Assembly (NCBI GenBank): GCA_963789135.1
Contig: CAWBJJ010000003.1
Location: forward strand, 162,507 to 226,506
Length of the DNA stretch: 64,000 nucleotides
Direction of reading: 5' to 3'
Source: an uncultured Acidobacteriota bacterium
GTDB taxonomy: Bacteria > Actinomycetota > Acidimicrobiia > Spongiisociales > ZC4RG35
The notes under the pieces were generated by a model, which did not search any database, was not told the origin of the DNA, and was given only the letters and a program-made list of their open reading frames with translations. Each line of letters starts with the position of its first letter. Position 1 is the first letter of the stretch. Positions 1 through 64,000 of the stretch are shown piece after piece. A program made the position numbers and the translations under genes.

Positions 1-177
1 ACGGCGACGCTGCGCTCGCCTACGGGCTCAGCGCGGTGGCCGACCAGACGATCGCCGGGATCATCATGAAGGTGGGTGGAGGCTTCCTGATCTGGGGGCA
101 CCATCGCCGTGATCTGGTTCAGATGGACCTCACAGGAGCGGGAGTGGGAGCGGCTCGAAGCGTCGCTGCGGTCGTAA
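1..177 (+). CDS. C-terminal end of a CtaG/caa3-type cytochrome oxidase assembly factor-like membrane protein (5' partial; one extra base in G-run 94-98)
   Basis: Frame 3 reads ...ADQTIAGIIMKVGGGFLIWG. Dropping one G of the G5 run continues WGTIAVIWFRWTSQEREWERLEASLRS-stop (TAA 175-177). The DQ..GG.IMK motif is recalled from the CtaG family; weak. Confidence 0.3.
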
Positions 178-440
178 TCGCTCTCGCGCTCACCGCCTGT
201 TCCCAGACCTCGGGCACAGCACGGGGAGTCGTGGTGGCGGTCGATGGGGATCTGGAGCAGGTGGCCTCGTTCACGGTGCTGGTGGACGGTGACGAGTGGT
301 TGCTGATGCCGGTTCCGGACGGCGACTACTCCTTCGCCCTGCCCCACCTCCGCGAGCATCAGCGAACCGGGGAGCCGGTGTTGGTTGGTTGGGAGTTGGT
401 GGATAACGTCAGGTACGCGTTGAGCCTGGCGGATGGGTAG
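123..440 (+). CDS. small lipoprotein, hypothetical
   Basis: Inside ORF 36..440. ATG 123 (or GTG 144) precedes the signal peptide ARSVAAVVIALALTAC with lipobox L-T-A-C. C/G-rich third positions. Confidence 0.5.
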   Translation: MDLTGAGVGAARSVAAVVIALALTACSQTSGTARGVVVAVDGDLEQVASFTVLVDGDEWLLMPVPDGDYSFALPHLREHQRTGEPVLVGWELVDNVRYALSLADG

Positions 441-467
441 CGGGGCTCGGTACTCGGAGCACATATC

Positions 468-1569
468 TTGAAGCAGCAGGCAAACCCCGCCATACGGTCG
501 TTTTTTCCTCCCCGGCCCCACAGAGGTCCATCCCGACGTGCTGGCCGCCCAGACCCGCCCGATGATCGGACACCGCGGATCGGCGATCCAGGAGCTGATC
601 GCGATCCTTCAGGTCGGGCTCAAGGAGGTGTTCGTCACCGATCGCCCGGTCATCATCTCGACCTCGTCGGCGACGGGCCTGATGGAGGCCGCGATCCGCA
701 ATGGGGTCGGCGAAGGCAAGGTCCTCTCCCTGGTGAACGGGGCTTTCTCCAAGCGGTTCGCCGAGGTGGCAGTCGCTTGTGGTCGGGAAGTCGAGATCTG
801 GGAGATGCCCTGGGGCGGCTATCCACGACCCGGCGAGCTCGCCGGGAGCGCTGGCCGGAGGTGGGTATCGACGCGGTCACCGTCTGCCACTCGGAGACCT
901 CGACCGGAGTCATCCAGGACTCGAGGCTCTGGCGAAGGTGGTGCGCACTTACGAGCAGACTCTACTCCTTGTCGACTCGGTGACCGGCGTCTGCGGGGCC
1001 GAGGTGCAGACCGACGCATGGGGCCTCGACTTCGTCCTCACCGGCTCACAGAAGGCGCTGGCGCTTCCTCCCGGGCTTGTCATTCGGTGTGGCCTCCGAG
1101 GCGATGATGGCCCGGGCCGAGTCGATTCCGCACCGCGGGGTCTACTTCGATCTGGTGGCACTCATGCAGCAGCCTGGAGGACCGCAGACCCCGGCCACAC
1201 CGGCGATCTCGTTCATGTACGCCTTGCAGGCCCAGTTGGAGCGAATCCGCGACGAGGGGATGGACGTGCGCTGGAAGCGGCATGCCGCGATGCGGGACCG
1301 CACCATCGATTGGATTCAGGAAAGGGCGGACGTCGGGATCGCGCCGTTCGCCCCGGTCGGGGCACCGCTCGCCGACGATCTCCACCATCGCACTCCCCGA
1401 GGGCTGGCGGGGCCCGACGTCGTCTGCGGCGATGAAGGAGCGGGGATGGGTGATCGGTGGCGGCTACGGCAAGCTCAAGGAGACCACGGTGAGGATCGGC
1501 CACATGGGCGACAAGACAGTCGAGGAGCTGGACCTCCTGCTCGAGGACCTCGACGAAGTCCTGGTGTGA
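468..1569 (+). CDS. class-V (PLP) aminotransferase, serine/phosphoserine-glyoxylate type; reading frame broken about 5 times as sequenced
   Basis: Pieces in three frames join into one protein: MKQQANPAIRSFF / LPGPTEVHPDVLAAQTRPMIGHRGSAIQELI...LVNGAFSKRF / IDAVTVCHSETSTGV / LLLVDSVTGVCGAEVQTDAWGLDFVLTGSQKALALPPGL / GVASEAMMARAESIPHRGVYFD...ISFMYALQAQLERI / WVIGGGYGKLKETTVRIGHMGD. The first break lies in T6 run 501-506. Confidence 0.7.
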
Positions 1570-2524
1570 GCGTCATCAACGTCCTTGTCACCGATGGTGT
1601 CTCCGACAGCGGGCTGGCCCCACTCCTCGAGGACGATCGATTCGACGTCACCCAGGTCGACAAGTCGTCGACGCCCGAGTTCCCGGCCGCCCTCAGCGAT
1701 GCCGAAGCCCTCGTGGTCAGGAGCGCCACGAAGGTCACCGGCGAGATGATGGACCTGGAGGCCCGAGGCTCCGGGTCGTGGGCCGGGCCGGTGTGGGCGT
1801 CGACAACATCGACCTGATCGCGGCCACCGAGCGAGGGATCGCAGTCATGAACTCGCCGGCCGGCAACACCGTCGCCGCTGCCGAGTTGACCATGGCCCTG
1901 ATCCTGTCGGCGGTGCGGCGGGTCGCGGAGGCCGACCGAAGCATGCGCAACGGCAAATGGGACCGCTCCCGACTCCAGGGCGTCCAGTTGAAGGACCGGA
2001 CACTGGGCCTGGTGGGGGCGGGGCGCATCGGGAGCGAGGTCGCCCACCGTTGCCGAGCCTTCGGGATGCAGGTGCTGGCATACGATCCCTATCTGACCGA
2101 CGAGCGGGCCGATGTGCTCGGGTTGTCGCTCACCGATCTCGACGACGTGCTGCGCAACGCGGACATCATCTCGTTGCACGTGCCACTGACCGACGAGACG
2201 GCTCATCTCATCGACGAGGCAGCTATTGCCCGGATGAAACCAGGAGCGTTCGTGGTCAATGTCTCCCGGGGAGGAGTGGTCGACGAGAGCGCCCTGGCCC
2301 GGGCCGTGGATTCCGGACGCCTCGCCGGGGCCGCCCTCGACGTCTTCGAGGTCGAGCCGTTGCCTGCGGACAGCCCACTGCTCGGTCTCGATGGCATCGT
2401 CCTCACCCCGCACCTGGGCGCATCCACCGTCGAGGCTCAGGAACTGGTTGCTCGTGAGATCGCAGTGGCGGTCCGTGATGCGCTGATCTCGGGCGATCTG
2501 TCCGGGGCCATCAACCTGGGCTAG
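1566..2524 (+). CDS. serA: D-3-phosphoglycerate dehydrogenase-like 2-hydroxyacid dehydrogenase, short form without ACT domain; one frame break near 1750-1775
   Basis: GTG 1566 overlaps the upstream stop (GTGA). VSVINVLVTDGVSDSGL... continues RLRVVGRAGVGVDNIDL, GLVGAGRIGSEVA (NAD fold), RGGVVDE, LTPHLGAST. Adjacent to the aminotransferase, which suggests serine synthesis. Confidence 0.65.
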
Positions 2525-2541
2525 CCGCGCCCTTCGGCCCC

Positions 2542-3726
2542 TCAGCCGACGATGAGGACGACGGCGGCCTCCTGGCTGCCCTCTCCTTCGGCGGCCTCCT
2601 CATCGTCCCAAGTCGAGACGATGAGCACGTAGAAGATCACGATGACCACGGTCGCGATCCCGATCACGGCGACCATGACGTCCCCGAAACGGATCTTCAC
2701 GTTGGGTCGGGTGCCGGCGAGGGAGGCAAAGCCGAGAATTCCCGCTGAGGTGAGCACCGCGATCAGAGGAGCAGCCCACTCCGCGAGATGCACCGACTCG
2801 ATCAAGGCGAAGGCAAACGGAAGCACCAGGAGCAGCAGCAGGAGGACGCCGACGATGGGTATCCGGAGCGCCCCACCGATGCGACCTCGGACCTTGTCGA
2901 TCTCCTCTTCGTCACCCGAGACGGCCACGGGCACGGCAACGGCTTGGGTGGCGGCGGCCGTCAGCCACCCGAGCAAGGCGCCGCCCAAGAGCATGACTGC
3001 CATCGTGGGAAGCACCGGGAGCTGGACCAACCCCTCGCTTCCTTCGACCGGAGTCCCGAATCCGCTGGTGAGCATGGCTCCCGCGATCACTCCGAGAACC
3101 AGGCCGATGAACGCGCCCAGCCAGGCCGTCGATGCCGGCGAATTGCTCAGCTGCATCCCGGGGTTGGTCCAGGACGCCGACGCCCGGGCCAACCCGGCGA
3201 CGATCGCCCCGAAGAAAAGGCTCACCAACGCCGCTCCGATCAAGACGGATGTGGAGTTGGCCTGGACCACGGGTGTGTAGGGGCCCTCACCGATGACCGT
3301 GGCACCGCCTGCCCACCAGGTGGTGGCGACCAGAAACCCGATCAATCCCAGGGTGGCCCCTGTCCAGGCCCCTACCCGGCTCGCGGTCCTGATCCGGCGT
3401 CCGATGGGCACTGGCTCCAGAGGCTCGTGCGGTTCCGGCTCGTACGCCGCGACCGGCTCGATGACGGGTGGCGGGGCGACCTCGGTCTGGACTGGTGGCG
3501 CGGTTTCGGTAACGGTCTCAGCTTCGGCCACCGGCTCTTGCGTGACGACCGGCTCGGGCGCAGCCGGGGGGGCGGTCACGGGAACTGCCGAGGCGCCTCC
3601 GGCCCAAGCGGTCAGCACCTCGTCGACGGTGATCCCGTTGGCAGTAGCCCGCGCCGCGGCAGATCTCTGGATCAGGCCTTCGGGGGCGTTCATCGCGGCC
3701 GCGGCGGCGGTCAGTAGCTCTGACAC
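2542..3726 (-). CDS. polytopic membrane protein, hypothetical
   Basis: Intact 394-aa ORF with a soluble N-terminus and a Pro/Glu/Val-rich linker (APPAAPEPVVTQEPVAEAE...), then about seven hydrophobic segments. No family recognised. Confidence 0.6.
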   Translation of the reverse strand: MSELLTAAAAAMNAPEGLIQRSAAARATANGITVDEVLTAWAGGASAVPVTAPPAAPEPVVTQEPVAEAETVTETAPPVQTEVAPPPVIEPVAAYEPEPHEPLEPVPIGRRIRTASRVGAWTGATLGLIGFLVATTWWAGGATVIGEGPYTPVVQANSTSVLIGAALVSLFFGAIVAGLARASASWTNPGMQLSNSPASTAWLGAFIGLVLGVIAGAMLTSGFGTPVEGSEGLVQLPVLPTMAVMLLGGALLGWLTAAATQAVAVPVAVSGDEEEIDKVRGRIGGALRIPIVGVLLLLLLVLPFAFALIESVHLAEWAAPLIAVLTSAGILGFASLAGTRPNVKIRFGDVMVAVIGIATVVIVIFYVLIVSTWDDEEAAEGEGSQEAAVVLIVG

Positions 3727-3768
3727 AGTCGGGGGAGCTTAACCCCGGCGCCGGTTAGCCTCCCGTCG

Positions 3769-4653
3769 ATGCTCGCCGCGATCAGCTATCCGCCGATACC
3801 GATATGGGACCTGGGCCCGATCAGCTTCTCGCTGCACGGCCTGTTCGCCGCGATCGGCTTCGTCGTCGGCGCCTGGATCGCCACACGAGAGATGGGCAAG
3901 CGGGGGTTCGACACCGTCAAGTATCAGTCGGCGCTGACCTGGGGCCTGATCGGTGCCCTGATCGGCGCCCGCTACTTCACCGTCCCGGCCCAGCTGCTGG
4001 CCGGCATCCCGTTCCTGGAGGCGATGAACCCGATCGCCGGCAACTTCTCGATCATGGGCGGGTTCCTGGGTGGGATCCTGGCCGGCGGGTACAAGATCCG
4101 AAAGCTCGGGTTGCCGATCCTCGCGTCCCTCGACATGTCGTCGTTCGGCCTCGCCCTGGGCACGGTGGTGGGCCGGATCGGCGACCTGGCCATCGTCGAG
4201 CATCTGGGCAAGGCCACCACGGTGCGATGGGGATACGGGATCCGGCCCGGCTTCGATGTCGCTCCCCAACACGACGCCCTGGAGTGTGCGGCGGGTGAGG
4301 CGGGGGCCAACGGGTTCTGTGGCATCTACCACCACGTGGCGATGTACGACATGATCGGCGCCGCGATCCTGCTCTGGGTGCTCTACGCCGTCTACCGGCG
4401 CTTCCGCCTCCACTACGGGCAGCTGTTCTTCATCTGGGTCGCCTGGTACGGATTCCAGCGGTTCATCCTCGACGGGCTCCGCTTCGGGATGGGAGACGCC
4501 GAGATCGCCGGATTCACCTGGAACCAGTTGAGTGGGCTCGCCGCAGGGATCGGCGGCATCATCATGATCTGGTGGCTGGACCGCACCCAGGAGTTCGTGA
4601 CTCCGGAGAACGACGACAAGCTCGGGGCCGAGCCGGCCCCGGCTCCGGCCTAA
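3769..4653 (+). CDS. lgt: prolipoprotein diacylglyceryl transferase
   Basis: Intact 294 aa. N-terminus MLAAISYPPIPIWDLGPISFSLHGLFAAIGFVVG... and GRIGDL/W..G..W motifs are typical of Lgt. Confidence 0.8.
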   Translation: MLAAISYPPIPIWDLGPISFSLHGLFAAIGFVVGAWIATREMGKRGFDTVKYQSALTWGLIGALIGARYFTVPAQLLAGIPFLEAMNPIAGNFSIMGGFLGGILAGGYKIRKLGLPILASLDMSSFGLALGTVVGRIGDLAIVEHLGKATTVRWGYGIRPGFDVAPQHDALECAAGEAGANGFCGIYHHVAMYDMIGAAILLWVLYAVYRRFRLHYGQLFFIWVAWYGFQRFILDGLRFGMGDAEIAGFTWNQLSGLAAGIGGIIMIWWLDRTQEFVTPENDDKLGAEPAPAPA

Positions 4654-5439
4654 CCGGCTCCGTTCACCTCGTCCCGCCACGCCAGCCAATCGGCCAGTGG
4701 CGCCAGGTCGTAGCCCGACCGACCATCGACTCCGAGCGTGATCAGGTTGGCCCCGGCTTCGACGAACGCAGCGCCGGATTCGGGGCGATGCGGGTTGGCC
4801 CCGCTCGAGCGTTCGATGGTCGACCGGGTCCCGGCCGATCTGCACGGCACCAGTCGTCGAGCACCTGGTTCTTGTGCCGGATGACCTCGGCCTGCCCGAA
4901 CCCGTGCCAGATGTCGGCGTGCTCGGCGGTGAGTCGAAGTGTCTTCCGCTCACCACCACCACCGATCAGGATCGGGAGCTTCCGGGTCGGGCGGAGGGTT
5001 GAGCCGACTCAGCCGGTGTTGGATTCGGGGCAGGTCCCTCGCCAGCGCGGCGAGCCGGGTCCCCGCGGTGCCGAACTCGTACCCGTACTCCAGATAGTCC
5101 CTCTCGAACCATCCGGCTCCGATCCCCAGGATCAACCGGCCCTCCGAGATGTGGTCGACGGTGCGCGCCATGTCGGCGAGCAGCTCCGGGTTGCGATAGC
5201 TGTTGCAGCTGACCAGTGCCCCGATCTCGACCCGCTCCGTGGCCTCGGCCAGCGCGGCGAGCATGGTCCAGCACTCGAGGTGCTTGCCGTCGGGATCGCC
5301 GCCCAGCGGGAAGAAATGGTCCCAGTTGAAGACGATGTCGACGCCGAGCTCCTCGGCGCTCGGCGGCAGCCCGTCGGATCTCCCGATAGTCCCCGTGCTG
5401 ATTCTGAAGTTGAACGGCGATCCGGACCGGGCGGGCCAT
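4650..5439 (-). CDS. luciferase-like (LLM class, probably F420-dependent) oxidoreductase; at least 3 frame breaks
   Basis: [27 protein letters not shown] / [86 protein letters not shown] / ...[17 protein letters not shown]. The ATG is 5 nt after the upstream stop. Confidence 0.6.
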
Positions 5440-5444
5440 TGCGA

Positions 5445-6582
5445 TCAGATCCCGAACAAGGTGTCTTCGATCAGATGGTCGACGACGGCTTGCAGTGCCT
5501 CGTGCTCGCCGGCGCCCGATTCCAAGGCCTCCTTGTGCACCGCCAGCTGACGGTGGGCACTGGTGCCGTCCCGGACGATGGTCCTGGCATGTCGGAGCTG
5601 GTCGACGACGTCGAACTCGACCGCGTCCTGGGCCACCATCTCGATTGCCTCCTCGATCAGGTCGGCGAACTGGACCAGCTCCCCTCGGCCGAAGTCGATC
5701 AGGGACCCGTCGACCCCATATCGCTGGGCGCGCCACATGTTCTCGGAGATCAAGAACGGGGAGTACACCCGCCATCGCTGGTTGCGCCGTCGCAGCCGGA
5801 ACAAGAAGCCGAGGAGGCAGAGATAGAGGGCGGCGACCGACATCGCATCGTCGAGCCGCGTGCAGACGTCGCTGACCCTCATCTCCAGGGTCGGGTAGCG
5901 GGCCGACGGCCTGATGTCCCACCACAACTTGGAGGCGTCTTCGATGATCCCGGCGTCGACGAGGATCTGGACCGTCCTCTCGTACTCCCCCCAGGACTCG
6001 AACTCCTCGGGAGCGCCGGTGCGGGGCAGGTTCCTGAAGATGATCAACCGGTAGGCGAGGAGCCCGGTGTCGGTGCCGTCCCAGAACGGGGACGAAGTGC
6101 TCAGGGCGAGGAGGTGGGGGAGCATGTAGCGGACCTGGTTCATGAGGTCGATGCGGAGGTGGTCGTCGTCGATCCCGACGTGGACGTGCATCCCGCAGAT
6201 CACCAGTTGACGGGCCACCTGCTGGTGGTCGGCTGCCACCCGCTGGTACCGGGGCTGCTCGGTGGTCATCTGCTCGGACCAGTTGGCGAAGGGATGGGTC
6301 GAGGAGGCGATGATCGCCGCTCCGTACTCACTCGACCACCCGGGACAGATCTCGGCGCAGGCGCGGCCAGGTCCTCACGTGCCTCCGAGAGCTTGGCGCA
6401 CACCTTGGTCCCCACCTCGATCTGCGCTTTGAGGAACTCCGGAGTCACCTGGGGCCCGAGCACCTCGCGCAGTGAGTCCCACATCTCCGGGGGAGGGTCG
6501 TTCATGCAGGTTGCGGGTCTCCCGGTCGACGACCAGGTACTCCTCTTCGATCCCGATGGTGAATGGCGGCCTGTCGATCACG
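5445..6582 (-). CDS. carboxylate-amine ligase, glutamate-cysteine ligase family 2 (YbdK-like); at least 2 frame breaks in the 5' third
   Basis: VIDRPPFTIGIEEEYLVVDRETRNLH / PEMWDSLREVLGPQVTPEFLKAQIEVGTKVC / 274-aa intact tail ...VICGMHVHVGIDDD...STSSPFWDGTDTG...WWDIRPSARYPTLEMRVSD. Confidence 0.75.
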
Positions 6583-6591
6583 ACGGTGAAG

Positions 6592-7197
6592 CTAGAGAAC
6601 CGCCTGGAGCACGCGACGCCTCGACTCGGCGCATTCCTCACGGACGTGACAACCTTCGAGGTGGTCGTTGACCAGACCCATGGCCTCCATGAAGGCGTAG
6701 ACCGTGGTCGGGCCCACGAAGGACCAGCCCCGCTTCTTGAGGTCCTTGGACATGGCGATCGAGGTCGGGGTCACCGGCTCCAGCGCCGGCGGCGATGCCT
6801 CAGTGGGATCGGCCCAGCTCCAGAAGTAGGCGGCGAGCGAGCCCTTCTCGTCGATCAGCTCCAGGGCTTGCCCGGCGTTGTTGATGGTGGATCGGATCTT
6901 TCCCTGGTGGCGGACGATGCCGGCGTCGGCGAGAAGCCGCTCCACGTCCTCCTCTCCGAAGCCGGCGACCCGCTCGATGTCGAAATCGGCGAAGGCGGAT
7001 CGGAAGTTCTCTCGCTTGTTGAGGATGGTCAGCCAGGAGAGCCCGGACTGGAAGCCCTCGAGGCAGATCTTCTCGAAGAGGCGCCGGTCGTCGGTCACCG
7101 CCCGGCCCCACTCCTGGTCGTGGTAGGTGCGATAGATCTCGGGCTCGGCACCCCACCAGCAGCGAAGGACACCGTCCTCGCCTTGGACCAGATGCAT
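6592..7197 (-). CDS. tag: DNA-3-methyladenine glycosylase I
   Basis: From ATG 7197: MHLVQGEDGVLRCWWGAEPEIYRTYHDQEWGRAVTDDRRLFEKICLEGFQSGLSWLTILNKRENFR..., 201 aa intact. The longer ORF to 7608 is an upstream artefact. Confidence 0.85.
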   Translation of the reverse strand: MHLVQGEDGVLRCWWGAEPEIYRTYHDQEWGRAVTDDRRLFEKICLEGFQSGLSWLTILNKRENFRSAFADFDIERVAGFGEEDVERLLADAGIVRHQGKIRSTINNAGQALELIDEKGSLAAYFWSWADPTEASPPALEPVTPTSIAMSKDLKKRGWSFVGPTTVYAFMEAMGLVNDHLEGCHVREECAESRRRVLQAVL

Positions 7198-7277
7198 GGT
7201 CGCCGACCCTAGTTCAGCGGCTTGTTTCGACTCCCATCGGGCTGAAGATTGGCCGACTTCGCCTCTAACTTGACCCG

Positions 7278-8821
7278 ATGGCGACCTCGAGGACACGTGA
7301 CGCTTTGTCCGGGGCCGCGGCTGCCGGCACTCGCCCTCGGAGTGTCCGAGCTCGCCGCCGGGCTCTTCCCGTCCCTCCCCTCGCTGGTCGAGGCCATCGC
7401 CAACTGGGTCATCGACTCGGTCCCCGGCCCGGTCAAGGACTGGGCGATCTCGGTGTTCGGCACCGCCGACAAGGCGGTGCTCATCATCGGCATCTGCGTG
7501 GTGACCGTCGTCGTCGGTGCCCTGGTCGGCCTCGCTCGCCCGCCGCTGGTTCTCGATCGCCATTGCGGCGTTCATCGCGTTTGGGGCGTTCGGCGCACTC
7601 GCCGCCATCCGGGACCCCGGCGGTGAGCTTCGCGTTGGCGGTGATCCCTGCGGGTTTGGCGGCGATCACCGGCCTCGCCGCGCTGCAATGGCTGCTCGGG
7701 CCCGGCCCCGGCGGGCGCGGTCGCGCGAGCCGCAACGGATGCGTCCCGGCGTCGCGTTCATCCTCGGCCTCGGCGCGGTGGCTCGGGATGGCGGTCGTCG
7801 CCGCCGGAGTCGGCCGATACCTGGTCGAGACGGGCGAAACAGGTGGTCGCCGGACGGGACCAGGTGCAACTTCCCGCCGCCTGCCGAGGCGGTCGCCCCA
7901 TTCCCGCCGCCGGCCGAGCTCGATGTCGACGGCCTGAGCCCGACGATCACGCCCAACGCCGACTTCTACCGGATCGACACGGCGATCTCCGTGCCCGCGA
8001 GTCGAGCTCCCGGAGTGGACTTTGAGCTTCAGTGGGATGGTCGACAGCCCCGTATTCGCTCACCTATGCCGACCTTCTCGAGATGCGCGATGGTGGAGCG
8101 CTACGTGACCCTGTCGTGTGTCTCCAACCCGGTCGGGGGCGACCTGGTCGGGCAACGCCAAGTGGCTGGGAGTGCCCCTCTCCGAGTTGCTCGATCGGGC
8201 CGGTGTCGTGCGAGGGTGCCGAGCAGATCGTCGGCCGGTCGGTCGACGATTTCACGGTCGGATTTCCCCTCGAGGCCGCCTATGACGGGCGCGATGCCCT
8301 GCTCGCAGTGGGGATGAACGACGAGCCGCTTCCCTTCGAGCACGGGTTCCCGGCCCGGCTGGTGGTCGCCGGGCTCTACGGATACGTCTCTGCGACCAAG
8401 TGGATCTCCGAGGTCGAGCTCACCCGCTGGGACACTTTCGACGCCTACTGGATCCCGAGGGGGTGGTCCAAGGAGGCGCCGGTCAAGACCCAGAGCCGTA
8501 TCGACACCCTGCCCGACGGGCGCCCGGCTCGAGGCCGGCCCGCGACAGGTCGCCGGGGTGGCCTGGGCCCCGCACCGCGGGATATCGAGGGTCGAGGTCC
8601 AACTCGGCGAGGACGCCGATTGGGTGGAGGCCGAGCTGTCCGAAGCTCTGTCCGACAACAGCTGGCGGCAGTGGGTGGTCGATTGGGACCCATCACCCGG
8701 TGGCCTATCAGGTGAGGGTGCGGGCCACCGACGGCGAGGGTGACACCCAGACCGAGGAGATCGTCCCCCCCGCTCCCAACGGGGCCACCGGCTGGCACAC
8801 GGTGACGTGCAGGTGGCGTGA
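7278..8821 (+). CDS. molybdopterin-dependent oxidoreductase (sulfite oxidase family) with N-terminal membrane segment; about 5 or more frame breaks
   Basis: Fragments in all three frames: ALGVSELAAGLFPSL..., FYRIDTAISVP, VTLSCVSNPVGGDLVG, DGRDALLAVGMNDEPLPFEHGFPARLVVAGLYGYVSATKWISEVELTRWDTFDAYWIPRGWS, VAWAPHRGISRVEVQL, VRATDGEGDTQ..GATGWHTV. Both the start and the end (TGA 8819-8821 after a shift) are inferred. Confidence 0.65.
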
Positions 8822-8857
8822 CGTGCGAATTGAGCGACGCGCTCGAGCCGTCCAAGG

Positions 8858-9824
8858 TCAGTCCGAGTCGTTGGCCGAGATCGCCCAGGCCACGCCTTCC
8901 TCAGGGTCTGCGATGGCGAGCCGGAGCGCCCAGCCGGTGCCCGGGCTCCCGTCGTCGAACCAGGCCCACTCGAACCGTGGAGGCGGCCGCCTCCACCATC
9001 GCGGGGTCGAGCAGGCCACTCCAGGTCGGCAAGGACCGATGTCACCCACCACGCCAGGTGCCTTCCGGCCGCCGCGCCCCGCCTCCGGCCATGGGCCCCG
9101 CCCGATGCCGCGGCCCAACCCATCCAGGCCAGCCCCTGCCCGGGGTCGAGGGACCCGACCCGCGGCCTCGCCCGCACCCAAAGCGCCGTATCGCCTCGAG
9201 CGATGCCACCGGTGACGGCGGAGGTCTGACAGCGGCCGTTTGACTGATCGGTCCAGGGCATCACCAGGTCACCGAGGGCAGACTCCGAGGGCAGGTCCTC
9301 GATCAGCTCGACGTGGCTCGGGCAGCTCGACGCGGGCCAACTCCGGCACCTGCGGTGAGAGCGCCTCCACCCGGTCCCGGTGATAGGTCGCCAGCTGATA
9401 CGCCGGTTCCCAGGCGAGAAGCTCTCCCGGGCAACTCGAGCGCGGCGAGATCGACGGCCTCACCACGCACCACCCGCTCCGCGGCCACGGTCATCCGCTC
9501 CGGACCGGCTTCGAGGTAGGGCTCCAGCTCGGCGAAGGACTTGGTGCTGGCAGCGACTTCGGCGAGCGGGCCCAGAGCGAAGCGGGCCTGCCCTTCGGAC
9601 ACCACCGGCCCGGCGCGCTCGGCAGGCGCCTCCAGTGCGAGCCGATACCGAATGTGCTCTTCGACGCCCCACACCTGTTTTCCACGTTCGACGGCCTCGC
9701 GGCACCGGCTGCGCAGTTCGATGAGGTCGTCCCACTCCCGCGACTTGCAGAGCCCGTCGACGATGCGAAGCAGTTGGTCGACATCGGACGACTCGATCGC
9801 CTCGAGGGCATGGCTGGTGATCAA
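8858..9824 (-). CDS. hypothetical protein, co-transcribed with rhodanese; at least 2 frame breaks
   Basis: TTG 9824 overlaps the rhodanese stop (TTGA). MITSHALEAIESSDVDQLLRIVDGLCKSREWDDLIELRSRCREAVERGKQVWGVEEHIRYRLALEAP... / ELLAWEPAYQLATYHRDRVEALSPQVPE / ...FEWAWFDDGSPGTGWALRLAIADPEEGVAWAISANDSD-stop. Joining across 9270-9300 and the middle section is uncertain. Confidence 0.4.
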
Positions 9825-10635
9825 GGGCTGTCGCCCACCGATACCGGCAGGTCCTGTCGTGACCAGTCCGAAAACGAGCCGATATAGACGTCCGGCATCG
9901 GCCGACCCGCCAGCGACCATCGCCAAGGCGGCGTGACAGGCGTTGATCCCGCTGCCACACGAGACGATCGTGTCGTCAGTGGTGTCCTCATAGCGGCTCC
10001 GCAGGTCGGCCGCCCGGAGGAAGCGGCCGTCGGGGCCGAGGTTGCCGGCGAGCGGGATGTTGACGGCACCGGGTATGTGCCCTGCCTTGGGATCGATCGG
10101 CTCTACGTCCCCCCGGTAGCGCTCCGGGGCGCGGACGTCGATGATCGGGCGGTCGTCAAGGTCCTCCCTGCTCACCACACCCTCGAACCCCGCGACCTGT
10201 GGGTAAGTGATGCTGGCACTCGCACCCGGCTCCCGGCTGAGAGGCCTCCCACCGTCGACCCAGGCGGCGAGGCCCCCGTCGAGGAGTCGGGCCGACTCGT
10301 GCCCGATCGACCGGAGCATCCACCACATGCGAGCCGCCACCGCCCCGCCCGCGTCGTCATAGACCACAACCTCATCGTCACGGTCGATACCGAGGGCGAC
10401 CAAGCAGCGTGACGAAGTCCTCGACAGCGGGCAAGGGGTGCCGTCCAGCCCCGCTCGAGGCCGCGAGGTCGCGATCGAGATCCACGAAGACCGCACCCGG
10501 AATGTGCCCGGCGTCGTATGAGGTGACACCGTGATTGGGATCGGTGAGCGACCAGCGCAGGTCGCAGATCACCACCTGGTCGAGTCGGTCCTCCAACTCG
10601 GTCGCGGAGATCAGCGGATCAACTGTCCCCGTCAT
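9821..10635 (-). CDS. two-domain rhodanese (thiosulfate/3-mercaptopyruvate sulfurtransferase-like); 2-3 frame breaks
   Basis: MTGTVDPLISATELEDRLDQVVICDLRW...YDAGHIPGAVFVDL / VVVYDDAGGAVAARMWWMLRSIGHESARLLDGGLAAW...IIDVRAPERYRG..AGHIPGAVNIP...IVSCGSGINACHAALAM / YIGSFSDWS. Confidence 0.7.
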
Positions 10636-10972
10636 CCGGGGCGTCCTCGGAAGGCGCCGTCTTCTTGAACTCGTCGCCGAGATCGGTGATCGTGGTCCCC
10701 AGGGCGGTGGCAAAGGAACTGGCAGCCTTCTTCAGGTGCTCCCTGGTGTCCGGGTCGTGTAGAGCACTGGAAACCGACTCCGCCATCTGACCCCAGGCGC
10801 CGAGCAGCGTGGCGAAGGCGTCTTTGATCTCATCCTCGGTCGGTCCTTTGTCCGTAGCCACGCGTCGATACGTCTCCTTGAGACGATCTCCCAGCGACCC
10901 GAACTCCGAGCTGACCGTGTCCCACGGGTCGGGCTCGCCATCTGGCTTAGGATTCGACTCGTGCGTCTCCAC
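10619..10972 (-). CDS. small acidic hypothetical protein upstream of rhodanese
   Basis: [53 protein letters not shown]...DLGDEFKKTAPSEDAPDDGDS. High GC3. Its 3' end overlaps the rhodanese ATG by 17 nt. The start is uncertain: GTG 10972 is the only in-frame start that avoids deep overlap with the divergent gene. Confidence 0.4.
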   Translation of the reverse strand: METHESNPKPDGEPDPWDTVSSEFGSLGDRLKETYRRVATDKGPTEDEIKDAFATLLGAWGQMAESVSSALHDPDTREHLKKAASSFATALGTTITDLGDEFKKTAPSEDAPDDGDS

Positions 10973-11907
10973 CTCCTCGATGGTACCTACGAGCTGTTTC
11001 GTGCCCACTTCAACCCCAACCGGGACTTCACACCGGGCCTTGACGGCCTCGACATCAAGGCAACCCACGGGATCATGATGTCCACCCTGGCCTTCCTCCG
11101 GGAGGGGGTGACCCATATCGCGGCCAGCTTCGACACGGTGATCGAGTCATTCCGCAACGAGATGTTCCCTGCCTACAAGTCGTCGGCTGGGATGGACCAA
11201 AGCCTGCTCCGGCAGTTCCCGCTCGCTGAGGATGCGTTGGAAGCCATCGGAGTGGTTGTGTGGCGCAACATCGATTTCGAGGCGGACGATGCGATCGCCA
11301 CCGCGGCGATCAAGTGGGTCGAGGATGTCGACCAGGTCGTGATCGCCACTCCGGACAAGGACATGTGCCAGCTGGTGATCGGGGACCGATCGTGACCTAC
11401 AACCGCCGTGAGCAGAAGATCTACGACGAGGCCGCGGTCGTCGAGAAGTTCGGGGTCCATCCCGAGTCGATCCCCGACTACCTGGCCCTGGTCGGGGACA
11501 CCGCCGACGGGGTGCCCGGGCTCCCCGGCTGGGGCGCCAAGTCGACGTCGACGGTCCTGGCGAAGTACCCCCGCCTCGAGTTGATCCCACCGTCGGCGTC
11601 GGAGTGGGAGGTCACGGTGAGAAGCGCCGACAAGCTGGCGGCCACGCTGGCCTCGAATCAGGAGCTGGCCTACCTGTATCGGGAGCTGACAACACTTCGC
11701 TTCGACGTCCCGATCGAGGAGAGCCTCGCCGACCTGGAGTGGAAGGGCGTCCCCCGGGAGCGATTCGAGGCGTTCTGCGCCACCTTGGGGATCGATCCCG
11801 CCGGGAATCAGGGCTGGATAAGTGGGCTGATTGGAGGGCGCAGGTCGGCCTGGAATCAGGACGCTTGCTCGAGGTCGTCGATCCCGCCGCTGAACTGGGA
11901 GTTGTAG
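10961..11907 (+). CDS. 5'-3' exonuclease (FEN / Pol I N-terminal domain-like); one frame break near 11390
   Basis: [17 protein letters not shown]...[34 protein letters not shown] / [53 protein letters not shown]. The last ~30 codons are doubtful; an alternative stop is TAA 11819-11821 in another frame. Confidence 0.7.
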
Positions 11908-13832
11908 AGGGCGGCATAGGCCCCGCCTCTGGCCATCAGCTCGGCGTGGTTCCCCTGCTCCACGATCCGCCCCTCCTCCATGACGAGGATCACGTCGGCG
12001 TCCCGGATCGTCGACAACCGATGGGCGATCACGAAGCTGGTCCGGTCGGTGCGCAGTGCCGCCATGGCGTTCTGGAGGAGCAGTTCGGTCCGGGTGTCGA
12101 CCGAGCTGGTCGCCTCGTCGAGGATCAGCAGCGCGGGGTCGGCGAGGAAGGCCCGGGCGATGGTGATCAACTGCTTCTCGCCTTCGCTGACGTTGCTCCC
12201 CTCGTCGTCGATCATCGTCTCGTACCCGTCGGGCAGGCTGTGGACGAAGCGATCGACGAAGGTGGCTCGCGCCGCCTCCATGATCTCCTCTTCTGTGGCG
12301 TCGGGCCGCCCGTAGGCGATGTTCTCCCGGATGGTTCCCTTGAACAACCAGGTGTCCTGGAGGACCATCCCGATCTCCGAGCGGAGATCTGCCCGGCGCA
12401 GGTGCGAGATGTCGGTGCCGTCGAGGGAGATCCGACCCGAGTCCAGCTCGTAGAAGCGCATGATCAGGTTGACCAGCGTCGTCTTTCCCGCACCGGTGGG
12501 GCCGACGATGGCCACCGTTTGGCCCGGCTCGACCTTGAGGGAGAGGTCTTCGATGAGTGGCCGGTCTTCGTCATACCGGAAAGACACGCTCTCGAAGGCG
12601 ACCCGGCCGTGGGGGTCTTCGAGCATCTCCGGCCGATCGTCATCGGAAACCTCTTCGTCGGCGTCGAGCAGCTCGAACACCCGCTCTGCCGATGCGACAC
12701 CCGACTGCAGGAGGTTGATCATCGACGCCACCTGAGTCAGAGGCTGCGAGAACTGACGGGAATACTGGATGAAGGCTTGAACGTCACCCAGGGTCATCGT
12801 CCCACTCGCCACCCTGAGCCCGCCGAGCACTGCGATCACGACGTAGTTGAGGTTCCCGATGAACATCATGAGCGGCATGATCAGCCCGGAGAGAAACTGG
12901 GCCTTGAAACTGGCCTCGTAGAGGCCGTCGTTCTCAGTCGCGAACAACTCCTCCACTTCACGCTGGCGGCCGAACACCTTGACCAGGGAGTGGCCGGTGT
13001 AGGCCTCTTCGATGCGGGCGTTGAGCGAGCCGGTCTGGCGCCACTGGTTGATGAAATGGCCCTGGGAGCGGCGCATCACGGTCCCTGCGATGACCATGGT
13101 CACCGGAATCGTGATCAGGGCGATCAACGCCAGAGTGGGTGAGATCCAGAACATCATCCCCACCACGAACACGATGGTGAGCAGGGAGGTCAGCATCTGG
13201 CTCATGGTTTGCTGCAGGCTCTGCGACACGTTGTCGATGTCGTTGGTCACCCGGCTCAGCAGCTCGCCACGTGGCTGGCGGTCGAAGTAACGGAGGGGGA
13301 GCCGGTTGAGCTTGTCCTCCACCTCGGAGCGCAACTTGAAGATGGTGCTCTGCACCACATCGTTCAGGAAGAAGCCCTGGAGATAGCCAAGGGCCGCCGA
13401 GACCGCGTAGATCGCGAGCACGACGATGAGGACGGATCCGACCGCGGCGAAGTCGATCCCCTGACCCGGGGTGAAGTCGACTCCGGAGAGGAGCTCCGCG
13501 ACCTGGGTCTGCCCGGCGGCCTGGGCTCCGGCAATGGCCTGCTCTTTGGTGATTCCTGCCGGCATCTGCTTTCCGACGACCCCGGCGAAAATGAGGTCGG
13601 TGGCGCGGCCAAGGACCTTGGGCCCGATCGCGGCCAGGCCCACGCTGAGGATCGCAAAAGTGAAAACGGCGACCAGCTTGAGCCGCTGCGGCCGGAGGCG
13701 GGCCAAGAGCCGCTTCGCCGATGGCCAGAAGTCGAGGGACTTCTGGCCGATCATCCCGCCACCGAAGGGGCCGCGCCCGGGTCCGGGCTGGGCCTGGATT
13801 CGCTCGGTGGTCTTCATGGTCCGGTCGCTCAC
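11856..13832 (-). CDS. ABC exporter, fused permease/ATPase half-transporter
   Basis: Intact 658 aa with six N-terminal hydrophobic helices. Walker [14 protein letters not shown], signature VSEGEKQ, Walker [13 protein letters not shown]. Confidence 0.85.
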
Positions 13833-15563
13833 GACGCCACCTCGGCCGTGAGCTGAGACTCGACGATCTCGACATAGGTAGGGCTGGTGGCGAGCAGCGC
13901 CTCATGAGTGCCCAGCCCGACGATTTCGCCGTCTTCGAGAACGATGATCTGGTCGGCATCGGCGATGGTGGACACCCTCTGAGCCACGATCAGCACGGTG
14001 GCGTCGGCTGTCACCGGGCGTAAGGCGCGGCGCAGCCGGGCGTCTGTCGTCAGGTCGAGCGCCGAGAACGAGTCATCGAACAAATAGACCTCGGGGCGGC
14101 GGATGACGGCGCGGGCGATGGCGAGACGCTGGCGCTGGCCGCCGGAGACGTTGGTTCCGCCCTGGGCGATCGGGGCCTCGAGCCCTTCGGTCATCGCCTC
14201 CACGAATGTGCGGGCCTGGGCGATCTCGAGTGCTGCCCAAATCTCCTCATCGCTGGCATCGGGCTTGCCGTAGCGGAGATTGGAGGCGACGGTCCCCGAG
14301 AAGAGGTAGGGCTTCTGGGGCACGAGCCCGATCTTCGACCAGAGGGTGTCTGGGTCCATGTCCCGCACATCGACACCGTCGATGGAGACGGATCCGGATG
14401 TGGCGTCGAACAATCGCGGGATGAGGTTGAGGAGAGTGGTCTTGCCGGCCCCTGTCGATCCGATGAAGGCTGTGGTCTGCCCGGGTCGGGCCGAGAACGA
14501 GATGTCCTCCAGGACGGGATGGCTGGCCCCGGGATAGCTGAAGCCGACGTTGCTCATCTCGAGCCGGCTCCTCTCCTTGACCTCGGTGATCCCGGAGATC
14601 GGTGGCACCACGGACGAGTCGGTGTCGAGGACCTCGGCGATGCGATCGGAGCTGACTGAGGCCCTGGGGACCATGACCAGCATGAAGGTGGCCATCATCA
14701 CCGACATCAGGATCTGGATCAGATAGGAGAGGAAGGCGGTCAACGATCCGATCTCCATCGCGCCGGCGTCGACCCGCATCCCTCCGAACCAGAGGACGGC
14801 GACGCTGGACAGGTTCAGCACCAGGATGACCACAGGGAACAGGGCGGCCATCCAACGGCCGACCGTGATCGACACATCGGTGAGATCGGTGTTGGCCCTT
14901 GCGAAACGGTCGGTCTCGAACGGCTCCCGCACGAAGGCCCGGAGCACCGCGGATCCCCGTCGTCTGCTCCCGGAGCACGCGATTGACGGTGTCGATGTCG
15001 GTCTGCATCCGACGGTAGGAAGGGATCATTCGGGAGACGATGAACCCGATGGCGATGGCGAGGACCGGCACCGCCACCGCAACCAGCCAGGCGAGGCCGA
15101 TGTCCTCGCGCAGGGCCATGATCACTCCACCGACCATCATGATCGGCGCCATGACCATGAGGGTCAGGCCCATGAAGACCAGGGTTTGGACCTGCATGAC
15201 GTCATTGGTGTTCCGGGTGATCAGCGAGGGGGCTCCGAATCGCGCCATCTCCTTGCTGGAGAAGCTCCCGACGTGGCTGAAGATCGAGGAGCGGAGGTCG
15301 CGGCCGAAGCTCATCGCCGTTCTCGCCCCGAAGTAGACGGCGACGATTGTGCACGCCACCTGAACGAGCGAGACCCCGAGCATGATCAAGCCGACCCGGA
15401 CGATGTATTCGGTGTCGCCGGTGACCACACCGTTGTCGATGATGTCGGCATTGAGGCTGGGCAGGTACAGCGAGGCGATGGTGGCCACCAGTTGCAGGGC
15501 GACCACTATCAGCAGCCAGCGCTTGTACGGCCTCAGGTAGTCCTTGACGATTCGCAGCAGCAT
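13829..15563 (-). CDS. ABC exporter half-transporter, partner of 11856-13832; one frame break near 14947
   Basis: [26 protein letters not shown]...REQTTGIR / [15 protein letters not shown]...[28 protein letters not shown]. Its stop overlaps the downstream ATG (ATGA). Confidence 0.8.
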
Positions 15564-16177
15564 CAGCCGACCTCGATCGGCGCGAATTCGGAGATCCCGT
15601 TGAGCAGGACGGAGACGATCTCGTCGGTGGTCAAGCGCTCGGCCAGGCTCATGGTGGGGTGACCGCTGGCGAGGATGAGCCCGCGGAAAGCGGCAGCCGC
15701 CCGTGCCGGCTCGATCCGGAGGCTGCTCCGGTGCCGCTCGAAGATCTCGGTGAGCGACTCGTTGATTGCGGCATTGGCGACAGCGACGAACTGCGGAGGG
15801 CCGACGGCATGATGGGTCTCCGGGGTCACCGGCATGGTGCGGAGCACTGCGAGCAGCGCGATGACAACCTGGAAGCGGTCGAGCAGGATGCGGGCGGCTT
15901 CTCCAAGCTGGACACTCAGGGGGGCGTCCGGGTGGATCTGCTCCAGTTCTCGCTGCACCGGCTCCGGGGCTACCGACACCTTGACCGCCTCGAGGATCAG
16001 GGCCGCCTTGTCCGGGAACACTCGGAAAATCGTTCCCTCCGCGATGCCGGCAGCATCGGCCATCTGTCTCGTGGTGACAGAAGAGCCGCGGTCCACCAGC
16101 AGTGGGATGACCGCTTCAACGATCGCTCGTCGCCGGTCGTCAGGGGCCAGGGGCTCGGCCCGTCGCTGTTTGCTCAC
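15563..16177 (-). CDS. TetR-family transcriptional regulator
   Basis: From GTG 16177: VSKQRRAEPLAPDDRRRAIVEAVIPLLVDRGSSVTTRQMADAAGIAEGTIFRVFPDK (HTH), 204 aa intact. Its stop overlaps the ABC gene start. Confidence 0.8.
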   Translation of the reverse strand: MSKQRRAEPLAPDDRRRAIVEAVIPLLVDRGSSVTTRQMADAAGIAEGTIFRVFPDKAALILEAVKVSVAPEPVQRELEQIHPDAPLSVQLGEAARILLDRFQVVIALLAVLRTMPVTPETHHAVGPPQFVAVANAAINESLTEIFERHRSSLRIEPARAAAAFRGLILASGHPTMSLAERLTTDEIVSVLLNGISEFAPIEVG

Positions 16178-16190
16178 ACCCGCAGTATAA

Positions 16191-16210
16191 GTGAGTGAGC
16201 ACTCACTCAC
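16191..16210. promoter_or_regulatory. perfect 9-bp inverted repeat, candidate TetR operator
   Basis: GTGAGTGAG-CA-CTCACTCAC, 14 nt upstream of the TetR start and 55 nt upstream of the divergent gene at 16265. Confidence 0.6.
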
Positions 16211-16264
16211 AAATCGGATGAGTGGGGTTCCGGACCAAGCGGGCGCCATATCTAGGGTCAAACC

Positions 16265-17176
16265 GTGACCCCAACGACAATCGACTGGCTGCTCGACTCC
16301 GATCCTGCGATCCGGTGGCAGGTGATGCGGGACCTCACCAACACGAAGGAGAAACAGGTGAGAGCCGAGCGAAGCCGTGTCGCCACCGCCGGATGGGGTG
16401 CGCGTCTTCTCGGGCTTCAGGGCACGGATGGGATGTGGGGTGGAGGGGCGTACACGCCGAAATGGACCTCCACGACGTACAGCCTTCTCGTGCTCCGGCA
16501 TCTGGGCGTCGACCCCGGCGAACCACGAGTGCGCTCGGCCACCGAACGGGTCCGGGATCGGGTCATCATGGGCTCCGACAAATGGCCGTTCTTCGAGTAC
16601 TCGACCGAGCTCTGTGTCACCGGGATGGCCCTGGCTCTCGGCTCGTACTACCTCCCTGATCCCGGTGGACTGCCTCAGCCGGAATATCTGCTGACCAAGC
16701 AGCGCGGCGACGGCGGCTGGAACTGTCACCTCGACTCGGACCGATCCTCTTTTCACACGACGATCTCGGCACTCGAGGGTCTGCTCGAGTACGAGCGGGC
16801 GGTGGGCGGCGATCGGATCCTGGCAGAAGCCCGGGCCCGGGCCCACGACTATTTCCTCGACCGTCGGCTGATGTACTCGCTACGGAGTGGTGAGCTGATC
16901 AGCAAGCGCTGGCTTTTGATGTCGTTCCCGCCCCGCTGGCATTACGACGTGCTTCGTGCTCTCGACTATTTCCGGGAGGCCGGCGTCCCTCCCGACCCGC
17001 GGGCGGTGGAGGCTGTCGAAGTGATCCGATCCAAACAACGAGGCGATGGCACCTGGCCCCTACAGAACCGGCATCCAGGCGATGTCCACTTCGAGATGGA
17101 AGAGGGCTTGGGTAAGCCAAGCCGATGGAACACTTTGCGCGCCCTCAGGGCGTTGCGCTGGCACGACGGCGACTGA
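16265..17176 (+). CDS. prenyltransferase / squalene-cyclase-repeat (alpha-alpha toroid) protein
   Basis: Intact 303 aa. Two QW-like motifs, KQRGDGGW and KQRGDGTW. N-terminus TIDWLLDSDPAIRWQVMRDL. Divergent from the TetR gene. Confidence 0.55.
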   Translation: MTPTTIDWLLDSDPAIRWQVMRDLTNTKEKQVRAERSRVATAGWGARLLGLQGTDGMWGGGAYTPKWTSTTYSLLVLRHLGVDPGEPRVRSATERVRDRVIMGSDKWPFFEYSTELCVTGMALALGSYYLPDPGGLPQPEYLLTKQRGDGGWNCHLDSDRSSFHTTISALEGLLEYERAVGGDRILAEARARAHDYFLDRRLMYSLRSGELISKRWLLMSFPPRWHYDVLRALDYFREAGVPPDPRAVEAVEVIRSKQRGDGTWPLQNRHPGDVHFEMEEGLGKPSRWNTLRALRALRWHDGD

Positions 17177-17189
17177 TCAGGTCGTCGGA

Positions 17190-17555
17190 TCAGTCCGCAA
17201 ACCGGACCTCCACCATCGGGGCCTCGTCGATGAGACGCTGACGCTGGGATTGGCTCGAGTACCAGTGGGTCTGGGGATCATCGAACACCCGGGCTCGCAA
17301 CACCGGATCCTGAACCGGGCTCGCCGTCGCCGGCAGATCCTGGGCGCCGACGTGGATCACCACCTTGGGATTGGCGAGGACATTCGCGTACCAGTCCCGG
17401 GCCCCCGGTGTCCCGGTGATGAAGAAGCGCTCGTCCACGCGAAACCACCAGATCTCGATGCGCCTCGGCAGCCCCGACCGGCGACCGGTCGTGGTCAGGT
17501 CGATGGTGCGGTGGGCGGCCAGCTCGGTGGCGTCGGGTCGATCACTCGGGGTCAT
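17190..17555 (-). CDS. deazaflavin (F420H2)-dependent nitroreductase family protein (DDN-like)
   Basis: Intact 121 aa. TIDLTTTGRRSGLPRRIEIWWFRVDERFFITG...WYANVLANPKV. Confidence 0.7.
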   Translation of the reverse strand: MTPSDRPDATELAAHRTIDLTTTGRRSGLPRRIEIWWFRVDERFFITGTPGARDWYANVLANPKVVIHVGAQDLPATASPVQDPVLRARVFDDPQTHWYSSQSQRQRLIDEAPMVEVRFAD

Positions 17556-17712
17556 CGTTCTCCCAGATCACATCGAAGCGCTCCATGCAATCGCCGCACC
17601 GATAGGCGAGCGCGGTCCCTGGCTCGACCTCTTCATCGTCGGGGAGATACGAGATGAGATGCGCGACGCCACCGCAGTCGACGCAGTCGAAGGACTCGGG
17701 CGGGGAGCTCAT
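17542..17712 (-). CDS. small zinc-ribbon-like protein (56 aa)
   Basis: MSSPPESFDCVDCGGVAHLISYLPDDEEVEPGTALAYRCGDCMERFDVIWENDDPE, with two CxxC pairs. Its ATG overlaps the nhaA stop (ATGA), and its 3' end overlaps the DDN start by 14 nt. Confidence 0.5.
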   Translation of the reverse strand: MSSPPESFDCVDCGGVAHLISYLPDDEEVEPGTALAYRCGDCMERFDVIWENDDPE

Positions 17713-19058
17713 GACCGTCCCGGCTTCCTTCCTGTGAGGAGGACGGCGGCCCCGGCGAGACCGGATGCCAACGAGCCGGCGAACACCCCGACCTTGGCCA
17801 CGTCCACCAGCGCCGGGTCTTCGAACGCAAGGGCGGTCACGAAGAGGGACACGGTGAACCCTATGCCGGCGACCAGAGCCAGCCCGAGCATGTGCCTCCA
17901 ACTGGTCTGATCGGGCAACCGGCCGATCCCCATGCGGACGCCGAGGAAGGCGAAAAGGGAGATGCCTATCGACTTGCCAAGGAGCAGTCCGAGGGCCACT
18001 CCGGCTCCCACTGTCGACGTCAGCACCGTCGAGATCGGAGTGCCTCTGAGGTCGACGCCGACGTTGGCCAGCGCGAAAAGGGGAATCACGACGAATGAGC
18101 TCCAGACCACGAACCGGTGCTCCATGCGGCTCAATGGCGAGACCGACTCCCCGGCGATCTCGCTCAGCAGCAGTGCCTCATGGTCCAGGTGCTCGTTTGC
18201 CTCAACGCTCTCCGCCTCCTCGCCGAACTGCTCGAGAATCGCACTCGACTTTTCCTCGAGCTCCTCGGGGCGGTACAGCGGGCGCGCCGGGGTGAGAAAG
18301 CCGAGTGCGACACCGACCAGGGTGGCGTGGACCCCGGACTCGAGCATGAAATACCAGCTGATCAACGCGATCGGCACATAGAAGGCCATCGAGCGGATCC
18401 CGACTTTCGACGCGATCCAGACCACGGCCAGCGCCGCCACGGCGAGACCGAGAAACAAAGGCTGCAGGTCGTTGCTGTAGAAGATCGCGATCACGGCAAT
18501 GACCCCGATGTCGTCGGCGATCGCCAGGGCGAGGAGGAACAGGCGGGCTGCAGGTGGGACCCGATCGCCGAGGACGACCAGTATCCCGACGGCGAACGCG
18601 ATGTCGGTCGCCATCGGGATTCCCCAGCCCTGGCTCGCCTCGCCGGCCACCCCCGCGTTGACGATCAGGTAGACGACCGCGGGGCCCAGCATTCCGCCGA
18701 TCGCAGCGAGCACCGGGAGAAGGGCCGCGCCCCGGTCTTTCAGCTCACCGAGGACGAGCTCCCGCTTTATCTCGAGGCCGACGACGAAGAAGAAGATCGC
18801 CATCAGCCCGTCGTTGATCAGCTCCCTGAATGTCTCGTCGAGGTGGATCGGCCCGAAGTCGAGCGCGAACACGGTGTCGAACACCCTCTCGTACGCCCCT
18901 GAAGCCGGCGAGTTGGCCCAGATCAGGGCGACCGCCGCCGCGAGCAGTAGCACGATTCCCGAAGCCGCTTCGATGCGGGTGAAGCGGATCAGTGGCCGGA
19001 CGAATCGAGTCGGGATGAACCGCTCCGACGCCGCCCACGTCCGATGCCGGCTGTCCAA
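17709..19058 (-). CDS. nhaA: Na+/H+ antiporter NhaA
   Basis: Intact 449 aa. ...FIPTRFVRPLIRFTRIEAASGIVLLLAAAVALIWANSP...FFFVVGLEIKRE...ALAIADDIG. Confidence 0.85.
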   Translation of the reverse strand: MDSRHRTWAASERFIPTRFVRPLIRFTRIEAASGIVLLLAAAVALIWANSPASGAYERVFDTVFALDFGPIHLDETFRELINDGLMAIFFFVVGLEIKRELVLGELKDRGAALLPVLAAIGGMLGPAVVYLIVNAGVAGEASQGWGIPMATDIAFAVGILVVLGDRVPPAARLFLLALAIADDIGVIAVIAIFYSNDLQPLFLGLAVAALAVVWIASKVGIRSMAFYVPIALISWYFMLESGVHATLVGVALGFLTPARPLYRPEELEEKSSAILEQFGEEAESVEANEHLDHEALLLSEIAGESVSPLSRMEHRFVVWSSFVVIPLFALANVGVDLRGTPISTVLTSTVGAGVALGLLLGKSIGISLFAFLGVRMGIGRLPDQTSWRHMLGLALVAGIGFTVSLFVTALAFEDPALVDVAKVGVFAGSLASGLAGAAVLLTGRKPGRS

Positions 19059-19061
19059 GTC

Positions 19062-20090
19062 TCAGCCGATCGACTTCCCCGCGGACAACAACTGCTCGCA
19101 GGCTTCGACCACCCGGGCAGACATCCCTGACTCGGCTTTCTTCATGTAACTGCGGGGGTCGTAGGCCTTTTTGTCACCGACCTCGCCATCGACCTTGAGG
19201 ACCCCGCTGTAGTTGGTCATCACGTGGTCGACGATGGGCCGGGTGTAGGCGTACTGGCAGTCGGTGTCGATGTTCATCTTGACCACCCCATAGGCCAGGG
19301 TTTCCCTGATCTCATCGAGGGTCGAGCCACTTCCGCCGTGGAAGACCAGGTAGTGACGCGCCTCCTCTCCGTGGGCGGCGGTCACCGCCTCCTGTCCGTC
19401 ACGAAGGATCGTCGGGTTCAGCTTGACCGATCCCGGCTTGTAGACACCGTGGACATTCCCGAACACCGCCGCGAGCAGGTAGCGACCATCGCCGGCAGCG
19501 CCCAGGACTTCGGCGACCCGGGTCATGTCTTCGGGCGACGTGTAGAGCTTGCCCCGGTCGACATCACTGTGATCGGTGGCGTCCTCGACGCCACCCACGA
19601 TGCCAATCTCAAGCTCCAGGACCACCTGGGCCGCCGAGCAGAGGTCGAGGAGCTCCTTCGCCAGCGCCAGGTTCTCTTCCATCGGCAAGGTGGAGGCATC
19701 GAGCATGTGGGACTGGAATAGCGGGCCTTGCCCGGCGGCTACCCGCCGCCTACTCACCTCCAGCAAGGGACGGATGAAGCCATCGACCCGATCGGGCGGG
19801 CAGTGGTCGGTGTGAAGGGCGATGTTGACCGGATACCGCTCGGCGACGACGTGGGCATACTCGGCGAGAGCTCGAGCCCCCGTCGGCATGTCCTTTGTCG
19901 ACTGCCCGGAGGCGAACTCGGCTGCCCCATACGAGACCTGGAGGATCCCGTCGGATCCCGCCTCGGCGAACCCTTCGAGCGCCGCGATCAAAGTCGTCGA
20001 GGCGGCGACGTTGATTGCCGGGAACGCGTAGCCGCCTTCGCGAGCGGCGCGGAACATCTCGCGGTATCTCTCAGGACTGACGATGGGCAT
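19062..20090 (-). CDS. fbaA: class II fructose-1,6-bisphosphate aldolase
   Basis: Intact 342 aa. MPIVSPERYREMFRAAREGGYAFPAINV...HTDHC...LELEIGIVGG..FGNVHGVYKPG..VFHGGSGS. Confidence 0.9.
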   Translation of the reverse strand: MPIVSPERYREMFRAAREGGYAFPAINVAASTTLIAALEGFAEAGSDGILQVSYGAAEFASGQSTKDMPTGARALAEYAHVVAERYPVNIALHTDHCPPDRVDGFIRPLLEVSRRRVAAGQGPLFQSHMLDASTLPMEENLALAKELLDLCSAAQVVLELEIGIVGGVEDATDHSDVDRGKLYTSPEDMTRVAEVLGAAGDGRYLLAAVFGNVHGVYKPGSVKLNPTILRDGQEAVTAAHGEEARHYLVFHGGSGSTLDEIRETLAYGVVKMNIDTDCQYAYTRPIVDHVMTNYSGVLKVDGEVGDKKAYDPRSYMKKAESGMSARVVEACEQLLSAGKSIG

Positions 20091-20205
20091 GGTTCCTCAG
20101 TGGTAGGCGAAGTGGGGAAGGTACCAATTGTCCTCGTGCTCCGATTCGGGCGCCGAAACCATCCTTTTCCGACTCGCCGTCAGCAAACGTGGGCAATAGC
20201 TTGAA

Positions 20206-20646
20206 ATGGTGACGCAGAGTGCCCACCATCCGGTGGCGACTCGAAAGCCGCGCAGCCGCGTCCTACGTGGCATCTATTTCGCCATCGGCCTGATCTGCCT
20301 GGCCTTCGTGCCGCTGAGTGTCCTGCCGGGGATCCCCACTTTCGACTTCGTGATCCTCGCCGCCTTCTTCTTCTCCATGTCATCCGACCGCCTCTACGGC
20401 TGGCTGATGAACCATCCGGTGTACGGGAAGATGATCCGGAGCTATCGGGCGGGTGGCCTCACGGTGCGGATGAAATGGCTGGCGGCAGTCGCGATCAGTG
20501 TGTCGATCGGATTCTCGATCTTCGTGCTGATCGACAACCTGGCGCTCAGATTGGTGCTGGGTGCGGTGTGGGCCTTCGCGATCTGGTTCGTGTTCAGCAG
20601 GCCGACCCGGTCGGCGGGTTCCTCAGCCCCCGCTGACAGCCTGTAA
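20206..20646 (+). CDS. DUF454/YbaN-family inner membrane protein
   Basis: Intact 146 aa. RGIYFAIGLICLAFVPLSVLPGIPTFDFVILAAFFFSMSSDRLYGWLMNHPVYG. Confidence 0.65.
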   Translation: MVTQSAHHPVATRKPRSRVLRGIYFAIGLICLAFVPLSVLPGIPTFDFVILAAFFFSMSSDRLYGWLMNHPVYGKMIRSYRAGGLTVRMKWLAAVAISVSIGFSIFVLIDNLALRLVLGAVWAFAIWFVFSRPTRSAGSSAPADSL

Positions 20647-20889
20647 CACCTGAACCTGGCTTCGATCGTCGACAGCCGTGTCCAGCCCGGCGCGCTCTCC
20701 GTCCACGAAGATCAGCACGTGGGTGCGGATCGCCCCCTGATCGTCGAGCAGGTGGTTGCGTAGCCCGGGCTCTCGGGCGAACAGCCGTTCCAGGACCTCG
20801 AGCAGAGAGCCTCCGCCGTCGACTTCCTGGCGGACTTCACCGCCCACTGTCTGGGAGAGGATCCGGGGCAGGCGCACCGTGGTGGTCAT
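20623..20889 (-). CDS. ThiS/MoaD/CysO-like ubiquitin-fold sulfur-carrier protein ending in Gly-Gly
   Basis: [88 protein letters not shown]-stop. The pattern resembles mycobacterial CysO (recalled from memory). Its ATG overlaps the upstream stop (ATGA). Confidence 0.7.
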   Translation of the reverse strand: MTTTVRLPRILSQTVGGEVRQEVDGGGSLLEVLERLFAREPGLRNHLLDDQGAIRTHVLIFVDGERAGLDTAVDDRSQVQVLQAVSGG

Positions 20890-21920
20890 GCGTGCAGTCG
20901 GACTGCGTTGATCCTCGGGAACGCCGGCTCCAACTCCGACCAGGAGGCCCCGAGGTCGCGGGTCAGCCACAGTTTGCCGCCGGTGGTCCCGAAGCAAAAG
21001 GCCCCGTCCTCAGTGCCGTCGAACGCCCCACGGAGGACCCCGGTGAACTGAGGTGAACCTGACCAGCCGCCTCCGGCGACCTGCCAGGAGTCGCCGTCAT
21101 CGTCTGACGCGTAGGCACGCAGCTCGCCTGCCACCGGCAGCCGGTTTTCAGATGACTCGTGGGGCACGACCAGCAAACGTCCCGACGAAGGATGGCGCCA
21201 TATCGCGAAGCCGAACCCCGCGGGGAGCCCTTCTTCGATCCGCTCCCAGGTGTCCGCGCCGTCCACGCTTCGAAACACTCCCAGATGGTCCTGGCGCCAG
21301 ATTCGATTCGGGTCGGCAGGGTCATGCGCCAGCCCGTGGACGCAGTATCCGATCTCGGGCCGCTCGGCACCCTCTGCGGTGTCGATTGCGGGGATGCCTT
21401 CGTTCTTGGGTTCCCAAGTGACGCCACCGTCGTCAGAGCGGAACACTCCGACCGCGGAGATCCCCACCCAGATCCGTCCCCCACCGGACAGGATGCGATG
21501 GGCGCAGAGGCCGCCGGCCCCGGGATGCCAGTCGCCTCTCGTGCGGTGCTCATTGAGCCCGTCCACCGGGTCCCAGGTCTGTCCGCCGTCGTCTGATTGG
21601 AAGAGACCCGCCTGGGCCACTCCGGCGAGGAGCCGGTCGCCGAGGTTGTGAAAGGTCCAGACCTGCTCCATCTTGCGATCGGAGCCTTCCGCCCATGCCG
21701 GTGGGTCGTCGGTCTGCTTCCAGGCTCGGTGATCGCTGCTTTGATTGATGCCGATCCCGAACCAATTGCTGCCCACGGCAGCGAGGTGCTCGCCTTCGCT
21801 GTTGGTGCCGAAGGCGGTGACCTTCCAGCCAGGGAACATCGGCCCGTCCACCTGCCAGGACCCATTCGATTCGGTGAGGAGGTAGGAGCCCTTCTCGGTC
21901 CCAACGCTGATTCGCATCAT
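20886..21920 (-). CDS. BNR/Asp-box repeat beta-propeller protein (sialidase-fold / Ycf48-like)
   Basis: Intact 344 aa. Asp-box motifs [32 protein letters not shown] and RDLGASW at regular spacing. Confidence 0.7.
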
Positions 21921-21951
21921 CGAGCTCGTCGCATGGAGAATCGCAATCTAG

Positions 21952-23151
21952 TTGCGCCCATCGTCCACCCGATTCCGCCCGTTCAGCCCGTTCACTCTCG
22001 CCGCGCTCACCGCCCTTGCAATGGGGGTGGCCACTTTCGGACAGAGCATGTTCGGGGTCCTCGCCTCCGATCTCATCGCCGAATTCGGGATCGAGCGCTG
22101 GCAGATCGGGGCGCTGGTCACCGCGAGCGGGCTCACTGGCGCCGCCGTCTCTCCATTCTTTGGCCGAGTGACGGACAGCGTCGGCGGAGTCAAGTCGGTC
22201 CGGGGAGTGCTCGCCCTCGGGGCGGTCGCCATGAGCGTCGTCGCCCTCTCCCCGACCTATGCGGCCCTGTTCATCGGAGCCATGCTCGGTGGCGTGCCCA
22301 ATGGCTGGACCAATCCGGCGACCAATGCCCTGATCGTCGACAACGTCGCGGTGGGCTCACGTGGAGTCATCACAGGGGCCAAGCAGTCGGGCGTCCAGAT
22401 GGGCGCCTTCCTGGGTGGGCTTCTGATCCCGGTTATGGCGTCATTGACCGACTGGCGCATCGCCTTTGCCGCGTTCCTGGTGTTTCCGGTCGCGGGGCTC
22501 GTCGGGATGATTCGCCGGCCGCAGGTCGTCCGGAAGCACACCAGGGATTCCAGTGGAAGGCGCGCCCAGCTTCCCGGAGTCGTCCGGTGGTTGGCTCTCT
22601 ACGGGACACTGACCGGGTTCGGTGTCTCGTCGGTCTTGACCTTCCTGCCGTTGTTCGCACAGGAGACTCAGGGCTGGACCTCGGCGCAGGCCGGGCTGCT
22701 CATCGCCGGAATCGGCCTCGTCGGAGTCGTCGCCCGCATCAGCTGGGGCTCGATTTCGGAGCGCAGGCTGGGCCATGGCCGAACCCTGCGCCGCCTCGCA
22801 GTGCTCTCCTCGGCGAGCACCGTCCTTCTGGCCCTGGCTTCTGCCGGGCTTGCCGGGGGGTGGGTGCTGATTCCGGCGGCATTGCTCGTGGGCACCGGGG
22901 CGGTGGCCTGGAACGCGGTGGGGATGCTGGCAGTGATGGACTATTCCACGCCTGCCCTGGTGGGCCGGGGCACCGGAATCATCATGCTCGGATTCCTCAC
23001 CGGCATCGGGCTCGGGCCCCCGCTGATGGGGCTCTCCGTCGATCGCTTGGGCACCTACACGCCGGGTTGGCTCGCCCTCACGGCGTTGTTCGCCGCGACC
23101 ACCATGGTCGCTGCCGGGGTCCAGCGCACCGGTACTCTCGCCTCCAGTTGA
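21952..23151 (+). CDS. MFS transporter
   Basis: Intact 399 aa with about 12 hydrophobic segments and GRVTDSVGG between TM2 and TM3. TTG start. Confidence 0.75.
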
Positions 23152-23817
23152 GACTCGTCATCGCCCGTTGCACGGTGGACTACTCGGGTCGGCTCACCGC
23201 TCACCTTCCGGAGGCCGTCCGACTCATCATGGTCAAGGCTGACGGGACCCTGGCGATCCATTCCGACGGCAACGCTTCCAAGCCGCTGAACTGGATGGTG
23301 GCTCCCAATGAGGTGGCGACGTTCGACGATCGCTGGGAGGTGTCGAACAGCCGGGGCGAGAAGCTGACCATCACCATCCACGAGATCCTCGAGGACGTGA
23401 CCCATGCCCTCGGCGACGACCCCGGGCTGCAGAAGGACGGGGTCGAGGCCCATCTCCAGGCGCTGCTCGCGGAGCGTCCCTGGGTCCTCGAAGATGGCCT
23501 GGTGCTGATCCGCCGGGAATACCCGACTGACATCGGGCCCGTCGACCTCCTCTGTTCGGACGGTTCGGGCCAGACAGTGGCCGTCGAGGTCAAGAGGCGC
23601 GGCGAGATCGATGGGGTCGAGCAGTTGGTGCGATATTTGGAGCGCCTCGGCAACGATCCCCGCTTGGTCGCCGGTGCGCGGCATGTTCGTCGCCCAGTCG
23701 GTCACGCCTCAGGCGAAGGTGCTCGCCGAGGCCCGAGGCATCGTGGCCATCGAGGTCGACTACGACGGCCTCCGCGAGGCCGAAGACACCGAGCTCCGGC
23801 TGTTCGATCTGCGCTGA
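23148..23817 (+). CDS. nucS: endonuclease NucS (EndoMS); one extra base at GG 23666-23667
   Basis: TTG 23148 overlaps the MFS stop. (M)[39 protein letters not shown]...[39 protein letters not shown] / [31 protein letters not shown]. Confidence 0.8.
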
Positions 23818-23820
23818 ACC

Positions 23821-24303
23821 GTGTTCGAGATCGTCTTCTACCGCCCGGAGATCCCCCCCAACACCGGCAACACGATGCGGCTCGCCGCTGTCACCGGGTG
23901 CCGGCTCCATCTCGTCGAGCCCCTCGGTTTCGATATGGAGGACTCGAAGCTGCGCCGCGCCGGCATGGACTACCGGGACCGGGCGGTGGTCGTAGTGCAT
24001 CCCGACCTCGATGCCTGGCGATCGACAGCCGAGCCGGACCGGATCTTTGCACTCACTGTCGAAGGCGAGGACCAATACCACGAGGTCGAGTACCGGCGAG
24101 GCGACTCCTTCCTCTTCGGGCCCGAGTCGGTCGGGCTCCCCGATGAGGTGCAGGCGATGCCCTGGGTGACGGCGCGGCTCCGTATCCCGATGGTTCCTGG
24201 GGTCCGGTCGCTCAACCTGGCCAACTCAGCATCGGTCGTTGTCTATGAGGCGTGGAGGCAGCTTGGCTTCAGCGGACAACTGCCTACCGAGCCAGGAGCC
24301 TGA
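23821..24303 (+). CDS. trmL: tRNA (cytidine/uridine-2'-O)-methyltransferase TrmL (SpoU family)
   Basis: Intact 160 aa. (M)[36 protein letters not shown]...[11 protein letters not shown]...[26 protein letters not shown]. Confidence 0.8.
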
Positions 24304-25619
24304 AGGCGATCGCCTCGGCGAGCATCGACTTCTCGATGACCCCGAGGTCGACGCTCTCGTTGGGGGCGTGATACTTGCTGGTGGGATCGGAGCAACCGAT
24401 GACCAGGATCGGGACTCCCGGATAGAGATCTGCGAAGGTCGCGATGAAGGGGATCGAACCTCCGGCTCCCATGAACACGGGATCGGTCCCAAAGGCTTCG
24501 CGGAAGCCGGCGCTCCATGCCTCGACAGCGTCGTTGTCGACGTCGATCGTGCACGGATCTCCCGACTCGTTATGGAGGAATTCGATCGATGCTCCCCATG
24601 GGACGTTGTCGGCAAGGTGGGTCTCGAGGGCGCGCGAGCGCGGCGGCGGTGTCCTCGCCGGGGGCGGTTCGCATGCTCACCTTGGCCCGGCTCGCGGGGA
24701 CCAACTGGTTGATCGCCTCGCTGACCGGTGGGGCGTCGAGCGCCAGCACCGAGACATTGGGCCGTGACCAGAGACGTGACGCAATCGACCCCGACCCGAT
24801 CTGCTCCACACCGTCGACAACACCCGTGAGGGTCCGGGCCAGGTCTTCCGGAATTGGAAGGCCTTCCATCTCGTCACTCACGAGCCCGGGAATCAGCACG
24901 TTGCCCTCGTCGTCGTGGAGGCTGGCAAGGAGGCGAGCCATCGCAATCAACGCGTCCGGGTAGACCCCGCCGTACTGGCCCGAGTGCACGGGTGCGGCCA
25001 AAGTGCGCAGCTCGAACGTGGTGGCGACGATCCCGCGGAGCGAAGTGATGTATGCGGGGACTTCGACCGACCACATCCCGCCGTCGCCGATGACGATGAC
25101 GTCAGGCTTCAGGAGCTCGGAGTACTTCTCCAGGATTGCGACCAGGCTCTCCGAGCCGGCCTCTTCCTCACCTTCGAAGAACATCTGGATGCCGACCGGG
25201 AGGTTGGAGCCGTGGGCCGCGACCGCTCCCATGTGCATGACTACACCGGACTTGTCGTCGGCTGAGCCCCGCCCAAAGAGCCGGCCGTCTCGTTCCACAG
25301 GCTCAAAGGGCTTGGTCTCCCAGTCGTCGATGGGCCCGGTGGGTTGCACGTCGTAGTGGGCGTAGAGCAAGACGGTGGGCGCCCCTTCCGGTGCGGGAAG
25401 CTCGGCGAAGACAGCAGGATTTCCGCCCTCGACTTCGAGCAGTTGTGAGTTCTCGAAGCCCCACTCGTCGAGCATCTCGACGATTTGCTGGGCCGCCTCC
25501 TGGACCGGGTATTGGTCATAGCCGGGAGCGCTGACCGTGGGCATGGCGACCAGGTCGGAGAGGACACTCACTAGGCGGGGCATTACGGCGGCGGTGGCCG
25601 CTTTCAGGTCGTCGTACAT
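24284..25619 (-). CDS. M20-family metallopeptidase (dipeptidase-like); one frame break near 24625
   Basis: MYDDLKAATAAVMPRLVSVLSDLVAMPTVS...LLYAHYDVQP...RLFGRGSADDKSGVV...FFEGEEEAGS / HLADNVPWGASIEF...FMGAGGSIPFIATF...HAPNESVDL. Confidence 0.75.
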
Positions 25620-25678
25620 CCGGCGAGCGTAACCCGGGTCCTTTGCCCCGAGGGCGGCTCACAGGCCAATAATGGCTC

Positions 25679-26410
25679 GTGCTCTCCTTTCGCCTATTCG
25701 GCGTCCCGATCACAGTCCGACCTTCGTTCCTGATCGTCGCCACCCTCCTCGGTCTCTCCACCGGCGAGGTTTCTCTCATCGTCGCCTGGGTTCTCATCGT
25801 TGCCTTCTCGATCATCATCCATGAGTTGGGTCATGCCCTCACCGCCCGGAGCTTCGGCTCGACGGTCGAGGTCGAGTTGAACACTCTCGGAGGCCTGACG
25901 TCGTGGACGATCCCCGACGAGGAGTTCGGGCCGGGTCGGCGAGCGCTCGTTGCCGCCGCCGGGTCGGCCGTCGGGGTCGTGTTCGGCGCTCTGGTCTGGC
26001 TGGTGGCTCAGTTCGCCGGGCCGTTCTTCGGCCTTGCCGACTTCGTGATCGACAACCTCGTCATGGTCAATCTGTTCTGGGGCCTCCTCAACTGGCTGCC
26101 GATCCGGCCGCTCGACGGAGGTCACCTCTTCGTGGCGCTTTTGGAGAAGATCACTCCACGCCATGCTCAGCGCATCGCGAATGTCGTCTTCCTGGTGACT
26201 GCGCTGGCGGCCCTGGCAGCCTCCCTCTACTTCCGGCTCCTCTTCGTCGCCCTCCTTTCGGGGTGGCTGCTGTTCGGCGAGCTGACGCGAGGTCGTGAGC
26301 GGCGGCCGCCGGTGCCGATTCCTCCGATGAGCTTCGATCACCCCGAGCCGGCTTCCGACTCCCAGGCCACCACCGACCCGGACCCAGGGCCTCCGGAGGG
26401 CGATCGCTAA
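25679..26410 (+). CDS. M50 (site-2 protease family) membrane metalloprotease
   Basis: Intact 243 aa. HELGH in IIIHELGHALTA, LNWLPIRPLDGGH downstream, multiple TM segments. Confidence 0.7.
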   Translation: MLSFRLFGVPITVRPSFLIVATLLGLSTGEVSLIVAWVLIVAFSIIIHELGHALTARSFGSTVEVELNTLGGLTSWTIPDEEFGPGRRALVAAAGSAVGVVFGALVWLVAQFAGPFFGLADFVIDNLVMVNLFWGLLNWLPIRPLDGGHLFVALLEKITPRHAQRIANVVFLVTALAALAASLYFRLLFVALLSGWLLFGELTRGRERRPPVPIPPMSFDHPEPASDSQATTDPDPGPPEGDR

Positions 26411-26421
26411 CTTCGGCGGAC

Positions 26422-27654
26422 ATGGATTTCGCCTACTCGTCGCGGATCGAGGAGCTGAGGGGGCATCTCAGCCAGTTCATGGAGGAGAAGGTCTATCCGG
26501 CCGAGGCCGTCTACCGGGAGCAGATGAGGCTCGGCCGGCGACCCGCATCACCATCCGGAGGTGATCGAGGAGTTGAAGGTCGAGGCGCGGCAAGCAGGGC
26601 TTGTGGAACCTGTTCCTCCCCGATCCAGACCTTGGGGCCGGCTTGTCCAATCTGGACTACGCACCGCTTGCCGAGATCACTGGTCGCAGCCCTCAGATCG
26701 CGCCCGAGGCACTCAATTGCTCGGCCCCCGACACCGGGAACATGGAGATCCTCCACATGTTCGGAACTCCGGAGCAGAAGGAGGTGTGGCTTCAACCCTT
26801 GCTCGATGGCGAGATCCGATCCTGCTTCTCGATGACAGAGCCCGACGTGGCCAGCTCCGACGCCACCAACATCCGGACCCGAATCGAGAGCGATGGCGAC
26901 CGCCTGGTGGTCAGCGGTCGGAAATGGTTCAGCTCCGGCGCCGCCTCTCCGCGATGCAAGGTCTCGATCGTGATGGGGGTCACCGATCCCGATGCCGATC
27001 CCCATCGGCGGCAGTCGATGGTGATCGTTCCCCTCGACACCCCGGGTGTCGAGATCGAGCGGGAACCGACTGTCTTCGGCTATCAGGACCGGGGTGGACA
27101 CCCCCAGATCAACTTCGATGGGGCGCGGGTGCCGGCGTCGAACCTTCTCGGCGAGCCGGGTGGCGGTTTTGCCATTGCCCAGGCCCGTCTTGGACCGGGA
27201 AGGATCCATCACTGCATGCGGGCGATCGGCGCCTCGGAGCGATGCCTCGACCTGATGGTGCAGCGTTCGCAGAGCCGGACCACCTTCGGCCGGCCCCTCT
27301 CGGAGCAAGGCGTCGTCCAGGAGTGGATCGCCGAGGCCCGGATCCGTATCGAGCAGGCTCGCCTCCTGGTCCTGAAGACGGCATGGATGATCGACAACGT
27401 ACGGGACCAAGGCCGCCCGAACCGAGATCTCGGCTATCAAAGTGGTGGCTCCCGCCGTGTTGACCTTCGTTGCCGACCGGGCGATGCAGCTCTTCGGGGC
27501 GGCCGGGTTCACCGACGAATTCCCCATTGCTGTCCTCTATTCGATGGGCAGGTGGCTCCAGATCGCCGACGGCCCCGATGAGGTCCACCGGCGTTCCGTT
27601 GCCCGGGCCGAGCTCGGGCGACTGGGCCCTGGTGCCCCGACACCGCTGGGTTGA
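26422..27654 (+). CDS. acyl-CoA dehydrogenase (ACAD10/11- or FadE-like); about 3 frame breaks
   Basis: [31 protein letters not shown] / [20 protein letters not shown]...[17 protein letters not shown]...GRKWFSSGA...[17 protein letters not shown] / [45 protein letters not shown]. Confidence 0.75.
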
Positions 27655-27767
27655 CGGTGAGCACCTCGAGGGCTGTTTGCGGCGCGACGGCCCCGCCATC
27701 TAGTCCGTGTCATCCACGCCCCATTTGGGAACGAATAGGGGCATGAAAGCGTTGAAGTTGATCAGCC

Positions 27768-28046
27768 GTGATTGAGTTCGAGACGTTCGATGTGAAGTTC
27801 TCGCCCTGGCGGGAGTCTGCGGCCTGCATCGATGTGGTCGATGAGGTCTCTTTCTTCCCTGACCCCGAGGACTTGGTTGGGATCGCCCGAGCCAAGGCGA
27901 TCTGTGCCGGTTGCCCGGTCGCAGACGAGTGCCTCACCTGGGCGATCGAAACCAATCAGTCGGAGGGAGTCTGGGGAGGCCACACTCCCAAGGAGCGTCG
28001 CGCGGTCCGTCGCCGCTGGCTCGAGGAGATCGAGAAAGCTTCTTGA
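27768..28046 (+). CDS. WhiB-family (Wbl) Fe-S transcriptional regulator
   Basis: Intact 92 aa, GTG start. Four Cys (..AAC..., CAGCPVADEC), then GVWGG and a basic tail, RRAVRRRW. Confidence 0.8.
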   Translation: MIEFETFDVKFSPWRESAACIDVVDEVSFFPDPEDLVGIARAKAICAGCPVADECLTWAIETNQSEGVWGGHTPKERRAVRRRWLEEIEKAS

Positions 28047-28166
28047 TTGGCGGCGGACTTTGGCCGAGGCCAACCCTCAGCTGTCGCAAGCCTCGCGCGT
28101 TCGGTCCCATCACAGCCTCGGCCAAACAGACGCCGGTCCGCCGCAGCTGCCGCTCCGTTTCAAGGC

Positions 28167-29174
28167 CTACCTCCTCCTCTCTGCTGGCTCGTCGATGTCG
28201 GGCCCGTGCTGTGACGCGATGTGAACCAGGGCGTCACCCGAATTGACCAGGGGGCGCAGCGTCCTCGCCACCACGAATCCCGCCGATGGGGCGAGCACTC
28301 TCGTTGGCCTGGCGGAGAAGGCGTCGGAGATGGTTGCCACGACCTCGCCCACCTCGACCCTGTCACCGAGCTTCACCTTGATGTCCGCCAGGCCACCCCT
28401 TCTCGCCCGGACCCACCTGGTGCGACGGATCACCCTCGTGGGCCGGGCCCTGGGAAGCCGGGCGTCGATCATCCGTAGGGAGCGCAGCGCCCGCATAACG
28501 CCGACGACGCCGGTCTCGATCGCCTCATCCTCGAAGCGGAGTGCCTCCCCGGCCTCATAGACGAGGACCGTTGCCCCCAACTCTGTCGCCGCTTGGCGGA
28601 GCGAGCCATCCCTGACCCGGGCATGGATGGTGAATGGCGCTCCAAAGGCGCGGGCCAGGCGCATAGTCGGCGGGTGGTCGGTGTCGGCCCGAATTTGGGG
28701 GATGTTGACCCGATGGTTGCTGGCGGTGTGGAGATCGATGCCGACGGAGCATTGGCTGACCACTTCCTTTATGAAGAGGTGCGCGAGGCGTGATGCGGTC
28801 GAGCCCCGGGCCGAGCCCGGAAACGAGCGGTTCAGGTCCCGGCGGTCGGGGAGGTACCGGGACTCGATGATGAAGCCAAGCGGGTTCACGATCGGGACCG
28901 CGAGAACCGCGCCCCTCAGATTGCGGGCATCGAGGAGGCTGAGGACCCGGCGAACGACCTCGACTCCGTTCAACTCGTCACCGTGGATGGCTGCGGACAG
29001 CCAGACATGAGGGCCGGGCCGCCTTCCGTTGATGACGGCGACCGGCAACGACTCCTGTGATCCTGTCGGCACCTTGGCAAACGGGAGCTCGAGGCGGGCA
29101 CGGCGCCCCGGGGGGATTACGCGGTTCCCGACGGTTATCGGGTCGTTGCGTATCTCAGGCTCGAGGGCGGCCAC
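28167..29174 (-). CDS. succinylglutamate desuccinylase/aspartoacylase (AstE/AspA, M14-like) family protein
   Basis: Intact 335 aa. ...[28 protein letters not shown]...NPLGF...RDLNRSFPG...DLHT. Its start overlaps the rimK 3' end by 20 nt. Confidence 0.7.
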
Positions 29175-30054
29175 GTGGTTCGAGCCCTGCGTTGTTCTCG
29201 ATGAACTCGATTATCTCGCCGGCGACGTCCACGCCGCTGGCTCCTTCGATTCCCTCCAGGCCGGGCGATGAGTTGACCTCGATCACCAGCGGGCCATCGG
29301 AAGATTGAATCAGGTCGACCCCGGCGACGTTGAGCTCCATCGTCTTGGCGGCGCGGATCGCCATCGAGCGCTCGATCGGGCTCAGCTTTATCGACTCGGC
29401 CGTGGCGCCCCGGTGCAGATTGCTCCGGAACTCTCCCGGTGGTGCCTGCCGCTTCATCGCCGCCACCACCCGGCCCCCTACTACGAAGGCCCGGATGTCG
29501 GCCCCACCTGCCTCCTTGATGAACTCCTGGACCAGGATGTTGGCGTCGAGTTGTCGGAAGGCACCGATCACCGACTCGGCGGCCTTGGTGGTCTCCGCGA
29601 GCACCACGCCGATGCCCTGTGTCCCTTCGAGGAGTTTCACCACGACCGGCGGCCCGCCGGCGACCTTGAGCAAGCCTCCGATGTCCTGGCTGTCATGGGC
29701 GAAGCCGGTCGTCGGCAGGCCGACTCCGGCGCGGGACAGCAGTTGCAGCGAGCGAAGCTTGTCGCGGGACCGACTGATCGCCTGCGACTCGTTGACCGAG
29801 TAGATCCCTGCCATCTCGAACTGCCGGACCACGGCTGCGCCGTAGTAGGTGTAGGTGGCCCCGATCCTGGGGATCACCGCATCGGGGTTGAGAGCCTCGC
29901 CGCGATAGAGCACCTTGGGCCGTCGCGCCGTTATGTCCATGTAGCAGCGGAGGTAGTCGACGATGCTGACCTCGTGGCCACGTTCCACGGCCGCCTCTTT
30001 GAGCCGGCTGGTCGAATAGAGGCTGGCGCGCCTCGAAAGGATGGCGATTTTCAC
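29155..30054 (-). CDS. rimK: RimK-type ATP-grasp alpha-L-glutamate ligase
   Basis: From GTG 30054: [34 protein letters not shown]...[23 protein letters not shown]...[16 protein letters not shown]...[19 protein letters not shown]...SNLHRGA...AGVDL...[14 protein letters not shown]. Intact, about 299 aa. Confidence 0.8.
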
Positions 30055-30507
30055 TCTGGGTCCTGGTTGCGTCGTGGCCGGGGGCCGAGGTAGCTCTTGC
30101 CAGGGTCTACCACAAAGCGATTGCGCAGGGTGCGCCTTCCCAGCAGCATCCTGAACCCCATCTCGTCGCGACCGGTGAGGTTGATCAGTGCCTCGACCGG
30201 GATTCCGGCGACGACGACGGTGGAGGCGATCACAGGTCTGAGCTCGATCCTGCCTCCGGGATTGCGCACTGCCGTCTCCGGCACGATCGGGGCCTGACAT
30301 TCGACAGTCGGCTTCCTCGAGCGCTGTCGGGGATGGATCTCGAATCGCACATAGGGGACACCCTCGCTCCTCGAATCGCTCGACCTCGAAGGCATGCAGC
30401 GAGGAAGTTGCCGCACCGGTGTCGACCTTCGCTTTGATCTCGAACACGCCCAGGTCGGGGAGTTGGACCCATTCCCGCCATCCGACCAGCTGCGGTGATC
30501 GCTTCAC
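30051..30507 (-). CDS. RimK-associated retropepsin-like 'ATP-dependent zinc protease' (DUF785) family protein; one frame break near 30350-30400
   Basis: [47 protein letters not shown] / [23 protein letters not shown]...[31 protein letters not shown]. Its stop overlaps the rimK GTG (GTGA). Confidence 0.65.
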
Positions 30508-30603
30508 TCCGGCACCGCATGCCCGGGGACGAGCATCTGGTCGAAGTGGGCTGTCCCGTCGGGCACCGGCTGATCGTAGAGAGTGTCCACAGCCCCGGTG
30601 CGA

Positions 30604-31875
30604 TCAACCGACGTCTGTGACCAGGAGATCGTCGAGAGTCTCCCTCCGAACCACGAGGCGGGCATCCCCGTCGGCTGCGAACACGACTGCCGGGCGCAAT
30701 ACCTTGTTGTAGTTGGAGCCCATCGAGTGCCCATATGCGCCCGTGACCGGGGTGGCGACGATGTCGCCGACCTGGAGGCCGTCGGGCACCAGCCCGTCCA
30801 TGACCAACACGTCCCCGGACTCGCAGTGCTTCCCGACAAGCCGGATCCTCGCCGGCCGGTCCTCACCGGCCCGAGCCGGCATGAAGGTCTCGTAGCCAGA
30901 CCCGTAGAGGACCGGTCGCGGGTTGTCGCTCATCCCCCCATCGACCGCCACGTAGGTCCGTATCCCGGGAAGCTCCTTGATGGTCCCCGCGGTGTACAGG
31001 GTGATCGCCGCCTGGGCGACTATCGATCGCCCGGGCTCTGCCCACAGCCCGGCCTCGATGCCCAGGGATTCACAAGCCCCGTGGAGGATCTCGGCCCACT
31101 CGGTGATCGATGGGGCGCTCTCGCCTTCGACGTAGGCGACGCCGAGCCCCCCACCGATGGAGATCTCGGGCAGATCGAGGGGCCTGGCGAAGTCGGCGAC
31201 CACGGCCAATGCCTCTGCGTACGACTCGACCCGGAACACCTGGGACCCGATATGGGCGTGCAGCCCCACCAGCTCGATGGCAGCGGAGCGCTGTGCCCGT
31301 TCGACTGCCCGCTCGGCAGCGCCGCTGGAAACGGTGAAGCCAAACTTGGAGTCGTCCTGTCCGGTGGCCACGAACTCGTGGGTGTGGGCTTCGACTCCCG
31401 GTGTCACCCGGAGCAGGGCCCTCACGGGCGGCTGACGGTCCGAGCTCAGGGCTTCGAGGCGGTCCAGCTCGTCGAAGCTGTCGACAACGATCCTGCCCAC
31501 CCCGGAGTCCAGTGCGAGTCGCAGCTCGCTCCGCGACTTGTTGTTGCCGTGAAGCACGATCCGCTCCGGCGGCACGCCGGCGGCGAGACAGACATGGAGC
31601 TCGCCACCGGTCGACACGTCTATCGCCATCCCCTCCTCGTGGGCGAGGCGTGCCATGGCACGGCACAGAAATGCCTTCGAGGCATAGACCGCGTTTCCTC
31701 GGAAGGCTTCCGTGGCTTCGCGGCACCTCGCCCGGAGGTGGGACTCGTCGTAGACGAAGAGGGGTGTCCCGAACTCCGATGCGAGCGCAAGGGTGTCACA
31801 GCCCCCGATCAGGAGCTGACCAGAACCACCTATCGCCGCAGTGTCAGGGAGCAGGCTCCATGGGATGGCGGTCAT
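30604..31875 (-). CDS. lysA: diaminopimelate decarboxylase
   Basis: Intact 423 aa. ...FGTPLFVYDESHLRARC...YASKAF...HGNNKS...HAHIGSQ...ISIGGGLGV...CESGD...GAY. Confidence 0.9.
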   Translation of the reverse strand: MTAIPWSLLPDTAAIGGSGQLLIGGCDTLALASEFGTPLFVYDESHLRARCREATEAFRGNAVYASKAFLCRAMARLAHEEGMAIDVSTGGELHVCLAAGVPPERIVLHGNNKSRSELRLALDSGVGRIVVDSFDELDRLEALSSDRQPPVRALLRVTPGVEAHTHEFVATGQDDSKFGFTVSSGAAERAVERAQRSAAIELVGLHAHIGSQVFRVESYAEALAVVADFARPLDLPEISIGGGLGVAYVEGESAPSITEWAEILHGACESLGIEAGLWAEPGRSIVAQAAITLYTAGTIKELPGIRTYVAVDGGMSDNPRPVLYGSGYETFMPARAGEDRPARIRLVGKHCESGDVLVMDGLVPDGLQVGDIVATPVTGAYGHSMGSNYNKVLRPAVVFAADGDARLVVRRETLDDLLVTDVG

Positions 31876-31959
31876 TTGTCGATGTTATGAAGCGTCGAGG
31901 CCACCGATCGAAGCCCGGCGTCTGCATTGCGTAGGGAGTGGCCGTGGCGACAATGGGCC

Positions 31960-32220
31960 ATGGAACCCGAGAGGCGCCGGCTCCCACCATGGTTGCTCGG
32001 CCTGATGATCGCCATCGTGCTCTTCGTCTTGGTGCTGGTGGTGGCCTACGCCATGGGATACGGCGATGACCCGGTAGTCGGGCGGGATCGCGCTCAGCAG
32101 CTGAGCTCGAGCCGTGTCAGCCCTCGGGCTCGGGTATGGCCCGTCCCGCGCAGTCGATTCCCTCGGCCGGCCGGTAGTCGGCGACGATGGTGTCGACCAC
32201 CACGCTCCCGTCTCGCGTAG
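31960..32220 (+). CDS. possible small single-pass membrane protein (3' end uncertain)
   Basis: ATG 31960: MEPERRRLPPWLLGLMIAIVLFVLVLVVAYAMGYGDDPVVG, with C/G-rich third positions. Beyond about 32110 the frame runs antisense to the VanW 3' end and looks non-coding. Confidence 0.3.
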   Translation: MEPERRRLPPWLLGLMIAIVLFVLVLVVAYAMGYGDDPVVGRDRAQQLSSSRVSPRARVWPVPRSRFPRPAGSRRRWCRPPRSRLA

Positions 32221-33804
32221 GTGCGCTGGCGATCGGTCTCGACGTGGGTGCAGGCCCCGGCCGACGAGCGACGCTGGCCGAGCTCTTCGACGTCGATGCT
32301 CTTGGTGGAGTAGATCCTCACGGTCACCGATGTGTTGTCGTACGTCGGCCAGACCAGCACCGGGTAATCGGTGGTGTTGTTCAGGATCAGGTCGGGGGCC
32401 GGGATCCCGAGAGTGGCCTCCCGCCCGTATGGATAGCGAGAGAAGTAGATGGAATGGCTGCGGTACTCGTCGAAGTCGAGTCCCGCGAAATAGGCCGCGT
32501 TGAAAGTGGTGGTGATGAACTGGGATACACCCGCCGCCGACCTCGAGCACCATGTGCCCCTGCCGAATCGCCCCTGCCCTGACGAACCCGCCCGCCACCG
32601 TTCGTGGCCCGACGAGCTCGTTGATGGAGAGCGTCTCTCCAGGGAGGATGTAGGAGCCCCGAACCAGGTCGGCGATCCGGTGGATGTTGGTCACACGCGA
32701 CTCACAGCAGGGATGGTGAGTGGTGAACTCCCCGACAACTCGGTGACCATCGAGCCATCGGCCCAAGCTTCGACCGTCGGGTCATCCGCCGGAGCGGGCT
32801 GCGAGGACTTGTGCCTCGTCCGATCCAGCGAGCACCGCCGTTGCCACCTGCTCAGCCGCATCGGCACTGCAACAGACCAGGTATGGCTCTCCCGGGCGTG
32901 ACCACACTCGGCACTCCACCTTCGACCGTCATCACCGGGGCCACGAACTCGGTGACCGGCTCGGGAAACTTGTCTTCGAGGAGGCTTCTGCAGGCTCACC
33001 TGGTTGAAGCTGGTCTCCAGCCCGTCGACTCCTGAGCCGATGATCAGCCGTTCCCGGAGGTCCTCGGCGCTGATCAGCCGGCTGTGGCCATTGACCGAGA
33101 CCAGGACTCCGTCTCTGGTCACGGAATTCGAGGCTCTCGGCGAGGTCGAGGGCGTCGTCATCGCTGATCGCAGGCGGGTCGCCGATGAGGTCGCCTTCGA
33201 CATGCGGAGGGCGGCTCGAGCAGGTCGACATCCCCGAGTGCGTCGACGATCGAGTCGAGGTCGACGATCACGCCCGGGTCCCCTGGGACCACCTCCATGT
33301 CGTCTTCGCCGATGAACCACGCCAGGCTCCACGGCCGGGTTGGGGCGCAGCTCGGCGAGGCCGGCCAGAGTCGCCATGGCCAGCTCCGGATCGAAGCTCC
33401 AGCTCTCGTCGACATCGTGTTCGAGAATTGGGCCGGCGACCCAGGCCGCGAACTGATCCCAAGGCTGTCCGGTGTGCCGGGCAGCGACGATCTCCTCGGC
33501 TGTTTCGTCGGCCTCGTAGGAGAATCCGAGTTGGCCGAAGGGGACCGACACCTCGTCATCACCGAAGACGAGAGTCAGGTCGTCGTTGAGGAGGTCGACG
33601 GCCCGCTCGGCGACCACGGGCCGCAGCTCGTCCGGGGTCAGGCCTTCGACCGCGAGGCCGGCGTAGCGGACGTTGCCGGCGACCACCGCCCCGGCCGCTG
33701 AGACGTGGTTCGACCAGCCGAGCCCGATCGCGGCGAAGGCGGCGACGCCAACGGCGATCGGTGACCCAGACGACCCAGGAGCGAGGAGAGGAGTGCTTGG
33801 CCAA
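32117..33804 (-). CDS. VanW-family protein with N-terminal membrane anchor; six or more frame breaks
   Basis: Fragments: SPIAVGVAAFAAIGLGW (TM), VAGNVRYAGLAVEGLTPDELRPVVAERAVDLLNDDLTLVFGDDEVSVPFGQLGF, VSVNGHSRLISAEDLRERL, CCESRVTNIHRIADLVRGSYILPGETLSINELVGPRTVAGGFVRAGAI, VLVWPTYDNTSVTVRIYST, DGSVVVDTIVADYRPAEGIDC..-stop (TGA 32117-32119). The TTG 33804 start is tentative. Confidence 0.6.
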
Positions 33805-33914
33805 GTCGCCCAGATGCTAAGAGAGACGCCACCCTACATGGGTTTCGTGCACGGATTGGGCGGGTTGAGTTCTGCGGTTTGCGATATGCGAGGACTCAAT
33901 GGGTCGTCATACCC

Positions 33915-33944
33915 TTGACGCGTTTCCCGGCCCCGCGATATGAT
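33915..33944 (+). promoter_or_regulatory. candidate sigma-A promoter of rpoBC
   Basis: TTGACG (33915-33920), 18-nt spacer, TATGAT (33939-33944). This implies a ~150-nt leader containing the hairpin GGCATGCT-12nt-AGCATGCC. Confidence 0.5.
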
Positions 33945-34110
33945 GCTCTATGACCTTCGGGTCCGGGTCCCTCCGGTCTTGGCCGGGGCGGCCTGACAGC
34001 TTAAGACTCGATTGGAGGCATGCTTGCGCGTCTGTTAGCATGCCTTGTCTGCGTCCCTATCCAACCTGCCCAATCTGCATTCCCAAGGAGGCCCCTCTTG
34101 GCTTCGCCGC

Positions 34111-37100
34111 GTGGCTGAGCGCTTCTCATTCGGGAAAATTCCCGAAGTACTCCCCCTTCCTGACCTCCTCGCAGTTCAACACGAATCTTTCCAGTGGTTC
34201 CTCGACGAGGGGTTCCGCGAGATCTTCGAAGAGATAAGTCCCGATCGAGGATTTCACGGGCTCGCTCGCCCTGGAACTGACGGACCACCGCTTCGGCGAG
34301 CCCCAGATGAGCCTCGAAGAGGCCAAGGAGCGCGACTCCAACTACGCCCAGCCGCTGTTCGTCACCGCCCGGTTCATGAACCGGCAGACGGGTGAGATCA
34401 AGGAGCAGCAGGTCTTCCTCGGCGACTTCCCGATCATGACCGAGAAGGGCGTGTTCATCATCAACGGCACCGAGCGGGTCATCGTCTCCCAGCTGGTGCG
34501 CTCGCCCGGGATCTACTTCGACGAGACCCCGGACAAGACTTCGGACAAGCTCATCTACTCGGGGAAGATCATCCCGGGTCGTGGAGCATGGCTCGAGTTC
34601 GACACCGACAAGAAGGACACCATCGGTGTCCGCGTCGATCGCAAGCGTCGGCAGTACGTGACCGCATTCCTCAAGGCGCTGGGCATCGCCGAGACCGATG
34701 AGGAGATCCTCGCCATGTTCGATGGCGCCGAGTCGATCAGGAACACGATCGAGAAGGACACCGCCGCTGACAAAGAGGACGCCCTTCTCGACCTCTATCG
34801 GAAGCTGCGTCCCGGCGAGCCCACCACGGTGGAGTCGGCCAGGGGATTGATCCAGACCCTGTTCCGCAACCCGAAGCGCTACGACCTGACACGGGTCGGC
34901 CGCTACAAGATCAGCCAGAAGTACCGCGAGGAGTCACCGTCGGACTACCGCTCCGAGGGGCTGCAGTTGCTCCGTGACGAAGACATCGTCGACGCCATCA
35001 AGTACCTGGTCGCCCTCCACGCGGGCGAGTCGACGCTGATCACCCACAAGGGCAACGAGGTGAAGGTCCGCACCGACGACATCGACCATTTCGGCAACCG
35101 GCGGATCCGCACCGTCGGCGAGCTGGTCCAGAACCAGGTGCGCGTCGGCCTCACCCGCCTCGAGCGCGTCGTCCGGGAGCGGATGACCACTCAGGATCCC
35201 GATGCCATCACCCCGCAGAGCCTGATCAACATCAGGCCGGTAACGGCTGCGATCAAGGAGTTCTTCGGCACCAGCCAGCTGAGCCAGTTCATGGACCAGC
35301 CCAACCCGCTTGCCGGGCTCACCCATCGCCGGCGCCTGTCGGCGCTCGGCCCGGGCGGCCTCTCCCGTGAGCGAGCCGGGTTCGAAGTCCGTGACGTCCA
35401 CCCCTCCCACTACGGGCGGATGTGCCCCATCGAGACCCCGGAAGGGCCCAACATCGGCCTGATCGGCTCCCTCGCCTCATATGCGAGGGTCAATCAGTTC
35501 GGGTTCATCGAGACCCCTTACCGCAAGGTCATCAGTGGGAAGGTGACCGACAAGGTCGAGTATCTCACGGCCACTGAGGAGGAGCGCTACGTCATCGCCC
35601 AGGCCAATGCCCTTCTCAAAGACGACGGTGCGTTCAAGAACAATCGGGTTCTCGTCCGGCGCGCCGGGGGCGAGGTCGAGTACGTGCCGCCCTCGGAAGT
35701 CGACTACATGGACGTCTCGCCGAAGCAGATCGTTTCGGTGTCGACATCGCTGATCCCGTTCCTGGAGCACGACGACGCCAACCGGGCCCTCATGGGCTCC
35801 AACATGCAGCGCCAGGCCGTGCCCCTGCTCACCGCTGATGCGCCGCTGGTGGGTACCGGTGTCGAGCGCCGCGCCGCCCAGGACTCCGGGCGACATGATC
35901 GTCTCCCCCGTGGAGGGCGAGGTCGTCGAGGTCACCGGCGACGAGATCGTGGTCAAGGAGAAAGAGACCAACAAGAAGCACACCTTCCCCCTCGACAAGT
36001 TCAAGAGGTCGAACCAGGGCACTTGCATGAACCAAAAGCCACTGGTGAGGGAGGGCGACAAGGTCAAGGTCGGCGATGTCCTCGCCGACGGCCCGTCCAC
36101 CGAGGCCGGCGAGCTGGCACTGGGCCGAAACCTGCTGGTGGCGTTCATGCCCTGGCAGGGCCACAACTTCGAAGACGCCATCATCATCTCCGAGCGCCTG
36201 GTCAAGGACGACGTGCTCACCTCGATCCACATCGAGGAGCACGAGATCGACGCCCGTGACACCAAGCTCGGCGCCGAGGAGATCACCCGGGACATCCCCA
36301 ACGTCCCCGAGGAAGTCCTGGCCAACCTCGACGAAGAGGGCATCATCAGGGTCGGCGCCGAAGTCGGCCCCGGTGACTACCTGGTGGGCAAGGTCACCCC
36401 CAAGGGTGAGACCGAGCTCACGCCCGAGGAGCGCCTCCTTCGTGCCATCTTCGGCGAGAAGGCGCGCGAGGTGCGTGACACCTCCCTCAAGGTCCCCCAC
36501 GGCGAGACCGGCAAGGTGATCGCAGTCAAGGTGTTCAAGCGGGCCGAGGGTTACGACCTTCCACCCGGAGTCAACGAGCTGGTGCGGATCTACGTCGCCC
36601 AGCAGCGCAAGATCTCCGAGGGCGACAAGCTCGCCGGCCGTCACGGAAACAAGGGCGTCATCTCCAAGGTGCTCCCCGAGGAGGAGATGCCGTTCCTGGG
36701 CGACGGGACGCCGGTCGACATCATCCTCTCCCCGCTCGGAGTGCCTTCCCGGATGAACCTGGGCCAGGTGCTGGAGACCCATCTCGGATGGGCCGCCGCC
36801 CAGGGTTGGGAGCCGTACAAGGGCGAGAGCCCGGCGATCGTCGGCGCCAAGCCCTGGACCAAGGTCGCCACTCCGGTATTCGACGGCGCCCGCGAGGACG
36901 AGATCATGCAGGTGATCGGAAACGCGTTGCCCAATCGTGACGGCGAGCGCCTTGTGGCCGGAGACGGCAAGGCGATCCTCTACGACGGCCGTAACGGCGA
37001 GCCCTTCGACAACCCGATCACCGTCGGGTTCATCTACATGCTGAAGCTGGTCCACCTCGTCGACGAGAAGATCCACGCCCGGTCGACCGGCCCCTACAGC

Positions 37101-37472
37101 ATGATCACCCAGCAGCCGCTCGGTGGTAAGGCACAGTTCGGTGGCCAGCGCTTCGGAGAGATGGAAGTGTGGGCACTCGAGGCCTATGGCGCCGCCTACG
37201 CCCTCCAGGAGCTGCTGACCATCAAGTCGGACGACGTGCAGGGCCGGGTCAAGGTCTACGAGGCAATCGTCAAGGGAGACAACATCCCCGAGCCCGGCAT
37301 CCCGGAGTCGTTCCGGGTGCTGGTCAAGGAGATGCAGAGCCTCTGCCTCAACGTCGAGATGCTGGCCGCAGGCGAGGAAGTCGAGCTCCGCGAGCTCGAG
37401 GAGGAGAGCTACCGCTCGGTGGAGACCCTCGGAATCGACCTCAGCCGCCCGGAGCGCCCCGACTCGGAATGA
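34111..37472 (+). CDS. rpoB: DNA-directed RNA polymerase subunit beta; extra bases at CCC 34240-34242 and GGG 35888-35890
   Basis: [44 protein letters not shown] / [44 protein letters not shown]...[10 protein letters not shown] / [10 protein letters not shown]...[12 protein letters not shown]...[19 protein letters not shown] 34098, 6 nt after AGGAGG, may be the true start if there is a further indel. Confidence 0.95.
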
Positions 37473-37473
37473 C

Positions 37474-37500
37474 CGCAGAACGCAAAACGCAGAACGCAAA
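37474..37500 (+). repeat. tandem direct repeat CGCAGAACGCAAA x2 (period 14) in the rpoB-rpoC spacer
   Basis: CGCAGAACGCAAA-A-CGCAGAACGCAAA, read directly. The spacer is 65 nt and unusually A-rich for this genome. Confidence 0.8.
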
Positions 37501-37537
37501 TCGTCAGCAATCGCCACGGATCACGGAGAACTCATAG

Positions 37538-41468
<3,931 letters not shown>

Positions 41469-41488
41469 TCAACCCGTGCGATGGTTCG

Positions 41489-41526
41489 ATGGCCCACCCC
41501 GCTGTCCCGGGGTGGGCCATTTCATT
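41489..41526 (+). terminator. rho-independent terminator-like hairpin after rpoC
   Basis: ATGGCCCACCCC-gctgtccc-GGGGTGGGCCAT, a perfect 12-bp stem followed by TTCATT, 21 nt after the rpoC stop. Confidence 0.7.
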
Positions 41527-41735
41527 GACACGGGTTCGCCCGACCCGTAGCTTTCAACGGCGGGCCTGGGGGAAAGTCGTCGAAAATCACCTCTGACCCG
41601 CCTCCGAAGCCGAAACGGCTCTCGCCGAACGAGCTGGCGCAGCAGATCGCGAACCGACTCGAGCTGTCCGACGACGACGCCGAGAGGTGGGGGTGGCTGC
41701 CCCGCTTCGACCTCCTGAACGCCGGCCGCCTGGTC

Positions 41736-42497
41736 ATGGGGCTCGGTGCGCTGCTGATCATCGCCGGGCTAGCCGTAGTGGCGGCGTGGGCCACCGGTCT
41801 CAGCGACTACGAGACCACCGGGATCATCCTCAACACCGCACCCGCCTTCGCCTGCCCCGGGGACCCGCCACTCGGCGAGGTGTTCGAGGGAGAGAGTGTC
41901 GCCGTCATCGGGAAGCAAGGCTCTCAATGGCTGGTGATCAGGGACCAGCGATCGCCGGGCGACGCCTCATATGTCGAGGTGTCGATGGTGAGTGTCGAAG
42001 GTGATGCATCCCTGCTCGTGGAGCGGGACTGCGAGCCGGGCGGTGCGATCCCGGTGGCCGGCGAGGGGATCGACTCGACCGGCGGCGAAGCAGTGACCAC
42101 GCAGCCGGGCACGGTGGCCACCACGGTCGCACCGGGGGTCGAGACCACGATCGCGGGGACCACGGCCACGGCAGGTGGGGCCACCGGGAGCACCCGGCCC
42201 CGGTCAACCACCTCGACGACGCGGCCCAATTCGGTGACCACCACTCTGCCGTTCCCGGTGGCCCCACCGCCGAGCACCACGACGACCACCCGTCCCCCGT
42301 CGGGCACCACCACGACCACCCGGCCGCCGTCGACAACCAGCACCACCGCTGGCACCACTACCACGACAGCACCTACGACAACCACAGAGCCCCCGACAAC
42401 GACAACAGACCGACCACCACGACGACAACGACCACAGAGCCACCAACCACCACCACCGAGCCACCTACCACGACCACACCCTGAATCGGGTCGATAG
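41736..42497 (+). CDS. membrane-anchored protein with SH3b-like domain and Thr/Pro-rich repetitive tail (start and end unresolved)
   Basis: MGLGALLIIAGLAVVAAWATG (TM), GESVAVIGKQGSQWLVIRDQRSPGDASYVEVSMVS (SH3b-like), then TTTTTRPPSGTTTTTRPPS...TTTTEPP. The frame stays open and coding-like back to 41529 (..LSPNELAQQIANRLELSDDDAERWGWLPRFDLL..) with no in-frame start. A +1 shift near 42410 gives ..TTTTEPPTTTTEPPTTTTP-stop at 42484. Confidence 0.5.
   Translation: MGLGALLIIAGLAVVAAWATGLSDYETTGIILNTAPAFACPGDPPLGEVFEGESVAVIGKQGSQWLVIRDQRSPGDASYVEVSMVSVEGDASLLVERDCEPGGAIPVAGEGIDSTGGEAVTTQPGTVATTVAPGVETTIAGTTATAGGATGSTRPRSTTSTTRPNSVTTTLPFPVAPPPSTTTTTRPPSGTTTTTRPPSTTSTTAGTTTTTAPTTTTEPPTTTTDRPPRRQRPQSHQPPPPSHLPRPHPESGR
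42200..42484 (+). repeat. ACC/ACG/CCG-rich coding low-complexity repeats (Thr/Pro tract)
   Basis: Reiterated ACCACGACGACCACCCG... units that encode T(4-8)-[RE]-P-P motifs. Confidence 0.7.
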
Positions 42498-42753
42498 ACC
42501 CAGGCGGTGATGTCTCTTTGCGGTGCCGCGCCCCCATAGCATCGGTCCCCGGGAGGGACGACCAGGGCGGGCGCAGAAATCCGGGGGCCGGTGGGGGCTC
42601 CTTCGGCTCTGTCTCGCGCCCTGCTCCACCGTTCCGGGTAGGGAGTAGCGGGGGTTGTGAACCGGTCACGACCCCCGCAACCACAGCCCCGGTTGGCGTG
42701 GATTTCATCCGCTGTTACCGTTCTTTCTGCCCGACCGGAGCGATCCGGTCGAT

Positions 42754-42783
42754 TTGGCACGCGCGGAGGCCGGCTCATACAAT
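42754..42783 (+). promoter_or_regulatory. candidate sigma-A promoter of the str operon
   Basis: TTGGCA (42754-42759), 18-nt spacer, TACAAT (42778-42783). This implies a ~125-nt leader with a hairpin GGCACCGGG-gttgt-CCCGTGCC just before the AGGAG of rpsL. Confidence 0.5.
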
Positions 42784-42916
42784 CCGGTCACGCGGAAGAC
42801 CGTTTTCATCGACGGTCGAGGAGCGAGCCGGGTGACGAGCGTGCCCGGGCCGCAAGGTTTCACAACAGGATCGGCACCGGGGTTGTCCCGTGCCGCATCC
42901 TCGCGTTAGGAGCAAA

Positions 42917-43288
42917 ATGCCGACGATCGAGCAGCTTGTCCGCGAGGGCAGGAAGCCAAAGGTCAAGAAGGGCAAGACCGCAGGTCTGGCCGGCGCCCCA
43001 CAGCGCAGGGGGGTCTGTACCCGCGTCTACACGGTCACACCCAAGAAGCCGAACTCGGCGTTGCGCAAGGTCTGTCGCGTCCGCCTCTCCACCGGTGTCG
43101 AAGTCACCGCCTACATCCCGGGTGAAGGTCACAACCTCCAGGAGCACAGCATCGTCCTCATCCGCGGGGGCAGGGTCCGCGACCTCCCCGGTGTCCGCTA
43201 CAAGGTGATCCGGGGCACACTCGACGCCTCCGGGGTCAGCGCCCGCAAGCAGGCTCGCAGCCGATACGGGACCAAGAAGGATTCCTGA
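42917..43288 (+). CDS. rpsL: 30S ribosomal protein S12
   Basis: [52 protein letters not shown].... AGGAG lies upstream. Confidence 0.95.
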
Positions 43289-43755
43289 TGCGCCGCGCTC
43301 CCGCCCAGAAGCGGAAGATCGAGGCCGACCCGGTATTTCGCAGTGTCCTGGTGAGCAAGGTGATCAACAAGGTCCTGCTCAAGGGCAAGAAGAACACCGC
43401 CCGGGAGATCGTCTACAGCGCTCTGGAGACGGTCGAGCAGCGCACCAGCCAGGACCCGAGCGTCGTCCTGAAGCGTGCCATCGACAACATCCGCCCCCAG
43501 GTCGAGGTCCGCTCTCGTCGGGTCGGAGGGTCCTCCTATCAGGTCCCGGTCGAGGTCTCACCACGGCGTCAGGAGAGCCTGGCCATCCGTTGGCTGGTCA
43601 ACTTCGCTCGCCAGCGTCGCGAGCCCACGATGTCGATGCGGCTCGCCAACGAGATCCTCGACGCCTCGAACTACACCGGGGCCGCGGTGAAACGCAAGGA
43701 AGATGTCCACAAGATGGCGGAGTCGAACAAGGCCTTCGCCCACTACCGCTGGTAG
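43288..43755 (+). CDS. rpsG: 30S ribosomal protein S7
   Basis: [43 protein letters not shown]...AFAHYRW. Its ATG overlaps the rpsL stop (TGATG). Confidence 0.95.
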
Positions 43756-43893
43756 AGCCAACGGTCCCAACGGAGATACTGCACACAAAGATTTACCGGA
43801 ACGTTCCAGCAGGCGGGTTGACCACCGAAACCAGCCCGAACCGCAGGACGTGGGACGTTCACAACCTCATAACGAGTCGGAGTAAGAGAGAGA

Positions 43894-46008
43894 ATGAGCA
43901 ACGGAAACGCTGCGCTGTCACAGCTGCGGCAGGTGCCGCTGAGCCGAACCCGGAACATCGGGATCATGGCTCACATCGACGCGGGCAAAACCACCCTCAC
44001 CGAGCGCATCCTCTACTACACCGGCCGCAACTACAAGATCGGTGAGGTCCATGAGGGCGCAGCCACCATGGACTGGATGGAGCAGGAGCAGGAGCGGGGC
44101 ATCACCATCACCTCCGCCGCCACCACCTGCATCTGGCACGAGCACCTGATCAACATCATCGACACCCCCGGGCATGTCGATTTCACCGTCGAGGTCGAGC
44201 GCTCGCTTCGCGTCCTCGACGGCGCGGTTGCAGTGTTCGACGGCGTTGCCGGTGTCGAGCCCCAGTCGGAGACCGTCTGGCGCCAGGCCGACCGCTACCA
44301 CGTCCCGCGGATCTGCTTCATCAACAAGCTGGACCGCACCGGTGCCGACTTCTATGCCGATGTCGACTCGATCGCCAATCGGCTCGGGGCCCACCCCCTG
44401 GTGATGCAGCTGCCGATCGGCACGGAGGCAGATTTCATCGGCGTCGTCGACCTCGTCGAGCAGAGAGCTCACGTGTGGAAGGGCGACGACGGCAAACAGT
44501 GGGACACGATCGAGATCCCAGCCGACCTCGTCGAGCGCGCCGCCAAGTACCGCGAGGCGCTGCTGGAGAAGGTCGCCGAGACCAGCGAGGAGCTGCTCGA
44601 GGCCTATCTGGACCATGGCGACCTGACGGTCGACCAGATCAAGACCGGCGTTCGCCTGGGCACCCTGAACGGGGACTTCAACCCGGTGTTCTGCGGCTCG
44701 GCCTTCAAGAACAAGGGCGTCCAGCTCCTCCTCGACGCAGTGGTGGACTATCTGCCCAGCCCGGCCGAGCTCCCTCCGATCAAGGGCTTCAAGCCGGGTG
44801 ACGAGGAGGTCGTCCTCGAGCGCAAGCTCGAAGACACCGAGCCTTTCTCCGCACTGGCCTTCAAGATCATGTCCGACCCTCACGTCGGCAAGCTGACCTA
44901 CTTCCGGGTCTACTCCGGCCACGCCTCCAAGGGCGATTCGGTGCTGAACACCACCACCGGGAAGAAGGAGCGGTTCGGGCGCATCCTGCGCATGCACGCC
45001 AACTCCCGTGAGGACGTCGACGAGGTGTTCGCCGGCGACATCGTGGCCGGAATCGGTCTCAAGAACACGACGACCGGTGACACCCTCTCCTCGGAGCGGG
45101 AGCCGATCCAGCTCGAGTCGATGGAATTCCCGGCCCCGGTGATCTCGGTTGCCATCGAGCCCAAGACCAAGTCCGACGACGAGAAGCTCTCCGAGTCGCT
45201 GCACCGACTCTCCGAGGAGGACCCCACCTTCCTGGTCCGGACCGACGAGGAGACCGGACAGACGATCATCTCCGGGATGGGCGAGCTCCACCTCGAGATC
45301 CTGGTGGACCGCCTGCTCCGCGAGTTCAAGGTCGAGGCCAACGTCGGCAAGCCCCAGGTCGCCTACCGGGAGACGATCCGGCGCGCCATCGACAAGGTCG
45401 AGTACCGCCACGTCAAGCAGACCGGTGGCAAGGGCCAATACGCCCACGTGGTCATCAACCTGGAGCCCACCGGGCCCGGCGGTGGCTACGAGTTCGTCGA
45501 TCAGATCCACGGTGGCCGGATCCCGCGGGAGTACATCCCGGCGGTCGACGACGGGATCGAGGATGCTCTCGACCAGGGAGTCCTCGCCGGTTATCCGCTG
45601 GTCGACGTGCGGGCGATCCTGATCGACGGCTCGTACCACGACGTCGACTCGTCGGAGATGGCGTTCAAGATCGCGGGGTCGATGGCCCTCCAGGAAGCGG
45701 CCCGCAAGGCCGGCGTCAAGCTCCTGGAGCCGGTCATGGAGATCGAGGTCACGACGCCCGAGGACTACATGGGCGACGTCATCGGCGACCTCAACAGCCG
45801 CCGGGGCAAGGTCGAGGGGATGACCCAGCGGGGCAACAGCCAGGTCATCCGGGCCCAGGTCCCGATGTCGGAGATGTTCGGCTACGCCACCGATCTGCGG
45901 TCCAAGACGCAGGGGCGAGCCACCTATTCCATGCAGTTCCATTCATATCAAGACGTTCCCGACTCGATCGCCGACGACATCGTCGCGACGCGCCGTGGCG
46001 CGGCCTGA
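43894..46008 (+). CDS. fusA: elongation factor G
   Basis: Intact 704 aa. [37 protein letters not shown]. Position after rpsG. Confidence 0.95.
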
Positions 46009-46055
46009 AGGTCGAAACAAGACGGATCTAGAGAAGAGATAGAGGAGCCAGGACG

Positions 46056-47248
46056 ATGGCGAAGGCGAAGTTTGAGCGTACGAAGCCGCATGTGAATGTG
46101 GGGACGATGGGTCATATTGATCATGGGAAGACGACGTTGACGGCGGCGATTACGCGGGTGTTGGCGGATCGGGTTGGTGGTTCGAATCAGTTGACGTCGT
46201 TTGATCAGATTGATAAGGCGCCGGAGGAGCGGGAGCGGGGGATCACGATTCAGATTGCTCATGTGGAGTATGAGACGGTGGCTCGTCATTACGCCCATGT
46301 GGATATGCCGGGTCATGCTGATTACATCAAGAACATGATTACGGGGGCGGCTCAGGTGGATGGGGCGATTCTGGTGGTGTCGGCGGCTGATGGTCCGATG
46401 CCTCAGACTCGGGAGCATGTGTTGTTGGCTCGTCAGGTGGGGGTGCCTTCGATTGTGGTGTTTTTGAACAAGGTGGACATGGTGGATGATCCTGAGCTTT
46501 TGGATTTGGTGGAGCTCGAGGTGCGGGATCTTGTTGACTGAGTATGAGTTTCCGGGGGATGAGGTTCCGGTGGTCCGGGGGAGCGCGTTGAAGGCGTTGG
46601 ATGGGGATGCGGAGGCTTCGGATCAGATCATGGAGTTGATGGATTCGGTTGATTCTTATGTGCCGGAGCCGGACCGGGATACGGATAAGCCGTTTCTGAT
46701 GTCGATCGAGGACGTGTTTTCGATCACCGGTCGGGGGACGGTGGTTACTGGCCGGGTGGAGCAGGGGATTTTGAAGGTGAATGAGGAGGTGGAGATTGTG
46801 GGGATCCGGCCTACTCATAAGACGGTGGCGACCGGGATCGAAATGTTCCGCAAGCTGTTGGATGAGGGCCGGGCCGGGGACAATGTCGGGGTTCTGTTGC
46901 GGGGGGTGGGTAAGGATGAGGTGGAGCGGGGTCAGGTCCTGGCCAAGCCGGGGATCGATTACTCCGCATACTGATTTCGAAGCTCAGGTCTATGTGCTGA
47001 CCAAGGAGGAGGGGGGCCGGCACAACCCGTTCTTCCCCGGGTATCGCCCCCAGTTCTACTTCCGGACTACTGATGTCACCGGGTCGATCCAACTGCCCGA
47101 GGGGACCCAGATGGTGATGCCGGGGGACAACACGGAGATGAACGTGGAACTGATCGCACCGATCGCCATGGACGAAGGACTCCGGTTCGCCATCCGAGAA
47201 GGCGGCCGCACCGTCGGCGCCGGCCGCGTAATCAAGATCCTCAAATGA
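46056..47248 (+). CDS. tuf: elongation factor Tu; two single extra bases (about 46531-46535 and G-run 46950-46953); atypical codon usage in the 5' two-thirds
   Basis: [32 protein letters not shown]...[41 protein letters not shown]...FLNKVDMV / [21 protein letters not shown]... / [27 protein letters not shown]...[17 protein letters not shown]. Confidence 0.9.
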
Positions 47249-47251
47249 CCC

Positions 47252-47566
47252 ATGGCAGATAACACACAGAAGATCCGGATCCGACTCAAGGCTTACGACC
47301 ACAACGTGGTCGACGAGTCTTCGAAGAAGATCACCGAGACCGTGCTGCGGACCCAGGCCAAGATCAAGGGCCCGATCCCGCTTCCCACGGAGATCCATCG
47401 CTATTGCGTGATCCGGGGCCCGCACGTCGACAAGGACTCGCGTGAGCACTTCGAGATGCGGATCCACAAGCGCCTCATCGACATCCTCGAGCCGACCCCG
47501 AAGACGGTCGACTCGCTGATGCGCCTCGAGCTGCCCGCCGGCGTCGAAGTGGAGATCAAGCTATGA
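47252..47566 (+). CDS. rpsJ: 30S ribosomal protein S10
   Basis: [47 protein letters not shown].... Starts 3 nt after the tuf stop. Confidence 0.95.
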
Positions 47567-47708
47567 AACCGTTCAACGCTCATCCGCTCACCGCTTATCC
47601 GCCATCGCGTTCGGGCTGCTGGCCGTCAGCGAGCCGGTGTCGCTCGACCGACGACTTCTACGACGCGATCAGCGGATCAACGGACAACGGAGAACCGAAG
47701 AGGCCACG

Positions 47709-48347
47709 GTGAACGCGATCCTCGGTCAGAAGGTGGGCATGACCCAGGTCTTCGACGACCAGGCGCGGGCGATCCCGGTCACGGTGATCAAGGCCGGGCC
47801 CTGCCACGTCGTCCAGATCAAGACGGTGGAGCGGGACGGCTACGACGCCGTCCAGATCGCTTATGGCGAGCTCAAGCCGGGTCGGGCCAACAAGCCCGAA
47901 GCGGGTCATTTCGCCAAGGCAGGTGTCGCCCCCGCCCGTCATCTCGCCGAGGTGCGTGTCGACGATCCCGCCAGCTACAAGCTGGGCCAGGAGATCAAGA
48001 TCGCCGATGTCCTCCAGCCCGGGTCCAAGGCCGACGTCGCCGGGATCTCCAAGGGCAAGGGCTTCGCCGGGGTCATGGAGCGGCACAACTTCTCCGGTCA
48101 GGGCGCGGGCCACGGCACCCACAAGAAGCACCGCGCTCCGGGCTCGATCGGCGCCTGTGCCACCCCGGCACGAGTGTTCAAAGGGATGCGTATGGCCGGC
48201 CGTCTCGGTGGCGAGCGGGTCACCACCTTCAACCTCGAAGTGGTCGGTGTCGACGTCGAGCGCGATCTCTTGCTCCTCGGCGGAGCAGTGCCCGGCCCCA
48301 AGGGATCGCTGGTCCTGGTCAGGGAGGCGGTGAAGGCTCGTGGCTGA
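47709..48347 (+). CDS. rplC: 50S ribosomal protein L3
   Basis: GTG 47709 after GAAGAGG: [32 protein letters not shown].... The in-frame extension to 47637 is not L3-like. Confidence 0.9.
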
Positions 48348-49026
48348 CGTGAAAGCACCTCTCTTCTCCTCCGACGGCACCGCCAAAGGTGACATCAAGC
48401 TCGACGCCGAGATCTTTGGCATCGAGCCCAATCTCGCCGTGCTCCATCAGGTGATCACCGCCCAGCTGGCCGGCGCCCGATCCGGGACGGCTTCCACCAA
48501 GACCCGCGGCGAGGTGCGCGGCGGTGGCCGCAAGCCCTGGCGCCAGAAGGGACTGGGCCGCGCCCGTCAGGGATCGATCCGTGCTCCACAGTGGGTTGGC
48601 GGCGGTGTGGCCCATGGCCCCAAGCCCCGCGATTACTCCCAACGGACCCCCAAGAAGATGAAGCGCCTTGCCCTGCGCAGCGCCCTGTCGGCCCGAGCCT
48701 CCGAGGAGGCGGTGAAGGTGATCGACGACTTCGACTGGGCGGCTCCCAAGACCAAGCAGGCCATTGCGTTGCTCCAGGCGATCGGCGCCCCGGGCAAGGC
48801 CCTGGTGGTGCTCAGCCAGCTCGACGGCGTGGCCGGTCGCTCGTTCCGCAACCTTCCCGACGTGATCCTCGCCGAGCCCGGCCATCTCACCCCTTATGAG
48901 GTGCTCTGGGCCGATCAGGTGGTCTTCACCACGCACACCGTGGGCTCGGTCGGCCGCGCCAGCTCCTACGAGGTCAGCGAGTCCGACTTCGTCAAGGAAG
49001 AGGACGGAGGTGAGCCCGATGCGTGA
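48340..49026 (+). CDS. rplD: 50S ribosomal protein L4
   Basis: ...[51 protein letters not shown].... GTG 48340 (or 48349). Confidence 0.9.
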
Positions 49027-49306
49027 CGCACACGACGTGATCCTGGCCCCGGTCGTCTCCGAGAAGTCGTACGACCTCATCGAGAACCTGAACACCTACA
49101 CCTTCCTGGTCGATCCCCGCTCCAACAAGGCGGAGATCCGGGATGCGGTCGAGTCGATCTTCGAGGTCAAGGTGCTTCGGGTCAACACGATGAACCGCAA
49201 GGGCAAGACCAAGCGGCAGGGCTGGAAGATGGGCAAGCGCAAGGACACCAAGCGCGCTGTGGTCACTCTCGCCGCCGGCAACTCGATCGATCTGTTCGGA
49301 GTCTGA
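49019..49306 (+). CDS. rplW: 50S ribosomal protein L23
   Basis: [52 protein letters not shown]. Confidence 0.9.
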
Positions 49307-49308
49307 GA

Positions 49309-50143
49309 ATGGCTGTCAAGAAGCGCAAACCAACATCACCGGGTCGCCGGTTCCAGACGGTCTCGGACTTCGCCGAGATCACGACCGACACGCCGGAGAA
49401 GTCGCTGATCGCCAAGAAGGCGAAGACCGGTGGCCGCAACACCTACGGCCGGGTCACCTCGCGCCATCGTGGCGGCGGGCACAAGCAGCGCTACCGGGTG
49501 ATCGACTTCCGTCGCGACAAGGACGGGATCCCGGCGCGGGTGGCGACCATCGAGTACGACCCCAACCGCAACGCCCGCATCGCACTGCTCAACTACGTCG
49601 ACGGCGAGAAGCGATACATCCTCGCCCCGCTCGGGCGTGAAGGTCGACGATCGCCTCGAGTCCGGCCCCAAGGCCGAGATTCGCCCCGGCAATGCCCTGC
49701 CCCTGCGCAACATCCCGGCAGGCACCATCGTCCACGCCATCGAGATGCGCCCCGGCGGTGGGGCCAAGCTCGGTCGCTCGGCGGGCACCGCGGTGCAGTT
49801 GATGTCCAAGGAGAACAACCTCGCGCTGCTCCGTCTCCCCTCCGGCGAAATGCGCCAGGTCCCGCTGGACAGCCGGGCCACGGTCGGCCAGGTGGGTAAC
49901 ACCGAGGCCGAGCTGGTGAAGCTGGGCAAGGCAGGCCGCAACCGCTGGAAGGGGGTCCGCCCCCAGACCCGTGGTGTCGCCATGAACCCGGTCGACCACC
50001 CCCTCGGCGGTGGCGAAGGCAAGTCGTCCGGTGGCCGTCACCCGGTGAGCCCATGGGGCCAGTCGGAGGGTCGGACCCGGAGCAAGAAGAAGGCATCGAG
50101 CAAGTACATCGTGCGTCGCCGCGCGAAGAAGGGTCGGAGATAG
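49309..50143 (+). CDS. rplB: 50S ribosomal protein L2; one extra base at GGG 49633-49635
   Basis: [25 protein letters not shown]...[20 protein letters not shown] / [23 protein letters not shown]...[29 protein letters not shown]. Confidence 0.9.
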
Positions 50144-50145
50144 TC

Positions 50146-50421
50146 ATGGCTCGCAGTCTCAAGAAGGGGCCATTCGTCGATGACCACCTGGCGGCGAAAG
50201 TGGATGAGCTCAACAGATCGGGTGGGAAACGAGTGATCAGGACCTGGTCCCGGCGCTCCACGATCATCCCCGAGATGATCGGCCACACGATCGCGGTCCA
50301 CGACGGCCGCAAGCACGTGCCGGTCTACATCACCGAGTCCATGGTGGGCCACAAGCTCGGCGAATTCGCCCCGACCCGGACCTTCCGTGGCCACGCGGAC
50401 AAGTCGGCGAGGAAGCGATGA
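50146..50421 (+). CDS. rpsS: 30S ribosomal protein S19
   Basis: [23 protein letters not shown]...[38 protein letters not shown]. Confidence 0.95.
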
Positions 50422-50765
50422 AGGTCAAGGCCCAAGCCAAGTACATCAGGCAGTCGCCGTACAAGGTGCGTCTTGTGCTCGACCTCGTCCGTGGCCTTCC
50501 CGTCACCGAGGCCGAGGACTTGCTGCGCCTGACGTCGCGCGGGGCGACCGAGCCCGTCGCCAAGGTGCTGCACTCGGCTGTCGCCAACGCCGAGCACAAC
50601 TTTGCCCTCGACCCCGACGACCTCGTGATCGCCGAGGCCTTTGCCGACGAAGGACCGACTCTCAAGCGCTTTCGGCCCCGGGCCCGTGGCCGGGCCACAC
50701 GGATCAGGAAGCGGACCAGCCACATCACGATCGTGGTGTCAGACGGAAGCGAGGAGGTGAGCTGA
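50418..50765 (+). CDS. rplV: 50S ribosomal protein L22
   Basis: [36 protein letters not shown].... Confidence 0.95.
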
Positions 50766-51849
50766 TGGGTCAGAAGGTTCACCCTTATTCGTTCCGGCTT
50801 GGTATTGCCACTGACTGGAAATCGAAGTGGTTCTCCGACAAGGAGTACGTCAAGTTCGTCAATGAGGACTGGCAAATCCGCGACTACCTCAAGGGAGAGT
50901 TGACCAGGGGCGCCCTGTCCCGGATCGACATCGAGCGGACCCGTGACCGGCTGATCGTGGACATCCACACCGCCCGGCCCGGTGTGGTCATCGGTCGCAA
51001 GGGCGGCGAGGCCGAGCGCCTCCGCGGTGCTCTGGAGGCCATGGCCGACCGGCCGGTCAAGCTGAACATCAACGAGGTCAAGGACCCCGACCTCGATGCA
51101 GCCCTGCTGGCCCGCGGGCATCGCCGACCAGATCGAGAACCGGATCGCTTTCCGCCGTGCCATGAAGCGCGCCATCGCCTCCGCGCTCAAGGCGGGCGCC
51201 GAAGGTGTCCGCGTCGAGTGCAAGGGCCGCCTCGGCGGCGCCGAGATGGGCCGCCGTGAGTGGTACCGGGAGGGCCGGGTACCCCTGCACACGTTGCGCG
51301 CCGACATCGACTACGGCACCGCCACCGCACACACCACGGTCGGGACCATCGGGGTCAAGGTCTGGGTCTATCGGGGCGAGGTCATCTCCAGGGGGCAGGT
51401 CTCCGGAGACCGGATCGCAGCCGAAGCCGATCTGGCCACAGGCGGGCCCGCCCGTCGCACCCGGAAGAGCATCAAGTCCCGTGCCGAGGAGGCTGCCGGG
51501 TCGGACGCCAAGCCACGGCTCATCGAGGCCGGTGGCGGAAAGCGCCTGATCGAGGCCGGTGGCGGCAAGAAGGAAGGCGGTCGGCGGATCATCGAGGCTG
51601 GGGGCGGACGGCGCCCAACAGCCGCCGAGGCCCAGGTCGAGTACCAGTCGGCGCGGGAGGAGAGCGAAGTCCCGGTCGACGAAGTCGTGTCGGACGTCGT
51701 GGACGTCCGAAGCGCCGGTCGCACCCCCGTCGGACGGCGAGGCCGCGGTCGAGCCCGCAGCGCAGGGTGACAACACAGAATCGGTCGAGGAGACCGCTGC
51801 CGAGGTGGCAGTCGAGTCCGAGGCCGCCGAGAGCTCGGAGGAGGAATGA
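50765..51849 (+). CDS. rpsC: 30S ribosomal protein S3 with long repeat-bearing C-terminal extension; extra bases at GGG 51116-51118 and CC 51707-51708
   Basis: [23 protein letters not shown]...[13 protein letters not shown] / [19 protein letters not shown]...[31 protein letters not shown]... then RLIEAGGGK repeats and an acidic tail ...ESSEEE-stop 51847-51849. If the last shift is not an error, the end is 51770. Confidence 0.85.
51516..51614 (+). repeat. 27-nt tandem coding repeats inside the rpsC tail
   Basis: cggctcatcgaggccggtggcggaaag / cgcctgatcgaggccggtggcggcaag / (12 nt) / cggcggatcatcgaggctgggggcggacggcgc, encoding [33 protein letters not shown]. Confidence 0.8.
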
Positions 51850-51886
51850 ACACTCCGGTCTATGAGACTGAAACCAGGTGTCGCGT

Positions 51887-52300
51887 ATGTTGATGCCGAA
51901 GAGAACGAAGCACCGCAAGGTCCATCGTGGCCGCCGCTCCGGCGTGGCCAAAGGCGGGACCCAGGTGAATTTCGGCGAGTACGGGCTGCAGGCGCTCGAG
52001 GCGGGGTGGATCACCGCCCGCCAGATCGAGTCGGCTCGTGTCGCCATCACCAGGGCGGTGCGTCGTGGCGGGAAGGTGTGGATCACGATCTTCCCCGACA
52101 AGCCGGTGACTCAGAAGCCGGCCGAGACCCGGATGGGGTCGGGCAAGGGCAACCCGGAGTTCTGGGTGTCCGTGGTGAAGCCGGGCCGTGTCATGTTCGA
52201 GCTGGCCGGCGTCCCCGAGGACCTGGCCCGCGAGGCCATGCGCAAGGCGGGCAACAAGCTCCCGATCAGGACTCGCTTCGTATCCCGGGAGGAGCAATGA
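51887..52300 (+). CDS. rplP: 50S ribosomal protein L16
   Basis: [37 protein letters not shown].... Confidence 0.9.
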
Positions 52301-52521
52301 GCCCCAGCGAGATCCGCGAGATGACCGACGCCGAGTTGGTCGAGGCCTTGGTGGAGGCAAAGTCGGAGCGCTTCAACCTGCGTTTCCAGCTTGCCACCAA
52401 TCAGCTGGACAACAACGCCCGACTCCGCGACGTGAAGAAAGACATTGCTCGCATCCTGACCGTGATGCGGGAGCGAGATGGCCAGGAGTCGGCTACGACC
52501 CTGGCCGAGGAGAGTGCCTGA
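52297..52521 (+). CDS. rpmC: 50S ribosomal protein L29
   Basis: [57 protein letters not shown] overlap with rplP. Confidence 0.9.
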
Positions 52522-52790
52522 TGGCGGACGAGATGATCAACAGAGGCCGCCGCAAGGTGCGGGTGGGAGTCGTTGTCTCCGATGCGAGAGACAAGACGGT
52601 CACCGTCGAGGTCCCTACGCAGCGAAGCCACCCCCGCTACGACAAGGTGGTTCGGCACAGCACCAAGTTCCATGCCCATGACGAGGCCAACGACGCCAAG
52701 CTCGGCGACACGGTCCGGATCATGGAGACCCGTCCCCTCTCCAAGCAGAAGCGCTGGCGAGTGGTCGAGATCGTGGAGCGTGCACGATGA
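52521..52790 (+). CDS. rpsQ: 30S ribosomal protein S17
   Basis: [55 protein letters not shown]. Confidence 0.9.
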
Positions 52791-53155
52791 TCCAGCAGGA
52801 GTCGCGACTCAAGGTGGCCGACAACACCGGCGCCCGCGAGCTGCTCTGTATCAGGGTGCTCGGCGGTTCGTCGCGTCGCTACGCGGGCATCGGCGATGTG
52901 ATCGTCGGCACCGTGAAGGACGCCAACCCCGGAGGCTCGGTCAAGAAGGGCGAAGTGGTCAAGGCGGTCGTGGTGCGCACCAAGAAGGAGTCGCGGCGGC
53001 CCGACGGCACGTACATCAGGTTCGACGACAACGCATGCGTGATCATCGACAACAACTCCCAACCCCGCGGCACCCGCATCTTCGGGCCGGTGGCCAGGGA
53101 GCTTCGTGACCGGAAGTTCATGCGGATCGTCTCGTTGGCCCCAGAGGTTTTGTGA
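52787..53155 (+). CDS. rplN: 50S ribosomal protein L14
   Basis: [46 protein letters not shown]. Confidence 0.95.
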
Positions 53156-53460
53156 TGAGACTCAAACAAGGTGACAAGGTGATGGTGATCGCCGGCAAGG
53201 ACGCGGGCAAGGAGTCACGCATCAGCCGGGTCCTGCCCAAGCAAGACAAGGTCCTGGTCGAGGGGGTCAATACCGCCAAGCGGCACACCAAGCCCCGGGG
53301 CCAGACCCTTCAGGGCGGGATCATCGACAAGGACATGCCGATCGCGGTCTCCAATGTGATGATCATCTGCGAGAAGTGCGGGCCCACCCGAATCGGGCAT
53401 CGCATCGACGACAAAGGCAAGAAGCACCGGACCTGTGTGAAGTGCGGGGGTGACCTGTGA
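53155..53460 (+). CDS. rplX: 50S ribosomal protein L24 (C-terminal CxxC...CxxC)
   Basis: [39 protein letters not shown]...[31 protein letters not shown]. The alternative start is GTG 53152. Confidence 0.9.
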
Positions 53461-54017
53461 CCACGCCCCGTCTCAAGACCCGCTACTCCGAGGAGGTGGC
53501 GGCGAAGCTCAAGGACCAGCTCGGCCTCGACAACGTGATGCAGATCCCGCGCCTCGAGAAGATCGTGGTCAACATGGGTGTCGGCGAAGCGGTCTCGGAC
53601 AAGAAGGCGGTTGACGCCGCCATGGACGAGCTGAGCCTGATCACGGGCCAGAAGGCCAAGCTGAACCGGTCCCGGAAGTCGATCGCAGGCTTCAAGGTGC
53701 GAGAGGGAATGCCGGTCGGCGCCTCGGTGACCCTGCGCGGGGCGCGGATGTGGGAGTTCTTCGACCGCCTGCTCGCCGTGGCCATCCCCCGGATCCGCGA
53801 CTTCCGAGGCCTCAATCCCAGGTCATTCGATGGCCGGGGCAACTACAGCTTCGGAGTCACCGAGCAGCTGATCTTCCCCGAGATCGACTTCGACCAGGTC
53901 TCGTCGACCCGGGGCATGGACATCACGATTTGCACCACCGCCACCAACGACGAGCACGCCAAGGCGTTGCTCGATGCCTACGGATTCCCATTCCGCAAGG
54001 CGACCATCGAGGTTTGA
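53457..54017 (+). CDS. rplE: 50S ribosomal protein L5
   Basis: (V)[44 protein letters not shown]. Confidence 0.95.
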
Positions 54018-54026
54018 GGAGAGTAA

Positions 54027-54212
54027 ATGGCTAAGAGATCCCTGGTCGTCAAGGCCAACAGGAAGCCCAAGTTCAAGGTGAGGGGATACAACCGGTGCAA
54101 GCGCTGCGGAAGGTCGCGGGCGTATCTGCGTGACTTCGGCATGTGCCGCATCTGTGTCCGGGAGCTGGCCTCATCCGGCGAGCTCCCTGGTGTCAGAAAG
54201 GCCTCCTGGTAA
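54027..54212 (+). CDS. rpsN: 30S ribosomal protein S14, type Z (zinc-binding, 61 aa)
   Basis: [61 protein letters not shown]. Confidence 0.9.
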
Positions 54213-54607
54213 TGGTCAACGATCCAATCGCAGACATGCTGACCCGGATCCGCAACGCGGTTGCTGTCGGTCACGAGCGAGTTTCGATGCCCGCGTCGAA
54301 GATGAAGGTCGGCATCGCCCGGATTCTCGTCGATGAGGGTTTCATCGACCGGTTCGACGTGAAGGAGAACGGGACGGTCAACGAGCTCGAGCTGGTGCTC
54401 CGTTACGGCAATCGTCGCCAGCCGGCGATCGGCGGGATCAAGCGCATCTCCAAGCCGGGCCACCGCATCTATCGAGGCGCCGGCGAGCTGCCCCGGGTCC
54501 AGGGCGGCCTCGGCGTCGCCGTGGTGTCCACCAGCCAGGGATTGCTTCCCGACCGCGAGGCGCGTCGACGCCGGCTCGGTGGCGAGATCGTTTGTGAGGT
54601 CTGGTGA
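54212..54607 (+). CDS. rpsH: 30S ribosomal protein S8
   Basis: [45 protein letters not shown]. Confidence 0.95.
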   Translation: MVNDPIADMLTRIRNAVAVGHERVSMPASKMKVGIARILVDEGFIDRFDVKENGTVNELELVLRYGNRRQPAIGGIKRISKPGHRIYRGAGELPRVQGGLGVAVVSTSQGLLPDREARRRRLGGEIVCEVW

Positions 54608-54608
54608 C

Positions 54609-55145
54609 ATGAGTCGTGTAGGCAAGATGCCGGTGGCCGTGCCTTCGGGTGTCGACATCGAGGTCGATGGCTCCCAGGTGACCGTCAAGGGCTCGAAGGG
54701 GCAGTTGTCCCGAGAGTTCCCCGACCGGGTCAGCTTCTCGATCGAGGACGGGGAGATCAGCGTCGTCCGTGAGGACGACACCAGGGAGTCGAAGGCCCTT
54801 CACGGGCTGAGCCGCGCCCTCCTCGCCAACATGGTCCATGGGGTCACCGAAGGGTTCAACAAGACCCTCGAGATCCAGGGCGTCGGTTATCGCGCGTCTT
54901 TGAAGGGCCAGGACGTCGAGTTGCTGGTCGGCTTCAGCCATCCCGTCGACGTCCCAGCACCGGACGGGATCACCTTCGAGGTCCCGGAGCCGACCCGGAT
55001 CGTCGTGTCCGGGATCGACAAGGAGCAGGTGGGACAGGTTGCGGCGAACATCCGGAAGATCCGGCCCCCCGAGCCCTACAAGGGCAAGGGCATCCGCTAT
55101 TCGGGTGAGTACGTGCGCCGCAAGGCCGGGAAGGCAGGCAAGTGA
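54609..55145 (+). CDS. rplF: 50S ribosomal protein L6
   Basis: [34 protein letters not shown].... Confidence 0.95.
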
Positions 55146-55498
55146 TGAGAGGCTCTCGACAGGATGCTCGGGCCCGGCGTCACGTCCGGGTGCGGAAGCG
55201 TGTCCAGGGCACCGGTGACCGCCCCCGTCTCGCTGTGTTCCGCAGCAACAAGTACATCTACGCACAGGTCATCGACGACACCCAGGGTCGAACCCTGGCC
55301 GCGGCGTCGTCTCAGGAGGCCGACTTCCGTTCTTCTGCCCTCAACATCCCGACCGCGGCCAAGGTCGGCGAGCTGCTCGCCGGTCGGGCCAAGGACGCCG
55401 GGGTCAGCGCCGTGGTCTTCGATCGGGGCGGTTACAAGTTCCACGGCAAGGTCAAGGCTCTCGCTGAGGCAGCTCGCGAAGCCGGATTGGATTTCTGA
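55145..55498 (+). CDS. rplR: 50S ribosomal protein L18
   Basis: [45 protein letters not shown].... The alternative start is GTG 55142. Confidence 0.9.
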
Positions 55499-55500
55499 AA

Positions 55501-56049
55501 ATGGCACAAGAGCAAAACCAATACGACGAGCGGGTAATCCAGATCAACCGGGTGGCCAAGGTGGTCAAGGGTGGCCGCCGGTTCAGCTTCACCGCACTGG
55601 TGGTGGTGGGTGACGGGGCCGGGCGGGTCGGTATCGGCTACGGGAAAGCCAAGGAAGTCCCTGCCGCCATTCAGAAGGGCATGGAGGGGGCTCGTCGCGC
55701 CATGGTGACCATCCCCATGGCCGGTCAGACCATCGTCCATCAGAACACCGGTGAGCACGGTGCTTCGAGGGTTTTGATCAAGCCGGCTGCCCCCGGAACC
55801 GGGGTCATCGCAGGCGGTGCGGTGCGCCAGATCCTCGAAGCAGCCGGGATCCGCGATGCGCTGGCCAAGTCCCTGGGATCCCCGACCCATCTCAATGTGG
55901 CGAAGGCGGCCATGAATGCCCTCACCGGGCAGCGTCGCCCCGACGAGGTGGCCCGACTCCGCGGGAAGCAGGCGGAGGACATCGTGCCTCCCGGGCTGCT
56001 CGCTGCCTATCGCTCCACCGAGGCGCTTCGCGCCCACAACAAAGGCTGA
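55501..56049 (+). CDS. rpsE: 30S ribosomal protein S5
   Basis: ...[51 protein letters not shown]. Confidence 0.95.
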
Positions 56050-56052
56050 GGC

Positions 56053-56238
56053 ATGGCGGACAAGAAGTTGAAAGTGACCTTGAAGAGATCGGTGATCGGC
56101 GAGAAGCCGAAAACCCGAGCGACCGTCGAGTCGCTCGGCCTCCACAAGCTCCACCAGAGCCGGGAACACACCGACTCCCCAACCCTGCGCGGGATGCTGC
56201 ACAAGGTGCGGCACCTCGTCGAAGTCGAGGAAGGCTGA
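56053..56238 (+). CDS. rpmD: 50S ribosomal protein L30
   Basis: [36 protein letters not shown]. Confidence 0.9.
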
Positions 56239-56239
56239 A

Positions 56240-56698
56240 ATGGCTGAAGAGAGCAAAGAGCAGCTCAAGCTGCACCATCTGAAGCCGGCCCCTGGCTCCA
56301 AGAAGAAGGCGATCCGCGTCGGGCGCGGTGAGGGTGGTCGCAGGGGCAAGACTGCAGGGCGGGGCACCAAGGGCCTGAAGGCCCGCAACACGCTCCGTCC
56401 CGGGTTCGAAGGCGGGCAGACCCCGCTCGCGATGCGGCTCCCCAAGCTCCCCGGTTTCAAGAACCCCAATAAGGAAGAGTTCGCCATCGTCAACCTGGCC
56501 GCCCTGGATGGTTTCGACGCTGGGAGCGAGGTGACCCCGGAGTCGCTGCGTGATCGGGGGCTGATCCGGCACAAAGGCCGGGTCAAGGTGCTGGCTCAGG
56601 GCGACCTGGGCAAGGCGCTGACCGTGAAGGCGCATGCATTCAGTGGCAAGGCCAAAGAGAAGATCGAGGCTGCCGGGGGCACTGTTGAAGTCATCTGA
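56240..56698 (+). CDS. rplO: 50S ribosomal protein L15
   Basis: ...[37 protein letters not shown]. Confidence 0.95.
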
Positions 56699-56723
56699 AC
56701 TCAAAGGTGCCGTAGTGCGTGAC

Positions 56724-56739
56724 ACGTGTTACGACTACG
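56724..56739 (+). repeat. copy 1 of the ACGTGTTACG(T)ACTACG motif, upstream of secY
   Basis: ACGTGTTACGACTACG. ACTACG (56734-56739) pairs with CGTAGT (56711-56716), forming a hairpin. Compare copy 2 at 58103-58119. Confidence 0.7.
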
Positions 56740-56762
56740 AAACACGCAGGACGTAGAACGCA

Positions 56763-58073
56763 ATGCTCTCCATCTACCGCAACATGTTCAAAGTCCCCGA
56801 CCTCCGGGGAAAGATCTTCTTCACGCTGGCCATGTTCGGGGTGTACCGGCTCGGTGCCACCATCCCGGTGCCCGGCATCGATCTCCAGGCAGTGGAGCTG
56901 TTCCAGCAACAGCAGCAGGCCGGTGGCATCTACGGTCTGCTCAACCTCTTCTCCGGGGGTGCCCTGGAGTCGTTCTCGGTTTTCGCCCTCGGGATCATCC
57001 CCTACATCACCGCGTCGATCATCGTCCAGTTGCTGACCGTGGTGATCCCCAAGCTCCAGGCGCTTCAGGAAGAGGGTGAATCCGGGCGCAAGGTCATCAC
57101 CCAGTGGACCCGGTACCTGACGGTGATCCTGGCCTTGATCCAGTCGACCAGCTTCACCTACCTGTTCCACGTTGGCCGGTTCACCGGCGGGATCGACCTC
57201 ATCCCCAACTACACCACGGGGCGGGTGATCCTCATCGTCCTCACCATGACTGCGGGAACTGCGACCGTCATGTGGCTCGGTGAGCTCATCACCCAACGCG
57301 GTGTTGGCAACGGGATGTCTTTGATCATCTTCGTCTCCATCCTGAGCCAGTTTCCCTTCATCTTCGGCCAGATCTGGGGCCAGACCGTCGCCGCCAACCT
57401 CCCGATTCGATTCGTGGTCGTCGTTGTGGTGTTCCTGTTGATGATCGGGGCCATCATCTACGTCGACCAGGCGCAGCGCCGGATCCCGATCCAGTTCGCG
57501 AAGCGAGTTCGTGGGCGCCGCGTGATGGGTGGGCAGTCGACTTACATCCCGCTGAAGGTGAACACCGCCGGCGTGATCCCGGTGATCTTCGCCACGTCGG
57601 TGTTGCTCATCCCCTCGCTGATCATCACCGCCATCCCTTCCGATGCGGCATGGGTGCAGTCGATCTACCGCTGGATCGACGACAACCTCGGCGGGAACGG
57701 CAGTGTCAGCTGGTGGTACATCCTGATCCTGTTCTCACTGATCATCTTCTTCACCTACTTCTACACGGCGATCCAGTTCGACCCCGAGAAGCAGGCAGAG
57801 ATGATCCAGCGCCAGGGCGGGTTCGTGCCCGGGGTGCGTCCCGGCCGCCAGACCGCCAAGCACTTGGCGTTCATCCTGAACCGGATCACGCTGCCCGGTT
57901 CGATCTTCCTGGCCGTCATCGCCATCCTCCCCGCTATCGCCGGAGCTGTTTGGAACATCTCGATCGCCTTCTCGGGTGTCTCCATCCTGATCGTGGTCGG
58001 GGTGGCCCTGGAGACGATGAAGCAGATCGAATCCCAGCTGACGATGCGGAACTATGAAGGGATCCTGACATGA
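56763..58073 (+). CDS. secY: preprotein translocase subunit SecY
   Basis: Intact 436 aa. MLSIYRNMFKVPDLRGKIFFTLAMFGVYRLGATIPVPGID... Confidence 0.95.
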   Translation: MLSIYRNMFKVPDLRGKIFFTLAMFGVYRLGATIPVPGIDLQAVELFQQQQQAGGIYGLLNLFSGGALESFSVFALGIIPYITASIIVQLLTVVIPKLQALQEEGESGRKVITQWTRYLTVILALIQSTSFTYLFHVGRFTGGIDLIPNYTTGRVILIVLTMTAGTATVMWLGELITQRGVGNGMSLIIFVSILSQFPFIFGQIWGQTVAANLPIRFVVVVVVFLLMIGAIIYVDQAQRRIPIQFAKRVRGRRVMGGQSTYIPLKVNTAGVIPVIFATSVLLIPSLIITAIPSDAAWVQSIYRWIDDNLGGNGSVSWWYILILFSLIIFFTYFYTAIQFDPEKQAEMIQRQGGFVPGVRPGRQTAKHLAFILNRITLPGSIFLAVIAILPAIAGAVWNISIAFSGVSILIVVGVALETMKQIESQLTMRNYEGILT

Positions 58074-58102
58074 CCTCAGGTCATGTCAGGATCCCCCGTT
58101 TT
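58059..58102 (+). terminator. 18-bp perfect palindrome plus T-tract overlapping the secY stop codon
   Basis: GGGATCCTGACATGACCT-C-AGGTCATGTCAGGATCCC (58059-58095), then CCGTTTT. The secY TGA (58071-58073) lies inside the left arm. Confidence 0.6.
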
Positions 58103-58119
58103 ACGTGTTACGTACTACG
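58103..58119 (+). repeat. copy 2 of the ACGTGTTACG(T)ACTACG motif, between secY and adk
   Basis: ACGTGTTACGTACTACG, identical to 56724-56739 apart from one inserted T. Embedded in a TTACG-rich stretch. Confidence 0.7.
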
Positions 58120-58155
58120 TCTTACGACAGCACGACACATGAGGACTCTGTCCTG

Positions 58156-58713
58156 ATGCGGCTGCTCTTTATCGGTCCTCCCGGGGCCGGCAAGGGAACT
58201 CAGGCGACCCGGGTGGCGCAGCAGCTCGAGGTGCCCCATATCTCCACCGGGGAGATGTTCCGGCATCACGCATCGGCGGGCACCGACCTCGGCAGGCAAG
58301 TCGACGCCATCATGAAGTCCGGCGAGTACGTGCCCGACGAGATAACCGTGCAGATGTTGGAACAGCGGCTCGCCGAGGCCGACGCCGCGAGTGGTTTCAT
58401 CCTCGACGGGTTCCCCCGGACCGGCGGGCAGGTCGCGGCCCTCGACGCTCTGATCGGTGAGGACGGCCTGGACGCCGTGGTGGTCTTCCAGGTCGATCTC
58501 GAAGAGTTGACCCAGCGGCTTCTGATCCGGGGTCGTGCCGATGACACCGAGGAGACGATCCGCAACCGGTTCAGGGTGTTCACCGAGCAGACCGCCCCGC
58601 TTTTGGAGACCTATGGGAGCAGGGGGCTTTTGGTGTCCGTGGACGGGATGGGGGACATGGATGAGGTCACCGATCGCGTTCTCTCCGCCCTCGAGGCCAA
58701 GGCTGGGCGATGA
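58156..58713 (+). CDS. adk: adenylate kinase
   Basis: MRLLFIGPPGAGKGTQATRVAQQLEVPHISTGEMFR...ILDGFPRT.... The short lid has no Cys4. Confidence 0.9.
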   Translation: MRLLFIGPPGAGKGTQATRVAQQLEVPHISTGEMFRHHASAGTDLGRQVDAIMKSGEYVPDEITVQMLEQRLAEADAASGFILDGFPRTGGQVAALDALIGEDGLDAVVVFQVDLEELTQRLLIRGRADDTEETIRNRFRVFTEQTAPLLETYGSRGLLVSVDGMGDMDEVTDRVLSALEAKAGR

Positions 58714-59504
58714 TCACCATCAAGAGCCGCCGCGAGTTCTCCAAGATGCAAAAAGCGGGCGCGGCGGTGGCCGCCATCCACCAAGCGGTGAGGGAAGCGG
58801 CAGTGCCTGGTGCCTCGCTGCTCGATCTGGAGGCGATCTCGGCCCGGATCATCGATGAGCGCGGTTGCACTTCTTCCTTTCTCGGGTACCACGGCACGTA
58901 CCCGGCCACCCTCTGCCTATCGCCCAATGACGTCATCGTCCATGGCATCCCCTCGGTGCGCAGGCTCGAGGAAGGTGACATCCTCTCGGTCGACGCCGGC
59001 GCCATCTACGAGGGATTTCACGGCGATGCTGCGTTCACGGTGCCGATCGGCACCGTCGACTCCGCAGCTCTCGAGTTGATCGACGTCACAGAGCGTGCGC
59101 TGTGGGCCGGGATCGCGGCGGTGCACAAGGGTGGCCACGTCGGCGACATTGGTGCCGCCGTCGCCGAGGTGGGCGAGGCGCATGGCTACGGGATCGTGGA
59201 GGAGTACGTGGGGCACGGCATCGGGCGGCAGATGCACGAAGAGCCCCAGGTGCCCAACCATGGTGAGCGAGGGCGTGGGCTCAGGCTGCGCACCGGCATG
59301 GCGCTGTGCATCGAGCCCATGTTCAACGTTGGCTCTCGGCACACGAAGGTCGACCCTGATGGATGGACGGTCCGGACCGAAGATGGCTCCCTTTCGGCCC
59401 ATTTCGAGCACACCGTCTGCCTCACCCCCGATGGCCCGCAGGTGTTCACCCTGGGTGAAGAGCCGGTCGCGGTCGAATTTGAGCAGATCGCGAGCCATGG
59501 GTAG
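58710..59504 (+). CDS. map: type I methionine aminopeptidase
   Basis: MITIKSRREFSKMQKAGAAVA...VHGIP...DILSVDAGA..GFHGD...GHGIGRQMHE...IEPM. ATGA overlap with adk. Confidence 0.9.
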   Translation: MITIKSRREFSKMQKAGAAVAAIHQAVREAAVPGASLLDLEAISARIIDERGCTSSFLGYHGTYPATLCLSPNDVIVHGIPSVRRLEEGDILSVDAGAIYEGFHGDAAFTVPIGTVDSAALELIDVTERALWAGIAAVHKGGHVGDIGAAVAEVGEAHGYGIVEEYVGHGIGRQMHEEPQVPNHGERGRGLRLRTGMALCIEPMFNVGSRHTKVDPDGWTVRTEDGSLSAHFEHTVCLTPDGPQVFTLGEEPVAVEFEQIASHG

Positions 59505-59690
59505 CATTACAAGGTCTTCCCGACCCGTCACAGGCGAGTCCGGAGATGCCCAGGGCACTCCAAACCCCCGTTTCCCCTCAAAGGGTTGGGGCTTGGTCGT
59601 GACCTGGGAAACACGCGTCCACTATCGGTCGGTGACAGCGGTGCCGTTTGGCTCGCCCGCCGGGACGCATACGAAGTTTTGGAGCAGCTG

Positions 59691-59804
59691 ATGAAGGTAC
59701 GCCCTTCCACCAAGAAGATGTGTGAGAAATGTCGGATCATCCGGCGTCGTGGACGCGTCTGGGTGATCTGCCCCAACCCCCGTCACAAGCAACGGCAAGG
59801 ATGA
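59691..59804 (+). CDS. rpmJ: 50S ribosomal protein L36 (Cys3-His form)
   Basis: [41 protein letters not shown] lies 8 nt upstream. Confidence 0.9.
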
Positions 59805-59809
59805 TCTGA

Positions 59810-60187
59810 GTGGCACGTATCGCAGGAGTCGACCTTCCTCGGGACAAGAGGCTGGAGATCGGCCTCACCTATATCTACGGGATCGGCCTCACCCGCTCTC
59901 ACCAGATCTGCGCCGAGACCGGGGTGGACCCCGATACCCGGGTCCGGCAGTTGACCGACGACGAGGTGACCCGGATCCGCCGCTACATCGAGGCCAACCT
60001 CCAGGTGGAGGGAGACCTTCGTCGCGAAGTCCAGCAGAACATCAAGCGGAAAATCGAGATCGGGAGTTACCAGGGCATCCGCCACCGTCGCGGCTTGCCG
60101 GTCAGGGGCCAGCGCACCCACACCAACGCCAGGAGCCGCAAGGGCCGGCGGGTGGCGATCGCCGGCAAGAAAAAGGTCACGAAGTAG
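59810..60187 (+). CDS. rpsM: 30S ribosomal protein S13
   Basis: (V)[37 protein letters not shown]. Confidence 0.95.
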
Positions 60188-60197
60188 GAGTTTGTAG

Positions 60198-60593
60198 GTG
60201 GCGAAGCAGCAAGGAGCGAAGCGAGTCCGTCGCAAGGAGAGAAAGAACATCTCCCACGGACAGGCCCATATCAAGGCCAGCTTCAACAACACGATCATCA
60301 ATATCACCGACCAGACCGGGGCCTCGGTGGCCTGGACGTCGGGCGGCTCCGTCGGGTTCAAGGGCTCGAGGAAGTCGACCCCTTACGCCGCCCAGGTCGC
60401 GGCCGAAGAGGCAGCCCGCCGCGCCGGCGAGCACGGGATCCGCAAGCTCGATGTGATCGTCAGCGGCACCGGGTCGGGTCGGGACACGGCTGTTCGCACC
60501 CTGCAGAACATGGGCATGGAAGTCACCTGGATCCGCGACGTGACCCCGATCCCTCACAATGGTTGTCGTCCCAAGAAGCGGAGGCGCGGCTGA
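60198..60593 (+). CDS. rpsK: 30S ribosomal protein S11
   Basis: ...[47 protein letters not shown]. Confidence 0.95.
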
Positions 60594-61198
60594 TGGCTCG
60601 CTACACCGGCCCCCGTCACAAGGCATGTCGTCGCGCCCGGACGCCGCTCTGCCAGTCGAAGCGGTGCCCGGTCGACCGTCGCCCCTATCCCCCCGGTGAG
60701 CATGGCCGGGGTCGGATTCGGGAGAGCGACTACCTGATCCAGCTCCGTGAGAAGCAGAAGCTCCGCACCATGTACGGGGTCCTCGAGCGCCAGTTCCGCC
60801 TCTATTACAAGGAGGCTGCACGGCGTCCCGGGATCACCGGTGAGAACCTTCTCCAGCTCCTGGAACAGCGCCTCGACAACGTCGTCTGGCGCTCAGGCCT
60901 TGCCGCCACCCGCCCTCAGGCCCGCCAGCTCGTCAATCACGGGCATTTCCGGGTCAACGGGAAGAAGGTGGACATCGCCAGCTACCAGGTCCGGCCCGGC
61001 GACACCGTGTCTGTCAAAGACGCGAGCCGGGAGGCCATCGTCATCCAGCACGCCGTGGACACCCAGGGCCGGGAGGCCCCGGCCTGGCTCGAGGTCGACC
61101 TCGGCGAGCGCAAGATCGCGGTCAAGGATCATCCCCGCAGGGATCAGATCGACACCGCTATCAACGAGCAATTGATCGTCGAGCTCTACTCGAAGTGA
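60593..61198 (+). CDS. rpsD: 30S ribosomal protein S4
   Basis: [41 protein letters not shown]...LEQRLDNVVWRSGLA. Confidence 0.95.
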   Translation: MARYTGPRHKACRRARTPLCQSKRCPVDRRPYPPGEHGRGRIRESDYLIQLREKQKLRTMYGVLERQFRLYYKEAARRPGITGENLLQLLEQRLDNVVWRSGLAATRPQARQLVNHGHFRVNGKKVDIASYQVRPGDTVSVKDASREAIVIQHAVDTQGREAPAWLEVDLGERKIAVKDHPRRDQIDTAINEQLIVELYSK

Positions 61199-61208
61199 GG
61201 TACCACTG

Positions 61209-62153
61209 TTGTTGATCGTCCAGCGTCCCCAAATCGAAGAGGAGTCGCTCTCCGACATCCGGTCCAAGATCGTCGTCGAGCCTTTGGAGCCAGGCTTCGG
61301 GTACACCCTCGGTAACACCCTGCGCCGCACGCTGCTGTCCCGCATCCCGGGCGCCGCGGTCACCTCGATCCGCATCGAAGGCGTGGAGCACGAGTTCTCG
61401 ACCATCCCCGGCGTCGTCGAAGACGTCGTGGACATCATCCTGAACATCAAGCGCATGGTCGTCCGGATGGAAGGGACCGACACCGAGGTCGTCTATCTCA
61501 CGGCCAAGGGAGCCGGCGAGGTCAAGGCCGGCGACGTGAAGCTCCCGGCCGGAGTAGAGGTCGTCAATCCCGATCTCCACATCGCGACCCTCAGTGCCAG
61601 CGGCCGCCTCGAGATGGAGCTGACGGTCTCTCCCGGAGTCGGCTATCGCAGCGCCGATGCCAACAAGGGGTCCGTTTCGACCATCGGAGTGATTCCCGTC
61701 GACTCGATCTTCTCACCGGTGCGCAGGGTGTCCTACCGGGTGGAGAACACCCAGGTCGGGCAGATGACCAACTTCGACCGATTGGTCCTCGACGTCGAGA
61801 CCAACGGCGCTATCGATCCCGGCGAGGCCGTTTCGTCAGCCGGCAAGACCCTTCGTGAGCTCATGGGCCTCTTCGCCGACATGGGCGAGGGACAGGGCCT
61901 GGAGTTGGGCGACGTGCAGACCGAGCACGCCGGGTTCCCGGAGAAGGAGCTTCCCATCGAGGCCCTCGACCTGTCGGAGCGGCCGCGGAACTGTCTCCGT
62001 CGGGCCCAGATCAAGACCGTGGGCGAGCTCATCGAGCGCACTTCCGACGACCTGCTCAACATCACCAACTTCGGCCAGAAGAGCCTCGAAGAGGTGACGG
62101 CCAAGCTCGACGAGCTGGGCCTGAGCCTGGCCGACGCCGGTGGCGGTGGCTGA
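61209..62153 (+). CDS. rpoA: DNA-directed RNA polymerase subunit alpha
   Basis: (L)[58 protein letters not shown]...[23 protein letters not shown]. Confidence 0.95.
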
Positions 62154-62503
62154 TGCCACGCCCCAGGAAGGGCCCCCGCCTCGGGGGCTCCCCATCACAC
62201 GAGCGCAAGCTGCTCGCCAACCTGGCGACTGATCTCTTCATCAAAGAGAAGGTCACCACCACCCTGCCCCGGGCGCGGGCGGTGCGCCCCCTGGCGGAGA
62301 AGCTGATCACCAAGGCGCGCACGAACGATCTCCATTCCAAGCGGACGGTGATGAAGACCATCACCAGTCGGGAAGCGGTGAGCAGACTGTTCGACGAGGT
62401 GGCGCCCCGCTATGCCGACCGTCCCGGTGGCTACACCCGGATCACCAAGCTCGGCCCCCGCCGTGGCGACGGTGCCGAAGAGGCGATAATCGAACTCGTC
62501 TGA
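62153..62503 (+). CDS. rplQ: 50S ribosomal protein L17
   Basis: [42 protein letters not shown]...[17 protein letters not shown]. Confidence 0.95.
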
Positions 62504-62682
62504 TTGCGGGCCAGGTGACTTGCGCTCTCTTCGGTCGACTGAGCGCGGAAGCCCCGGCCGACCGGCGTCTGTTTGTCCGAGGCCGAAACCAATCGACGAG
62601 AGTGATCTAGGTAGTCCCTGGCTGCGCGACCAGGGTGACTCGACGGAGCCAGATCGGACAAAGTCGGCCGGCGTTCAAGCTG

Positions 62683-63432
62683 TTACGCGAGCATCCCGAA
62701 CAAGACGCCGACGAACACCAGGATTCCACCGACGATCAGGCATTGGATCGAGGTGACCTTCGCTTTCAGCATCCGGGCTGCCAGGACATGGTCCAGCATG
62801 GTCACTCCTCCGAGGACCAGGAGGATGGTGCCTCCGATCAAGAGCACCGTGGAGACCAGGGCGGGGAACAGGATCGCAATCGCCAGCGCGCCGAGCACCA
62901 CTACCGCGCCACCGCGGCTGAACACCCAATTGGGCAGGTGCTGCCCGACAGCCCTCTCCGCAGCCGCCAGCCAGCGATCGATGAAGATCGGTTCCTTGAC
63001 CTTGGGATTGGGAGCCTCTGTGGTACCTGTGGCCTTGGGCGGAGTGCGGGTCTCCACTTTTGGTGTGGCCGCGGCGGGGCGACCGGCGTCCGGTCTGTCC
63101 GTGGAATGCTTCGAGGTGCGGGAGAGATTGGGCATCTTGAACGGGCTGTTCGGCTTGGGAGCCGGTTTCCCGCCGTTGGTCCCAGCTGCCTCGTGGAAGG
63201 CGGCACTCTCGCTGATCTCGAGGATCAACACCTCGCCTTCGGCAGTGACGTGGACACCTTCGGGGCTCTGGGTGATGTCAATCTCACCGAGCGCCCAGTT
63301 GCCTATGACGTGACTTCCGGATTCAACTCGGAGCCGACCGTCGCCGATATCAACGGTTGCCGGCAGCGCGTTGTTGTCCCCGGGAACTCGCAATGTCGCA
63401 CTGAATTGGCCCATGCGTCCCTTTATCGGCAT
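62683..63432 (-). CDS. hypothetical membrane protein (soluble N-domain, basic/Pro linker, C-terminal TM bundle)
   Basis: Intact 249 aa. MPIKGRMGQFSATLRVPGDNNALPATVDIGDGRLRVESGSHVIGNWALGEIDI... then VVVLGALAIAILFPALVSTVLLIGGTILLVLGGV.... Confidence 0.55.
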   Translation of the reverse strand: MPIKGRMGQFSATLRVPGDNNALPATVDIGDGRLRVESGSHVIGNWALGEIDITQSPEGVHVTAEGEVLILEISESAAFHEAAGTNGGKPAPKPNSPFKMPNLSRTSKHSTDRPDAGRPAAATPKVETRTPPKATGTTEAPNPKVKEPIFIDRWLAAAERAVGQHLPNWVFSRGGAVVVLGALAIAILFPALVSTVLLIGGTILLVLGGVTMLDHVLAARMLKAKVTSIQCLIVGGILVFVGVLFGMLA

Positions 63433-63481
63433 GTTTTGGCCCGACTTGCGCAGATTTCCGCGCGTTGTGACTAGCGCGGGA

Positions 63482-63763
63482 TTAGCTCGTGGTGACGGCG
63501 GCGACGCTGAATAGCAAGAAGAAGAGAATGATGCCGATCACGGCGATGCCGAGCAGCACCGTGCCCACGATCCCGAGGATCTTGGCGGCATTCGCGGTGC
63601 CCCGGTTCTCCGGTGGGCGCCGGCCGGCGTCGATGGCCTGCATCTCCTTGCTCCCCATCGACCAGGCGAACGGCCCAAGGACCTGGCATATGACGATGCT
63701 GAGGATTCCCAGGACGAGTGCCGTCGTGGCCTGGCTGGCTTCGGGATAGGGGCGATCGGTCAT
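63482..63763 (-). CDS. DUF4190-like small membrane protein
   Basis: Intact 93 aa. ...TTALVLGILSIVICQVLGPFAWSMGSKEMQAIDAG...AKILGIVGTVLLGIAVIGIILFF. Confidence 0.55.
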   Translation of the reverse strand: MTDRPYPEASQATTALVLGILSIVICQVLGPFAWSMGSKEMQAIDAGRRPPENRGTANAAKILGIVGTVLLGIAVIGIILFFLLFSVAAVTTS

Positions 63764-63825
63764 GAGGCGATTATCGCACGATCACCCAGGCCGTTGCGAT
63801 AGAAAGCGCTTGTAGCCTGACATCG

Positions 63826-64000
63826 ATGACCGAACCGCTCTATCTCGACTTCTCTCGTGAGGAGTGGTCGGCCCTCAGGGCGAACACGCCGCTGACCCTG
63901 ACCGAATCGGACATCGAGAAGATCCGGGGCATCAACGTGCTCCTCGACATCGACATGGTGGAGCACACCTATCTACCGCTTTCCCGCCTCCTTAACCTCC
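63826..64000 (+). CDS. coaA: type I pantothenate kinase, N-terminal fragment (runs off the window)
   Basis: MTEPLYLDFSREEWSALRANTPLTLTESDIEKIRGINVLLDIDMVEHTYLPLSRLLNL, matching the CoaA N-terminus as I recall it. Confidence 0.7.
   Translation, partial: MTEPLYLDFSREEWSALRANTPLTLTESDIEKIRGINVLLDIDMVEHTYLPLSRLLNL

Follow-up and report, generated by a model that had tools for sequence, protein, structure and literature searches.

The closest described counterpart of this locus is the tufA/tufB pair of Salmonella and E. coli, in which one copy follows fusA in the str operon and the other follows tRNA genes upstream of secE-nusG. To our knowledge, these enterobacterial genes have the ordinary codon usage of highly expressed genes, and no strand-specific compositional drive has been reported for them. 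Two paralogues of one genome are far closer to each other than are orthologues of different species, and the homology of the paralogues is bounded by the gene ends (PMC5485169). Conversion between the Salmonella paralogues is bounded in the same way, starts uniformly and proceeds in both directions (PMC5485169). The tuf genes described here are alike in number, genomic setting and relatedness. They are unlike tufA/tufB in that both copies are nearly devoid of C-ending codons, and in that heteroduplexes are likely policed by NucS and not MutS/L, as predicted from phylum membership.

A second parallel is GC-biased gene conversion (gBGC), a non-adaptive, recombination-linked drive in recombining tracts that is able to override codon selection and alter protein composition. 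Unlike gBGC, which favours G and C equally and is strand-symmetric, the process acting here removes C and raises G+T on one strand. We know of no keto-biased, strand-asymmetric conversion drive described so far, and literature searches found no prior description of one. Nor was a tuf-specific skew found in such searches (tufA/tufB literature included), and the gene-specific bias of tuf is apparently undescribed so far.

Strand asymmetry arising from transcription or replication shares with this locus an excess of G+T over A+C on the exposed strand, the dominance of C>T and A>G changes and a positional gradient. Such asymmetry is mild and regional, whereas here it is near-total (C3, the third-position C fraction, is 0.00-0.10), occupies one ORF and spares co-transcribed neighbours. 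MazF-resistant ACA-less messages and Rho-resistant rut-free messages also lack a needed nucleotide or motif, as tuf lacks all windows with C>G in its first 900 nt. Those messages concern short motifs or are engineered, whereas here a natural ORF is purged over 900-1190 nt, A is lost too and the protein has altered.

The window (the whole stretch of DNA analysed, 64,000 nt) carries the gene order rpsL-rpsG-fusA-tuf-rpsJ, in synteny with the relative L004. The gene at 46056..47248 is identified as that of EF-Tu by its predicted domain content and its place after fusA in the str operon. As assembled it is 1193 nt long, or 1191 nt once two inserted bases are removed, and the corrected product of 396 aa is 100% identical to protein P0001 (Pfam GTP_EFTU PF00009, D2 PF03144 and D3 PF03143). 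An Rfam scan of 41-49 kb (E<=1) returned two sub-threshold chance matches and nothing else, and no promoter-like or terminator-like sites were found around tuf. The features of the locus are as follows.

43894..46008, + strand: fusA (EF-G), intact, native composition, C3 0.54
46056..47248, + strand: tuf (EF-Tu), str-operon 'A' copy, from three-frame translation and the corrected protein
46056..46950, + strand: C-depleted, G/T-ending block, codons 1 to about 298; C3 0.00-0.20, A3 about 0, GC skew +0.3 to +0.46
46951..47248, + strand: 3' tail with returning C-ending codons, C3 0.38 then 0.49
47252..47566, + strand: rpsJ (S10), native composition, C3 0.47, beginning 3 nt past the tuf stop
46042..47244, + strand: nucleotide homology (blastn) with the second ('B', tRNA-linked) tuf of related genomes, the tract open to conversion between paralogues
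46529..46533, + strand: insertion no. 1, GGGA[T]CTTG or CTT[G]TTG, codons 158-160
46950..46954, + strand: insertion no. 2, CCGGGG[A]TCGATT, codon 300
45948..46418, - strand: antisense stop-free ORF, by-product of the G/T-only sense third positions
46339..46818, - strand: second antisense stop-free ORF, same cause as the first

An earlier note on this DNA had described the C-depleted 5' block, and its counts were reproduced. Only 9 of the first 159 codons of tuf (46056-46532) end in C, against about 86 expected from fusA (binomial P = 4e-40, with the fusA C3 of 0.544 as reference), and the remaining third positions are 95 G, 55 T and no A. C-ending codons make up 32 of the first 60 in fusA and 40 of the last 83 in tuf itself, and the first 290 nt of tuf hold 50 C and 107 G. 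Within the block, His is encoded by CAT 8 times and never by CAC, Asp by GAT 12 times and GAC once, and Ile by ATT 8 times and ATC twice; Phe is TTT in 3 cases and TTC in none, Thr is ACG in 10 and ACC in none, and 8 of 12 Leu codons are TTG. GC skew is +0.31 to +0.46 over 46000-46950, where GC is about 0.56, and near 0 on both flanks, where GC is about 0.65. The skew at third positions (skew3) is +0.80 for tuf and about -0.3 to +0.1 for real genes among all coding frames of the 64-kb window, in which no second frame comes close. The graded change between native flanks that had been claimed is also present: per 50 codons, C3 runs 0.00, 0.12, 0.04, 0.08, 0.14, 0.20, 0.38, 0.49. The tail includes a protein-imposed C-rich zone (gene nt about 960-1040), with a peak C/G ratio of 1.94 in 80 nt.

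Depleted tuf genes have a third-position C of 0.00-0.10, down from about 0.55, with T raised to 0.3-0.4 and the GC of the whole gene lowered to 0.54-0.58. In this gene, the most highly expressed of the cell, NNC is replaced by codons that are poor for translation (GGG, CGG, NNT). Leu shifts from CTG/CTC to TTG by C>T transition, but CGK is kept for Arg and TCK for Ser. NNC and NNT are decoded by the same GNN tRNAs. Selection through tRNAs or translation was rejected, since nothing is gained by a switch from C to T, and GGG and CGG are unfavourable. G-quadruplexes were rejected as well, as a scan found no such motif in any tuf examined.

The same composition accounts for the two antisense ORFs, as had been suggested. 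In both, the first base of each codon lies opposite a sense third position; with only G or T at the latter, T-initial antisense codons, and hence stops, are impossible. The second ORF is in another frame than the first only because of insertion no. 1. An antisense protein-coding gene was rejected, as the ORFs are an arithmetic result of the G/T third positions, for which avoidance of A3 alone suffices.

Among the matches listed, the same C depletion is found in 14 tuf genes of relatives (L001-L008, L086-L090); for L086-L088 it was established by near-identity to their B copies together with a skew scan. C3 over codons 1-300 is 0.00-0.15 in the relatives that were profiled, with flanking GC skew near 0, and the relatives share the 3' fade as well as the block. 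Block, gradient and boundaries recur in at least nine other assemblies and in two genomic contexts, including a complete chromosome. The window's tuf is 92-94% identical to those of L001-L003 over the whole gene (0.92-0.97 in the last 200 nt). The nearest relatives of block, tail and fusA are the same Acidimicrobiia assemblies (among the matches listed), the tuf proteins of the clade are monophyletic within Acidimicrobiia, and a tuf with normal codon usage was found in no examined clade member.

This distribution bears directly on the possibility that part of tuf is foreign and entered by horizontal transfer, or that the assembly is chimeric, with the 5' portion of a tuf from another organism joined to this operon. 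Either would fit a composition sharply unlike that of the flanks. The DNA probably stems from a metagenome assembly, one in which the consensus has errors, tuf is conserved enough for mis-joins, and the window's gene is a fine-scale mosaic relative to L001 and L002. The foreign patch considered in the earlier note would be expected to have its own relatives, but the two halves of the gene, compared separately, share theirs, all with the same block and fade. Given also the recurrence across assemblies and contexts, the monophyly of the proteins and the lack of any normal-codon tuf among the clade members examined, we regard an import or mis-join as very improbable. To judge from these sequences, the C-depleted block is shown to be the native, normal state of tuf in this Acidimicrobiia clade. 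The bias is old and maintained, while individual sites keep changing, in most comparisons mainly between G and T. Elsewhere in Acidimicrobiia a weaker, patchy depletion occurs, among the matches listed, in L014, L017, L022, L029, L033, L063 and L074. Some tuf genes of Acidobacteriota and Rokubacteria have a milder tuf-specific excess of G3 over C3.

The depletion is most severe in one sub-clade, where 2-3 of 397 tuf codons end in C and the composition of the protein is shifted. In this extreme lineage C3 is 0.01 in tuf versus 0.46 in groEL, 0.35 in fusA, 0.35 in nusG and 0.30-0.43 in ten ribosomal protein genes. Genes that begin 0-16 nt downstream of tuf, and are necessarily co-transcribed with it, have normal composition.

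Two co-oriented tuf genes, 57-119 kb apart, are present per genome where both loci could be inspected. Copy A, which is the window's copy, lies in the str operon (fusA-tuf-rpsJ), and copy B lies after tRNA-Tyr/Thr/Met and before rpmG...tRNA-Trp-secE-nusG. Both loci are on one contig in five relatives (L004/L005, L090/L089, L086/L001, L087/L002, L088/L003). Over 1191 nt, the copies are separated by between 3 and about 30 substitutions (3 in L004/L005, which are 99.7% identical with the stop codon counted, and 6 nt in L090/L089), and tuf genes of different species-level assemblies are 86-94% identical. When L001-L003 were compared with the window by blastn, the only matches were at 46042/46043-47244 (92.8-93.8% identity). 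The homology between paralogues begins 13-14 nt upstream of the ATG, at the ribosome-binding site, and ends at the stop codon; the flanks of A and B are unrelated, and the sequences diverge within about 20-30 nt of the gene. By these patterns of identity, the tuf pair is under concerted evolution, kept near-identical by gene conversion. The second tuf that the earlier note proposed to look for thus exists in relatives. In the window's own genome, it is presumably the gene for the intact P0001, on the same 296,036-nt contig as fusA P0121.

The anomaly has a sharp 5' edge in a native operon because the homology stops at the ribosome-binding site. Conversion carries the pattern from copy to copy but is no explanation of it, since the paralogue is biased likewise. 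Of the suggestion that tuf had recombined with a foreign or paralogous allele, the foreign half falls away; the paralogous half stands insofar as a second tuf and conversion are present, but the paralogue is equally biased. One non-depleted clade has both A- and B-type loci (L011, L085 versus L012, L013), so two copies are perhaps not sufficient for the skew.

The statement that the EF-Tu protein reads normally does not hold for the assembly. Two 1-nt insertions split tuf into ORFs at 46056-46541, 46486-46974 and 46781-47248, leaving no uninterrupted reading frame in the window. Insertion no. 1, which is also present in L086, reads as a merge of GAC-TTG and GAT-TTG or GAT-CTT, which are alleles of intact relatives. 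L087 is broken at codon 300 too, as GGT-AGCG, and the breaks of the window and L087 at this codon look like merges of alternative Ser codons. The rpoB and rpoC genes are also split in the window assembly, and all intragenic frame-breaking differences from L004 are +1 insertions, three of them in rpoC. The tuf frameshifts are probably consensus artefacts in which reads with two synonymous alleles were merged, a judgement made because the breaks fall where alternative synonymous alleles exist and combine those alleles in their sequence. A chimeric consensus, one of the explanations offered in the earlier note, fails for the codon block and yet, as allele mixing, gives the best account of the two frameshifts. 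Random sequencing error was rejected because the positions recur between assemblies. Programmed +1 frameshifting was rejected as well, given the lack of a slippery or stop context and a predicted peptide that departs from conserved EF-Tu residues.

The breaks could instead mean that the str-operon copy is truly dead, with B supplying EF-Tu and patchy conversion from B masking the decay. In four assemblies (window, L086, L087, L088) the reading frame of A is broken, while B, where seen, is intact on the same contigs, and break positions recur at codon 158 (window, L086) and codon 300 (window, L087). The intactness of the B copies is partly an ascertainment effect, as they were found via full-length protein matches. 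The single-copy essential genes rpoB and rpoC are broken in the same assemblies, and each break is a +1 insertion that unites two synonymous alleles intact elsewhere. L087 and L088, although closely related, are broken at different sites, the A copies of L004, L006, L008 and L090 are intact, and the corrected protein is 100% identical to that of the intact copy. We therefore consider a pseudogene quite improbable, and merged alleles the probable source of the breaks.

As read from the alignments, the bias is a one-way enrichment of the sense strand in G+T that reaches every site where the protein tolerates it. It comes at the cost of C and, in the extreme lineage, of A as well. At codon positions 1+2, changes from A/C to G/T outnumber the reverse by 22:2 in the window and by 55:1 in L008, against about 5:5 in 12 non-depleted relatives. 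For L008 the balance at these positions is -34/+4 for A and -31/+7 for C. C>T accounts for 14-22 changes and A>G for 4-19 (positions 1+2; window, L004, L007, L008), with reverse changes almost absent, and these are the two leading classes in the extreme lineage (C>T 22, A>G 19). Among synonymous differences inside the block, G<->T transversions rank first in four of six comparisons; they number 28-44, versus 16-17 for C<->T, against L004 and L006-L008, and the two classes are roughly equal against the closest relatives, L001 and L002. In the tail, C<->T dominates. Neither the joint favouring of G and C nor the strand symmetry of gBGC is seen.

The excess of C>T and A>G on the sense strand is the one expected of transcription asymmetry. 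If the exposed sense strand of a heavily transcribed tuf were deaminated, C would become U (T) and A would become hypoxanthine (G); G-rich RNA would stabilise R-loops, making the process self-reinforcing and strongest near the 5' end, and conversion would spread the result. Both leading classes of the extreme lineage are sense-strand deamination transitions. The move of Leu to TTG while Arg and Ser keep CGK and TCK fits a transition bias over general avoidance of C, and the 5'-to-3' gradient resembles the gradients with exposure time that are known for mitochondrial DNA and for mammalian genes near their 5' ends. However, spread over the whole transcription unit with scaling by expression is not observed. 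The bias ends within tuf, and rpsJ or rpmG, 0-16 nt on and with no terminator-like site between, are normal, as is fusA, which directly precedes tuf in the operon. The bias is likewise absent from further genes with very high transcription (groEL, ribosomal protein genes). Moreover, the four-fold sites are too G-rich for pure C>T change (70% G and 22% T in the window's tuf), and G<->T transversions are frequent. Deamination as the cause is thus improbable in our view. The local strand-specific process listed in the earlier note nonetheless comes closest to the data: the strand specificity is real, but the pattern is clade-wide, long-maintained and specific to tuf.

The 3' end of the gene varies with what follows it. 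Depletion runs to the stop codon only where an A/C-rich spacer of at least 90 nt follows tuf (L008, L089 and L090 have an A/C-rich spacer there), and where the next gene abuts tuf, C is abundant in the last ~50 codons. Between species, the first ~100-200 nt hardly vary. C-ending codons that are retained are common to lineages and precede A-starting codons (25 sites versus 4.1 expected).

These features suggest selection on the message, under which a cytosine-poor, G-rich tuf mRNA would be favoured. Rho prefers C-rich, G-poor RNA, and possible benefits include the absence of such Rho loading sites, few RNase E targets and weaker folding; C-rich sequence would survive only at the far end of the unit, as a useful site of termination or processing. 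Of the 80-nt windows within the first 900 nt of tuf none has C>G, compared with 41-63% of windows in normal tuf genes and neighbours, and the predicted structures are less stable by about 15-20% (-37 versus -44 kcal/mol per 120 nt). Mycobacterial RNase E cuts immediately 5' of cytidines and favours C-rich regions (PMC10641625), which would make such a message a poorer target. The pattern of spacers and C-rich ends suggests that the unit has a conserved requirement to finish in a C-rich element, and the shared, context-dependent retained C3 sites and the near-invariant start are also in keeping with selection.

Against selection on the message, the depletion is not graded by expression: groEL, fusA, nusG and ribosomal protein genes are unaffected where tuf is reduced to 2-3 C-ending codons in 397. 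About 100-150 C are left at codon positions 1+2, and each of the last third-position C removed is <1% of the C content, so a purity of 99% would be hard to reach. The loss of A at nonsynonymous sites of L008 is as strong as that of C, which avoidance of C does not predict, and the change costs preferred NNC codons and alters a highly conserved protein. An unstructured mRNA as sole cause was judged weak, as folding is weakened by only about 15-20%, and so was evasion of the RNase E motif RN|CNU, the count of which drops only from about 29 to 22. Selection on the message thus appears rather doubtful as the origin of the bias.

We tentatively favour over it a conversion-linked, strand-biased drive, in which gene conversion between the tuf copies passes through a strand-biased filter. 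Actinobacteria have NucS/EndoMS in place of MutS/L, and NucS is predicted from phylum membership to be the heteroduplex-policing system of these genomes. In vivo, NucS of M. smegmatis rejects only G-G, G-T and T-T mismatches, more than 500-fold (PMC11551767). In the mechanism we envisage, NucS would reject incoming strands that form G-G, G-T or T-T and let other mismatches pass. The strand exchanged between copies would usually be the antisense one; this is what annealing or template switching should give if it takes place on the lagging-strand template and the gene is co-oriented with replication. An A or C newly arisen on the sense strand of one copy would then never be copied across, yet could be overwritten, whereas a new G or T could spread to the other copy. 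Over time both copies would ratchet to G/T at weakly constrained sites, only inside the homologous tract and whatever the translational codon preference.

The tuf-specific, all-or-none pattern, with groEL, fusA, nusG and ribosomal protein genes untouched, counts for such a drive. Several observations count against it. Uniform two-way conversion, as in Salmonella, predicts symmetric weakening at both ends, yet here the 3' end alone relaxes and C3 is 0.00 in codons 1-50. Relaxation at the 3' end tends to be absent where a long A/C-rich spacer follows; this looks like a functional arrangement at the RNA level, which a drive would not predict, and the shared, context-bound retained C codons imply that selection on sequence context is also at work. 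The A- and B-type loci of a non-depleted clade may argue against the drive, as does the milder G3 excess in tuf genes of Acidobacteriota and Rokubacteria, phyla assumed to use MutS/L rather than NucS. We therefore put forward the strand-biased filter as a provisional account of the origin, held at less than even confidence. The fuller claim of a new molecular drive, a keto-biased (G+T), strand-asymmetric conversion of duplicated genes caused by NucS/EndoMS specificity, is speculative and on present evidence unlikely. Taken as a whole, the explanation that combines a native clade state, paralogue conversion, a strand-biased drive and merged-allele frameshifts is one we hold to be somewhat more probable than otherwise.

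Codon usage under translational selection has a textbook example in tuf, the gene for EF-Tu, which no other bacterial protein exceeds in abundance. In a lineage of 63-65% GC, tuf has given up its preferred C-ending codons while highly expressed neighbours kept theirs. Whatever the cause, the force beats translational selection where it is expected to be strongest, and it has altered the protein of one sub-clade. If the NucS-dependent drive were true, this would be the first strand-asymmetric biased gene conversion, and an evolutionary footprint of non-canonical mismatch repair. If selection on the message were true, these genes would be a natural experiment on the shaping of actinobacterial coding sequence by Rho and RNase E. 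For tuf as a phylogenetic and barcoding marker, the compositional drive, concerted evolution and amino-acid shift can mislead trees and detectors of horizontal gene transfer. Near-identical tuf paralogues can also lead to frame-breaking consensus errors in long-read metagenome assemblies.

Of all the long frames in the window, tuf (the EF-Tu gene, 46056-47248, forward strand) alone uses almost nothing but G or T at third positions. Of its first 159 codons (46056-46532), 9 end in C, 95 in G, 55 in T and none in A, a deficit in C3 (the fraction of codons ending in C; A3, G3 and T3 likewise) with P = 4e-40 (binomial, with the fusA C3 of 0.544 as expectation). CAT (His), GAT (Asp), ATT (Ile), TTT (Phe), ACG (Thr) and TTG (Leu) are nearly the sole codons for their amino acids there. 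C-ending codons make up 32 of the first 60 in fusA and 40 of the last 83 in tuf, and the first 290 nt of tuf contain 50 C and 107 G. Among those frames tuf has a C3 of 0.07, an A3 of 0.02 and a third-position GC skew of +0.80, versus about -0.3 to +0.1 for genuine genes of the window; third positions are ordinary in fusA, rpsL, rpsG, rpsJ and the S10-operon genes. In a 200-nt sliding window, GC skew is +0.31 to +0.46 and GC about 0.56 across 46000-46950; on either flank the skew is close to 0 and GC is about 0.65. The C-depleted block spans codons 1 to about 298. From 5' to 3' in 50-codon steps, C3 is 0.00, 0.12, 0.04, 0.08, 0.14, 0.20, 0.38 and 0.49.

All codon and base counts of the earlier note for tuf and fusA were reproduced, and its description of a graded change between native flanks (fusA, rpsL and rpsJ being ordinary) agrees with the stepwise climb of C3 to the 3' end. 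The two antisense ORFs that it reported exist, as a by-product of the sense third positions. Each codon of their frame begins opposite a sense third position and, because the latter is only G or T, no T-initial antisense codon, and thus no antisense stop, is possible. The only other strongly skewed segment of the window (42151-42550, noted for the region 41736-42497; GC skew -0.41; C 180, G 95, A 91, T 34) codes for a low-complexity tail, rich in Thr, Pro and Ser, of a hypothetical protein that has a hydrophobic N-terminal segment and is encoded between rpoC and rpsL. This gene and its skew also occur in the related loci L004 and L086-L088, and the skew is an amino-acid composition effect without relation to tuf.

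The closest named EF-Tu and EF-G proteins are from Acidimicrobiia, mostly from metagenome-assembled genomes, and the nearest relatives lie on long contigs in ENA assemblies. C depletion was found in 14 of 14 tuf genes with DNA from the window's clade (loci L001-L008 and L086-L090). Those profiled have a C3 of 0.00-0.15 and an A3 near 0 over codons 1-300, and a GC skew of +0.34 to +0.59 with flanks near 0; L086-L088 are included via near-identity to the second tuf copies of their genomes and the same skewed segment. Over its whole length, C-normal tail included, the tuf of the window shares 92.8-93.8% identity with L001-L003. The 5' block and the 3' tail have the same nearest relatives, which speaks against the foreign patch that had been proposed, and a chimeric consensus as the origin of the block is rejected, given the same depletion in 14 clade genes. 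A tree of EF-Tu proteins recovers the clade as monophyletic, nested in the Acidimicrobiia. The block is a real, native peculiarity, and to read it as foreign or chimeric is wrong. The trait is most extreme in one sub-clade (L008, L089 and L090), where 0-3 of 397 codons end in C and G+T reaches 74%. Here the start codon and leader are G/T-rich too: tuf starts with GTG (GTGGGTAAGGTG...), with GGGGGTTTTGGTT just before it (L008:3501, L089:3501, L090:3501).

In codon usage across the clade, C is avoided wherever the genetic code permits. Two-fold families change from NNC to NNT, Leu from CTG/CTC to TTG, and four-fold families use NNG or NNT (G:T about 3:1 in the window, about 1.2:1 in L004), with Arg remaining CGK and Ser TCK. 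An A3 of about 0 is also found in normal high-GC tufs and is not peculiar to the clade. Among synonymous third-position differences in the block, G<->T is the commonest class in four of six species comparisons (28-44 versus 16-17 for C<->T between the window and L004 and L006-L008), and the two classes are about as frequent as each other in the comparisons with L001 and L002, the closest relatives; C<->T prevails in the last 96 codons. The G/T-ending state is old and maintained. Retained C-ending codons coincide at 25 sites common to at least three of seven lineages (permutation expectation 4.1, maximum 11); most precede an A-starting codon, where T would make TA-rich runs.

At codon positions 1 and 2, changes polarised against the majority base of 12 non-depleted Acidimicrobiia run from A/C to G/T rather than the reverse by 22:2 in the window and 55:1 in L008, versus about 5:5 in controls. 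L008 shows 34 losses and 4 gains of adenine and 31 losses and 7 gains of cytosine, the top classes being C>T (22) and A>G (19), and its EF-Tu has more Val, Gly and Arg and less Ile, Thr and Lys. Since adenine is lost as much as cytosine, the force is a keto (G+T) enrichment of the sense strand, beyond avoidance of C. Deamination of a sense strand exposed through transcription or R-loops would fit these two leading classes of change as well as the gradient along the gene, but the abutting, co-transcribed genes are normal in composition, and we consider it unlikely.

The bias is specific to tuf. In the extreme lineage both tuf copies have a C3 of 0.01, versus 0.46 in groEL, 0.35 in fusA and nusG, and 0.30-0.43 in ten ribosomal protein genes. 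Genes beginning 0-16 nt past tuf are unaffected, with no terminator-like site between them and tuf, and a scan over all clade loci found no other strongly positive skew segment. Among the matches listed beyond the clade, a tuf-specific depletion of lesser strength (C3 0.13-0.31; skew +0.17 to +0.32 in tuf, near 0 in the flanks) is seen in Iamiaceae, Microthrixaceae, Ilumatobacteraceae and other Acidimicrobiales. In the tree these are mixed with relatives that lack the depletion (C3 0.45-0.60), and tuf is normal in Streptomyces, Nocardioides and similar genera. G3 also far exceeds C3 (0.47-0.69 and 0.11-0.25; GC skew +0.28 to +0.45) in tufs from Acidobacteriota (L045, L046, L059), Rokubacteria (L068), Nitrospiraceae (L044) and Aquificota (L054). 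In the first four the skew is above that of flanking ribosomal genes, without the T3 rise of the Acidimicrobiia; this milder skew is possibly related to the acidimicrobial trait. One contig labelled 'uncultured Burkholderiales' (L017, CAZJSY010000011.1) is probably mis-binned or mislabelled: its EF-Tu, 81% identical to the window's, falls with Actinomycetota in the tree, and its tRNA-tuf-rpmG context is actinobacterial.

Clade tuf genes occur in two contexts, in the order rpsL-rpsG-fusA-tuf-rpsJ (copy A, the window's type) and in the order tRNA-Tyr/Thr/Met-tuf-rpmG-...-tRNA-Trp-secE-nusG (copy B). In five genomes both lie on one contig, co-oriented and 57-119 kb apart. Within genomes they differ by 3 substitutions (L004/L005; 99.7% identity, stop codon counted), 6 nt (L090/L089), about 9-10 (L086/L001 and L087/L002) or about 30 (L088/L003), versus 86-94% identity between species-level assemblies. 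Similarity between the window's tuf and B copies starts 13-14 nt before the ATG and ends at the stop codon, as in Salmonella tufA/tufB, whose conversion tracts do not extend beyond the gene (PMC5485169). This start of homology explains the sharp 5' edge of the block within a native operon; conversion does not explain the bias itself, because both copies have it. In the window (46056-46260) and the same part of L001-L005 and L086-L090, the first ~100 nt are 99-100% identical across species differing by 6-14% in the rest of the gene, and all of the about 57 differences between A and B copies in five genomes lie outside nt 1-209. This suggests that the 5' end is under additional constraint or is homogenised more often.

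The EF-Tu protein had been thought to read normally. In the assembly, however, tuf (1193 nt) is broken into three overlapping ORFs (46056-46541, 46486-46974 and 46781-47248) by two 1-nt insertions. Deleting one base per site yields a 396-aa EF-Tu, 100% identical to the intact public protein P0001. This protein, which is attributed to public sources and not to the window, and P0121, the record of the window's fusA product, are both on 296,036-nt contigs, and we infer a second, intact tuf on the window's contig, outside the 64 kb. ARAGORN found no tRNA genes in the 64-kb window, which holds no counterpart of the relatives' tRNA-tuf-rpmG-secE-nusG locus; this locus must therefore sit elsewhere on the 296-kb contig. 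The frame is also broken in rpoB (two frames) and rpoC (at least three to four segments; window 34238-41468), and all intragenic frame-breaking differences from L004 are +1 insertions in the window:

Single-base insertions in the window relative to L004
39560, 39697 and 40029: rpoC
near 46529-46533 and near 46950-46954: tuf
49636 and 51119: ribosomal protein genes

The assembly bears systematic single-base insertion errors. The breaks in tuf are non-random: the insertion at codon 158 recurs in L086, L087 is broken at codon 300 like the window, and L088 at codons 133 and 161, always in the fusA-linked copy. Intact relatives have synonymous alleles at codons 158-160 (GAC-TTG-TTG, GAT-TTG-TTG, GAT-CTT-TTG, GAT-CTG-TTG) and at Ser codon 133 (TCG or AGC), and each broken site looks like two alleles run together (GAT+C, TCG+C, A+TCG, AGC+G; the AGC allele at codon 300 is inferred, being absent from the intact copies compared). 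The most economical reading is a consensus merged from reads of two slightly different alleles, either of two paralogues or of co-assembled strains; that copy A is a real, partly converted pseudogene seems unlikely. Both inserted bases form GATC (GGGA[T]C at 46527-46532, GGGG[A]TC at 46951-46956), which intact B copies lack there; this could be coincidence or tied to motif-dependent basecalling.

Within the clade, depletion continues to the stop codon only where a spacer of at least 90 nt follows tuf (C3 of the last 47 codons 0.04-0.19 in L007, L008, L089 and L090). With the next gene abutting (0-16 nt), C-ending codons are frequent over the last ~50 codons (C3 0.26-0.55). A C-rich, G-poor zone at about nt 960-1040 is dictated by the protein sequence itself in all tufs. 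The spacer is A/C-rich in the extreme sub-clade; that of L007 is not (G 0.36, C 0.27, A 0.23).

Post-tuf spacers of the extreme sub-clade (A 0.43-0.47, C 0.19-0.27)
L089:4692-4797
L090:4692-4784
L008:4692-4789

A nearly pure C/A tract (CCCCAACAAACCAAAACAAAAA) directly follows the stop codon in L089 and L090, common to A and B copies. The spacer may serve for the loading of Rho, as a site for RNase E or as an enhancer of translation. The pattern, drawn from about two versus three independent lineages, suggests a need for some C-rich element where the tuf unit ends.

The spacer correlation, in fitting a Rho or RNase E site at the unit end, would agree with selection on the tuf mRNA, as would the absence from the block of 80-nt windows with C>G (41-63% elsewhere), its predicted folding, about 15-20% less stable, and the cleavage 5' of C by actinobacterial RNase E (PMC10641625). 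We nevertheless regard such selection as somewhat unlikely: the bias is not graded with expression, purity is about 99% although positions 1 and 2 still hold 100-150 C, the RN|CNU motif shows only a modest reduction, and adenine is lost as well. Our tentative preference, at rather less than even confidence, is a strand-biased drive linked to conversion. It draws on duplication with conversion, the one structural feature that separates tuf from its neighbours. The two copies, their conversion and the direction of change are directly evident. Such a drive would confine the bias to the homologous tract, yield an all-or-none contrast with other highly expressed genes, override codon selection, and remove A as well as C while leaving G<->T exchange free. 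In M. smegmatis, NucS rejects incoming strands that make G-G, G-T or T-T mismatches more than 500-fold, and others pass (PMC11551767). If NucS is present and acts here, and if the exchanged strand were the antisense one, sense-strand G/T alleles would spread and A/C alleles could not. Salmonella tuf conversion has uniform, bidirectional tracts (PMC5485169), from which a one-sided 3' relaxation is not predicted, and any reason for relaxation at the 3' end only is presumptive. Drive, mRNA selection and deamination are not mutually exclusive; drive could set the bulk pattern, and selection could shape both the 3' element and the C sites that persist.

Neither concerted evolution of tuf nor strand asymmetry is new. 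We know of no precedent for a keto enrichment that is near-total, specific to one gene and common to both tuf paralogues; our search of the full-text literature found no prior description, which does not prove absence. The frame breaks are a practical warning that duplicated genes may carry consensus errors in metagenome assemblies from long reads. The codon pattern first noticed in this tuf was accurately observed and worth following, and the peculiarity comes with a testable candidate mechanism.
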